Assembly: GCA_021432655.1 (NCBI GenBank)
Contig: MU271193.1
Coordinates: 106,961-170,960, forward strand
Origin: Atractiella rhizophila
Lineage: Eukaryota
DNA: 64,000 nucleotides
Direction: 5' to 3'
A program made the position numbers and the translations under genes. Positions 1 to 64,000 of the stretch are shown here, piece after piece (position 1 is the first letter of the stretch; each line of letters starts with the position of its first letter). The notes below the pieces were generated by a model, which saw only the letters and a list, made by a program, of their open reading frames with translations, was not told the DNA's origin and ran no database searches.

Positions 1-114
1 ACCCTTGAGGCTCCTGCTGCAATGGAGAAACTCCTCAAGGCGATTGATGCCATGACGTTTAGCGATTCAGGCAGATTTTTCGATGTCGCGGAAGACAAAG
101 ACTGTCCATTTTGA
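1..114 (+). CDS. 3' end (last exon) of a short-chain dehydrogenase/reductase (SDR paralog 1); the gene starts before the window
   Basis: Frame 1 reads TLEAPAAMEKLLKAIDAMTFSDSGRFFDVAEDKDCPF* (TGA 112-114). It aligns with the C-terminus of the SDR at 716-1909 (PLEAPEAIEMLIKLVDKITLSDSGRFIDVPED). Confidence 0.75.
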   Translation, partial: TLEAPAAMEKLLKAIDAMTFSDSGRFFDVAEDKDCPF

Positions 115-715
115 GGACAACAAGGAGAATAAATCGGTACGTTTTGTTTGAAATAGTGAACTTTCATGTTTCTGAAGAGAAGTGCCGCACTTAAGGCACC
201 CCAGGTCAGCGCACGAATATTTAGCGGGATATGCAATCTTCCTCATTCAGTTCTGACGTTTGCCTCGTCAGTTATGTGATCTGGCGTAGTCTTTGGTCGT
301 GATTTGAAATACTATCCGTTTACTATAAACTCGCCTGTTAAAGTTCATGAGGTCTCTTACCGAAGAAAATGTGGCGAAGGTCAACGTCTCTGCGAAAGTC
401 CACTCGGCTAGTAGTGACCGGGAAGCGGACCGGGCCGCTCCACCTTGCTGCGTGTGAGGATAACACACAAACAAGGACTGAGTGCTAAGGGCTGAATAGG
501 GACTGAGGAGAAAGGTGCGTGTCTTTTTGAAGAGCTGGATTGGGATTGTTCTGGTTGGATCTTGCACGAGGCAGACTGTTACCACAATAAGACCTTAAAA
601 CTTAAAAGTGTCTTGACTGCATGCAGCTGATATGGCACTGAGAAATGACCGCGCACTATACCGTGTCATGCAGTCGTAATGATGCGGTACACTGTAGGCT
701 ATTTCTTTTCTCCAC

Positions 716-1909
716 TCAAAACGCAGCATCTGTGTCTTCTGGGACGTCAATGAATCGGCCTGAGTCGCTCAGCGTGATCTTGTCGACCAGCTTGATGAGC
801 ATTTCAATAGCCTCAGGCGCTTCTAGAGGAGCCTTGAGCGCGCGCGTCTCGTCAGAAAAGTCTACATCATTTGTAAAGTGTGCAACTCACGATATCTGTT
901 CCTGACCTAACGCAGTGAACGTTTTGAGAATGTCAGTGTCAAAGACTTGTAGGAAATATTCACCCGTTAGTTTTGACGTATCCCTATTCTGCATATCAAT
1001 AACGGTCACTGTTTGAAAGGGAGAACCCCACTGGTGAAATGTTTATCACAATGAGTTCGTCCTTGGGGAATTCGACCGCATACTTTCTTGCTGCCATATT
1101 CAGTGCTGAGAGTTGCTTAGGTATTGCTGCAAACTCTCAGAGAATATAGTGAATCTTACCAGCCTTTGAAACTAGCCAGCGCGTTTAAATCATTCAAACG
1201 AATTAAGAGAGCTTACCTGCATAAGGAGCGAAAACACCATTGTTCAGTGGATCAAAGATAGCGTCCACGTTGACGTAGCTGCATGATCCGATAGTGGATG
1301 AAACGATAACGATTTTCTTTTCCTTGCCACCTTTAACAAGTGACAAGAAGGTATTTACCGTTCTCAAGGTTCCAATCACGTTGATGTTGAACTGTAACTG
1401 CTCTCAGTAACAGCGCAGACGTATCCGGATTGAACACTCACTAGTTCACTGAAGTCTTGAAGTGGAACATTGCTGAATTTCTCCCGTCTCATCTCCTCCA
1501 CCCCTCTTTTGATTCCACCGACGTCAATGGCTCCAGCGCTGTAGTTGGACTTCTTTTGGGTCCGGGTCAAGAAAAAGAAAAAAGCGTACTTGGCAATGAG
1601 AACGTCGATGCCCTTCCCTCCGACTCTTTCTTTTACTTCTTCGAACGCAGCTTTCATGCTCGCTTCCTCCGTCATATCCCCTTTCACAACAATAACATTC
1701 TTCCGTTCATTTGCGAGTGCTAGCAGGGAAGTAGCAGCGGAAGGGTTGCGGGTGAGAGCGAAGACGAGATCGCTGGGGTTATTTGAGAGTTGATGAACGA
1801 GTTCGAGCTGTTCTCCCACTATACTTTAATGGTGTGATGGAAACGGTCAAAGACCACTGACGCCTAGTCCACCAGAGGTTCCAGTCACCAAACTATTTCT
1901 ACCAGTCAT
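716..1909 (-). CDS. Short-chain dehydrogenase/reductase (NAD(P)-binding Rossmann fold), multi-exon (SDR paralog 2)
   Basis: ATG at 1909 gives MTGRNSLVTGTSGGLG (TGxxxGxG motif). Later motifs are GIDVLIAN-AG, NVIGT, IVIVSSTIGS, the catalytic YxxxK spliced as YA|VSKA|ALNMAARK, and ISPGYVKT. Introns are GT-AG; stop at 716-718. Confidence 0.85.
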
Positions 1910-2513
1910 GTTGGCGATACCGCACTTGATTGGACACTTGTGTTGATACGCTATTTTATACCCCTACTCAGAACATTAATGGCGTCTTCAGACCTAAGAT
2001 CTGAAGTGGAGCTTCTGCATCCACGGCATCGTCGACAGATTCATCACGTCGTGTCCACTGGTCACCACCTCTCTGAGGATATGTTCTAATGTGGAGTGCA
2101 GTGACTGCGGGCGAAAGCTCAGAGTCTCCCACGAGTCTATGTGCCAGGTAGAAGCCGACAAATTCGATCGGTTTCTTGCCACTGGGGCTTGATTCGTCAA
2201 AGCATCGGTGATACAGGAAAAATACCAACCCAATCACGGTTCAAGCTCCACCTATGTGGGACTACGGCGGATCCAGTTAGGAATACTTTCGCCTATCAAG
2301 GCAGGGTGGAGCATGTTTCCCGCAATCATGGAACGTTACAATTTTCCACAATTTTTTAGTCTAGAAATATTATGGGGTGGGAACTCCTTTGCTTGATGTC
2401 ATTTCATCTTTGCAAAAACAACAGGCATCAACGGCTGATACGCTTGTGTTCAGATCCAGTGCCACAAACCAGGCGGGTAAATCGACGAGTTGGATTCGCC
2501 TTACTTCCTCAAG

Positions 2514-4554
2514 ATGAAACCTACTATCGCCTTAAAGCCATCCTACGCCTCTTGGATCTCGAATAAATTTGTTACTCCTTCAGCCGCTTCCTCCAGGTAC
2601 CCTGCTTTCCATCCAATCCCTGGTTGACATCGCAGCTCAGAGTGACCAGTTTTCAGGTTCTCAATCCAGCTACTTCCAAACCTCTCGCTTCCGTATATTC
2701 TCCATCCAATGTAGAAATCGGCCAAGCGCTCTCCCTCTCACAAGCTACTTTTGATTCTGGCATTTGGTCCCGCGCTTCGCCTTCTCACCGCTCGCAAGTT
2801 CTCCAACGAGCGGCAAGGATCTTTGAAGAGCGTTTACCACGGTTGGTGGAACTAGAAACACTGCAAACTGGGCGGCCTATTAGGGAGATGAAAACACAGC
2901 TTGGGAGGGTTGGGGAGTGGTTCGGTTTGTTCTCTGTCTCACCTTCACCTTACAATGATCCTTATATAACATCATTGCTAATAGAGTATTTTGCGAGCGT
3001 TGCGCGTACACATGAAGATCCGGTTTTTCCAACCAGCGTCGGTCTTTCTCATGTTTGTGACAATCAGATTTCTGAGAAGGTATTGGGCAGGGCTCTCTAC
3101 TCAATTACATGAAGCGATATCCACTGGGCGTGGTCGCGCAGGTAGTTTCTCTGCCTTTTTTGATGATTGAGAGGACTGAAGCTCCAAAGTGTAGATAACT
3201 CCTTGGAACCACCCTCTTCTCATCTCGATCAAGAAGTTATCCGCAGCTTTGGCAGCGGGATGCTCTGTAGTCGTAAAACCTTCGGAGGTACATGACTCCT
3301 TTCAACCTTTGCTCGTGCTGAAATATAGAGAAGCTCGCCCCTCTGTCAGTCCTAGAGTTGGGAGATGTCCTTGCTTCCGCCGGTGGTGAGCATTGACATG
3401 CTTTCTCCTAGTTGACATCGATGATTCGTTACGACAGTCCCTGAAGGGGTGGTCTCCATCCTTCCTGGCGGACCGGAAGTTGTCCAAGAGATTATACGAC
3501 ATCCTTCCATTCGGCGCGTTGATTTCACGGTCTGCAATGCTCGCTGTTGAACTAGTTTCTGCGTATTGACCTGCGCTATTCAGGGAGGAACACCAACAGG
3601 AGTGAAGATCAACCAGATCATCGCAAACACTGGAAGAGTGATACCTATGACGGCGGAGCTGGGTGGTAAAGCACCGATCCTCATTTTTGGTTGGTTCATT
3701 TATACGTACAACCCTCTGTCTACTCATCTGGTATTGGATAGAGGATGCAGATCTAGAAACATCTATCAACGGCCTTCTGTTCGCCTCCTTCGTTGCATCA
3801 GGACAGACTTGCGTCTCAGGAACACGTCTTCTCATCCACGAGTCTCTTCTCTCCCAGTTCAAATCCGCGCTGGTACCACGTTTACAGCACATTTCGAAAC
3901 ACATGAGGTCACCTCTTGATCCCGAAACGCTCATGGGTCCCCTGATCTCAGCTTCAGGGTTGACCAGAGTAGAAGGGATGGTCAAGCGAGCGCTTCAAGA
4001 TGGCGCCGAGCTCTTATATGGAGGGCAACGGCCGACGAGTCTGAAGGACGACGAAGAGCACGTCAACGGGTTCTGGTACGAGCCTACTGTCCTCGTAGTG
4101 GATCGGGAGAAGTGTTCGGACTATGAGGTTTGGAAAGAAGAAGCATTTGGGCCAGTTTTGGTCGTCACCACCTTCTCCAACGAAGAGGAGGCTATTCGGT
4201 ACTTTCTCACTCCCTCCTTCATGTCCTGCTCTTCTGACACTCAATCTGAACAGGTTGGCAAACGATTCTCAATATGGGCTTGGAGCCGGGATCTGGACAT
4301 CGGACGGAGGAAGGGCGATTCGAGTGTCGAATGCGCTCTCGAGCGGGATGGTATGGATCAACACGCACCATAGAAACGATCCCTCGTCTCCTTGGGGTGG
4401 AGTGAAGGGGAGTGGGATCGGGAAGGAGAATGGGAAGGAAGCGTACGAGAGTTACACGGTCGGGAAGAGCGTGATTTGGAATTATGCTCGAACAGATGAG
4501 GCGAAGAAGACGGATGATTGGTTCGGGGGAGGAGAGGGCGTCAGGTATGGATAG
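2514..4554 (+). CDS. Aldehyde dehydrogenase, multi-exon
   Basis: Starts [19 protein letters not shown]. Motifs include [45 protein letters not shown] (catalytic Glu), SGQTC (catalytic Cys), EEAFGPV and [15 protein letters not shown]. Stop is TAG at 4554. Confidence 0.92.
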
Positions 4555-5079
4555 GTAGCTAGAAAATGGGAATGATATTCAACTGTTTGGTACTCTCGAA
4601 GCGTTTGCTAGAGGAAGAAGGAGCAGAAACTGATCACAAAGGTTCCAGAATGCCTGAAGTGGTACCATTAAGGTTATAAAACTATGAGCAAGAAGACGGT
4701 AACCGATATTTTGATGATATTTTGTGAGATGGTCAGAAAGGAGTTATAGAAAGCGAGCGTGAGGGTATATGCAGTCAATCAAGATCCAAACGTCAATCAA
4801 AAAGGTGAGGCTGGGATCATTCCTCCGAATCAAAGAGTAAAGAAAGAGAGGGTTCACTGAACTCCGCATCCTGGCAAACATCAGCCATCCATCCGACAAC
4901 GAGGCGAGCACCACATGGTGTTTTCATCAATCAACTCGAACCCAAGAATACATCGATCAGAATAAGAGGAGAAACACTAACGAGAACTAAAAGATTTTCC
5001 ACACGTCAAAACAAATTTAAGATCCAGAGACTGTCAGTGCAACGTCACTGTCACTGAAGAGGAGTTGGGGGCTAGGGAT

Positions 5080-7132
5080 TCAGTGATGATCCACGCTCGT
5101 CGCTCTGCTCTCAGGCAGGGGTACTGCGGCTCCTAACCCTAGCGTCGCACCCTTCTCGAGGTCTTTCAAGAGTTCCTCCCTCTGTTCGCTGCTAATATTC
5201 CTCGTCGCCCTCCTGGCCAACAGCCTCTGAGTCCGGAACGGTTCGTACTTCTCCTGCCTCGTCGAGTCCTTCAACAGCTGCATCACAACACAACAAATCG
5301 CATCAATAATCTAAATGCTACGAGGAAGGAAGGAGGTGACGAACCTTAAAGTATCCGCCAAACACGGCGCGTCTCAACGGTTCGAAATCACAATGTTCCT
5401 CATTGAGGACCTCGACTCTTCCCCACTTGAACTTCCTCTCAAACTTTCCCGGCCCGTCCTTCGCCCACGGGTTCTCAGGACTGATGAGAGCGAACGGTAG
5501 CACTTCCGCGACGTCAGGAAGAGGGGGTTCGTCCACACCTCCATTGCTAATTCCCCAAGCTGGAGCGCCTCCGAAATGCAGAGACTTCCTGCGCGGGGTC
5601 GCTTTCGGGGTTGAGGGCTGAGGGTTTGGGGATTTAGAGACGTGAGGAGACCGTGAACGGACTTTTATGACTTTTGGTTGTTCCTCTTCCTCTTCCTCCT
5701 CTCCCTCCACTTCACCCTCTTCGTTTTCTTCCTCTCCCTCTTCAGTGATCGCGGCTTCAGATTTAACGGACTTGCTCCTCCCCCTCCCCTGCACGGGCAC
5801 AGCAAGCTCTTCCTCCTCATCCTCATCCACACCCTCCCGTCCAAAAACTCCCCAACCACCACCTCCAATACCAATCCTCCCCAAATCCCTCCTCACCGCC
5901 TCCTTACACTCTCTCAACCTCTCCTCCGTCAGCTCATCCGCTCTCCCAATGACTGGCAACACATTCGCGCGAGCAGAGAGCCGTTTGATGAGACGGAGGT
6001 CAAGGGGTGAGATCGTCAGCTGCTCCTTGGTTTGGTCTCCGAATCCTCTTTCGTCGGCCTCTGCTGAGGCTGGGAGACTGGGAGAGGAGAGGGATGAGAC
6101 CCCGTTGGTGTGAGAGGTGGAGGGGCGAGGGAGGATGGAGGAGTGGTTGAGGAAGTAGAGACAGAGGTGGATGAAGGCGTCATGTGACTTGGAGGTCGTT
6201 CGATATACCTGTCCATTCGTTCCTCCTCATTAGTAATCTCGTCCCTCAAACTTCAAAATTGAAAATACGACGTCGACGTCGGTTTCCAGCAAGTTTCTGA
6301 AGAAGGAAGAAATGACGGACGTACCTGTCCCTCCTCGACTAAGACCTCCTCAAACTTCTCCTCACACAACCTAACAACCTTCCCCAACCTCCTCTCCGTC
6401 TCCAACTCATCCCTCCCCTCACTCATCCCCAGTCCCTTCGTATCCACAACCGACAACTTGATTCTCTCCCCCTCCTCGCTCACCACCTCCACCGTCGTCT
6501 TCCCACCAACCACAAACTGATCCTCCGCACCATTCCCAAACGTAGCAAGCAAAGTTCTGAAGTAAGAGCTCTTTCCAGTCCCACTATCGCCCACCACGAC
6601 GAGATTAAAAGTCTGCGGAGCCTTGGTAGACCTTGGAGCTCTATTTCTCGCCTTCGCACTCCTCAGCGCCGAGAGCGACGGAATAGGAGGTGCCGAGCCC
6701 GGAGAGTAGAGGAAAGAAGGAGGACGATAGCCCGTCTGTCTTGCGGAAGGAGAATTGACAAACTCTTCGCGCTTGTACATCTCCGCAATACTCTTCCCAT
6801 GTCCATTCACCGACACGCTTCCCACATTCGACGGTCTCCCTCCTCCCTCCTCCTCCTCCGTGTCCTAAGTCAGATTGGGACCGTTGAACATCCCCAGAGA
6901 CGCGAGGAGGGTAGTGGTATTTCCGTCCCCGCTCCCCTTCCGCGCTTATTGGCGCTTTCCCACCTTTTTGTGGCACCTGTTGGGGTGGAAGAGAGATTCC
7001 ATAGGTCCTTGCGAGCTCCGGGAGGGAGGGCGTGCTGTGAATAGCCGGCAGGGAGGGTGGTGGAGGTGGAGGCTCCGGCGTGAGGGGTGGAGCGGGACGC
7101 TTGCGACGGCCGAAGAGGGACTGGAAACACAT
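5080..7132 (-). CDS. Septin-family GTPase with a long low-complexity N-terminus; apparent 1-nt frameshift near 6845
   Basis: P-loop FNLVVVGDSGTGKS, G3-like VVDTKG, NVLPVIGRADELT, LPFALI and the septin-unique element RKFKWGRVEVLNEEHCDF. The C-terminus includes YEPFRTQRL. Confidence 0.8.
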
Positions 7133-7667
7133 CACATAGTCCGTTAGTCAGCTAATCAGTTTTCTTGGTAGATGGGATGAAATAGAAATGGAAATGGTTG
7201 TGACTATATATGTTGTAGGGTATTGAAGTAATAAGTAGCCAAGACTACGTCTTTCCCCAGTCTTTCCTAGCAGCTGCAGGAGATGACGCACCATGTTTGC
7301 TTAGCAATAGTGCTTGTGGGTACGCGGAGGCAAGTGAGAGGTCCTGCCTCCAATAATATATAACGTGTAAGTCTGTGCTTTCGAGGAAGAACGTATTAAT
7401 ATGCATCAACCAGCATCTTTCCTAGTTCCTTGTTTCAATTTCAAATTTTAGTCGCTCCATTGCAGCGTCGCACTATCCTTTTCCATTTGTTTCAATTTCA
7501 CCCACCAAAAATCGAACTTTCCAGGCTTTGTTTGTCAGGATCAATGAGGATGGAAGAATGGTTGAAAAAGTACAGACTTACGTTGGTGAGAACGGTGCGG
7601 CTTGGATGTTTGACCCCAGAACCCAACGCGAACCGTAAGGGACCTGGGACCATCCTGCAGAAGAAGG

Positions 7668-7970
7668 TGCACATCGAACCACTCGATTGGTCACACCTTG
7701 TACACCTAATCTATCTCATTCTTGACGGCGGAGCAGAAACATCGAACCTTGTTTGCAGTGAATTCCTCAGCACTCTTGAGACGACGGAGGTCAAGCTGGT
7801 CAGAGCTACCGCATTTCATCCACTGGTTCTACAAGGTCAATCAAGGATATTCTTTGAAAGTTAGGTTATTCTTGGGTGAGGTAGCTGATGAGGTACTTAA
7901 TAAGGCTCTGAGCGTAGTAAAAGAGCATGGGAGCAAACATGATCGGGTTGACGAGCCTGAGGATGATTGA
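7668..7970 (+). pseudogene. 3' fragment of an F-box/LRR-like gene (paralog of 12940-14733)
   Basis: EPLDWSHLVHLIYLILDGGAETSNLVCSEF and WSELPHFIHWFY match LSHLTQLANLYLDGGEETSNLVSPEF and WSYFPDFIHWFF. It is 5'-truncated and has a deletion between tggtc repeats near 7800. Confidence 0.8.
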
Positions 7971-8213
7971 TACACGAAACTTGCGATTAATTATCTACAC
8001 TATGTATTACTATGAAATATGGAAGCAAGAAGGAAAAGGAAGTGCTCACTATGAACCGTCCCTCTTCAACGGTTCAACCAGAACCCTTCGCGTTTGTACA
8101 AACTCTTTCCTCCGTACGGCCCATAATCTTTCCTTGCTTCAATTTCAAATAACATGTCTCAACAACATCCCAGTAATAATCTGGTAATACGCAAGTCAGA
8201 AGTAATATTCAGG

Positions 8214-9100
8214 ATGGCTCTCCTCAAGGCGCTTCGTCCGAACAAGCCGCTAAAGCCCAACATCATCCGCCCAATTACATACGGGCTGCTCTCACTCATC
8301 CCCATTTCCTGCACCCTTCATCTATTCACAACCCACTTCCTCACTGTCCAAACCGTGCGTCACTCTCCACCCATCCAGCCATAACCCAGCCTCAAAAAGC
8401 GCTTCCAAAGTGCGTAGGCCAATCCATGTACCCCACCCTCACCACTGGACACGCCATTCTCATCGTCCGCCCTGTCCTCCTTCGTCTCCTCGCTTGTCTC
8501 CCTTCCTCTTCCTCTACCTCATCCACCTCCAGCACTTCCTCCCCTTCTACTCCTCCTACACCAATGACGAAAAAATCACTCCTCAGTTTGTTAAAGAACC
8601 TAAGAGCCTTCCAACGTGGCCAACTGGTCGCCTACTCCCTGCCCTTGCACCCACAAGGGTGTGGAATGAAGCGAATAATCGGTGTCGAAGGGGACGTAAT
8701 CGAGTACGTCCCCCCCAGCCGTCTCAACCCTAGCATGGTCGACTACGACGGCATTTGGCGCTTCCCATCCTCCGACTCTTCTCCCTCTTCCTCCTCACAA
8801 CCAAACTCAAAACGGAAGGAAAAACGGAATGGAGGATCGAATGAGGAAGACACGATAAGAGTCCTCGTTCCCAAATCTCACCTCTGGCTAGAAGGCGACT
8901 CCCCCTCCTTCTCCATCGACTCTCGCACTTTCGGGCCCGTCCCTCAATCTCTCGTCGTCGGAAAGGCGTGGGCTATCGTCGGCACAGATGGTCGTAGGTT
9001 GGAGCAGGAGGTTAAGGGGAGAAAAGCAGGGGGAAAGGTCGTGGGCAGCATTAGGTTGGGGAAGGAGGGGAGGGGGGTCGAGATTGAGGTGATTGAGTGA
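8214..9100 (+). CDS. Mitochondrial inner-membrane peptidase (IMP1/IMP2-like, peptidase S26), copy 1
   Basis: Exon 1 8214-8354, intron 8355-8410, exon 2 8411-9100. Motifs are CVGQSMYPTL (catalytic Ser), MKRIIG (catalytic Lys) and WLEGD..S.DSRTFGPVP..LVVGKA. Confidence 0.88.
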
Positions 9101-9257
9101 TGTGAGTGTGGACGCTTGAGAACTGATTCATATCATCCTGTGCCTTGCCGACCAAGAGTATGCATCACGATTACTGCCCATGATCCCTGTTGAATGGGTT
9201 TGGAGAGAAATCTTAGAAGAGTCAAAATCCCATAATTGTTACGCTACTTGGCTCCAG

Positions 9258-11805
9258 CGTACGATGGCTTTAAGGCGATTGTAGGCTTCATCTCGAGGAA
9301 GTAAGGCGAATCCAACTGGTCGATTTACCTCGTCTGCTTTGTGTCGCTGGATCTGAAGACAAGCGTGTCAGCCGTTGATGCATGTTGTGTTTACGAAGAT
9401 GAAGTGTCATCAAGCAAAGGAGTTCCCAGCCCATAATATTTCCAGACTGGAAAATTGAGGAAAAATTGTAACCGTCCATGTTTGCGGGAAACTTGCTCCA
9501 CCATGCCTTGACAGGCGAAAGTATTCCTGACTGGATCCGCCGTAGTCCCACATAGGTGGAGCTTGAATGGTAATTGGATTGGTATTGTTCCTGTATCACC
9601 GATGCTTTGATGAATCAAAGCCTAATGGCAAGAAACCGATCGAATTTGTCGGCTTCTGCCTGGCACATAGACTCGCGGGAGCCCTGAGCTTTCGTCTCGC
9701 AGTCACGACACTCCACTATGGAACATATCCTCATAGAGGTTGTGGCCAGTGGACACGGGGTGATGAATAGGTCGATGATGCCGTGGATACAGAGCTCCAC
9801 CCCAGAGCGCCTTTAAATCTGAATAGGGATATAAAATAGCGTATCAACACAACTGTCCAATCAAGTGCGGTATCGCCATCATGACATGTAGAAATAGTTT
9901 GGTGACTGGAACCTCTGGTGGACTAGGCGTCAGTGGTATTTGACCGTTTCCATCACACCATTAAAGTATAGTGGGAGAACAGCTCGAACTCGTTCATCAA
10001 CTCTCAAATAACCGCAGCGATCTCGTCTTCGCTCTCACCCGCAACCCTTCCGCTGCTACTTCCTTGCTAGCACTCGCAAATGAACGGAATCATTGTTGTG
10101 AAAGGGGATATGACGGAGGAAGCGAGCATGAAAGCTGTGTTCGAAGAGGTAAAAGAAAGAGTCGGAGGGAAGGGCATCGACGTTCTCATTGCTAAGTACG
10201 CCTTCTTCTCTTCATGAACCCGAAACAAAAGAAGTCCAATTACAGCGCTGGAGCCATTGATGTTGGTGGAATCAAAAGAGGGGCGGAGGAGATGAGACGG
10301 GAGAAATTCAGCAATGTTCCACTTCAAGACTTCAGTGAACTAGTGAGTGTTCAATCCGGATACGTCTGCGCTGTTACTGAGAGCAGGTACAGTTCAACGT
10401 CAACGTGATTGGAACCTTGAGAACGGTAAATACCTTCTTGTCACTTGTTAAAGGTGGAAAGGAAAAGAAAATCGTTATCGTTTCATCCACTATCGGATCA
10501 TGCAGCTAGGTCAACGTGGGCGCCATATTTGATCCACTGAACAATGGTGATTTCGCTCCTTATGCAGGTGAGCTCTCTTAATTCGTTTGAATGATTTAAA
10601 CGCGCTGGCTAGTTTCAAAGGCTGGTAAGATTCACTATATTCTCTGAGAGTTTGCAGCAATATCTAAGCAACTCTCAGCACTGAATATGGCAGCAAGAAA
10701 GTATGCGGTCGAATTCCACAAGGACGAACTCATTGTGATAAACATTTCACCAGTGGGGTTCTCCCTTTCAAAGCGTGACCGTTATTGATATGCAGAATAG
10801 GGATACGTCAAAACTAACGGGTGAATATTTCCTACAAGTCTTTGACACTGACATTCTCAAAACGTTCACTTCCTTAGGTCAGGAACAGATATCGTGAGTT
10901 GCAACCTTTACGAACGATGTGGCTTTTCTGACGAGACGAGCGAGCTCAAGGCTCCTCTAGAAGCGCCTGAGGCTATTGAAATGCTCATCAAGCTAGTCGA
11001 CAAGATCACGCTGGGCGACTCAGGCCGATTCATTGACGTCCCAGAAGACAAAGATGCTGCATTTTGAGTGGAGAAAAGAAATAGCATATAGTGTACCACA
11101 TCATTATGACTGCATTACAGGGTACAATTGCGCGGTCATTTCTCAGTGCCATATCAGCTGCATGCTGTCAAGACACTTTTAAGGTCTTATTGTGCTAACA
11201 ATCTGCCTCGTGCAAGATCCAACCAGAACAATCCCAATCCAGCTCTTCAAAAAGACACGCACCTTTCTCCTCAGTCCTTAGCACACAGTCCCTGTTTTTG
11301 TGTTATCCGTTATCCTTTCTCTCACGCGCAGCAAGGTGGAGCGGCCCGATCCGCTTCCCTGTCACCGAGTTGACTCAGACGTTCGCAGAGAAGTCGACCT
11401 TCGTTACATTCTCTTCCGCAACAGACTAGGAGGCTTTCTCATGGGTCTTTAGCTCTTCGACAGGCGAGCTTATAGTAAATGGAGCCAGTAATAAGTCATT
11501 CAATTCACGAGCAAAGACCAAGCAGCATCACACAACTGACGACGAGGCAAACTTCAGCGCTGAATTGAATGAGGAAGATTGCATATCCCGCTAAGAATTT
11601 ATGCGATGACCTGGGGTGCCTTAAATGCGGCACTGTTAAGGTTCACTATTTCAAACAAAAACGCACCGATGTATTCTCCTTGATGTCCTCAAAATGGACA
11701 GTCTTTGTCTTCCGCGACATCGAAAAATCCGCCTGAATCGCTAAATGTCATTGCATCAATCGATTTGAGGAGTTTCTCCATCGCAGCAGAGCCTCAAGGG
11801 TCGCC
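9258..11805. repeat. Segmental duplication: inverted copy of about 1-2548 (continues to about 12130 as a probable copy of sequence left of the window)
   Basis: The reverse complement of 2548 down to 1 is alignable, e.g. atgacatgtagaaatagtttggtgactgga at 9881 vs 1880-1909, and 11690-11805 vs 1-114. Confidence 0.93.
9881..11067 (+). pseudogene. Pseudogenised duplicate of SDR paralog 2
   Basis: Same exon structure as 716-1909. It has a 5-bp deletion at about 10088 (aagaatgttattg to aatcattg, a frameshift) and a TAC to TAG nonsense change at 10507-10509. Confidence 0.88.
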
Positions 11806-12090
11806 TTTGAACATTGGTCAGAACGTTCTGCTTCACTTACGGAACGACTTACAATATCTGTTCCTGACCTGCCGAAAAGAAATGAATGTTTGTTTGTCCG
11901 TAGTTGTAGATCCTAAGGTGAGCAAAAACTCACAGATTGGTCTTAACCCATCCCTTTGCATGTCCAAAAGTTTAGATGCAGCATGGATTTAAAGATTAGG
12001 AGAAACGCACTGGAGAAACAGTCACAACGGTGATTCCGTCCTTATGGAGCTCGACAGCGTACTTCCTACCCGCCATGTTAAGAGCTAAGT
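11688..12090 (-). pseudogene. 3' exons of a duplicate of SDR paralog 1
   Basis: Contains ALNMAGRKYAVELHKDGITVVTVSP and a terminal exon matching 1-114. No upstream SDR exons are recognisable beyond about 12130. Confidence 0.7.
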
Positions 12091-12939
12091 CCAAAGTAAG
12101 TGCATCAATGTTTGAAACGGTAGAACCTCGACAGAGAGAGGTGGATGTGGTCTGAGAGGGCTGGAAGCAATGAATGAATAGCTGTGTCTGTGGACAGCAG
12201 TTGGAGAAAGGGGGACAGAGGTGGCAACGTTTTGCCACTGGCAGCTGCTTATCCTAAATCCAGCGAAACTTGAGGTAAGAACGGACGAACCTTCTTTACT
12301 CATTACTCTCAAATATTTGGAGGTGATTGATGCCTGGTGCAAGGTTGAATTTAAACTAGAGGCAAACAATGTATTAATTTTCCTTTTCCAGAAGGAAAGA
12401 ACGAACGCTAGGCCCAGGCTTGGGCAACTTTTTTGGAGGCGATTGGAAGTACTTGAACATCAACCACTAGAACTATTTTCCTTGAAGATCAAGCAGCATC
12501 TGAGGTGAGCGTTCTGCCCTGTACAGCGCTCTCTTGCCCTGCCTGGATCATTGTTCGGGTCCGATATTCTGATCACAATCTGCGAGATCTGTGAGCGCGC
12601 ACCATCCCCCGCCCTCACTATTCGGTTCTCATATATCATTGCATTGTGCGGCCGCTGAGGAGCAGGAGTTGCTAAACGTCCGGACGCCAACACATCCAAT
12701 CAAGTGTAGCCTAAATCTATCAACACCATCGCCATTCCCTCCGAACGGGTGAACCTACGCTTGTAGTTCCTCGCCCTTTTGATTTCTGTTCCTCAGAACG
12801 ATCGAGATGCAACCGTCCCAGTCTCACCGTGCGACAAGGCTACGCAGTTGTGATAAGACAACAGTACATAGTCTTTATCTTTTCTCATCCATGCCGTCTA
12901 AGATCTGACACTTTGTGGGTTCCACAGGAACCAAATTCG

Positions 12940-14733
12940 ATGGCACTTGTTAATCTCATCACCCCAACAATAGTCAGCGCTTCGTTACACCTGTCCGTTC
13001 TCCCCTCATTTCTATCTTACCTACCTCCTTCAGTTTATCTCCTGAACATCATTTTCGCCTTACCTGTTGATTTCAATCCTGCAACTGTGATCTCTAAAGT
13101 GACCCATTTCTCATTGGAATCTCTCGAAAATGCTGTCCAAGGGGACGAACACGACTGTGTGGCAAATCTCCGTGTCACCTTTAGCTCGGACGATGTAATG
13201 GTAACCTTTGAGGTTAAACGACCTGAATCCGTGGACTCATCTATGCATTCGGACTCATCTATGCATTCGGACTCATCTATGCATTCGGACTCATCTATGC
13301 ATTCGGACTCATCTATGCATTCGGACTCATCTATGCATTCGGACTCATCCGTGGATTCAGACTCGGAAGGTCTCCCATCAGACACAGAACTTTTCACTCG
13401 CAGCTTTCTTGTCCATCCAGAAGATCGCTTAGTGGCCGTCTTCGCTGACATTGTCCTATACTCAGAAGGCGAGGAGTGGGCCGGGCCTGGAACCTCACTC
13501 CTCCCATCTAATCGCCGGAGTGCTGCTACCACCGTCCAAATCTCGCTCCCATCGAGACCGCCGGCTGATCCATGCTGTATCTCACGCCTACCTAAGGAGC
13601 TCCTCTCTCACATTTTCAATTTCCTTTCTACGCAAGAAGTTGGAGACTTTCTCTTCGGACACGACGGCGCCTTCCTTGTCTCAGATGTCTGCCAGCTCTG
13701 GAGGGAGGTTTCAGCTCCTTACTGGCGTGAACCTACTTCTGCCGAGGAGAAGTATGCTCGGTTGACACAGTATCCTTTTGCAGGACGTCTGTGGGAAGAG
13801 ATACGGCTTCAGCAGCCTATGAGCATTACGGTGATGAAAGAACTCATTGCCGGCTCGCCGAATGCTACTGAAGTGTTTGTGGATGCATTTGGGACTGCAG
13901 CGGACGCAAAGGCACTGTTGGAAGCGATTGAAGGCATGACGAGTGTAGAGCAGGTATCGTTTGGGGGCACGGGGGCGAGGAAGTGGAGCAAGGAGGAAGT
14001 GGAGAACTTTGTGCGGAGGATGGGTGGAAGGATCAACAAACTCAAAGCTTACATGGTGGAGGACGGAGCCTCATCATGTGCTCCTTCAGCATCCGCAGGT
14101 CTTGAATTACCTCCTGGCCTCATATCATTATGGCTTCACAAGTACCCGCCACTTGCTTCCCTCTCCCTCCCGCACACTCTCCTAGAATTGACTCTCTCAG
14201 ATATGTGTCCCCTTCCAGACTCCATCTTCCAATCGCTGCCACCTCATATCCAATCTCTTGCAATTGAACTTGCACCATTCTTGGCTCATGGAAATATCTC
14301 CATCCCACCATCTCCCCTCAAGTTATCACATCTTACACAACTTGCCAACCTCTACCTCGACGGAGGCGAGGAAACTTCAAACCTTGTTTCACCCGAGTTC
14401 TTCCAGAGTCTAAAAGAAAATGCAACAGCAATAGAACGTGTAGACCTTCGGTACTGTGTGGTCGAGTGGTCCTATTTTCCAGATTTTATTCACTGGTTCT
14501 TTGGGGATCGTTGGGCCGTGAGGATGCAGAATGGACATGAGGAGCGTACAAAGATTGAGGGATTGATTTTAAACATTGATTTATTCTTTGGAGAGTGGCC
14601 AGAGAGGGCAATTGAGATTGCTAGGATGGCCATGGTTAAGTGTGGGTACACAAGGCCAGGGGTCCAGGATGGGGTGAGCAGTGAGGCAAGATTCGAGGGG
14701 ACTTATGGGAGGAGCGCCGAAGAGGTTGCCTGA
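12940..14733 (+). CDS. F-box protein with RNI/LRR-like C-terminal region
   Basis: Long uninterrupted ORF (12829-14733; first ATG at 12940). F-box motif ISRLPKELLSHIFNFL...VSDVCQLWREV, followed by LxxLxL repeats. Confidence 0.75.
   Translation: MALVNLITPTIVSASLHLSVLPSFLSYLPPSVYLLNIIFALPVDFNPATVISKVTHFSLESLENAVQGDEHDCVANLRVTFSSDDVMVTFEVKRPESVDSSMHSDSSMHSDSSMHSDSSMHSDSSMHSDSSMHSDSSVDSDSEGLPSDTELFTRSFLVHPEDRLVAVFADIVLYSEGEEWAGPGTSLLPSNRRSAATTVQISLPSRPPADPCCISRLPKELLSHIFNFLSTQEVGDFLFGHDGAFLVSDVCQLWREVSAPYWREPTSAEEKYARLTQYPFAGRLWEEIRLQQPMSITVMKELIAGSPNATEVFVDAFGTAADAKALLEAIEGMTSVEQVSFGGTGARKWSKEEVENFVRRMGGRINKLKAYMVEDGASSCAPSASAGLELPPGLISLWLHKYPPLASLSLPHTLLELTLSDMCPLPDSIFQSLPPHIQSLAIELAPFLAHGNISIPPSPLKLSHLTQLANLYLDGGEETSNLVSPEFFQSLKENATAIERVDLRYCVVEWSYFPDFIHWFFGDRWAVRMQNGHEERTKIEGLILNIDLFFGEWPERAIEIARMAMVKCGYTRPGVQDGVSSEARFEGTYGRSAEEVA
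13234..13365 (+). repeat. Coding 18-bp tandem repeat (GACTCATCTATGCATTCG) x6 plus degenerate flank, encoding (DSSMHS)6
   Basis: Read directly from the sequence. Confidence 0.95.
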
Positions 14734-15023
14734 CGGCCAAAGTCTCCTAATGCCCTTTGGGTACCTAGCATAGCATTGAAGGGAGTGTTAGCACATAAAA
14801 CCAACTAGCAAAAGTCAGTCATTGACAAGGAATGACTTGGGTACATGAGCTGGGAACATAGAAACCTGAGCAATGGTCAATTATGTCATCTAACAAGCTT
14901 ACAAGAGAAGACTGAGCGTCACATGCTTCACATTGTTGGAGATTGGTGGATCTCATCTGTTTGTTTCATTTGCCTCGTGCCCTGGATGCTATGCCAAACA
15001 TATGCACTTCCTGACTTATAAGT

Positions 15024-15511
15024 TGTTAGGGCTAACACTGTGTGGTTGCTGACGGGTGATGCGTCTGTAGTGGAGGTAAACCTAAGCGAATAGAATGGCA
15101 TGAGAAGACTAACCTGTAGTGGAGGTAAACCTAAGAGAATACTCTAAGGTCACCACCACTACATCGCGATGTATATATACATATGTAAAGGCACTACCAT
15201 AAACTGTAACATATATTTCTTGAAACAGTAAGATAATTAGAACAGGAAAGCAATAAAGGGAATACTTGGAAATAAGATATACTGAGCTGTACTAGTGAAA
15301 AAGTATAATAAGGCGAAAATGGGAACGGTGCAGACCAGCGATATATGTACGGTTTACTGAGTGGCGATTTGTGTGAGGAAGGGGAAAGCGGCTGATAGCA
15401 CAGGTATGAGCAAAGCGGCGATGGGTGAGCATGTGATCTCATGACGTAGTAAGGTAGGTCGCGCAACTTCAGATGGTGCATTTTTGGTAATGCGTAGGGG
15501 CAAGCCTGACA
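15024..15511 (-). mobile_element. Solo LTR, modular family type A
   Basis: TGTTAGGG...CCTGACA ends; perfect 5-bp TSD TAAGT; inserted in the Copia A LTR. Confidence 0.9.
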
Positions 15512-15814
15512 TAAGTGTGGCTCCATGGGTTTTCTTCTTTTTTTTCCCCAATCATATAACCATTTATATCATTTGCACTCACTGATAAGTGATTGGGGAC
15601 TGTTAGTACAAAGGGATAAGAAATCAACTTCTCACTTGGTAGCCAGAGACTAGATCCATCGAGACGGTCTATGGAAGTGGCTCCGTCCTGACAGAATAAG
15701 CAAGGACAAGAACTAACTGAGTGATCATCCAGTTTGGCTATAGAAGGAAGCACCATGCCTACAGGAGCTATGTCTGGAAGACAGGATCATTTGATATGAG
15801 AGTTTCCACACCAG

Positions 15815-16253
15815 TGTTAGGCTGACACTATATACAGTCGCCGATGGGCGATGCATCTTTGGTGGAGATAAACCTAAGATCATAATATGATATCAGAAGA
15901 CTAACCTCTAGTGGAGATAAACCTAAGAGAATACTCTGGATCACCTCCACTGCTCTCCAATCTATATACAAGCGGAATAACACTCCACAAAGTGTAGAAC
16001 AGAGTAGATGAGCCATGTAATAGAACCAAAAGGGGAAAGTAACAGTGGGATTACGTGGGGTTGATAAGAGGAGAATAGAGACAATTGGGCTAAGTAGTGA
16101 TGTGAACGCAAATGGAAGAAAGGGCGACTGGGCCTTAATTTGCACTATTTGCAAATGGGCGAAAGGGAGATGCAGAGTGGTGACGGGAGCCAATTCACAT
16201 AGAATGCAAACTGATGAACAGACACTGATTTGCATTAAGATGCAAACCTGACA
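15815..16253 (-). mobile_element. Solo LTR, modular family type B
   Basis: TGTTAGG...AACCTGACA ends; perfect TSD ACCAG; inserted in Copia A gag. Confidence 0.9.
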
Positions 16254-17955
16254 ACCAGGAACCAAAAATGCACCACTGTGGCCCAGACCAACATTGACAG
16301 TACCTTATTGTTTCCTCATCAGCAAAAGTGCCTTCAGAAATCGATATGCCTATAACATCACTCCAGATCATCCTCACGACAAGAAGATCCCCCCACTCAC
16401 TTTACAGAACTACATACGCTTCTCCAGATCACTGAAGTCCATCCTCAATGCAAACAATGTTGGCATACTGCTGGATGGTGTCATAACTGAGCCGATAAGC
16501 CTGCTATTAGCAAGGGCTGACAGTGATCCAGATGCAAGAAAACATGGTGAACAGATTCACACCCAAGATGAAAACTCCATCGGATGAAGACAACACTGAG
16601 TTTGTTTGTACACTCTTATATTAAGGAGCAGTTAGAGTACTCATTGGAGACCAGGTGGACCATATCAAGGCTGTAGAGACCTCAAGGAGAAATACGAAAC
16701 AAAGGAATACACAGACATGGCATATCTTCTTTGACAATTCTCGAGCTATACCTATGAATCAAGCGAACTCTGCCTGACCAAATGGATTGCGAAGTTGTAT
16801 GAGAAAAAGGAACCCCTTTAACGAGTTGCAAGATGACCTCACCATCAACAACACCTTGCTATCATATACCGTCGTAAATGGCTTGAAGGATGAAACCAGA
16901 AGATGGCTGTCATCCACAGAGGTGGATCCAGCAGACTTAGCATCCATTCTCATAGGTTCAGGGCAGAGGAAATAGCTCTGAAGAACAGGGAGGAGAGAAA
17001 ATAGATGAAAGAATGAATGTTACGCTCCTGATAAGGATGGGGAAGGATGGATCCATTCATGTCTCAATTAGCAATCTTGCATCAAAATTTCCCACTCAGA
17101 ACAAGCTTAAAGTCTATGGTGGTCAACCACAGAGGAAACAAGAGGAGGGCCAAGTGAATACAATGGACTTTGATCAATTGAATTACCCCGAATGGAAGGT
17201 CCATCAAGAATTGGGGGAAATGGCCTCACAGAACCATAGAAGGAGAAGAGTTCAGATTGGATCCTCATCAATGCTACCACTGTGGAACGAAGGGGCATTA
17301 TGACTGGAACTGCAGTCTAAAGCAGCAAATGGCATGTCTTGCTGCTATATTCAGGAAATACAAGGTTAACATTCTTCAACATGAAGCAGCTGCATTCATC
17401 GCAGCAGCCACTGATGAGCAACTCTCAATCCACTCTGTGCATCAGACACAGATCTGTCTACCAGTAGACCGTACTCAGAGCAACTCGGAGTAGTGTCTGC
17501 ATACGAACTGACAAGCAAGCATATCTCATTGGGTTAGATGAGGACAGTGGATTGGAACCTTTAGACTTTGGAGTATACCTGGTATCTCTGGAAGATGAAG
17601 GATCATACTCATTGGAAGAGAAAGTGGCTATGCAAAATGAAGAGGGTATAATCTTGATGGCCAATGTAAGAGAGGAGGGTTTAGAAGAGAAGTACAGTGT
17701 TGATTCATCTGCTATGGCTTCTACATGATTACAAGGTTCTGAAAAACCACTTGGAATACATGGAGCCTGGAAGTGAAGAAGACCAGCCATAGGAAAAAGA
17801 GACCTCAAGATTGCATTTACCCTTGAGGACAGGGAGAAGAGTACAGGTGTTATCTGGAATGTTTACTACGCTTTAGAACTGGGTATCAATCTTATCTCCT
17901 TAAAAGTTCTCATGCCAGCAGGAGTAGTTTTCAGAAACAACACTGAGTGGGTCTA

Positions 17956-18040
17956 TGGTCAGGGCTGACACCATGTATGGTCACTGATGGCAATGGGTCT
18001 GTAGTGGGAACAAACATAAGAAAATATTCTAGGGTCACCT
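17956..18040 (-). mobile_element. Truncated LTR fragment of the modular family
   Basis: agggctgacaccatg...tctgtagtgg...agggtcacc matches the family's shared end. Confidence 0.65.
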
Positions 18041-18477
18041 TGTCAGGCTTGCTCCTACACATTATTGAAATACACTAGCTTCGGTCATGTGACCGACTTT
18101 CCTACTTTGCAGGTCTGCCCTTCTACAAATCACCACTTTGCCTCTTCCTGTGCTATCTGCCACTTTGCGTCTTTACGTACAGATCACCGGTTAGTAAACC
18201 CATTCATTTTACCGGTCTACATCATCACCATTTCCATCTTAACACCCTTTCATATTTTTCCTCTTATTATAACTTATATCCGATTATTTCCTCTGTTGCC
18301 TTCCCGATTTAGTCACTCTACATGTTTCATAGGAGATCCTTTACAGTTCATGGAAGTACGCCTTATATGTGTATATAAATTGAGATGTAATGGTGATGAC
18401 CTTAGAGTATTCTCTTAGGTTTATCTCCACTACAGATACATCGCCATCAGTGACCATACATAAAGTCTGCCCTAACA
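18041..18477 (+). mobile_element. LTR of the modular family, divergent variant (type C), no TSD
   Basis: TGTCAGGC...CCCTAACA ends; carries the shared module gaccttagagtattctcttaggtttatctccactacag once; the flanks differ. Confidence 0.8.
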
Positions 18478-18727
18478 GGTGAAGTTGAAAGATACAAGTT
18501 CAGTGATCCAGTATGATTGTCGCCGATTTAACTTTTGTGGCATGCTGAAATCTCAAGGTTTTCCTGATCTGTTATTATAAGAAATGCTTCATCAGTACCT
18601 TGAAGGAGTGTCTTCATTCCTGTAGTCTACACATAATCGCAAGCATCTCTTTATCATAGGTGTCATCGTTACTCTGAGCGGCATCGAGTGATTGTGACAC
18701 AAAACTAAGAGGGTAAAACTTGCCATC
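18478..18727 (-). mobile_element. Ty3/Gypsy pol remnant (RNase H), 3' part of the element split by Copia B
   Basis: DGKFYPLSFVSQSLDAAQSN..YDKEMLAI...IITD; joins in frame to the remnant at 42775-43228. Confidence 0.8.
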
Positions 18728-19080
18728 GGTTAGAGAGGGCGTGGAGATATGAAGCGTGTTGAGGTGTTTGCCGCACGTTCCGATGCAGACGTAAACATGT
18801 GGCACTTCACTGCAAGTCTGGTCTTATAACGAGGCACCTGGGAATCCATTTTTTCTTTCCCCAATCACATCATAATACATTTCATTGTGGTCACTTCTGT
18901 GTGATTGGGTGGTAGTGAGAGCTTGATTACGGTCTGTGAACATCATACGAAATGGCAACAGGAGGGAGCACAACACCAACGGGTGTTATGTCTGGAAGAA
19001 GAGATCCGTTTGGGTCAGGAATATCAATACCCGGAACAGTGGACATCCCACTACTCACAGCTTTGATTGTGCCATACTCC

Positions 19081-19505
19081 TGTCAGGTTTGCATCTTACG
19101 CAAATCGCCGCCCGTTCGCCGGATTGCGTCTCCCGTCGCCGATTTGCACGCAGGCCTATTTGCACGCAGGCCTATTGGCACGCAGTGTAAATCGGCGCCC
19201 GTTCGCCCATTTGCGCCCACATCACCACTTAGCTCATTTATATCTATTCTCCTCTTATTAACTCCGCGTAATCCCACTGTCACTTCCCCCTTTTAGTTCT
19301 CTTACACATTTCATCTCCTCTCCTCTACACTCCGTGGCAGTGCTATTCCGCTTGTATATATAGATCAGAGAGTAGTGGAGGTGACCTTAGAGTATTCTCT
19401 TAGGTTTATCTCCACTACAGGTTAGTCTTTATGTCATGCTCTTAGGTTTATCTCCACTACAGACGCATCGCCCGTCAGCAACTGCACATAGTGTTTGCCC
19501 TAACA
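19081..19505 (+). mobile_element. Solo LTR, modular family type B
   Basis: TGTCAGGTTTG...CCCTAACA ends; perfect TSD ACTCC. Confidence 0.92.
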
Positions 19506-22500
19506 ACTCCATGTCACCTCAGCAAAAGTAGCATCCGAAATCAACATTCCAACAGGATCTATTCAGACGATCATCGCGAATGAGAAGATCCCCCCACTTA
19601 CTCTCCAAAACTCAACCAGGTTCTTTTGCTCCCTGAGGTCTATCCTCGACGTGAATGATGTCGGAATACTCTTGGATGGACGGAACCAGTCAGCCCAATG
19701 TCTGAGGAGGCGCTGATGGTGACGCAGATGCAAGAGATAATGGCAAGAGGAAGAACCCCAAAGATGAAAACACCAACAGATGAGGAGAATACTGCCTTCA
19801 TCAGAGCCCTGTCAAACTGAAGGAGTATGGCAGCGATCACGATGATGCTGTTGAGGCAATCAGTGGGGGATATGGCTAGGGTATTCATTGAGGATCAGGC
19901 TGATCCGGTGAAGGCAGTAAAAATCCTGAAAGACAAATACGGGACGAAGGAATTCACAATACTGTGCACCTCCTACGCCAATTCACGAACTACACTCATG
20001 AGTTGAGTGACCTTGGTCTTTCCGAGTGGATTGTGAAGTAGCACAAACGAAGGAGAATATTCAACGAGTCGCAAGACGAGTTTATGATTAGCAACATCCT
20101 CCTCTCCTATATCCTCATAAACAGTCTGCGAGAAGACACCAGGCAGTGATTATCCTCGATGGGAGTAAACCAGTACGACCTCACATCTGTGGTGAATAGG
20201 TTGACAGCAGAGGAGATGGTGTTGAGGAACAGGGAGGAGGATCATTCCGGAGGAAAAGAAATTGCGTGCATCTCACGGATTTCTTCGCAGCCACACCAAA
20301 GCCCCAATGCTGAAGGGAAGAGGAAAGACAACAACGACATTTGATCAACAGGATTGCTCCAAATGCCAGGTCGATCAAAACTGTGGAAACTGGCCACGTG
20401 GAACAGCTGAGAGGGGACAGTTTCGGCTGGGACCTCGACAGTGTTACCACTATGGAAAGGATGGGCACTACGGTCGAAATTGCAACCTAAACCAGACGCA
20501 GCAGACAGCCTCCCTTCTCACCATTTTCAAACAATTCGACATCGAGATCCGCTGAAACGATCTTCACGTTCTCATCGCCACTGTTGCAGACGAGCAGCAT
20601 GCAAACCCGATAGGTGCTACTGACAATGATCCCTCTATTGGGAAACAGTACAACGAACAAGTCGGTGTAGTTTCAAATCAGGAGCAGTCCATAGGGGTGT
20701 ACTTAATAGAGGCTGATGAAGAGGATGGATTGCATACGGTTGATTTCGGGGCGTATATGACAATCTCGAATTGGAGCCTGCTGGCTCAGAGGAAATTCTC
20801 AATCTAGTACCAGAACAGGACGGCTTCGTATTAATGGCAAACACGGACAATGCTGAGCAAATTGGAGGAACGGCGCGACAATTTCGGGATAGTTTTTGAT
20901 GCTGAATGTCAGTAAGGATAAATGTTAAAGTGATACAATGCGAAATGTCAAATTTATCACTCCAGATGAATGAAAAATGTCGGACTGCCAATGAATGTCA
21001 CCTCAGACCGCCTTCCCAAAGTTCATGTTCACATCCTCCTCTTACACTCCTAGGATCTCACATACAATATGGCTGATCAAATACAGAGCAGCTGCTCCCG
21101 AGACATGAGGACATCTACTCCTCGTGTGGCCAACAAGGCGTACAACGATCTTCAATGCCTTCTTGGCTCAGCAGCTCCCTTGCCATCCCTGCCTCCATCA
21201 TGGCCACACCAGCTGACATCTCTGCCAGTCCTCAAGAGGATAATAGGCTTCTTGGTGCTCCTAAACCCATTGATCTTCTTGGGCCTAACATCAAGTGGCA
21301 GAAAACAGTTCATCCAGCTTCCTGACTCTTCTCCTGTACTCCTACCTCCTCCCATGATCCCCTGCTGGATACTGCAGGTCTTACAATCGTCAACAACTCG
21401 AACCAAGCCCTTCCAGAGAATTAGGAACCATCAACAGCGCTGTCCATGCCTCCCATGCTTACATTAACTAGCCGACCAGCTTTCCTCGAGCCAGCGCTTC
21501 TGCCTTCAAATGTAACTCCTGAGGCTCAGAAAGACAGGAATATTACAGACTGTCTGAGTATTGATGGAATGGGAGGGGTGCAAATGGATATGGGGACCAG
21601 CGCCATCCTGATGGCATGGATCAGGTGGAAGGAAGGCAAGCTCTCTGGGGAGAAATTCCTGCATATTGGCATACAATTCGCTTAGGAGAGGTTACATGCA
21701 TGAGAATTGATGATCACACCTATGTCTTGGAGCATTGGGAAAGCAGGGAGCGCTCTTTTGGTGCTTCGTAATTGTCATATGGGTTCTGAGGCGAATTCTG
21801 CTTTAGCCTGGGAGATTCAAGCATATATGTCTTGTTCGTAATACCGGTTATGAACTACCTTAACATCCTATGCCTGCGATTGTGAGAAAAGAAGTAAGAG
21901 CACCAAATGCATCCATGGAGAGGTTGTTAAGAGCTATATACATGAGCTTGAGTTGCTTCATCCTACCCTGACATTGCCCCTGTATAAGCTCCTTTCTTGT
22001 CTGTTTTAGCTTTGCCTGCTAACCAACCTCAATCTCAAGTAAATCCAGATGCCATCATCATCAAACCAGAATATCTTGGATTACTTTACCGGTTTTCTGT
22101 CCGAAGTGCCTCGCACTATGGATCCTTAGATGGGAAGAGGACAATTGTGCAGTACCTAGGCTGTGACAACTGAAGTGCAAGAAGGCCACCGCAGGAACAG
22201 AGAACCTTGTGTACATGCTCTCAGGGCCAAAGAGTATATGAAACACGTTTTTGATGTTGAACTCCGAGCAGAGGAACACGATGCTGAATACATACATGGT
22301 ATTTCTTTTCTTGATCATAGAACTGCACCGTTATTAATCAAGCACATTGGATGAACCAGAAGTCCAACTTCTAGAGGCCCCTGAGAGCAGACACAAGCCC
22401 TCTGACAGCCCATTTCGTTCAAATCAATCCCTCCTCCCTTCTGGTGCCGACTGCCATCAGACAAAATCTCTCCTATTCCTCCTACTCGAGCGCATGAGTT

Positions 22501-22973
22501 TCCAAAAGAACTCTACTTGGAGGAGCTAGCACGGTGCTCGGTGCTCAGGCTGCTTCTCGCAAACACTGGATTCAACTCATCCAACATGTTTTGAGGAGAA
22601 TGCGTAGGTCTTCACGTCTCAATTCTCCATCAAATGCCGAGCTGGGAAACAAGCCTGTGGCACATGTTCATCAAATTCAGTATGATATATCGGACCAGAT
22701 TATAGCTCATTAGGAATCCTCAACTGGAAAAATAAATTTCTATTCACTCACGAGCCGCTGAACGAGTACACCAATCAGATGGTCCAGTCTGAAACCACTG
22801 ACCGCCTTCATTGAGACAACACACCGTCAATACATTTCTGCCTTATCTTCTTGCGAATTCATCTGCAAGAGCTTCTTCCTCGATGTTTGGTTCAGCTTTA
22901 TATGCCTTTAAAACCTCACTATAGCAATGTCTTGTCCAAATGTGGACCAGCACCAGCCATCGTTATCGCTGAT

Positions 22974-23460
22974 TGTGAGGCTTGCCCCTACACATTACCG
23001 AAATGCACCATCTGAAGTCACGTGATCTACTTTACCACGTCATGAGATCACGTGCTCACCCATCGCCGCTTTGCTCCTACCCGCGCTGTCAGCCACTTTC
23101 CCCTTCCTCACACGAATCGCCGCTCAGTAAACCGTACACATTTCGGTCTGCACCGTTCCCATTTTCGCCTTATTATACTTTGTCACTAGTACCGCTCAGT
23201 ATATCTTATTTCCGAGTATTCCCTGTATTGCTTTCCTGTTCTAGTTATCTTACGTGTTTCAAGAAACATATGTCACAGTTTATGGCAGTGCCTTTACATA
23301 TGTATATATACATTGAGATGTAGTGGTGGTGACCTTAGAGTATTCTCTTAGCTTTACCTCCACTACAGGTTAGTCTTCTCATGCCATACTATTCTCTTAG
23401 GTTTACCTCTACTACAGACGCATCACCCATCAGTGACCGCACATAGTGTTTGCCCTAACA
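22974..23460 (+). mobile_element. LTR, modular family type A
   Basis: TGTGAGGCTTGCCCC...CCCTAACA ends; alignable to 15024-15511. Confidence 0.88.
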
Positions 23461-25828
23461 GAAGAATACTCTCTCTACTTTCAAAAAGCAAAAAAACTTA
23501 AAAAATGTCGGAGGTTTGGGGAGATATGGAAACGGGTGAACCACTGACGAGCGAAGAACGCATCCACCACTTAGAAAGGATGTTCCAAAATCTACACCTC
23601 ACAACTGAAAAGCAGTTAAAAAACTCGAACAAGACCTCATAACAAGTTTCAACCAACAAAATGTGCAAACCTCCCATAATGCGCACGAAATTGCGCAACT
23701 GAGGTCTAACGTCCAAAACACAAACGACCGAATATTACAATTACGGGACTCCAGACTACCCCCCTCTTAGAGACAGTAGAACCACCTCCCCCTTTTTATC
23801 ATGAACAGACGCAATACCTCAAACTTACTCTCCCCCATCGATACCTCAAACTGCCCAAGTAGCACCATACGTAGGTATCAAGCTTGCTCCATCTTCAATC
23901 TTCAAAGGAGTGCCCAACACAGCTCTGAAATTTTTACACAAAATTTACGTCTACAACACTACTTTTCCAGGTCAATTCCCGACTGAAAAATCCAAAATCC
24001 TATTTACCGTCTCTTACATGAAAGAAGGCGATGCGGAAAATTCACAGCTGGGATTTTGTGCCGACTTGTCGAAAACGAGGAACAAATTTCGTGGGAACAA
24101 TTTTTATCACAATTCAAATCGCGTTTCTGCAAGACAGACCACAAACTTATTGCACAGACAAACCTATCTTCCCTCCAATAAAGGGGGAACCTAGAATCCT
24201 AAATCATCAAGTTTGAAGAGTTGACGAATCAGACTGACTTTGATGATGAGGCTCTTATTTCTTCTTCAAACGGGGCCTCAATCCTGCCCTACATCTTAAA
24301 GTAACCCAAGGAGAGTTCCCAAAATCGTTAGGGGAATGGAAAGAAAATCTTGACGAATTGATGCGGAAGAATCTGCACATTCAACCTTCTTTCGAAACAT
24401 CCCATCGGCGAAAGACGGACCTCAAAATATGTTTTCCGCAAAGAGAGACAGCTCGAAATCAACAAAACACAGAGAGAGCAGAACATCTGTATGCTGCTTT
24501 GCCGCCAATTGCTGATCTGTCACCAAACGTCACTACACACTCATGGAGCCGAAGACCCCGATGACATGGAAGTCGATGCAACAAAATCTAGACTCCCCGT
24601 TGTAGACGATGCCAAAAGATAGGACACCAGGAAAGAGATTGTATGACGACTATGAACAAAGAACAATATCTCTGAGCACAAGGGGAATATTTTGATTCAA
24701 AGATCACCCACCAAGAACAGCAATTTGCTGATCTACCCCCCAGACCCAGGAAACCTCCATTTTTATCAGTTCATATAAAGGTCGTGCGATGTGACTGAAT
24801 CTGTCACAAAAGTGGCGATAGAAATTAGCGAAACCAAGGAACATTTGGACTTCCTTCATGCTTTTCGGTTCCAGCCAATCCATCACTCCTGCAACCTTTA
24901 CTGGATCCAGTTCAATCCCTCTGCTGGAAATGATCAAACCTAGATACTCCACCTCTTCTTGACACCAAACGCAGTTCTGCACATTTACGTAAAGCCTATT
25001 TTCGTGCAAAATTTGACAAACTTGTTGAATACGTTCCCAATATCCTTCTTCAGTCTCTGTTGCAATCAGGATATCATTGATGTATATGAAGATGAACGCA
25101 GCGGCGATCATCGCGCAAAAAATAGAGTTCAAGAAAGCCTGAAAAGTCGCCGGTGAGTTGCAGAGACCAAAATACATCACCAATGGTTCGAAAAGTCCGC
25201 GATTTGTGTGAAACGCCGCTTTTTGCTCGTCTCCTTCTTTGATGCGAATGTTGTTGAAACCCTTTCTCAGGTCAATCTTGCTAAAAAATTTCTTACCAGA
25301 GACCATGGAGAAAAGGTCAGCTTGGACTTCGTCGAAAATTGCAAAATCGGCAATTTGCGTTCGTATTTCGACCATGTTTTTCGGTCTCATCGCCACTGCA
25401 TCCTTTGCTAGTTTCTGCAATTTCATCATGGCGGCTCGTATCGAGGTAGACGATGACAGGAAGTGTTTGCCTGTGGCAGACACGTCATCTGCATTGCAGC
25501 TAGTAGGGCAGCGAGAGAACTCAACTTTCCCTGAGTCCCAGTTGATCTCTGGGTTGTGGTGTCTTAGCCAGTCATGACCCAGAATCATGTCGACAGTCCC
25601 TAACTCTGCCACAGCGAATTGCCAAACTTCATAGTGAGTGGCGATCAGAATGGGGAAGTAAGTGACAGAATGATGGGTTACGTGGGTCGTTGGTTCGAAT
25701 CCCAGTCCCAGCGGCTTACAGCTCCCTGGCCCCGGTTCAAGAGTGGTGACCCTGTAGGGGGTTACGGAGCTGGGGGGTCAGCTACTTAAGTTAACTTTGT
25801 TCTGTTGTATTCTGTTGTGTTCTGTTGT

Positions 25829-26340
25829 TGTCAGGTTTGCATCTTACGAAAATCGCTGCCCGTTCGCCGGATTTCGTCTCCCATCGCCCATTTGCATTCC
25901 CCGCAAATCGGCGCCTGTTCTCCCATTTACATTCTATACAAATCTGCGTACCATCGCCACTCTGCGTCTCCCGTCGCCGATTTACATGCAGGCCTATTTG
26001 CACACAGTGCAAATCGGCACCCGTTCGCCCGTTCGCCCATTTGTGTGCGTACCACCACTTAGCTCATTTGTATCTATTCTCCTCTTATTAACTCCGCATA
26101 ATCCCACTGTCACCTCCCCCTTTTAGTTCTCTTACACATTTCATCTCCTCTCCTCTACACTCTGTGGCAGTGCTACTCCGCTTGTATATATAGATCAGAG
26201 AGTAGTGGAGGTGACCTTAGAGTATTCTCTTAGGTTTATCTCCACCACAGCTTAGTCTTTATGTCACATCATGCTCTTAGATTTATCTCCACTACAGACG
26301 CATCACCCGTCGGCGACTGCACATAGTGTCAGCCGTAACA
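25829..26340 (+). mobile_element. Solo LTR, modular family type B
   Basis: TGTCAGGTTTG...CGTAACA ends; perfect TSD GTTGT. Confidence 0.9.
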
Positions 26341-28989
26341 GTTGTGGTGGCTGCTTGTCCTGTGCAGTTGTACGTCTAAGGAAGAGTAAGACCCAAAAGG
26401 GGCTGTCCTAGCAGCCATAGGCTGTGGGTCAGACCAGAAAGCACACAGATACAAAGAACAAGGGGGGTGATGTCAGGGTTCGAGACCCTGATTTACCTTA
26501 AGTACAGACCAAGATGGGTGTAAACACCCATCATTAGCTCTTTTAGTTCAGTTGGTTAGCTGTTGGTCTGTGGCCATCCTGACACTGATGGGGTGAGCCT
26601 GCCATTTCATCTGAAGCATAAAACAGGCTTGCTACGCCTGCCAACCTAGCGTCTGCCCACTCTGCGGTCCGCGAAAATGTACGAGAGACTTGTGGTTTGC
26701 AATTTCTTGTTCAAACAGACTTGCGAAAGGAACTGCGAAAAGTAATCGAAGCAACTAAGATGTCAATCACATAGAGCATGATAGCAATAATCGCCCAAAT
26801 CCAGGTTTTCTCCGTCAATGAGCTTTGTCGAGCACAGCAACTCTGGATCGGAGATGGGACGGACGAAGCTGTGTCCCTTGCAGTAGTTTTCAGTCTTCTG
26901 AATACAAGTTCTAATAGAGAAGCTTCTCCATTACTACAGCCACACTACTTTTGTTATTTCCTTGACTTGATTGTACAGCTTCTAGCACATGAATCTGTTC
27001 TCCTTTGTCCTACAGTTGCCTTTGACACTCTCACTGCTGTTCCAGATGTTCAGCCTAATTCAAAGGTTCCATCCTCTTACCAACATTTACTTGGCAAATA
27101 TTGCCCTCCTTTCTATTGTTTTTGGCAGGCGTTCGATCTTATTCTGTCTCCGACTATTTACAACTTCATTCAAAAACTTCATTCTCATGCTCAGTCGGTA
27201 CTTATTTCACTTCAAAAGTATTCCTTTCCAACACTCAAAGAAGCGGAAGAAGAGCATGATTGGGAGAAGACCAGAAGCTGTTACAGCGCAGCTCAAGTTC
27301 GGCGTCGTCCACTTTATCCACATCTACGAAACGACAATGCCAATCAAATGATCTCGACGCGATATGTCCAGTCCTCAGCAGTGTCAGAAGCAACAGATGA
27401 GCCAGTCTGTTCAAAGTTCTATTCTCGTTACAAGGAACGACGTCAAACTGGGGGAATCATGGCATTTTGGTGCCAACACTGTGTTTGTGTCGGTTTTCAT
27501 TGTATCCCTTCTGCTGAGGGCCTCAATGATGTTTTTCTGGGGTTTATTGCCATCGGCAAGTAGCTCTATCAGTCATTGTTTATGACTGTAGTTGTGCGCT
27601 GGGTCCATACTGTTTGAAGCGGGAAGCAGAATTCTTCAAGAATACACGGTTTCTTATTGATCAAATGCACCACCATGATCATACTAAATGCTCGGCTGCT
27701 TGTTTTATGAGTAATTACATGGGACTGGACTCTGAAGTGGGGCTTGTGAATACCAGTGCAGCGGAATGTAGAAACGCGTGACTGAAAAGAATTCGCAAAT
27801 GTGTCAGTTATTGTTCACAAAAGTGGGCAATTCTTCTTACTAGAGCTTACATTGATGTTTGGAACCGTCTTCGTATCTTAAAACTATAGATAGAGAACAT
27901 AATGAATTTATTGGTGGTCATTAACTTACAACAGGCTCAAAGCCATGCTGCTCCTTGAAAGCCATGATTACACTTTCCAGCTCCTTCCGCTTCTGCTCTG
28001 ACTCCTCATTCTTCTTCCTCAGTCCCTCTTCTCTTGCCATTGCTTCAGCAGCCCTCCTTTCTGCATCAGCAGCCAGTTTCTTGGCTTCCGACTCCTTCAT
28101 CCGCATCTCACCCAGTTCCTTGTTCCAGTTCTGAATGGCCTCTGCTTGCTTTTGAAGCCATTCATAGTCCATCTTCTGATGGTTCGCAATAAGCTCTTCT
28201 CTCCACCGATCTACCTCTTGCTCAAGGGTAGCAGCTGCCTGTTGAGCAGCTGAGGAGAGATGTTGAATAGTGAGGGGAGAGGCATAGGTACGAGTCTTCC
28301 AGAAGAGCGAGTCCTTTTCGATCTCCTTCAAACACAGCAAGGAACCAGAATGAGTTGGTATGATAGGACAATTCAGCAATCTAGAAATACACTAGTTATC
28401 TCAAGGGTAGGCAAAAAGAACAGGAGGCACACTTTTTATGGGCATGGCGAAACCCATCCACCATTCGCTTGCACTGCCTTTCTGCCTTTTCATCTGGCTT
28501 GATGATGAGACTGTAATATTGATGCACCTGTAGAGGTTCGACTAGACCACAAATTCAGTTAGTATAAACAATGCTTCAGAAGCGAAATATAGGAGATAAG
28601 AGGCACATAAGTCATAGTATTGCCCATCATGCTCTTTCACCTCACCACGCTCAAATTGACGCTTCGAAGGCTTTATATCATCCATACCTCGGTGGCCCTC
28701 ATCAGCAAAAGGAAATACACTTTGAAAACAATTGAAAAACCTACATTGTTCCTTGCCTAGTCTTCCTCACTTCCTTGTTTTCAATCCACTGCCCTCTATG
28801 CTCTGATGACAGCACTCAGTGTCTCACACGGAGCTAGCCACATGAGCAGCGTTTTTTTCGGTCTGATGGCCATCCTTTGTCTGTTCGATCCCCCATCTAT
28901 GTGCCTCTATGATGATATATCCACCCGAATACTAAAGGAACTATATACTCGAGGTACCAGGCTGACATTCCTGCTCGCCAGCAGCCGGA

Positions 28990-29620
28990 TGTTAGGGCAA
29001 ACACTATGTGGGGTTGTCGGTGGGCGACGTGTCTGTAGTGGAGGTAATAAGAGAATAGTATGGCATGAGAAGACTAACCTGTAGTGGAGGTAAAGCTAAG
29101 AGAATACTCTAAGGTCACCACCACTACATCTCAATGTATATATACATATGTAAAGGCACTGCCATAAACTGTAATATACGTTTCTTGAAACACAAAAGAT
29201 AGCTAGATCCGGAAAGCAATAAAGAGAATACTCGGAAATTAAGATATACTGGGTAGTACTAGTGAGAAAGGACAATAAGGCGAAAATGGAGACAGCGCAG
29301 ACTGGCAAAATGTATAAGGTTTGCTGAGCGGTGATTCGTGTGAGAAAGGGGAAAGCGGCAATGGGTAGGCACGTGATGCCATGACGTGGTAAAGTGTGTC
29401 ATGTGCCTTCAGATGTGTTGATTCCAAGGGCCGAAAGGAATAAATTACAATGAAGTTATAATGGGCTTTTTATACCTTAAGGAACTCGGCAAAATGAGAG
29501 AAACGGCAAAGGGGAAAGAAAACCAGAGCCACAAATGACAGTAGCACGAATGCAGCTTAAAACGGTGCCAAACTCTGACAAGATGGTGCATTTCAGTAAT
29601 GCATAGGGGCAAGCCTGACA
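28990..29620 (-). mobile_element. Solo LTR, modular family type A, with nested insertion
   Basis: TGTTAGGG...CCTGACA ends; TSD CCGGA/CCAGA. Confidence 0.88.
29416..29580. mobile_element. Short solo LTR of an unrelated family nested in the type A LTR
   Basis: TGTTG...TGACA ends; perfect TSD AGATG; its removal restores ccttcagatggtgcatt as seen in other type A copies. Confidence 0.8.
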
Positions 29621-30513
29621 CCAGAGGTCTCTCCCGTTCTTCCTGTTCTGCTTCTAAGCCTACTGTAGTTACTCTTTCCTCATCCTTTCCTCTGTTCACT
29701 TCTACTTGACCATCTAAAAGACCATCTTCGAGCGATGTCGTGGGGCCCATCCACTTCCTTTAACCGTACCAGATGGCATCTCGCTTTCTACCTCCATTCC
29801 CTCTACATTCACTTCCTTGTCTCCCAGATGCAGAGAGCCACTATGGGTCAATGGGCCCATCGACATAAGGTCTCCCTCAGGAAGTGGAGTACTGCCTCGA
29901 TTTGAAAGGGAGGAAGTGATGATATGTCCTATGACATTAGGAACGAACGGCGCTTGAATTGTGGGAGGAGGATGTGTGGGAGAAGTGGAAGAGCTGAGGG
30001 TAGAAGGCTGAATGGTGGATGGGAGGACGGGATTTTGAGAGAAAGCAAGTGGGAGAGGTGGAGGAGGGCTGTAAGGCTTGTACAGATGAGTCGTTGTGAC
30101 AGCATTAGAGTTAATGGGGTATGCAAGGGAGGAGCAAGAACCTGGGGCAGATCGTTGTACTATGGCAGGCAGGAAGGTTTATATTTGTTTGGTTGTGCGA
30201 GGCAAGAAAGAATTGTATGTACCTCTGCAACACGGGCAACAGCTCACGAGCTGACACTCTCCAGTCGTAGGGTCTATGCAGCCTTTATTGCATCGATATC
30301 CTGTAATTGATGCGTCCGAGTCCCATTTCAGAGGCTAGAATTGAAAGCGCATACTCACCTCCCATTCCCTCTCATGACTGTTGCTCTTGTGAACGCAGTG
30401 ATACCGGAAGAGTACGACAGTTCAGAAGGAGAGCAGAGCGATGCCAGGACATATATTGGGTATTGGGCCTGAAATGGGAGAAACATCCTCACGTATGATC
30501 AGTGTATGTCCAT

Positions 30514-33500
30514 TAGGGATGGCTATCGGAGTCGATTCAACTGTACCAGGGTACGCCGGCTCGGATATCTATCGTATGTCGGTCAACTGGAAAAAAGGCT
30601 ATGAGTGACGATTCGACTTGAATACGGCCCCAAAGGTGTATCAAATTGCGAGAAGGTGTTTTTTTACGACTCCGATACGATACGAGATTCCGCATGCCCC
30701 GTTTTGGGGGAACGGCACCAATAGTAAGACGCCCCACCTCCCAGAAGCACAAGCTAAAAACTCTCTTCAGTCCTCTGGTCCTCCCATCACCATATAACCC
30801 GGGACCTCGGCATCACACTGACTCTCCCATGTCTTGATCGTGATTGAGTTCAACCATGGCAACAATGGAGAGCTTTCTCAGGCTAGGAAAGAGGACGCGA
30901 ACTTCAGTGGATATTGTGAAAAGGAATAATGAGAATGGAACTGCACTAAGTCAGTTCAAGAGGCGAAAGGATCAAGAGTACAAGTGAGCTTTCGTTTGTT
31001 TCGTAGTGGATGCTGCTGAGATGTACAGAAGGCTTAGAAAGATTCTGGGATATGCAGAACTAAAGGCCCTGCATGCAATGTCACATATATTCCAACCAGA
31101 TGACCCAAATCACATATGTTTGCAAAAGCTTTCTCATTTGCTTTGCTAAGACGAGTTCAGAGCACCACTTCACTTTTTGTCAAATGTCAACAACTCATTC
31201 ATCAAGTTACATTATTTCTTGATGACGATAGGAGCCTGTTCATTGTGCCTTTTCTCTCTGGACCACAACAGTTACCGACATCGGAGGGAAACAAGGCCTG
31301 GTTGCTTTTTGAGCCCTCTGGCACAAACTCCTTCAGATCGACACATCTCTCGTACCGGCTCCTCTCCTGCATACAGGGAAAAGCTCCATCTGTGCGATCA
31401 CCTCACAGATATATTCTGTTCTCACAGGTGAAGGCCATAGTGGCGAAGTGGGAGAGATGGACCCTGACTATGATCCTACAAGGGACCAGGGTATGCTTTA
31501 GGGGATGATGAGGAAGATCCGTTAGGGATGGATATTGATGGTGATGAGTTGGCAGAATCATTGGAGCAGAACAAGAAGATGGATCCAAAGGGCAAGAAGA
31601 GTACAAGAACAACAGTTCGTTTCATTTTGTTGTCCCATTTACAGTAGAATTCATTATTGCAACAGAACTCTATGAGCTGCCAGGTATGGGTCTCCACACT
31701 TTATCCTCTCCTACGGGATTCAACTAGCACCATGAATGCTGATCAAGTTCAGAATCATGTGAGTATGCTGACCATTCATCTGTGGCATTCTGAGTCCTCT
31801 GTAGTAGGTGTTGTCAAAGAAACAGAACCCAGTCTGGCTCTTCTACACAGTTATCTCGAAGTCGGAAGCACACCCTGATGCGCAAAATGGTCACCTAGAT
31901 GGAACCACCTACATTCAGTGTAATCACTGCAGTTGGACTCACCGGATCACCAAAGCAGCAATGGAAAGCTCATGCACCTTGAGGAACATCTTACCGGATC
32001 ACCACGTTATTTCAAGAAGACTAGTCGGTTCTTTAAGTTGTGGAGGAAGAAATATGAAGATAAGGTGGCTATCATGGAGGACGAACAGAAGATGGCAATG
32101 AATCATACCCCTGTCTGTCTTTATCTTTTACTTGAGATATTTATATATGATATAGATTTTGGAGGAGGATGTCGAAATATCTGGGAAACAGCTTGATATC
32201 ATTGAATAGCTACAGGGCATGGCCGCGCGTTTCGCAGATCAGGTATGTTTTGTAGTCTGCACAAAGCTTTCTTGACTTTGCTTCTTCATTACAGGCCTTT
32301 GATCAGACGAAGTTTGACCAACTTCTTGTCCATTTCTTTGTGGCTACGGATCAGCTCTTTCTACTTATGGAGGACCCACACTTCTGTGATCTCCTCCACT
32401 ACCTCCAATACACCTACCCCACCATGAAACCTCAATATGCAGCCATCCCTGCCAAAGGAACTTCTTGGAACAGCGGTGATGAAGATGGAGCAACCGAAGA
32501 AGAAATGAATCCCACGGACAAGCGTATGAAATTGCCAATGAGGAGGAAGTTGAGGGAGAAAGCAATGAAAAAGGGCGATGATATAATGCAGGAACTCAAG
32601 AAGGAAATGAAGGTAAATGTTCTATAAGTGATTGTCAATTGTCTTATTGATGGGGGTGCAGGAAGCAGATACAACGATCAATCTTGCCCTTGATGCTTGG
32701 ACTTCTGAGAATGGATTCCCTTTTTCTGTGCATTACTAGTTCTTACATCAACAAGGACTCGGAGCCTGTTGAACTTGTCCTGGACTTTGCAGAGCTCCAA
32801 GCCTCTCATACTGAGGAGAACATGGCAGAGGCAGTATGGTGATGTGTTACTGATCTTGAAATCACTCACAAGGTTAGTTCCATAACAAAAATTTACAAGG
32901 AGCATGCTAAGGGATAGACAACAGATAGGCTGCATCACTTCAGATAATGCATCTAATAATGACAGCATGATGAGCTCTCTCGCTCAGCGATATGCTTCCC
33001 AAAAAATTCCCTTCAATGCAAAAGAACGTCAGATTCAGTGCTTTCCCCATATTATCCATGTGGCTGTTCTCACACTTCTCGACTCTCTTGGTGTATGGGC
33101 TAAGGTTGACGAAGATGGGAAGAAGCCGAAGCGGAAAACAAATTATCAAGAGTACATGACTGAGAAGCTTGGAACAGTTCATGATGATGCTGCGAGGGCA
33201 GAGGATGAGTATTTGGAGGGTGAGGTAAATGTTCTTAGAGGTGCTATTCCCAAAGTACGTCTTTCATTCCTTTCAGTTCAATCTGTACAGCTTATTGCTC
33301 TATTGTCAGCTTCGCACTTTAATTAAAGGTATCAGGAGCTCCCCCAATCGACGAAACAACTGGCTACTGGAGCTCGAGAAGGCATTGACTGAGGTGCAGA
33401 ACATGTTCAATGCTACTCTAAGGATGTTGATCCTTGACATCCGCACACGTTGGGGCTCTCCTCATGAAATGCTAGACTTGGCAAGCAAGTATAGTCCTGC

Positions 33501-34806
33501 CATTGACCGCTACTTGGACCACTATGAATTTTCGGAAGAGGAATGCTTGTCAGAAGCTGATTGGGAAGGAGTGGGTATTGTTTGCAAGTGGTTAGAGGCA
33601 TTCTGTGATGCGACAATTCGGATGTCAACAACTGTGAATCCTTGCCTCTCATCCACCCTTCTCCAGTATCACGGTTTGCTCGATCACCTGAACAAGATAA
33701 TCAAGGATTTCCCCCCCAATCTCTCCAAAGCATACCGAAGTGGTCTGGTTAATGCACATACAAAGCTTGCTGAGTACCACTACTGTTGGGACGATTCTCC
33801 ATACTACATCTATGCGGCTCATAAGTACCTCCTCACTTCTAACTCTCACGTTTGTTTTTGGCTGACAATTTCTGTCAACTGGGACTAGTTCTGGATCCTT
33901 GACTTGGACCAAAATTTTTCAAGGGCCCGATCTTCAGCAGATCTGAGAAGGCTGCCATTGAGAAGCACAAAAGTAATCTGATTGAATTATTCAAAATGAA
34001 GTACTTTCCAAAGTACGGTCGGCCCATCCTAGTTCAGCCAACACATCTGTCAAGCCCAGCTCTAGATCTTACCTTGATGCAGCCTTCAATGATGGTGACT
34101 ATAATAACAGTGATGATGACCTCAACACGAGAAATGCAGCAGAAATTGAACCTATGCGAGAAGCCAACCATTATCTGAAACACTCTGAACTTCCTCTTCC
34201 TGCTTCTTCCAACATCATTCAGTGGCACAAGAATCAATCAGTTGCATTGCCTGCATGGTCTCATATGGCAAGGGATATCCTTTCCATTCCTGGTTTGTCC
34301 TTGCTCTTTTGCTTTACTGGATTGTGAGCTCATCCTGACTGTCATATATAGGTTGCGCTGTTGGTGTTGAGCGCATTTTTCCCGGTGCAAGGGATACCAT
34401 CTGTATCCGAAGGCATCGATTGAAGCCATCTACCATTTGGACCTTGGTCATTGCAAAGGCTAAACTCAGATTGGATCAGGCAAGAGAATGAACGAAACTG
34501 TTGAAAATACTTGAAGATGCTGAAAAGGAGAAACAGATGAGGACTCAGACTGAAGCATCCTAGGTCGAAACGTGGTCCCTTTGCTTATAATATTGCATTT
34601 TATATTCAGTTACCTCAGAGCAACGAGAATTAATCTTTAGACAAGCCATAAACTGATCGACTTCGGCCGCCTATGTCGTGTTGGAGGCTATATCGAACGA
34701 CAGTGTTTTGATGGTACAGGTACCGATACGATATGACTACAGCTTCAGAGCTGCCACGAATCGACAAGGGCTGACCCAATTCAATTCAATTCGATAGCCA
34801 TCCCTA
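30514..34806 (+). mobile_element. hAT DNA transposon with decayed, intron-containing transposase (about 30856-34490)
   Basis: Perfect 15-bp TIR TAGGGATGGCTATCG; 8-bp TSD ATGTCCAT/ACGTCCGT. Motifs LDAWTS, ITSDNASNN, CFPHIIH, DIRTRWGS, MARDILSIP and VERIFS. Confidence 0.92.
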
Positions 34807-35174
34807 ACGTCCGTTTCCTCACTTCACTTTCAAGTTGACACCATGACATTTTTCATCTTTCAATAAATAGACATTTTGACATTTTCCCTTACCGACATTA
34901 GCCGCACAACATATCCGACCATTTCACCTTGGCAGTGCAGCATCCCTCCACCTAACTGTCTGTCCATAGTTCTTACACGATTTCAGGGAGCTTGATCAGC
35001 CCATTGGCATTAAGGGAGCCTGGGGATCGAGAGGTTTCGCCAATGGGATAGGAAATCTCAAGGCTGTATTTATCTTGGACGACGGAATGAGGACGGTGGG
35101 GATGATACGAAACCTGTATTACACCTGGACTAGGAGTCAATCTCATTTCGTCGAAGGTCTTGATGCAAACAAGG

Positions 35175-35635
35175 TGTCAGGCTTGCCCCTACGCATTACC
35201 GAAATGCACTAATTGAAGTCACGTGACCTACTTTACCACGCCATAGGATCACGTGCCTACCCATCACCGCTTTGCTCACATTCGCGCTGACCGCCGCTTT
35301 CCCCTATCTCACACGAATCGCCGGTCTGCATCGTCTCCATTATCGCCTTATTATCTTTTCTCACTTGTACTGCTCAGTATGTCTTATTTCCGAGTATTCC
35401 CTTTATTGCTTTCCTGATCTAGCTATCTTACATGTTTCAAGAAACGTATGTTACAGTTTATGGCAGTGCCTTTACATATGTATATATACATCGAGATGTA
35501 GTGGTGGTGACCTCAGAGTATTCTCTTAGGTTTACCTCCACTACAGGTTAGTCTTCTCATGCCATACTATTCTCTTATTACCTCCACGACAGACACGTCG
35601 CCTGTCGGCGATTGCACATAGTGTTTGCCCTAACA
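35175..35635 (+). mobile_element. Solo LTR, modular family type A
   Basis: TGTCAGGCTTG...CCCTAACA ends; TSD CAAGG/CAGGG. Confidence 0.88.
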
Positions 35636-37633
35636 CAGGGGTAGTGTTCAAGAATGACACTGAGAAAGTCTACTTGCATGGGAAAGATTGGAAGATGTTT
35701 GGAATCGCATCTATCGGTCGAACGCTAATCACCTTACAGGCGAGTTACCTTCCTGCTCCACTTCCTTCGAGAAAAAACCCTCACATGGCTTTCGTCGCAG
35801 TGCCTCTATGTACCTGGCATCAAAAGCTAGGACACCCAAGCAACGAAAGGCTCCGCTTGGCCATCAAGTGTGAAATCCTGTCAAAGTCTGAAATAAAGGA
35901 TAACTGCAATGCAATCCAGTTAAATCAGTGCTTAACTTGTACAAGAGGAAAGATGATATACACAGGGAGTAAGGGGCCTGCAAGTGTAAGGGAGGAATAC
36001 CTGGGGAAAACTTTGGGGTTTGACACCTGGGGACCGGCTACCATTTCCAGTACCCAAGGCTTTCGTTGCACTTTTGGCGCAGTGGACGAAGCATCGAGGT
36101 ACATGATCGTAGGCGGGATGAAATTACAGTTGGAGGCACCACAAATGTTGGAAGGAATACGGGCTGCGATAAAAAGGGATCTCGAGGTCAATCTTAAAAG
36201 GACACGCCATGATCAAGCGCCATAATTCATGTCGCATGCCATGAGGGAGTAGTGCAATAAAAATAACATTGCATCAATGAAGACGATGGCATACGCACAT
36301 GACCAGGGCGGCCTATGGGAAAGGCAATGGTACACTCTCTTCAATATTGTCTGTTGTCTTCTACTTGAGTCAGGATTACGGCTATATCTATGGTACGAGG
36401 CACTCAAGGTTGCGGTGTACATGAAGAACATTATGCCTACGAAGGGGAACAAAGGAAATCAGTCTCCTTACAAAGTGTCCTCAAAAAGAAACCAGATATT
36501 ACTCACATCTGGGTATTTAGTTGCTTAGTAGCAGTGAAGATCATGCCTGAAACAGCGGCACTCGAAATTACTCCCCTGTGCGAAGTTGATATATTTTGTT
36601 GGGTATGTTGCGGATGGTTACGGCTGGAGGTTCTGGGATCCAACGAGGCGGAGGATCGTGGAAGGACAATCAGCGAGGTTCTTTGAGGATCGTTTCTATA
36701 CAGGAAGACATGAGCAAGTGACAGAGGTGATATAAAATTTGGGACCAGGTGACTTTCTATCTATACTACTACCTCAGGAACCAACGAAGGATGCTGAAGG
36801 AGGGCATATCGGGGGGGGGGGGGGAGTTTGCAGGAGTACCATCCTGTCACCACCTGAAGATGACCATTCATTCATACAGGATGTGGGGTCTCAGATCGAG
36901 GAAACATTACGGGAAGCCAGGGAGGAGGAAGATGCACATGCGCAATTCTCACCCTACAGAGAAAGATGGGAGTAAGGAACATAGGGAAACCGGGATGGGA
37001 CTACAAGAAATTACATGAGCGAGGGTTATACTTCACTCAAATCTAAATCTATGGGGAAGATGACATCAATGGATCTGTCATAGAACTAGCTGCAGAAGTC
37101 AAGTGGAATCCGAAGGCTTTCAAGTTGACTACTAGCCAAGATGAAGAGGATAAATAACGATGAGCAAGTCTTCTGGACAGGAAGTTTGGACGAACCGTCG
37201 TTCAAACAAGCGATAGCGGGACCGGATCGTGATCGATAGATTGCAGCCATGGTGGCAGAGTTGGCTGCACTGGAAGCAATGGGAACTTGGAAAGGAGGAC
37301 TGAGAAACTTGCCACAGGGAAGAAAATCATTGGGGGTGAAATGGATGTTGTTGATAAAGTGGGACCCAGTGGGGGAAGTCGTCAAGTATAAGGCCAGACT
37401 GGTAGTGCGAGGCGATCAGCAGACTGAGGGAATCGATTACAAAGAGACCTGGGCATCCACAGTACGCATGGCCTGCCTTCGTGCAGTGCTCTCTATTTCA
37501 GCACAGGAAGGATGGGTAGGGCGCCAATTCGATGTTACTAATGCCTTCCTCAACGGCGACATTGAGGAGGAAGTCTTTGTGAAGCAACCACCTGGATTTG
37601 TGGACGAAGAGTGCTGATGCTGAGACGAAGTGG

Positions 37634-38206
37634 TGTTAGGGCTGACACTATGTACGGTCGCCGATAGGCGATGCGTCTGTAGTGGAGATAAACCTAAGTG
37701 CATGATATGACATGAAGACTAACCTGTAGTGGAGATAAACCTAAGAGAATACTCTGAGGTCACCTCCACTACTCTCTGATCTATATATACAAGCGGAATA
37801 ACACTACCACAAAGCGTAGAGGAGAGCAGATGAAACATGTAAGAGAACTAGAAGGGGAAGTGACAGTGGGATTACGCGGAATTAATAAGAGGAGGATAGG
37901 CACAATTGGGCTAAGTGGTGATGTAGGCGCAAATGGGCGAACGGGCGAACGGGAGAACGCAGTGGCGACGGGAGAACGCAGTGGCGACGGGAGAACGCAG
38001 TGGCGACGGGAGAACGCAGTGGCGACGGGAGAACGCAGTGGCGACGGAGAACGCAGTGGCGACGGGAGACGCAGTGGCGACGGGAGACGCAGTGGCGACG
38101 AGAGACGCAGTGGCGAACGGGCGCCGATTCGCAGGGAACGCAAATGGGCGATAAGAGACGCAATCCGGCGGACGGGCGCCGATTTGCGTAAGATGCAAAC
38201 CTGACA
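37634..38206 (-). mobile_element. Solo LTR, modular family type B, with internal minisatellite
   Basis: TGTTAGGG...AACCTGACA ends; perfect TSD AGTGG; interrupts Copia B RT. Confidence 0.92.
37951..38116 (+). repeat. Minisatellite: GGGAGAACGCAGTGGCGAC (19 bp) x5 plus about four 18-bp variants
   Basis: Read directly; head-to-tail units with no spacers. Confidence 0.95.
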
Positions 38207-39035
38207 AGTGGACAAGTTGGGAAAAAGCTCTGTATGGGTTGTGCCATGCGGGACGTCAATGGTGGAAGAAGATGAAGGGGGTGCTTACGGATTTGGGATT
38301 CACACAGACTTCAGCATACATCATGCGCAGATAGGACGATGCTATCATTATCTGTCTTCATGTTGATGATGGGCTGGTCGTGGGCAGCTCTGGATCACTC
38401 ATGGAGGATGTATTCTAACGATTGGGAGAATTCTTCAAACTACAAGTGGGACCAGCGTCTGTTTTCCTTGGCATACAAATCGAAGGGGAGGATTGGGGGA
38501 AAGCGTGTGAAGATACATCAGAAGCGGTATGCGACCAAGGTTGTCCGTAAATATCTTGACGATTCTGTCTCATCAGTACAGATGCCCTGCGATGCTGGTA
38601 AACAACTGTCCTCGGATCTATCACCTACATCGTCAGTCGAACAAGAGCAGATGCAGAGTGTACCTTACAGAGAGGCGGTCGGCGTACTTATATACGTCTC
38701 CACATGCACCTGTCCCGACAATGCCTACACAGTATCAGAGGTAACCCAGGAATGGGTCACTGGCACGCAGTCAAATGAGTCTACTGCTATATCGCCAGCA
38801 CATTAGATTTTGGACTAGTTTATGACGGCTACATGTATACTCACCCATCACTTGATGCCTTCGTCGACGAGGATCATGCTGCTGATCCAGTCACTTGACG
38901 TTCTGTTTCTGGGTACTCTTTCGCAATACGGGAGCGGCCATTTCGTGGGTCTCCAAAGGTTAGGTCGCGGTTGCAGTCTCATCGACAGAAGCTGAATATG
39001 TGGCAATGTCAGTGGCAACTCGGGCACAGCCGTAC

Positions 39036-42000
39036 CAGCGCTCCCACCATTACATTACAAAAAAAAAATATGCAAGTAATGTAATGCAACTTACATTAAA
39101 TTTTAATGTAATTTTCACTGCTCGTAATGCATTACATCTGTAAGCACATTGTGATTACAGGCTGTGGAAAATATAGATTATAATCATTATAATCTCATAT
39201 TGTAATGCACAACTCACGGTTTCTTACAGCCTTTTGAGTGACCGATCTAACATCTACTGCCTGGAGTTCCGGCCTGACAATGTTCTGGGTTCTCAACTTC
39301 TCAGCATATGACAATCCCCGTGCTTTCTTAGAATTTCGGAATCTTTGAACTGTCAACGTTCAGAATCAGAATCATTCCACATAAAGTGTATTTATTGGCA
39401 CCCACATGACCAAGACCCACCAACATCTACCCCACCCCCACACAACCAGCTGCTATGGCGACTTTGACCCCAGTACGGCGTTCCTCAACGCCCAATCTTG
39501 GGGCAAGCCCCATAGACTGTTTGATTTACACTAAGGATTCTCCTCCCTTGCCTCACTGTGTTTCTCTATTACTTTCAACACCTAGTCACAACTCCTCTCT
39601 GACCTCAAGGCATTCTGCAACTCGAAGCATTGCTTCTCAGGTTAGTCCCAAATCTCATTGACTTCAAGCTTGTTGGTGAATTATGGGGATAGAATGTCCA
39701 GGGAAGTAGTGGGTCACCGCTGATTCTAAGTGATTCGGGGCATTCCGTTACACATATACCAGTTAAGGAAGCAGTATGTTCTTGTGTCATCTCTGATTTT
39801 CAGTGTCTTATTCAATCAGCTATCCCAGCGGATTCCAAAGCGCTCTATACCCTTGCTGCTAGGAGAGAGGTGCTCCAACCACAGTTGAAGAAGAAAGTAG
39901 GTTTTTGTTCATTGATTTCTTAGAGCTCAAGTTAATTGCTGGATGTGTAGAGTGATACCTCAGCAGCAAAGAAGGACAAGAGAAAGCATCGGCAGCCTGA
40001 AACAGAGGAGGATGAATCTGAGGAGGAACTAGTGGCAGGCAACAAAATTGTGTGTTTTTCTTTTTTCAGCAAATCCACATCATACTAACATACAATCCTG
40101 TGAGGAGCAGACTGCGGTCAAGCTACCGAAGGGGAAGAGTTGGATGGAAGTGTGCTCAAGATTGAACAAGATTGCTGCCCAGATGATTCTGAGGACAAGG
40201 AACGGGAGTGGAAGAAACAAAAGACAGAAAGCCGGAGAAGCTATGGTAGTGGTCAACCACAAATACTAGATTTTTACAAGGTGCGCCAATTGTCAGGGTT
40301 ATGTGGTGAAGTGACTGAGCGATGTTCCCCAGGTTTAGTGGGTTGGAGGAACCAAATGGGAGGATTGTACTGAAGACAAACCTGCTGAATTCACCTGCAG
40401 GCTATGTGGGTACATCGGGCCTGTTGCTCTGCAAGGTTCCCAGTTCCGAAACTAATATGCTCAGTAGAAAGAAACGGAGTGTGTCCACAAAGAGGTACTC
40501 TAATTGCAATAGTCATCTGCATGACTGCCAAAACCGACACCTTGCGATTCAAATTATCATGATCCACCTCCTCTCCCTGCTTCAAAGGTCCCAAAATCAG
40601 TACCCAGAGATCCATCTACCTCCAAAACCTTCAAGCCAGTTCCAAAGAAAGAAGTTGACCGCTTCTTCCGGAAAACGGTTGAGTGGATTATTTGGAGAGA
40701 TCATGCATGGACTGTTGTTGAAGAAAATGAGCTTGAGCAAGCTATCAAGCTGAAGCCATTGATGAAGCTATATGGTTCCGCAACAGCAAGAAAGTGGGCT
40801 AGAAGATTATGTGATGCATTGAAGGAGCAGGTACAGAAAGAGTTGGATGAATTGATGGTATGTTCTCTTTTACAATGTCAGTCATTAGCTCACTTGCCTT
40901 AAAGGAGGACGTTAAAGTTCACCTTGAGACTGACATCTGGACCAGCCTGGGACAGATGCACACGATCATGGGGACGATTGGGCACTTGTCAGGCTTGCCC
41001 CTACGCATTATCGATATGCACCATTTGAAGTCACGTGACCTACTTTCACCACGTCATAGGATCACGTGCCTGCCCATCGCCGCTTTGCTCACGATCGCGC
41101 TGATCACCGCCTTCCCCTATCTCACACGAATCGCCGCTCAGCAAACCCTACACATTTCGCCGGTCTGCACTGTCTCTATTGTTGCTTTATTGTCCTTTCT
41201 CACTTGTACTGCTCAGTATGTCTTATTTCCGAGTATTCCCTTTATTGCTTTCCTGATCTAGCTATCTTACATGTTTCAAGAAACGTATGTTACAGTTTAT
41301 GGCAGTGCCTTTACATATGTATATATACATCGAGATGTAGTGGTGGTGACCTCAGAGTATTCTCTTAGGTTTATCTCCACTACAGGTTAGTCTCCTCATG
41401 CCATATTATTCCCTTAGGTTTATCTCCACTACAGACGCATCGCCTATCGGCGACCGCACATAGTGTCAGCCCTAACAGCACTTCATCGATCAAGACTGGA
41501 ATCGAAAGCGAAAGGTTCTTCTAGCAACAGTGCTTCAAGAGTCGCGTACTGCGCCGATGTTGGCAAGGCGATTGACAAAAGTTATTACCAATTGTAATCT
41601 TGTGAAGTTTGGTTTTTTTTATTCCTTCGTTTCACTTTGTCCTGACAGTGGGGGCACAGGAAATATCACTGAAGATTCCTGCTCTGTAAATCTCGCCTTG
41701 GTTCCTTTCCTTTCCACCCAATTAAAGTACAGCACGAGACACTTTGGGACCCAGATGACAACCACTCTTGGTGTGCAGCCCATGTCATCAACCCTGCAGC
41801 TTAAGATGCAATTGCTGCCGCTGGAGTTGGACCTTTGTCTAATGAGATTGATGTCTATAATCTTAATAAGCAGTTGGGGGTTCTCAACGAAGATTGTGAG
41901 GAAGCAACAGAAAAGCCAAAGGAGAAGGGGAAGGGGAAGGATAAGGATAACTCTGAGAAGAAATCTTTGGAGAATGTGGCCTTGGCTTGTGATGAGGAAG

Positions 42001-42316
42001 GCTGGTCTGAAGCTGAGTCTGAGGCAACTCATATCTCTGCAAAATGAGGAAACCGATTGGGATACAGAACAACCTCAGCCTCTGCTTGTACAGGCAACTG
42101 GCATAATCAAGCAGTCGAAATGGAGTGCACGGGATAAGGTACGTTGTTTCGTTTCATCATGCAGCTTGATTAACTAGTAACATAGATTGTCAAAATCTCA
42201 AAGGCCATTCGGCAGACACATGGATGACGGAAGGCATTCCTCAAGGTTTCACAGAAACATTCGAAGCCAAAGGATCAGAATCTTCCCCCGCTCAAGAACA
42301 ATACGACACGCTGGAA
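39036..42316 (+). mobile_element. Second hAT-like element, right end deleted
   Basis: Starts CAGCGCTCCC with clustered CATTAC/GTAATG subterminal repeats. Transposase motifs ETDIWTS, GH|FIDQDW, CAAHVIN and NTTRW. Copia RNase H sequence resumes directly after TRW. Confidence 0.72.
40987..41477 (+). mobile_element. Solo LTR, modular family type A
   Basis: TGTCAGGCTTG...CCCTAACA ends; perfect TSD GCACT. Confidence 0.92.
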
Positions 42317-42774
42317 GATATTGCGGTCCACTACCACTTCACATGGGAGCGGTAGAAGATGGCACCATAATCCTAGAATGGATCCCCATGAGGCATCAAG
42401 TTGCACATGTGCTCACGAAGGGTTTGGCGGCGATGATCCATTGGAGGTTCTGCATGTTGATGGGCCGCGTTGGAAATGAGGTATACGGTATGGATACGTC
42501 GAAGAATGTGCTGGAGAGGGGAGCGGTGATCAGTGAGGATGGAGCGGTGAAGTGAGGGGGAGTGTTGGAAGATGGGGTGGAGATATGAACGTGTTGAGGT
42601 GTTTGGGGCGCGTTCCGATGCAGATGCAAACATGTGGCACTTCACTGCAAGTCCGGTCTTATAACAAGGCACCTGGGAGTCCATTTTTTCTTTCCCCAAT
42701 CACATCATAATACATTTCATTGCATTCAGTTCTGTATGATTGGGGATCTTTTAGCCTCAAGCCAAAATCTCATT

Positions 42775-43228
42775 CCATCTATGTTGTTATTGTAGAACGG
42801 GAATGACATTACTTCATTGTTTTTACATGCTTTATTCTATAATATTCAAGAAAAAGTAAGTAGTAAACAAACTAGAAAGTGCGAGAACAATCGCCACTCA
42901 AGTGAGATGGCAGGATGAACTGTGAACAACAACAAGCTAACTTCATTTGCAACAAAATGGCACCTGTTGCGAAATTTGACATGTCGACTTCAAGCAAAAA
43001 TCATCCTATTGTCAGGATGTGCCGAAACCGGTGCTGAAATCATGAGTTGTTTCAAAGTCGCGAACGAACATTGCTGATCTACCCTCAGACCCAAGAAACA
43101 TAGTTTTTTGTCAGTTTGTGTTAAGGTTGCACGATGTGACTAAATCTGTACAAAAGCAGCAGTAGAAATTAGCAAAGCCAAGGAACATTTGGACTTCTTC
43201 ATGCTTTTAGGTTCTGGCCAATCCATCG
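42775..43228 (-). mobile_element. Ty3/Gypsy pol remnant (RT end and RNase H start), 5' part of the split element
   Basis: Alignable to 24714-24882, followed by APVSAHPD...EVDMSNFATGAILLQ. Confidence 0.78.
42782..42934. mobile_element. Short AT-rich solo LTR-like insertion
   Basis: TGTTGTT...AACAACA ends; TSD ATCTA/AGCTA; removal restores the Gypsy reading frame. Confidence 0.65.
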
Positions 43229-43229
43229 C

Positions 43230-44374
43230 TCACCGGAGCGCCTCGTCCCTGTCAGTGACCCATCCTCGTATTGCAACCCCGTCCACCTGTTGAATTCGAT
43301 CGTCATCCAACTCTCTCTCTCTGCGACAAGATGCTATATCTCTCAGCTCCCTCACAAAATCCTCACTTTACTTCGGCTTTCTCCAGAAGGACACTTTTTA
43401 CAGCAGTTTCAACGATGGCGAGGAGGAAGAATCCGAGTTTTCGAAAGTCAGCCATACATGGAAACTTCTTTCGGTTCCTTATTGGATGGAGCCTTGGAGT
43501 GCGGTTGAGAAACATGATAGATTGAAACGGTATCCTGGTGCAGGACGTCTGTGGAAGAGGCTTAACTTCGAGCAAGTCGACGATGAAAAAAAAGTCAAGA
43601 TGGTGAAAGAAGTTATTGCAGGCTCAATGAATGTTAGGGAGCTGTGCATGAGACCATTGTGGAATGAAGCGGAGGCAAAGGTGGTGTTGAATGCAATTGC
43701 AAGCTTGGGGAGGGTGAGTGTGTTACCTTTGGGCAGGTCGATCCTGAAAGGTGGAAGAAAGAGGATGTGGAGTACTTTCTTCGGAATACGAAGGGGAAGA
43801 GTACACGTCTCACGTACGACACGGGGGGCTCTCCCTCGTCCGCTGCCCCTCTGGGATCAACCCTCCATCGATTAACTCCTCATTAGAAACCCTAGACCTC
43901 AACAACTGCCATTCCATCCTGACGAATGGCTCTCCCTCCTCCCAGACACTCTTCAGCAGTTTCGACTTATGGATGTGAGTCTCCTCCCTGACTCTGTCGG
44001 CTCTTCGCCATCTAGCCTGCGAAAACTAGAGCTAGTACTCTTTCCGTTTTCTTTCCTGCACGAACCACTCGACTGGTCACACCTTGTACACCTAACCTAT
44101 CTCATTCTTGACGGCGGAGCAGAAACATTGCCGTGAATTCCTCAGCACTCTTAAGACGACGAAGGTCAGGCTGGTCGAGCTTGCCTACCTGGTGACGGAG
44201 TGGTCAGAGCTACCGCATTTCATCCACAGGTTCTACAAGGTTAATCAAGGATATTCTTTGAAAATTAGGTTATTCTTTGGTGAGGTATCTGATGAGGTAC
44301 TTAATAAGGCTCTGAGCGTAGTAAAAGAGCATGGGAGCAAACATGATCGGGTTGACGAGCCTGAGGATGATTGA
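43230..44374 (+). pseudogene. F-box/LRR-like pseudogene, paralog of 12940-14733
   Basis: PWSAVEKHDRLKRYPGAGRLW...VKEVIAGS aligns to PTSAEEKYARLTQYPFAGRLW...KELIAGS. It has several frameshifts and lost its 5' end at the edge of the TE nest. Confidence 0.78.
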
Positions 44375-44626
44375 TACACGAAACTTGCGATTAATTATCT
44401 ACACTATGTATTACTATAAAATATGGAAATTTAGCGGCTTACAAAGAAGCAAGGAAGTACTAAGAAACGTCCCTCTTCAACGGTTCAACCAGAACCCTTC
44501 GCGTTGCACAAACTCTTTCCGCGCGGCCCATGAGCTTTTTCTTTCCTTGCTTCAATTTCAAATAACATGTCTCAACAACATCCCAGTAATAATCTGGTAA
44601 TGCGCAAGTCAGAAGTAATATTCAGG

Positions 44627-45513
44627 ATGGCTCTCCTCAAGGTGGTTCGTCCGAACAAGCCGCTAAAGCCCAACATCCTCCGTCCAATTACATACGGGCT
44701 GCTCTCACTCATCCCCCTTTCCTGCACTCTTCATCTATTCACAACCCACTTCCTCACTGTCCAAACCGTGCGTCACTCTCCACCCATCCAGCCATAACCC
44801 AGCCTCAAAAAGCGCTTCCAAAGTGCGTAGGCCAATCCATGTACCCCACCCTCACCACTGGACACGCCATTCTCATCGTCCGCCCTGTCCTCCTTCGTCT
44901 CCTCGCTTGTCTCCCTTCCTCTTCCTCTACCTCATCGACCTGCAGCACTTCCTCCCCTTCTACTTCTCCTACACTGACAGCGAAAAAATCGCTCATCAGT
45001 TCGTTAAAGAACCTAAGCGCCTTCCATCGCGGCCAACTGGTCGCCTACTCCCTGCCCTTGCACCCACAAGGGTGCGGAATGAAGCGAATAATCGGTGTCG
45101 AAGGGGACGTAATCGAGTACGTACCTCCCAGCCGTCTCAACCCTAGCATGGTCGACTACGACGGCATTTGGCGTTTCCCATCCTCCGACTCCTCTCCCTC
45201 TTTCTCCTCACAACCAACCTCAAAACGGAAGGAAAATCGGAATGGAGGATCGAATGAGGAAGACACGATAAGAGTCCTCGTTCCCAAATCTCACCTCTGG
45301 CTAGAAGGCGACTCCCCCTCCTTCTCCATCGACTCTCGCACTTTCGGGCCCGTCCCTCAATCTCTCGTCGTCGGAAAGGCGTGGGCTATCGTCGGCACAG
45401 ATGGTCGTAGGTTGGAGCAGGAGGTTAAGGGGAGAAAAGCAGGGGGAAACGTCGTGGACAGCATTAGGTTGAGGAAGGAGGGGAAGGAGGTCGAGGTTGA
45501 GGTGATTGAGTGA
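44627..45513 (+). CDS. Mitochondrial inner-membrane peptidase (IMP1/IMP2-like, S26), copy 2
   Basis: Same two-exon structure and Ser/Lys motifs as 8214-9100; intact frame. Confidence 0.88.
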
Positions 45514-46694
45514 AGTGAGTGTTGACGCTGGAGATCTGATTCATATCATCCTGTGCCTTGCCGAACAAGAGTATGCATCACGATTACAACCGTCGTGGTC
45601 CGTGTCGCATGGGCTTAGAGAGATAATCTTAGAAGGGGACGAGTCAAAATCCCATAATTGTGACGCTTCTTGGCTCCGGCGTACTGCATCAATATATATT
45701 TTTAGAGGACACGGGTGTTCATGTATGCGCCATCTACCTCAACAGATTTGCAATTATCTAAGTGATATGCTAAATATTCAAGGCCCTATTTTATGCAGGG
45801 CAGTCACGGGACCGAACTTCAAAAGTAAGAACAAACGATGTTGCGAGATCCTGTCCTTTTGCTTCGTATTGTCAAGACAGCATCTTGAAGTACGATGAAA
45901 CTTGAGAGTGAGAACGCAAATGGCTAGCGTTTTTGTTGAACAAAAGGTGACCATTTAGGAAATTTCAGGTCCACGCTCCAAAACCCGCGCTGCCGAGGAG
46001 AGAGTTGTTCAACGTCCTTGAAGCGGTCGTGGGTGCACGAAATACGGAAGGAGGCAGACCTCCCATTCGTATGACAAAGAGCGAGTTCAAAGTAGTGGAA
46101 ATGTGAGCAGGATGGCGCCGTGACAGCTTGAGCGATGAGCGATGATCAGTCCCACAAGAAACTCTCTCGAAATTCGCCCAAGAACCTCTGGCCGATATTG
46201 CCCTCCCGTCTTCTCGCTGGCGAGCATCAATAACTGTGTTGGCTTCATCTTTACCTGAAAGCTACTGCACCACTTCCGCCCCTCACACTTTGTGATCTGG
46301 TGCATCCTAGTATGCTGCCGAGGGCTGCCTCGTTCAAAGTAATAACAGGGGCGATCGGGACGGCGCTGCAAACGAGGGGGAAAGTGAAGGAAGGGAGGGC
46401 AAAGAGCTTCGTGAGCCTGTTTGGAGGAAATAGGTACCTTATTATTCAATTTAGTGGGAACAGTAGGGGTAGAGCTACGAGGTTGAGGAAGTTGGATTGA
46501 CATGGGAAGAGCGAGAGGGATGCGTTTGACAATGTGGAGTAGGAAATGGATGGAATCTTTGAAAGAGAGAGATTTGTGAAGAAAGTGTACGATGATACAG
46601 ATGAAAAGCAAAGTACTCAAAATGTCATCTCTTATGAAATGTATTGTAGTCATTCGTGCCTACGAACAAAGTGGCAAGAACCCATTTACCTCTC

Positions 46695-47899
46695 CTAGAA
46701 AGGAACGACCTTGTCTTCTGAGGCATCGATAAACTTACCCGAGTCGTTCAATGTAACCGTGTCAATCTTTTTAATAACCTTTTCGATAGCAGGGGTGGGT
46801 TCAAGAGGGGCCTGTTAAAACCGTCAACTAGAGCTTGGAATAAATCCATGGCGTACAATGTCTGCACCAGACCTGTAACGTGACGGGCAAAATTTAAATC
46901 CTGTCAAGCGTTTATTAGGAAGAGAGACTCACAGATTTGTTTTGATCCAGCCCTACGATAAACGCAGATAGTCAGTCACATGGTGTAGTTACTGAGAGAA
47001 TGATTTACAGGGGCAACGTTTAAAACAGTGATTCCATCTTTGTTCAGCTCGACCGCGTACTTTCTGGCTGCCATGTTAAGGGCTACTTTGGGTATTGAGG
47101 ACATACTCGTTTCGAAAAAGAAAGAAAGGGACGAACCGGCTTTCGAAACTGTGATCACGGTGTGAGTGTCTGATCCTAATGTAAATAAATGGATGGCAAA
47201 CAAAGCGTACCAGAATAAGGGCCAAAACTGCCGATCGAATTATCCATGGGATTATTAACGTCAACGTATGTGCAGGAGGCAAGCGTAGTCGAAATTAGGA
47301 TTATTTTCTTCTCGTTGCCCTTCTTAACCAAAGGAAGGAAAGAATTGACGGTCCTGATGCTTCCCACCACATTCACTTCGAACTGTTCTCCCGCTTGAAC
47401 TTCCTAGCAGACTGCAAAATTGGTAAGCGTACCAGGTTGGTGAAATCTCCCAGAGGCCCGGTGGAGAAAGGTTCCACGGCCATTTCATAGGCACCTCTCT
47501 GAGTAGTGCTAGGAGATGCTGCTCCGGCACTGAAGGAATTGCTTCAACTCAAGTCGAAAGAAGGAAATGGAAAGAGGTACTTAGCAATGAGAAGATCGAT
47601 ACCCTTCCCTGCAATGTTCTTCTCAACCTCCTCGACGGCGACCCTCATGCTGCTATCATCCGTTGTATCCCCTTTCACGAGCACAACATTCTTCCGTTCG
47701 GACGCAAGGGCTTGTAGTTTCAGAGACGAAAATGGGTTTCGCGAGAGCGCAATAACAAGATCATCCGGATTTCTCGATAGCTGACTGACAAACTCAAGCT
47801 GTGATGAGTCAACAGGTCACTGAACAATCTCATAGGTTCAAGCGCACTTACGCCCAATCCGCCAGATGTTCCGGTGACCAAGCTAATTCTACCAGTCAT
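46695..47899 (-). CDS. Short-chain dehydrogenase/reductase (SDR paralog 3), multi-exon
   Basis: MTGRISLVTGTSGGLG, GIDLLIAN, NVVGSIRTV, IILISTTLAS, YS|VSKA|ALNMAARK. Intron positions match paralog 2; stop TAG at 46695-46697. Confidence 0.85.
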
Positions 47900-48851
47900 T
47901 TCTACGTGTTAAGAGATATTGGGTTGTGAGTGTTGAGATGTTAAGAGTTCTGTAGGATGACATCTCGCCTTATATGGCCGCCGTCGTTACAGTCCGAATT
48001 GCTCCTGTGCGCAACTACCTCTCAAGCTTCTGCTCGGTGATGCAGGAAAGTGAGACCGTTGCAAACCGAGTTGCCATACTGCTAACGCTTTACTGGAGAC
48101 TGCCTGTTGACAAATCTCGACGCTTTGTCAAGTCATCATCAAAATCTTTTCTCGAACAGTCTCATTATGAGCCGACAAGAATCTTCCCGTTGTATGACTC
48201 TATTGCCACTGCGTAGTTTCAGGACGTCTAAATCTGTCGCCTCCGCCAGAATCCAGACCAAGACCTACTGAGGCGTGTCCTCTCTGCTCCCGCATCCTGA
48301 TCGAAATCTTTCTGTTCTGGCCGAAGTTCTTCCTTTGATTTTCGGCCCTGAAGAAGAGATCAGCTCAACAGTTTCAGGGAGGAACCATTCGGCAGGACGT
48401 GAGCAAGGCAGAATTGTCGCGGCATAAACTTACAAGCTTTGTTGCATGGTCGGTTGTGTGATAATCACCTGTTGACAACTGGAGCCATAACGAGAGCGTA
48501 AATATCGATTAGCGCATCGTCCGTTCACAAATAAGAGGGCTTAGAAGTAACCAGAGCTCGTTCTCAATATTCACCCAAAGCGCTCTCTATGACAATACGA
48601 GTGCTATTCGGTAGACTGGTCGCCGCTGAATTTTCGGCTACTTAGTGGAATCTTCTACCAAAAATCGAAACAAATAGATCACGGAATTGTCAAAATGTTG
48701 GTTCGGAACCGCGCTGAATAAATGAACCAGATTCTAGCTTTGTCTGATTATCGGAGGGGGGAGAAGGATTTGCAGTTTGAAATGAAATTGAGTCTGAAAA
48801 TTTGATCAACAGGTTAGTTGCGGCATGTGTCAACCGCTGGTCGGAAAGCTA

Positions 48852-51237
48852 CTAAAAACTCCAAATATCATCCGCTTCTGCCCCCTTCGAGGATGACGCT
48901 CTGACAAGTGCTCCAACTCTATCCTCAGCGAGGTGATAAGTGATGACATCTCCATTCTTGATGGCAAACTCCTCAATCGTTTGTCGTTCTTCGTTCCAAT
49001 CTTCTACCATCCTCACAGGTTTGATAAGCTGGACGTCGGGGTACGGAGGGGCGAGAGTAGGGGCTGTCGTCGTAGATATCGAACCATGGGATGTTTTTCT
49101 CTTGGTATACGGTTTGTGTAACAGGACACGGAGGAGGGTCCAATCCAGTGATGCTCTGAAAAACGTTTTATCAACACTATGCAATTGAGAAGCAGAGTGA
49201 AACGAGACCTTCCATTGAGCAGGAGAGACTGTATGAATCCAAACGCGGTCGTACGACACTTGGTCATAGACACGGGGATTGTTTCTGTCTTCGTAAATAT
49301 TCTGCTTGATCTGTCCCCCTACTCCAAACCCCATTGGTGGCTGTGGTGCCCATCCACCTCTCAGACGAAGGACAAGGCTGATGGTCGACTCCTTTTGAAT
49401 GTTGTAGTCTTTACTACTGTTAGCAATTAGGATACTCTGATCCAGCACCTACCTGAAAGCGTTCTTTCCTCTTCTAGTTGCTTTCCGGCGAAGATGAGTC
49501 GTTTGCTGATCTGGAGGGATGCCATGTACGTCACGTATCTTGAGTTTGAGATCCATTATGGTTTCCCAACTGCAAATACGTATTGTAAACGTCTGAGAGG
49601 TGAGGGTTTTGATGTAAACCGGCATTTCATTTGCTCTTGAGATCCTCTCATGCCGTGGTGCGGCTGGACGACAGTCGATCCAAATCTCGCTTCCTATTCT
49701 TCGCTTGTAGTCTCCAAGGGTTTTCAATAGATCTGAGGTCTTTAAACCTATCATGAAGCACTGTTAGGACATCATCTCGCAAAAGTATGACTGACGATGG
49801 CATCAGTCTCAGATATTCACCCTCCTTCACTTCTAGCTCCTTCGGTGTCTGCCAGATTTTGGCCAACATTCGTTCTGTTGACCAGAAGCTTCCAGCAACC
49901 ATGAGATTTGGGAAAGACATCAATCTGGATGCCACCCAGCTTCGCTTCACCAGTCAACTGTTCTTCAACGGTCTGACCGCTGCCTAAGGGGACTGCCACA
50001 AACTAATGCCGAATGTTAGCTCTACGTGGCCTGAACGAGCGGAAGTGAGCTGACTTGACGAACAACTCCATCTGCGTGCCTGACGCCATCGAGCCAAGGT
50101 TGACGTCCATGAAAGATGTAGTCTTGAGATTCGACTTGAAGACCTTCATCTAAATCCTGTGGTTTTCCAGATATTGCGTTGACACCTGAAACTAGCTGTA
50201 AAAATGGTCCCAAACTGTTGACGAGAAGTGCAGACCTCCAATCGAAACCTTGACGGCGAAATCTTTACTTTCCGCATAATTACGACCGAATGACATCCAC
50301 ATTGCCTCACACTGGTAGATAGGCTACGAAAATATTCTCGATCACCTCCTTCGTTCATGGGAAGAGAACGAACCATGAGATACCCCCCTCTTTTCAGCAT
50401 TGACTGCGGAACTCGAGAAGCAAACTTCCCAATAGGTTGAAGGGGAAAACTTCCTAAGCCCTGCCATATATCTAAGTAGGAGTAGATCGATCGAGAAAAG
50501 AAATCCTACAGCAGGTAAGGGATAGACCTTTCCATCGTCTGGGACCCTTAACGTTCGATGAAACGTGAGGTTGAAACCTCCACTCGTTTTGACCATATCA
50601 CCCTCTAGCTTTGAGGATGAGTAATTTCTCGATCCGTGAGGCGAGGACGACGAGGCGCGCAAGGAATGAGTTGATATGTAACTCTGTAGCCATGTCGAAA
50701 GACTCTCATCTCTTATTTTGACGTCAATAAATTCTCACGTTTGCGAACCCGAAAAACGTACTCAGCTATCGTCAAACCATCACTCGCAGAGGCATCGAAA
50801 TTTGATTTGTCGCTCACTCTGACGAACGATGAAAGAGCGTTGGAACGATCCGAAATCTCTGTTGAGAAATCCTTGCTCGGAGCCTGAGAAAAGGGGTAGA
50901 AACGAAAGTTTTCGAGCGCTGGACCAAATTCAATAGCATCAGAGAAGATGTATTATATAGCGTAACCAGTACCTTTCAAGTCCTTTTGTGGCAAAACACC
51001 GAGGAGAAGCTTGCCCCATGTATCCTCATCGAAGACTGTGGCCTGATCGACTTGTAGAGTCTGAACATCTTTCTCTTGCTGCCAACGTAGGGTTTCAGGC
51101 AGGTTCCGAAAGTGAACAGTTACAGTCGTGGATGGCGCGGTACTCGTAGCAGTTACAATCGAGGAGGGAGCGAGATATGCAACAGGCACAGTCGAGGTTG
51201 GAGCGAGATTTGTTGCCTTGTTATCTGACGGCTCCAT
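48852..51237 (-). CDS. Fungal protein with an internal ubiquitin-like domain ending LRLRGG; apparent 1-nt frameshift near 49503
   Basis: FHRTLRVPDDGKVYPLP, GVNAISG, QDY...QPWLDG, VRQFVAVPLGSGQTVEEQLTGE..GGIQ. Then the ubiquitin-like YIKTLT...GIPPDQQ-RLIFAGKQLE...DYNIQKESTISLVLRLRGG, followed by MGFGVGGQIKQNIYED. The 5' end is approximate. Confidence 0.75.
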
Positions 51238-53047
51238 CTTTATGATTGCTTGTTCGTCTGTAACTGGAAAGGCAAATCAGTAGCTGTTTGAGCAAGAATA
51301 CTGAAGCTCAAAAGTTGCTCCCCCTCTGAATGGAATCTGTGGGCGAGGATCATGACATGCGAAAGCGTCTGATGGCCACAATCCGCCTTGACCCACTCAA
51401 GTGGGACGCAAGAGCCGAGTCTCACCTGCACGTTCCTGAGAGCTGAAGCTCCCTTCCTCCTTCGCAGGTCCTTCTTGCATCTTCTTTCGTCTGGGGTTGC
51501 AGCAGAACATGGTTAATACTGGTTTAGAACGAGCTCGATGTTGGACAACAATCGGTGAGAGTGGTGGTTGTTGATGCAGCGAAGCGTTGACCCAGACGCA
51601 GCAGCAGTGGAATGACTCTTCGGCGATTGAGGGTGAAGTATATTGGACCTTGTAAAGCTATGCCGCGCTCTGAACGTTTATATGTCTAGGCTGATGATAG
51701 TACTGTCCTGCTTTCAGTCGCTGTCGCGGTGAGATAGAGAGGACGAACGAGAACCAGACAACCCAATAACCACCGAGACCCTGTCTAATCCCTGAACTGG
51801 TTGTACTACGTTCGTGCGTCTCTGTTGGTTCCTGCTCCAGTCTACCTCCACAGTTATAAGTTCGATGTGAGGGGAATGGGTGCGAGGGTTTATGTTTCAT
51901 GGGGCTATACAGCGTCATGAATGTTGGACTGAGGAGATGCGAGTCGTCTGGTAAACGGTATTGATAGATGGTACGATCATCTATATCCTGTCACACGCAC
52001 ATTAGCACGGGCGAATGGCGACGGAGGTGTCAAAGTAGTACTCACTTGCTGCAAGCTCCAAGAATACCAGAGGAACATTGCTAGAAAGAGACATCTTTGC
52101 CATGTCGTCCCCAACTCTCTGAGTTCCGCCTATCAATTGTGAAAGGCTATCCTGCAGTGCAAGAGCCACTGAAGATACCAACAAGCTGGCTCGTCTGGGA
52201 GAAGAATTTTGATGTGAGTGATGTCGTAGTACCCAGTTCTGCAAATACATCCTCCGCGTATCCTCATAGTTTTCATTAGCGAGGCATTTAGCATGTCGAG
52301 TGTCTAACCACGTATTCACAGTGTGAGTTCCTTGATCCTCTTGTCTGTCAGGTTTCTCTGTTCTCGCAGGCGGAAGGATTGATCGAGATCGAGGGATTCT
52401 GACTTCCCGGTCCAAACGACGAACCAGAGAGTTGCGCAGGTATTGGATACTTGAGCAGGAAGTAGAAAAGCGATAAAACGAGCATCCTAAACATAGGGAC
52501 TGTCGCATCGTCAGTCTTGTTTACGCGTTCACTTTGTGAGTAGCTCACTGTCACGGTGATGGAGGGGCTTTGTTGTGCTGTGAGGAATGTGTGATACTTC
52601 ACGAGGCGATGGCGGAAACCGGGATGGAAGCTACTCTCATTCGAGAATGGAAGAGCTTGAGCATGCTGAAATCACCACCCCACAGAAGTCTTGCGAATGT
52701 ACCGCAGGCTACTGAATTCTCCTGATACTCAAACGTTCCCAACCCGTGGTCAGTGGGCAGAGCATCATGCCCACTTGCATGTTAACCTGGAATCCCCTTA
52801 CACTTTCATTTACACCTTGGCTTTCCTAAATACTGGAGAGGTCAGGGAGCTTTTCGAGAGCAACTCTCCCACAGCCGCCCACCGTCCACTCGGTGTCGTT
52901 CTCAAGGCACTTTTCCACTTCCTATTAACAATGTGTTCTGTTGTCCGAAACTTCAGTTCTGAGCTTCCTGCACCCTATCTCATCTCTCTCTGCACTGCGG
53001 GTCCGTTCTGACCGTCGGTTCATCGCGCAGTAGTCGAGTACCGCAAG

Positions 53048-54495
53048 ATGGCCTTCCGCTCCTCTATCGCTCCTCATCTGAGCAATGTCACTTTCCAACT
53101 CGTTTCCCGCACCTCCCTCTTAGTAACTCCCTACCTCGCCTTCTCCCACCGACATGCCTCCACTTCTTCTTCCAAGCCTCGGCGCTCAATGCTTTACGGT
53201 TCGTCATCCTCTCTTTAACTAACCCAGGTAGCATCAGGATTCACGGAATTGCATGTATAGTACCAGGCTCAAATCCTCGCATGTTGGCTAAGTCAACGAC
53301 TACCGTAGCGGATGCAGTTTGCTACGACCTCGAAGACTCTGTGGCACATTCTGAAAAGCCATGGGCACGATCCGCTGTGGTTGAGTGCGTTTTCTCCCCT
53401 CTGTTCTTCTAACGAGAAGTTGACGATGAATACCGTCGTTTTGCTTGGTAGGTTCCTACAGGTTGGTTCTGCCCCGCTTTGATGGGACAGGCGCGGAACT
53501 GACCCGTTGGATTGTTGGAGAAAGGATCCAAAGGGAGAGTCTGAGAAGTTGGTACGCATCAATTCGGTGGGCACGCAATGGAGTGATGCAGACTTGGAGG
53601 CTGTCGTATGTCTCCTCAATTCCCCAATTGGCAAGTGCTAAGTATCATTTTTCAGTTAAAAGCAGACGCTTTAGAAGGTTCGGGCTTCATCACTCTACTA
53701 GGGATGAACATCTTGACGCATGGAAGCATAGGCATCGTTATTCCCAAAGTTCATTCGAAAGATGAAGTGGAACATGTAACGAAGTTAATAACCAAGCACA
53801 GAGGAGAGAATTCAGGACTCAAGCTCATTGCGAGTATCGAGAGCGCGAGAGCGGTCATAAATCTATCATCAGTGCGTTTACTTTATGTTCCCTATTTTTC
53901 TGATTTGAGGCAGGATAGATTTGCACCTCTTCACCATTGATCCAAGCGCTCTTATTCGCCGCTGAGGATTACTGCGCGGACACGGGAATCGTCCGTTCTT
54001 CAAATCTCACACCTATGCTCTACGCTCGGTCTGCCCCCTCTCTTCTTTACATGCTTAATCCCTAACATTCTCCCAAAGCTCAGCGATTCTGACACACGCG
54101 CGCGCATTCGGTCTTCAAGCGTTAGACCTAGTCTGCGTCAACTACAAAGACACAGAAGTGCTCCAGAAAGAATGTAAGGAGGGCAAAGAGCTTGGGTACG
54201 ATGGAAAACAGGCCGTTCATCCTTTACAGGTTCGTCCATCTGTTTTCTACAACCATCACTTCCTTACCGAACAACTCAGGTGGAAACGATCAACTCTCTT
54301 TTCTCACCGTCCCAAAAAGAGTTGGACCGCGCATTGGAAATCCTACGACTCAATCAGATGGCCGTCGAAGGGGGTAAAGGAGCATTTGGTATGCAAGGTC
54401 ATGGGGAGGGTGGAAGGGAGGAGATGATCGACGCCCCTATGTTGCTGCAAGCGGAGCGAGTTGTTGAGAAGGCACGTAGGGCTGGGATGATATAA
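53048..54495 (+). CDS. Citrate lyase beta-subunit-like (CitE/CLYBL, HpcH/HpaI aldolase family), likely mitochondrial
   Basis: Basic/Ser-rich N-terminus, then PRRSMLY|VPGS, YDLEDSV, VRIN, IVIPKV, IASIES, LLFAAEDY, GYDGKQAVHP and MIDAPM. Confidence 0.9.
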
Positions 54496-54752
54496 GGGCC
54501 TGGGTGATTAAACGGAGCAAATCTTTGTGTTCGAAAATGAGGCTGATAATGGTCAAATGCATTCCAGACTGAACACCGTAGAGGACTTCTCAGAAGTCAG
54601 CCGCAGTAAGATCTACTAATGTGCAGAGTTTAAGAATAAAACCTATTGTGAATGAAGGACGATGATACAGTGTGCATCAATAAACAGAGAATCCTTTCTA
54701 CAAAGCTAGAATCTGCAACCGATAACCCTTTGCAAAGGAAGTGCTTGAAAAC

Positions 54753-57700
54753 TTAGTTATGTTTGTGATGGTAGGCATAAGAATTGGAGTGATCGCTGTG
54801 ATCGTGCGAGTGGAAGTCGTGTTGGTGAGAATGGTGGCTGTTGTGGTCGGTGTGAGAATGGCCATGGTCATGATCAGCATGGGAGTGGCCGTGATCATGA
54901 TCATGATGCGCATGCGAATGGGATGAATGGTCGTGTTGCGCGTGTGAGTGGTCATGGTGAGCATGAGAGTGGGAGGAGTGGTCATGATGAGCATGAGACT
55001 GAGAGGAGTGGTCATGATGAGCATGCCCATGTGAGTGTGAGTGGTGGGAGGGATGGTCATCGTGCGAATGAGAGTGGTGATCGTGAGAGTGATCGTGCCC
55101 ACAACCATGAGGTTCCTCCTCTACGCCTCTGATGATCATGACTGTCAATTCGCCCCACAATCTTCCTCCTCCCTTTGCACCCATACCGGCAAAGCATCGC
55201 TCCCTCGCAAACCTCGTCACTTCCAAGACCTCCCGATCGCTCGTCTCCGGTTTGACATGTACTTTCATCGTTACAACGATAGGGGCGAACTCGTTTTGCT
55301 TGGTATTCGACCTGTCGTAAGATGTAAAGGAAGACTTGGAACCTGACTGCTCCACCTTCGTGTCGGACGATAGCTGCCAAATATTGGGCGGGGCAACGAA
55401 GAGAACAAGAGGGTGATTCTCGATCTTTTGTCATTCCCATTAGTTCGTCACGTTTGAAGGCATAGAATGAGGAAAGGGAACGAACATCGCGCAATCCACT
55501 CTTGAGCAGGTTCATTTGTCCACTCGCCATCTTCGGTGCAGTCTGTAGCAGAATCTTCCCGCTCTCAACAGCCGCCGGATATGCGACATAGAACATCGCT
55601 ATGGACTGAAGGAGAGCAACCACTTTATCGAGAGGTGCCAGCTGAACGCTATGTTTCATGGCCATCCCATCAGCAAGTCCTAAATCTGAAGTGCCATGAT
55701 GAAACTCACGGAGGAATGATCCAGCTTGCAATGGCTAAACCAGCACTGCCGGCTAAGACGAGAAGCGAATAAGGGTTGGAGAGAGAAGTGATTGCGGAGT
55801 CTAGTGCCGTTTGTTTTACGTTCGAAGGAGGGGTAGAGGACTGGCCAGAGCTCGTTGAAAGGGAAGAGTGGTTCTTCAGGAAGAGGGCGGTTGAGAGGCA
55901 CGCTCCAGTTGCGAGCATCAGAAGGGTCGTCGGGAGATTGATTCTATCACAAACGTCTCAGTATTTCCTTCTGACAGGTGGAAGGACAGGGAAAGATTTG
56001 AAATGCGCACCCGTCGTCATCATACATCTCATACTCCCGCTCCATAACTAACCTAACACCTTCTCCATGTCCCATAGCTCCATGCCCGCTACCATGACCC
56101 TCTCCGTCCTCTCCATGACCATGTCCATGTCCCAAGATTACATGCTCCATCGCCTCCTTACACACGTACACTGCGCTAAAGAGCAAATACACGCTCTGTG
56201 CAAAGTGACTGAGTGTCGGAAGCCTTCTGCTGCCAAACGGCAACCGCAAACTCTTCTCTACACTTTCCCTTCCCATGCCCAATACATCCCAAACCACATC
56301 GAACCCATCAATCACACCCTCAATTACCACTCTACTCCATCCTCCAATCGCATCAAACACAACCAAATATCCCAGCGCCGTAGTAGCCAACGATTCCCGA
56401 TCTTGTCCTGTTATCCAGAGAGAAGCACCGACAAAAATCTCCACCATGAGAAGGGTAAGGAGCAGGGTAAGCCGGAGAGGAGCGTGTAAGCCTATTGCTA
56501 AAAGCACGCGGATGGGAGACGGAAGGTGAGCGTATCTGCTGTGCAAAGAAACGGAAGAGACAGGCTTCGGCATGGTTGGTAGGATGGGGGTGGTGGATGA
56601 GTTGCGGGACATTGACATTGCTGGTGAATTGGGATATGGGACATGAGGGGATAATTCGAGGCCAGCCAAACTGCACAACAGCAATAAAAGCATTAACACT
56701 TTCTTCACCCATCAAAAGAAGAAGCAAAAGGACACACCTGTGGCTCAAAGAGTGCCTATGATGATGACCCCTCCGACCCGCCACTCCACTCCCAACACTT
56801 CTCTTACCACTCCCACCCATCATCATTGGAGTACTTCCAACAGCCGCACTTCCCACAAAATTAGACCTCGGCATACTCCAACTCCTAACATCCGCCCCAG
56901 GGGTTGTCGCTTCCTCAGCTTGCCCATAGCCTTCATCTTCATGCAAGACAGGCATCTCTTTCCCAGGCTGTGGGAAAAAGACAGACAAATTCCTCAAGTG
57001 GATCCGAGAATGCTTGCGTCGGTGGTCACGACCAGCTGCCGACGCATCAGAAGCAGAAATTTGAGGAACGGTGAAAGCGGCCGATGGTGTAGGGGTGGTA
57101 GGATCGAGATCTTCCTTCGGAAAATCGTTCTTTTGCGCGCTCGCAGAAGCGGGTGGCGTAATGGCATAGTCCTTAAAGTCGATCTGGGCCTGGTGGAACG
57201 CAGCCACGTTGAATGGCGTGCTGGTATTGGGCAGAGGCGAATAGCTCTCCCCTAAACCGGCCGACGACGAGTTTGGAGAAATGCCATCACTCTTCAAATT
57301 CACTTCAACCATCTCTCCTTCTTCCTCCGTTCCCTCAGCAATAGAAGCAAAATTTGCGGATTTATCTTGAAAAGGTTCAATTCCCCATCCAGCTGACACT
57401 GAGGGGTTGCGACGAGAGAAGGAGGATGAAGCTGTTGTTCCAGTTTCAGCTTCGACGGAGGACTGAGAGCCTGAAGTCGAAGTGGAAGAACGCGAGAAAG
57501 ATGCCTGCGGCGAGAAGCTAAAATCGTGTGCGGAGGAAGCGGACGAGCGATGAGTAGATGGAATTGGAGAAGAGGAAGGAGGTGGTTGCAATGAGAGGTC
57601 GGACATTATCTCTGCTGGTGATTCTGAGAGGATGGCGGTAGATGGAGAAGGAAGAGAGAGTTCTTGCGAGGTGGGTGAAGGAGAAGGTTGCGGTACTGGA

Positions 57701-58302
57701 GCTGGAGAAGGAGCTGGAGAAGGAGCTGGAGAAGGGACTGGAGAGGAAGAATCGACTTTAGTCCACGTCCCAGACATTCTCTTCCAGTGCTGTTGTGGAC
57801 CACCGAAATTGCGCGCAGTGCCTAAACCCAAACCTGCGCCGAAACTGCTGGACCGACCTAGACTACTGTCAAGGTAAAGCGAAGTAGGTCTCTTGGCACC
57901 TTCCTCGGTCTGCGAAGATGTCGAGCTGCTGGAGGAGCTGCGGCGAAGTGTCGGTGTGGGAGTCGCCAGCTTTCCTTTAATTTCTTGAAAAGTGGTTGGA
58001 GCAGAAGCGGAGAGCGGGGTTGTTATTGGAGTAGCGCTGCTTTCGGAAGCAGAAGAAGCAGAGGACGTGATGGACGAAGTTGAGGGACGTCGGTTGAGTG
58101 GTGAGAGAGTGTGTTCGGTGTTGGACGCAGTAGAGGAAGTAACGATCGTCGGTAAGACTTCTTCCCACTCTTTTACGAGGCTTTTGACTCTATCGATCCA
58201 CCAAACCCAATGAACTCTTCTGGCCACGCCATATGCAGTCTAAGTGAATGGAAAGACGAACCTTCTATGTGATTTTGTTACTTTTTGTTCGGAATCAGCC
58301 AT
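54753..58302 (-). CDS. Cation diffusion facilitator (Zn transporter, Zrg17-like) with disordered N-terminus and His-rich C-tail
   Basis: HRRKHSRIHLRNLSVFFP and RRGHHHRHSLSH. Transmembrane segments include LGYLVVFDA, PFGSRRL..L.HFAQSVYLLF..VYVCKE..EH and ILLQTAP. The start exon (ATG 58302) is tentative. Confidence 0.82.
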
Positions 58303-59476
58303 CAGTTTCCCTCGGTTGAGAGCATCCCACTAACGTTGAAAGTCTTTATACCCCAGCTAACAATCCTACAGAACAACCTGTAAAGGGTGGGATTGAGGGA
58401 AAAGCTCGGCGAGGCTTGCCTATTTCGGATGATTGTGTTGTTTATAGTTTATCTGACTCCCCCTTCATTCACAATAGCTTTATAATAAATCCAAGCAATG
58501 CCATTTCTCGAAATCGCTCGAGAAGGGTTAGGGGAAAGGGTTAGAGGAAAGGGTTAGGTGCACTTTTTTTGATAGTAAAGTACGTGTTTCTAGGTGACAC
58601 CTTGTAAGAATTAGAGAACGTTCCGCGTCTTTCAGCTCTGTTGAATACTGAGGCCTGTTCTGCGTTACGTTTATCACATATTATCACCCTGCTTTATGAT
58701 CATAAATTGTTTGGCAAGTTGCACGAGCTGGATGCAATACAACTAGTACTACCCAACCACGATCCAGCTATAATTGGTTCGTCATGTTTTCATATTGAAC
58801 ATTCAACTATCAAGGATGTGTAGATTCATACCTTGAGGAGAAGCGCGCAATCTGTGCGGACTTCAGCCGCATTTTTGTAGGCCGTTTAGGTTATAACAGG
58901 GAGAAGGTGTAGTCGGATTCTGGTTGGAAGCAAGTTCTTATTCTAGGTCCACCTTCTGTGCTCAGATATTGTCCAAGCATCGATGTATGACCGTATGACC
59001 GGAGATACACAGAAGGGGCTGGAATGTGGACAGGGGTACGGACGTCAACCACCCTCCTTGGGTCTGCCCAATCTGTCCAGGACACAGATTCTCCTATCTG
59101 TTGATGTACTCTCAAAAAGTCACCAGAACACTGTGCGAAACGAATGATGTTCACGAGAGTGATATAGATGGTCTCAACACTTCGAGCTGCTCCCATGACC
59201 AGGATAGCGAGACCATGCCTTGCCGTTCACGTTCTCTTCAGATCCTCTGTGTTCTGAGCAATTCGAAGCCCGGGCCTCTATGGCGTTGCGCCGCGCCTCA
59301 GAACTGAGTGAGATTTGGTGATCATCTACTGAGTTGAGAATCAGGAGCTAAGCAAGAGACTCTTGATCATGAACTCCTTCAAAAGCTCTCTAATCGATTC
59401 AATGGCACACTTTACCTTGATGCAGGGACGGCGCTCTCAATCTCATCTCTGATCAATTCCTCAAGGTGAAAGTCGC

Positions 59477-59995
59477 TTGTCAGACCTGGTCATACTTTAC
59501 TCCCATTTTCCAGCCAGTGGAATCCGCGAATTCCTCGACACTGTCACTCGAAAGCATCGTCTTGGAGTTGGTCGAAGATTGCTCGTGCAGATGAAGCCAT
59601 TCTTCGGAGACTGTGAATTCTCCAATTCCTGGTTCGCAGAAGCCCTTGGGATGTTCCGAGCTTCACAAGTAAGGTCACCCGTCAGATCGTTCAACAATAG
59701 GTACAGCAGACGCTCCAGATATCTGCTTCAGTACGACCCTTCAAGATCTGGAATGGTGTTCAACGCTTTTTGCTTACGGGATGGCATTCTAGTTGACCTT
59801 CGGATCATTGATCAAGACGATGCGCCAGAATCTCTCTTCTTTTGGGAAATTTTGAGGGGGGAAAGCCGTGATCGTCACTTCGCTCCTTTGAATATCTGGG
59901 ACAGATTGAATGGGATGCACAACCGGGAGAGACGTAATCCAGTTATGTTGCACTTTTGGGTTCTGCGTAGTGCAAATATACCCTTAAATTTGTAG
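59477..59995 (+). CDS. Possible exon(s) of a hypothetical protein
   Basis: 172-codon open frame with protein-like composition; no recognisable family. Confidence 0.25.
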   Translation: MSDLVILYSHFPASGIREFLDTVTRKHRLGVGRRLLVQMKPFFGDCEFSNSWFAEALGMFRASQVRSPVRSFNNRYSRRSRYLLQYDPSRSGMVFNAFCLRDGILVDLRIIDQDDAPESLFFWEILRGESRDRHFAPLNIWDRLNGMHNRERRNPVMLHFWVLRSANIPLNL

Positions 59996-60886
59996 ATTGG
60001 ACGTGATGATGAATCCTATGTCACGCACAGAAGATGCTCCAAGTGAAGGAATGTAGGGAAGAGGTGATCTATCAACCTTTAAACCTATAGATTGCATGCG
60101 AGAAGACCAAGCAAATAACCACACAATCATACGATTCAGCCCAGATTTTAGAATAAGAGAGATCACGTAGAAAAGAGAAAGGACTTCAGAGAGATAAAAG
60201 GAAGAGAAGCGATGACAAGACCCGTTTGTCAGTCAGTCAGATGATGATTTATCATAATCGTACACAACTCATTTTCGCCCTACCGACCTCAACCGCGAGA
60301 GAAGAGACTGATGGGAATGAAAGAGAAGCCGAGACGTAAAACTTTCAAAAAGGGGAGAGGGACGAGACCATTTAAGTTTCAAGCAAAGCTGGGATCTGAG
60401 GGAAAGGGGGAGGAGGGACAAGTTATACAATACAACAAAACCAAAAACAAACCGCCGAAAACAGAAGAAACCTTTATCAGCAGCTTAATCCTGAGATTTC
60501 TGTCTGGAGAGCATCTGATTTCTGCCGAAAGTCGATAGATGTCCATTGTGTTGAAACGGCAAGAAAGGGAGAAGGGAGATGCAGGCGTAAGAGGTGTTGA
60601 GACCATCAAAGAAACTCTTGAAAGGACGAGATCTGGTATGACACAAGGACAATTAAAGTCATACTACCGAGACTGGTTTTGCTTGTAGGACGGATTGGTT
60701 GGTCGTTTGTGATACTGGGAGAACGTGAACGAATAAAAAGGCGAGATAATGCTAGATTGGATACGTTGTTGTTCGACGAGGAAACCGAATCTTTGAGTCC
60801 CGAAGCTTTGGAATCGTCCCTATACGCCTCGTCAGCACCTGATTATGCCGTCAGGGATAACGAACCCAAAGGGATTTTTTGAAATC

Positions 60887-62004
60887 TTAGAATCCACCTC
60901 CTTGGTTATATCCTCCTTGTTGGGGATATCCACCGTAGTTAGGTTGCTGCCCTCCGAAGGCTCCACCTGTAGTGGATAAGCATTTGTGCTAGTAAAGTTT
61001 GAGCTGATACCTACCCTGCATTCCCCAGTTTCCGCCAGGTTGCCCGTATCCTTGATTGAAGCCACCCTGGTTGGGGAAACCACCTTGACCATAACCTTGT
61101 TGCTGATACCCTTGGTTCTGGTAGCCACCTGCATTCTTCATCAGAGGTTTCACGTGAAAACAGGTGAACTGCATACCGCCATATCCTCCTCCTTGCTGGC
61201 CAAAAGACTGATTGCTGAATCCTCCTCCTCCTCCTCCTCCTCCGCCAGCACGCTGGAACATGGTTTAGTCCAGCACATTACGCGAACAACAAAGTGGCGA
61301 CTAACCTGGTTTGCAACATTGACCTTCAAACGGCGACCGTCTAAAAAGAATGTTAAAATAAAGAAGGGAAGGCGGAGAAGAACTCACCCTGAGTTGCCGA
61401 AAGAACGATGAGCGCACAACGGTGACAGAGGGGTTGCCGTGAAGAAACCGACGGAAAGCACCAAGACGAAATGGAGACAACACAGAGCGGCGCAGGAGCA
61501 GACGAGACCAAATTGGAGAGACGGATATCAGAGAGGCGACAGGGGAACCAAAAAGAAGCCAATCAGAACTAAATTTCAACTGGGAATTCAATGGGAGATA
61601 GGAACGGAGGAAACGGAAGCCGGCCCTTCAGTCTGCGATGACCAATGTCCAAATGGAACACAGCAAGTTTCAAGGCAAAAGCAAGCCACGAGCCCCCGAC
61701 CCGCCTCCGTCATGTTGTTACAGTTGAAGACGCACCAACTCCTGGTCATTCATCGCGGAAATAGCGTTATCTGCCTCCTGCTGGCTTCCAAACGTGACAA
61801 AACCGAATCCTCTGCTCCTGCCCGTCTGAGGGTCCTTCATAACAATAGCATCGATAACCGGTCCGAATGGTAGGAAGGTGGCTTTGAGGGTCTCGTCTGA
61901 GGTTCCCCAGGAAAGATTTCCGACATAAATTTTACTCCTGTCCCAGAAATGGGGTTCAGCCATCCAAAGCCGTTTGATTTTGGCCTTGACTAGAGGGCTC
62001 ACAT
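60887..62004 (-). CDS. Glycine-rich RNA-binding protein (single RRM plus G/Q/Y-rich tail)
   Basis: RNP2 KIYVGNL, RNP1 RGFGFVTF, AMNDQEL-DGRRLKVN and GGYQ/QGGF repeats. Inferred exons: 62004-62003, 61937-61736, 61388, 61340 to about 61306, plus three further tail exons. Stop TAA at 60887-60889. Confidence 0.9.
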
Positions 62005-62759
62005 TCTGGTATATCCTAGAGATACAACGATGAACGAAACAGGCGAGAAACTTAGAAATCAAGTGCGAGAGACTGTTGATGGTCGCAGAAGCAATTTGCT
62101 CTTTTGAGTCAGAGGGTTAGCGTATTTCAAGCGGGCCCCTCGCGGGGGCATATTAATTATCGTTCACGACCTTATTCTAGGCGCCGTTCCTTTTTCTGTT
62201 CCTTTTTGGCGTCCAACGCTGAGAATTTTGTTTCGAACTCGAGTCGGGCCACTTTTCATGGCATTTATCCTGGCCCAGACAACGCCATCAATATACCTAC
62301 ATATTTTAGGGTCGTTTCAGGCTTCTGGGATACGAGTAACAGCTCGCTCAACTTTCCAAAGCTTCCCCAAGCGTTCCTGGTCCACTTTTCTGTTTCTCTC
62401 AGAATCTTGAAGAAGCCGAGATTTAGTTAGATTAACAAGAGATTGAGCTAGATCAGGAATAGAGATCAGATTGATGAGATTGAACCCGCGTTTTATTGCC
62501 TCCGCTTCACCAGCTCCGCTTGAATCTCGCCTCGAACTCAGTCAAGCGCTCCAGTTTGCTTGCAGCATTGTGCTTCTCGGCGAGAAGCCTCATCATTTAT
62601 TTCGATGACAATAGATCTTTCTTTGGACAGCATTGCTGCATAAATGAATAACAATTGCGAATCACTAGAAGATAATCAGTCCCAAGCTGATATTGATTGA
62701 CACAAGGTGTAGGCCATGACTGCTGCGACAATCATGCAACGGACGAGATCAATCCGAGC

Positions 62760-63609
62760 TCAAACCCTCCTGGTGGTTCGCCTGTGCCTGTTCCTCCTTG
62801 ACGCTGGAGCCCCAGCAGGAGAAGGAGCTGTCACCAAGCACGTTGTCGGATCTGCCGTCTGGTTCAACACCTTGACCGTCTTCATCCAGAGAGCTTCCCT
62901 TTCCTGCGTGTATTCCGTCACCAGACAATCCTCAACATAAGTCCTGAAACCATTACACCCACCACTGTTTATCGCATCAGTAGCATTGCGTCCACATCCC
63001 ACCATCCCACTCTCAGAGAGATACCACACAGCTGAAGCAAAAGAATGCTCATCATCAAGAACGAGGTCACGAACATCATTTCTAGTCGTGTTTGAAATGA
63101 AGTTGGGAGAAGCTGGATCGTCGTAGTCTGGCTGAGGAGCAGACGGAAGGAGTTTGAGTGTTGCATTGCTAGTTTCAGGAAGCGATTGGGCGTAAGTCCA
63201 GATGTTAGGGAAAGAAAGCATGGCTCGCGTTCCCACACCGGGAGTGGGCTGAAGAACTCCGTTCGTCCAACTGCTCCGAAGTTAGCCTAGTTTGTGCAAT
63301 ATAGATGAAGAAATAGAAGACAGACTGGTTAATATTGTAGGAGAAATTCCCAGATTCCAAGAGCATGGTGGAAAGGAGAGCGGCAGCGAGTTGAGGTGTG
63401 GTGATGTTGTAGAGGTTGAACCCATTATTAATGTGTCCAATAGCCTGCGAAGCAGTCCTGCATTCTGATGCGAAGGTTGCAGTAGAATTGCAGGTTGTGG
63501 TAGAGTTGGAAACAGCCTCAATTTGTGATTGTGTCACCTTGAATGTTGGAGGAGGACACGAAGCCACAAGAGGCGACAATACGCTGATTAGAAATAGAAG
63601 ATGGACCAT
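62760..63609 (-). CDS. Secreted Cys-containing protein with probable lysozyme-like (GH19-related) fold
   Basis: Signal peptide MVHLLFLISVLSPLVAS; ECRTASQA...AAALLSTMLLESGNFSYNIN; PG.GTRAM; SFASAVWYL; C..YV..C. One intron near 63250-63328. Confidence 0.65.
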
Positions 63610-64000
63610 GTCGACTCAGTTTTGATATCAGTTGTTCTTGAAAGTTGGAATAGTGCTGCAGTCTCACAGCGTTTCGCAACCATGTTTTATAACTGGCACG
63701 AATAAGGGCAAGACAAGGAGCGGGAGGACAAAGTATGTCAATGAAAGAAGGGATTTATAAAGATCTCCAGCTTGTGAGCCAACAATAGCGGGATCTCAAG
63801 GAGGTTTATGACTTACTACACAAAGGATAGGCATGAAGTTTAATTATGTATGCCAATCGTTTCGACTGGCACTCGTGGCAAAGAATCAGAAAGAAGAGAA
63901 GCAGCCTGAGAAAAGGAAGGTCCGTCAGCCTGTGGGAGTCTGTGTCGGGGTGTTGCCGCTCTGTTGTCACAAGCACAAGCTGAAAAGAGATAAGAAACAT

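Follow-up and report, generated by a model that had tools for sequence, protein, structure and literature searches.

Exons of a single nucleotide, the smallest size possible, have been described in both plants and fungi. A constitutive one-nucleotide exon occurs in the Arabidopsis gene APC11 (Guo and Liu, 2015; PMC4674806) and another in the CYP621A P450 genes of Fusarium, which its authors count as the second case overall and the first from a fungus (Nelson and Syed, 2026; PMC12940212). In Coprinopsis cinerea, annotation with long reads yielded 13 one-nucleotide exons in 13 genes, or approximately one per thousand genes (PMC12230235). The case from Atractiella rhizophila that we describe here adds to these and is not the first of its kind. 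A preliminary description of the locus, made from its letters alone, had held that only a few such exons were on record, in plants, a view that the Fusarium and Coprinopsis cases have put out of date.

As in APC11, the A. rhizophila locus has a single nucleotide, placed between two GT-AG introns, on which the reading frame depends; the public model is wrong in both cases (most likely so in A. rhizophila). Furthermore, the authors of the APC11 study favour intron definition with the introns removed one by one (PMC4674806), as we propose here. However, APC11 is a different gene in a plant, its exon is the base A333 and the proof came from mutated GFP constructs, whereas in A. rhizophila the evidence consists of RNA contigs and a partly spliced form; the upstream intron, which is partly retained and seven times as long as is usual for this gene, also sets it apart from the APC11 account. 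The likeness to CYP621A is that the gene is fungal, that the base is a G with AG before it and GT after it, and that automatic annotation fails; the warning sign there was an over-long apparent intron and the joint was confirmed by public reads, and the same applies here. Conversely, the CYP621A genes are from Ascomycota, encode a P450, carry the exon as the middle base of a Gly codon and are rarely expressed, and neither a partly spliced intermediate nor a splicing order is given in the Results or abstract of that account (PMC12940212). Coprinopsis is, like Atractiella, a basidiomycete, but it belongs to the Agaricomycotina, and the text of its five supplementary files contains neither 'glycine-rich' nor 'RRM' and does not name the 13 genes (PMC12230235).

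The gene lies on the minus strand of the window, by which we mean the whole 64-kb stretch of A. rhizophila DNA that was analysed, and encodes a glycine-rich protein of 169 residues with a single RRM; the species belongs to the class Atractiellomycetes of the Pucciniomycotina. Of 22 public runs listed, 20 contain part of this stretch, and four were compared, namely X1 (apparently DNA), X3 (apparently RNA), X4 (kind unrecorded) and X13 (a metatranscriptome according to its record). Each was compared as assembled contigs, not raw reads, and such contigs reveal neither rare forms nor true ratios, and neither strand nor the ends of the RNA. In X3, X4 and X13 the ordinary introns of the gene are spliced at GT..AG, and thus their contigs derive from RNA; for X3 and X4, which are not recorded as RNA, this assignment rests on the spliced joints. 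The features of the gene, in the direction of transcription and with cuts marked by a slash, are as follows.

62003..62082, minus strand: exon 1, the 5' UTR and the AT of the start codon (X3 contig 18 covers 62002-62082 and is joined to 61936)
61938..62002, minus strand: 65-nt GT-AG intron splitting the start codon AT/G (X3 contig and X4 loose end)
61736..61937, minus strand: RRM exon, the G of ATG and 67 codons, ending in phase 0 with ...CAG GAG TTG (sequence and Pfam)
61389..61735, minus strand: upstream intron, 347 nt, GTGCGT...CTCAG (X3 contig 17, X4 contig 21, X13 contigs 14 and 15)
61388..61388, minus strand: very probable one-base exon, a G that opens the Asp codon GAC of EL-D-GRR (AG/G/GTGAGT and RNA joints)
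61341..61387, minus strand: downstream intron, 47 nt, GTGAGT...TTTTTAG (depth 6.08 in X3, 722.3 in X4, 12.1 in X13)
61306..61340, minus strand: exon AC GGT CGC CGT TTG AAG GTC AAT..., the remainder of the Asp codon and RRM beta-4, GRRLKVNVANQ (sequence, frame and contigs)
61253..61305, minus strand: 53-nt GT-AG intron (X3 contig 16, with 41 letters for 61212-61305; an X4 loose end at 61306 agrees with the exon that follows)
61177..61252, minus strand: exon with the (GGA)n Gly run, where the glycine-rich tail begins (frame)
61129..61176, minus strand: 48-nt GT-AG intron (spliced in three runs)
61015..61128, minus strand: exon, glycine/glutamine/tyrosine-rich tail (frame)
60967..61014, minus strand: 48-nt GT-AG intron (spliced in three runs)
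60866..60966, minus strand: last coding exon with the TAA stop at 60889-60887, then the start of the 3' UTR (frame)
60820..60865, minus strand: 46-nt GT-AG intron within the 3' UTR, starting 21 nt past the TAA (spliced in X3, X4 and X13)
60700..60819, minus strand: remaining 3' UTR (X3 contig 16, X4 contig 19, X13 contigs 9 and 10)

The outer limits are those of the material compared: 62082 is the reach of an RNA contig and not a mapped 5' end, and 60700 is the edge of the compared stretch, beyond which the contigs extend. The joint in X3 contig 18 skips 65 letters and is canonical when the cut is moved by +1, with AAT/GTGAGC at the end of exon 1, and the loose end at 61937 in X4 matches exon 1. 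An X4 contig fits the RRM exon as far as 61775, beyond which its 23 remaining letters differ from the window; these may stem from a paralogue, an alternative 5' region or a chimeric contig. The (GGA)n run at 61212-61253 corresponds to nine consecutive Gly residues and was repeat-masked in the contig comparison, so that cover there is uninformative.

The RRM exon (to 61736) matches Pfam RRM_1 (E=8.3e-21) over profile positions 1-64 of 70, and thus the last strand of the RRM sits past the junction at 61736. One RRM_1 domain with RNP1 and RNP2 is followed by a low-complexity, Gly-rich C-terminus, and relatives found in protein searches bear the source name glycine-rich RNA-binding protein. The junction at 61736 is where the frame is at stake. 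When 61736 is joined straight to 61340, the frame is shifted and runs into a stop after six codons, as the preliminary description had anticipated for the conserved EL-D-GRRLKVN; with the G at 61388 included, 169 codons are open and the translation reads ...NDQEL-D-GRRLKVNVANQ, followed by the Gly/Gln/Tyr-rich tail. Base 61388 is therefore needed both for the reading frame and for the conserved Asp, which stands in the EL-D-GRR turn that precedes strand beta-4.

On the minus strand TTG ends at 61736, GTGCGT begins at 61735, CTCAG ends at 61389, the G stands at 61388 and GTGAGT begins at 61387; the 47-nt intron closes with TTTTTAG at 61341, and AC GGT CGC CGT opens the next exon at 61340. Re-reading of the sequence gave exactly the strand, the layout and the positions (61736, 61388 and 61340) first proposed. 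AG-G-GTGAGT spans 61390-61382, the donor at 61387 is strong, and the base is flanked by AG and GT. Both introns are of workable length and carry a branch-like motif, TTAAC in the 47-nt intron (as first noted), with its A 12 nt from the 3' end, and CTCAT 20 nt from the 3' end of the 347-nt intron. The 64-kb window contains two copies of AGGGTGAGT, where 0.63 would be expected, and a count of two is attained in 13 of 100 shuffles; the AG-G-GT motif by itself is within chance, and the case depends on the RNA contigs. The other copy, at 43711-43719 on the plus strand, may be an ordinary exon end.

The preliminary description had proposed reading cDNA across the junction, and the RNA contigs carry what it predicted, exactly one G in TTG-G-AC. 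This mature joint, 61340-61735, skips 394 letters, with one letter fitting either side, and was present in two runs, X3 (depth 40.2) and X4 (5289.5). A second joint, 61340-61388, skips 47 letters at GT..AG and was present in three, X3 (6.08), X4 (722.3) and X13 (12.1), in contigs that extend into the 347-nt intron (61388-61764 in X3, 61388-61702 in X4 and 61388-61540 in X13). In a 325-nt contig of X13 the 61340-61388 joint occurs together with the next two downstream introns spliced, and the lengths of the pieces sum exactly, with no extra letters. Words of 31 letters across CTCAG-G-ACGG are absent from the genomic DNA and from the mature mRNA, and thus these contigs represent real partly spliced molecules. 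As a rough measure, the intron-retaining form makes up 13% of the summed contig depth in X3 and 12% in X4. None of the splice joints occurs in the DNA run X1, and no sequence variant at base 61388 is listed in the contigs of the four compared runs. X13 has no cover over 61726-62181 and hence no mature joint, which is neutral evidence.

A mature joint with one G can be placed in more than one way, as the mature mRNA alone is ambiguous on its G, which fits 61735, 61388 and 61341 alike. We therefore enumerated every intron combination that gives the mature sequence, the two-intron case being limited to canonical introns no shorter than 30 nt. There are just two single-intron routes, both non-canonical (GT..TA or TG..AG), which means that the mature mRNA holds one base that no single canonical intron explains. 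Two-intron routes pass either through G 61388, with two GT-AG introns, or through G 61625, an AG-G-GC site at which GCCGGC would have to serve as donor; only with G 61388 are both introns GT-AG. Splicing is seen at the GTGAGT donor of 61387, and this selects 61388 over 61625. We consider it very likely, accordingly, that G 61388 is a true one-base exon between the 347-nt and 47-nt GT-AG introns, and that these are removed one after the other.

The most serious alternative is a single intron of 394 nt with a non-canonical end, cut either as GTGCGT...TTTTTA/G or as G/TGCGT...TTTTAG, the RNA spliced at the 47-nt intron being a side product of a cryptic donor. The mature junction fits both of these cuts equally, and the contigs include none in which the 347-nt intron is removed alone. 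However, such cuts need splice dinucleotides that U2-type introns almost never use, GT..TA and TG..AG ends being exceptional among them, and the six other introns of the gene are all GT-AG. A fully canonical two-step route is available, and the intermediate that it predicts is present in all three of the RNA-derived runs compared, with about 12-13% of summed depth in the two runs that contain both forms. We therefore regard a single non-canonical intron as improbable.

Even less probable is that the public gene model is correct. It would place the donor 4 nt further on (TTG GTG C / GTCTTC) and the acceptor at 61341, for a canonical intron of 391 nt and the reading EL-VH-GRRLKVN; the public protein P0121, which is 100% identical over the RRM exon, reads ...QELVHGRRLKVN, and its sites are GT..AG and keep the frame. 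Against this, the joint 61340-61732 occurs in none of the three RNA-derived runs, in which the joint seen is at 61735 (a minor isoform could be missed), GTCTTC is a poor donor, and the Val-His displaces an Asp kept by 113 of 152 relatives. An assembly error at the donor is likewise unlikely, and we give next to no credence to a missing G there (true sequence TTG G/GTGCGT, one ordinary phase-1 intron, no microexon), which was the refuting case named at the outset: it too would yield TTG-G-AC in the mRNA, and X1, the best DNA run, may be the window's own source data and so not independent, but X1 Logan contig 6 (875 nt, 61378-62252) has no gaps, the intron-retaining X3 contig 17, from another study under another organism label, crosses 61735/61736 with its only gap at 61693, GG is no error-prone homopolymer, and the observed use of the GTGAGT donor would be left unexplained.

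For the one-base exon, the sequence also offers a reason for stepwise splicing. The AG of the 347-nt intron and the exon G together fill positions -3 to -1 of the 47-nt intron's donor (AGG/GTGAGT), and because this context is shared, two spliceosomes could not occupy both introns at once and removal would have to be sequential. This steric argument, which draws on the footprints of U1 and U2AF, would mean that the two introns cannot be recognised simultaneously. The same argument is made for a one-base exon in the Discussion of the APC11 paper (PMC4674806). In our proposal, the short downstream intron of 47 nt would be removed first, fusing the G to the 35-nt next exon to give an exon of 36 nt; the 347-nt intron would then meet a normal acceptor, CTCAG/GAC GGT, and leave as an ordinary intron, its removal being slow or incomplete. 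The order itself, with the short downstream intron first, is supported by the contigs, as the 47-nt intron was seen excised alone in three runs. The 347-nt intron was seen excised alone in none, and contigs cannot show absence. We infer that this partly spliced RNA goes on to become the mature mRNA; alternatively, it may be a dead-end isoform. Removal of the downstream intron first also matches the order for the 9-nt exon of potato invertase cited in the same Discussion (PMC4674806).

The preliminary description had foreseen ordered or recursive splicing and had suggested a search for intermediates retaining one of the two introns. The first part of each proposal stands, with sequential, downstream-first removal and the 347-nt retained form in three runs; a recursive-type intermediate was not seen in the contigs, and the form that keeps the 47-nt intron after loss of the 347-nt intron is not listed in them, contigs being prone to drop rare forms. 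At a recursive site the acceptor stands directly before a donor, the upstream part is removed first, and the regenerated 5' splice site is then used, leaving nothing in the mRNA. The A. rhizophila locus is similar in having an acceptor directly ahead of a donor and stepwise removal. However, a zero-length recursive site, of the kind named in the Discussion of PMC4674806, is rejected here: the G stays in the mRNA, and the intermediate observed is the opposite one, with the downstream intron gone and no regenerated donor. A route through a regenerated donor (TTGG/GTGAGT) is possible as a minor path. Stwintrons, which are nested spliceosomal introns of fungi, are also removed in two consecutive reactions; one type shares a single G, and they have been proposed as a route for one-nucleotide intron shifts (PMC5587772). 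In a stwintron, however, one intron sits inside a splice signal of the other and the two are not separated by any exon base, and we rejected this reading for A. rhizophila, where each intron is a complete GT-AG unit and a coding G stands between the two.

The 347-nt intron is unusual in its own right. It is about seven times the length of the gene's six other introns, which measure 46-65 nt, and it is 64% pyrimidine. A hidden RNA gene within it, whether for a snoRNA or another RNA, was considered and rejected: an Rfam search of the intron gave no match up to E=10, it folds more weakly than its shuffles (z +2.18, with 100 of 100 shuffles folding at least as well), it holds neither direct nor inverted repeats, and an antisense open frame of 153 codons has no Pfam match. 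RNA contigs show one-base indels in this intron at 61411, 61413 and 61667 (X13) and at 61693 (X3); as these contigs are from other samples, the intron varies between strains while the splice pattern is constant. X1 carries differences from the window as well. At 61343-61407 it has three parallel short contigs: the first is window-like, at depth 50, the second carries 61373 C>T, at 71.9, and the third carries 61377 G>C, at 77.1. Both substitutions are within the body of the 47-nt intron and clear of the splice sites and TTAAC. In the RRM exon, positions 61829 and 61868 differ as well, and a variant contig at 62223-62364 has eight differences. The variants in X1 point to a sample with more than a single haplotype or type of nucleus.

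When the 347-nt intron is retained, the reading frame meets a TAA at 61720-61718, six codons past the start of the intron and ahead of several exon junctions. The retained form would thus encode an RRM without beta-4, and it would be a candidate for nonsense-mediated decay. In plants, AtGRP7 and AtGRP8 undergo unproductive splicing, in which an isoform with a premature stop is made beside the productive mRNA (PMC3526319). These proteins also have a single RRM and a glycine-rich tail, and their premature-stop isoform is also intron-derived; in A. rhizophila, however, the whole intron is retained, and any action of the protein on its own RNA would be purely by analogy. The resemblance to AtGRP7/8 is only a lead.

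The public record for this gene, P0121, is a partial hypothetical protein of A. rhizophila reading ...QEL-VH-GRRLKVN. This model is most likely wrong, and the real protein has the conserved Asp in place of Val-His. Among 152 RNP1-bearing relatives from three protein searches, [ED][LMV]DGR is found at the junction in 113, and the models of Agaricomycotina, Ustilaginomycotina, Ascomycota and early-diverging fungi mostly read ELDGRR. In the Pucciniomycotina the picture is different, as all 10 of the named models seen leave the family sequence directly after the invariant QEL (alignment A1). They are from A. rhizophila, Microbotryum saponariae, M. silenes-dioicae, Rhodotorula sphaerocarpa, Sporobolomyces ruberrimus, S. 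blumeae, S. johnsonii, S. carnicolor, Rhodosporidiobolus poonsookiae and R. nylandii. The model P0153 reads through from EL for at least 60 codons and begins with Val-Arg, as the GTGCGT of Atractiella would. P0152, P0013 and P0014 come from short contigs (900-2500 nt for P0013 and P0014) and read ELDGRR. Three Aspergillus models of 68 aa (P0124, P0126 and P0146) end at EQ or DQE, just before the EL-DGRR junction, and annotation trouble at this junction may be wider than the Pucciniomycotina.

To see what the deviating models contain, we checked whether the peptide after EL in the two Microbotryum models is the family sequence of P0152 read one base off frame. With one G prepended, 22 of 24 positions in one model and 21 of 24 in the other can encode the P0152 residues, against means of 8.6 and 8.4 and a maximum of 15 in 2000 shuffles. 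It follows that in both models a phase-0 donor behind Leu is paired with an acceptor ahead of AC/AT GGT, leaving them short by exactly one base, and the geometry of the outer junction is that of the Atractiella gene. A shared one-base exon in Microbotryum is likely on this evidence. One Sporidiobolales model has Gly-Thr after EL and is also compatible with a plain G/GT donor. Among 80 metagenome loci, none is interrupted at the junction; three (L001, L002 and L005) are fungal-type, continuous and cDNA-like, and the other 77 are bacterial-looking single RRMs of the RGFGFVEM type. A loose search of the literature on Pucciniomycotina found neither 'microexon' nor 'micro-exon', which is no proof of absence in print.

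A broader reading would make the one-base exon and the slow, long upstream intron an ancient arrangement across the Pucciniomycotina (at least Atractiellomycetes and Microbotryomycetes), acting as a splicing-order switch for the level of the gene's own protein. The RNA-binding protein itself, or another factor, on the unstructured and pyrimidine-rich 347-nt intron would delay the last splicing step, and transcripts would be diverted to the premature-stop form, which would set the protein's own level. We put this forward very tentatively and think it unlikely as a whole.

In summary, this work describes a smallest possible exon that is backed by RNA data, in a conserved and highly expressed gene. 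The visible partly spliced form gives the order of intron removal, a point that the Arabidopsis paper left open (PMC4674806). What is new here is the presence of that form in three runs, the unusually long and partly retained upstream intron, the correction of the public model, and a hint of conservation together with systematic mis-annotation across the subphylum. Introns of 47 and 347 nt around a single base constitute a natural substrate for work on intron definition in fungi and on the steric limits of the spliceosome. Finally, the failure of all 10 named Pucciniomycotina models at one junction suggests that the layout is old, and that annotation pipelines may be losing the beta-4 strand and the tail of this protein across the whole subphylum.
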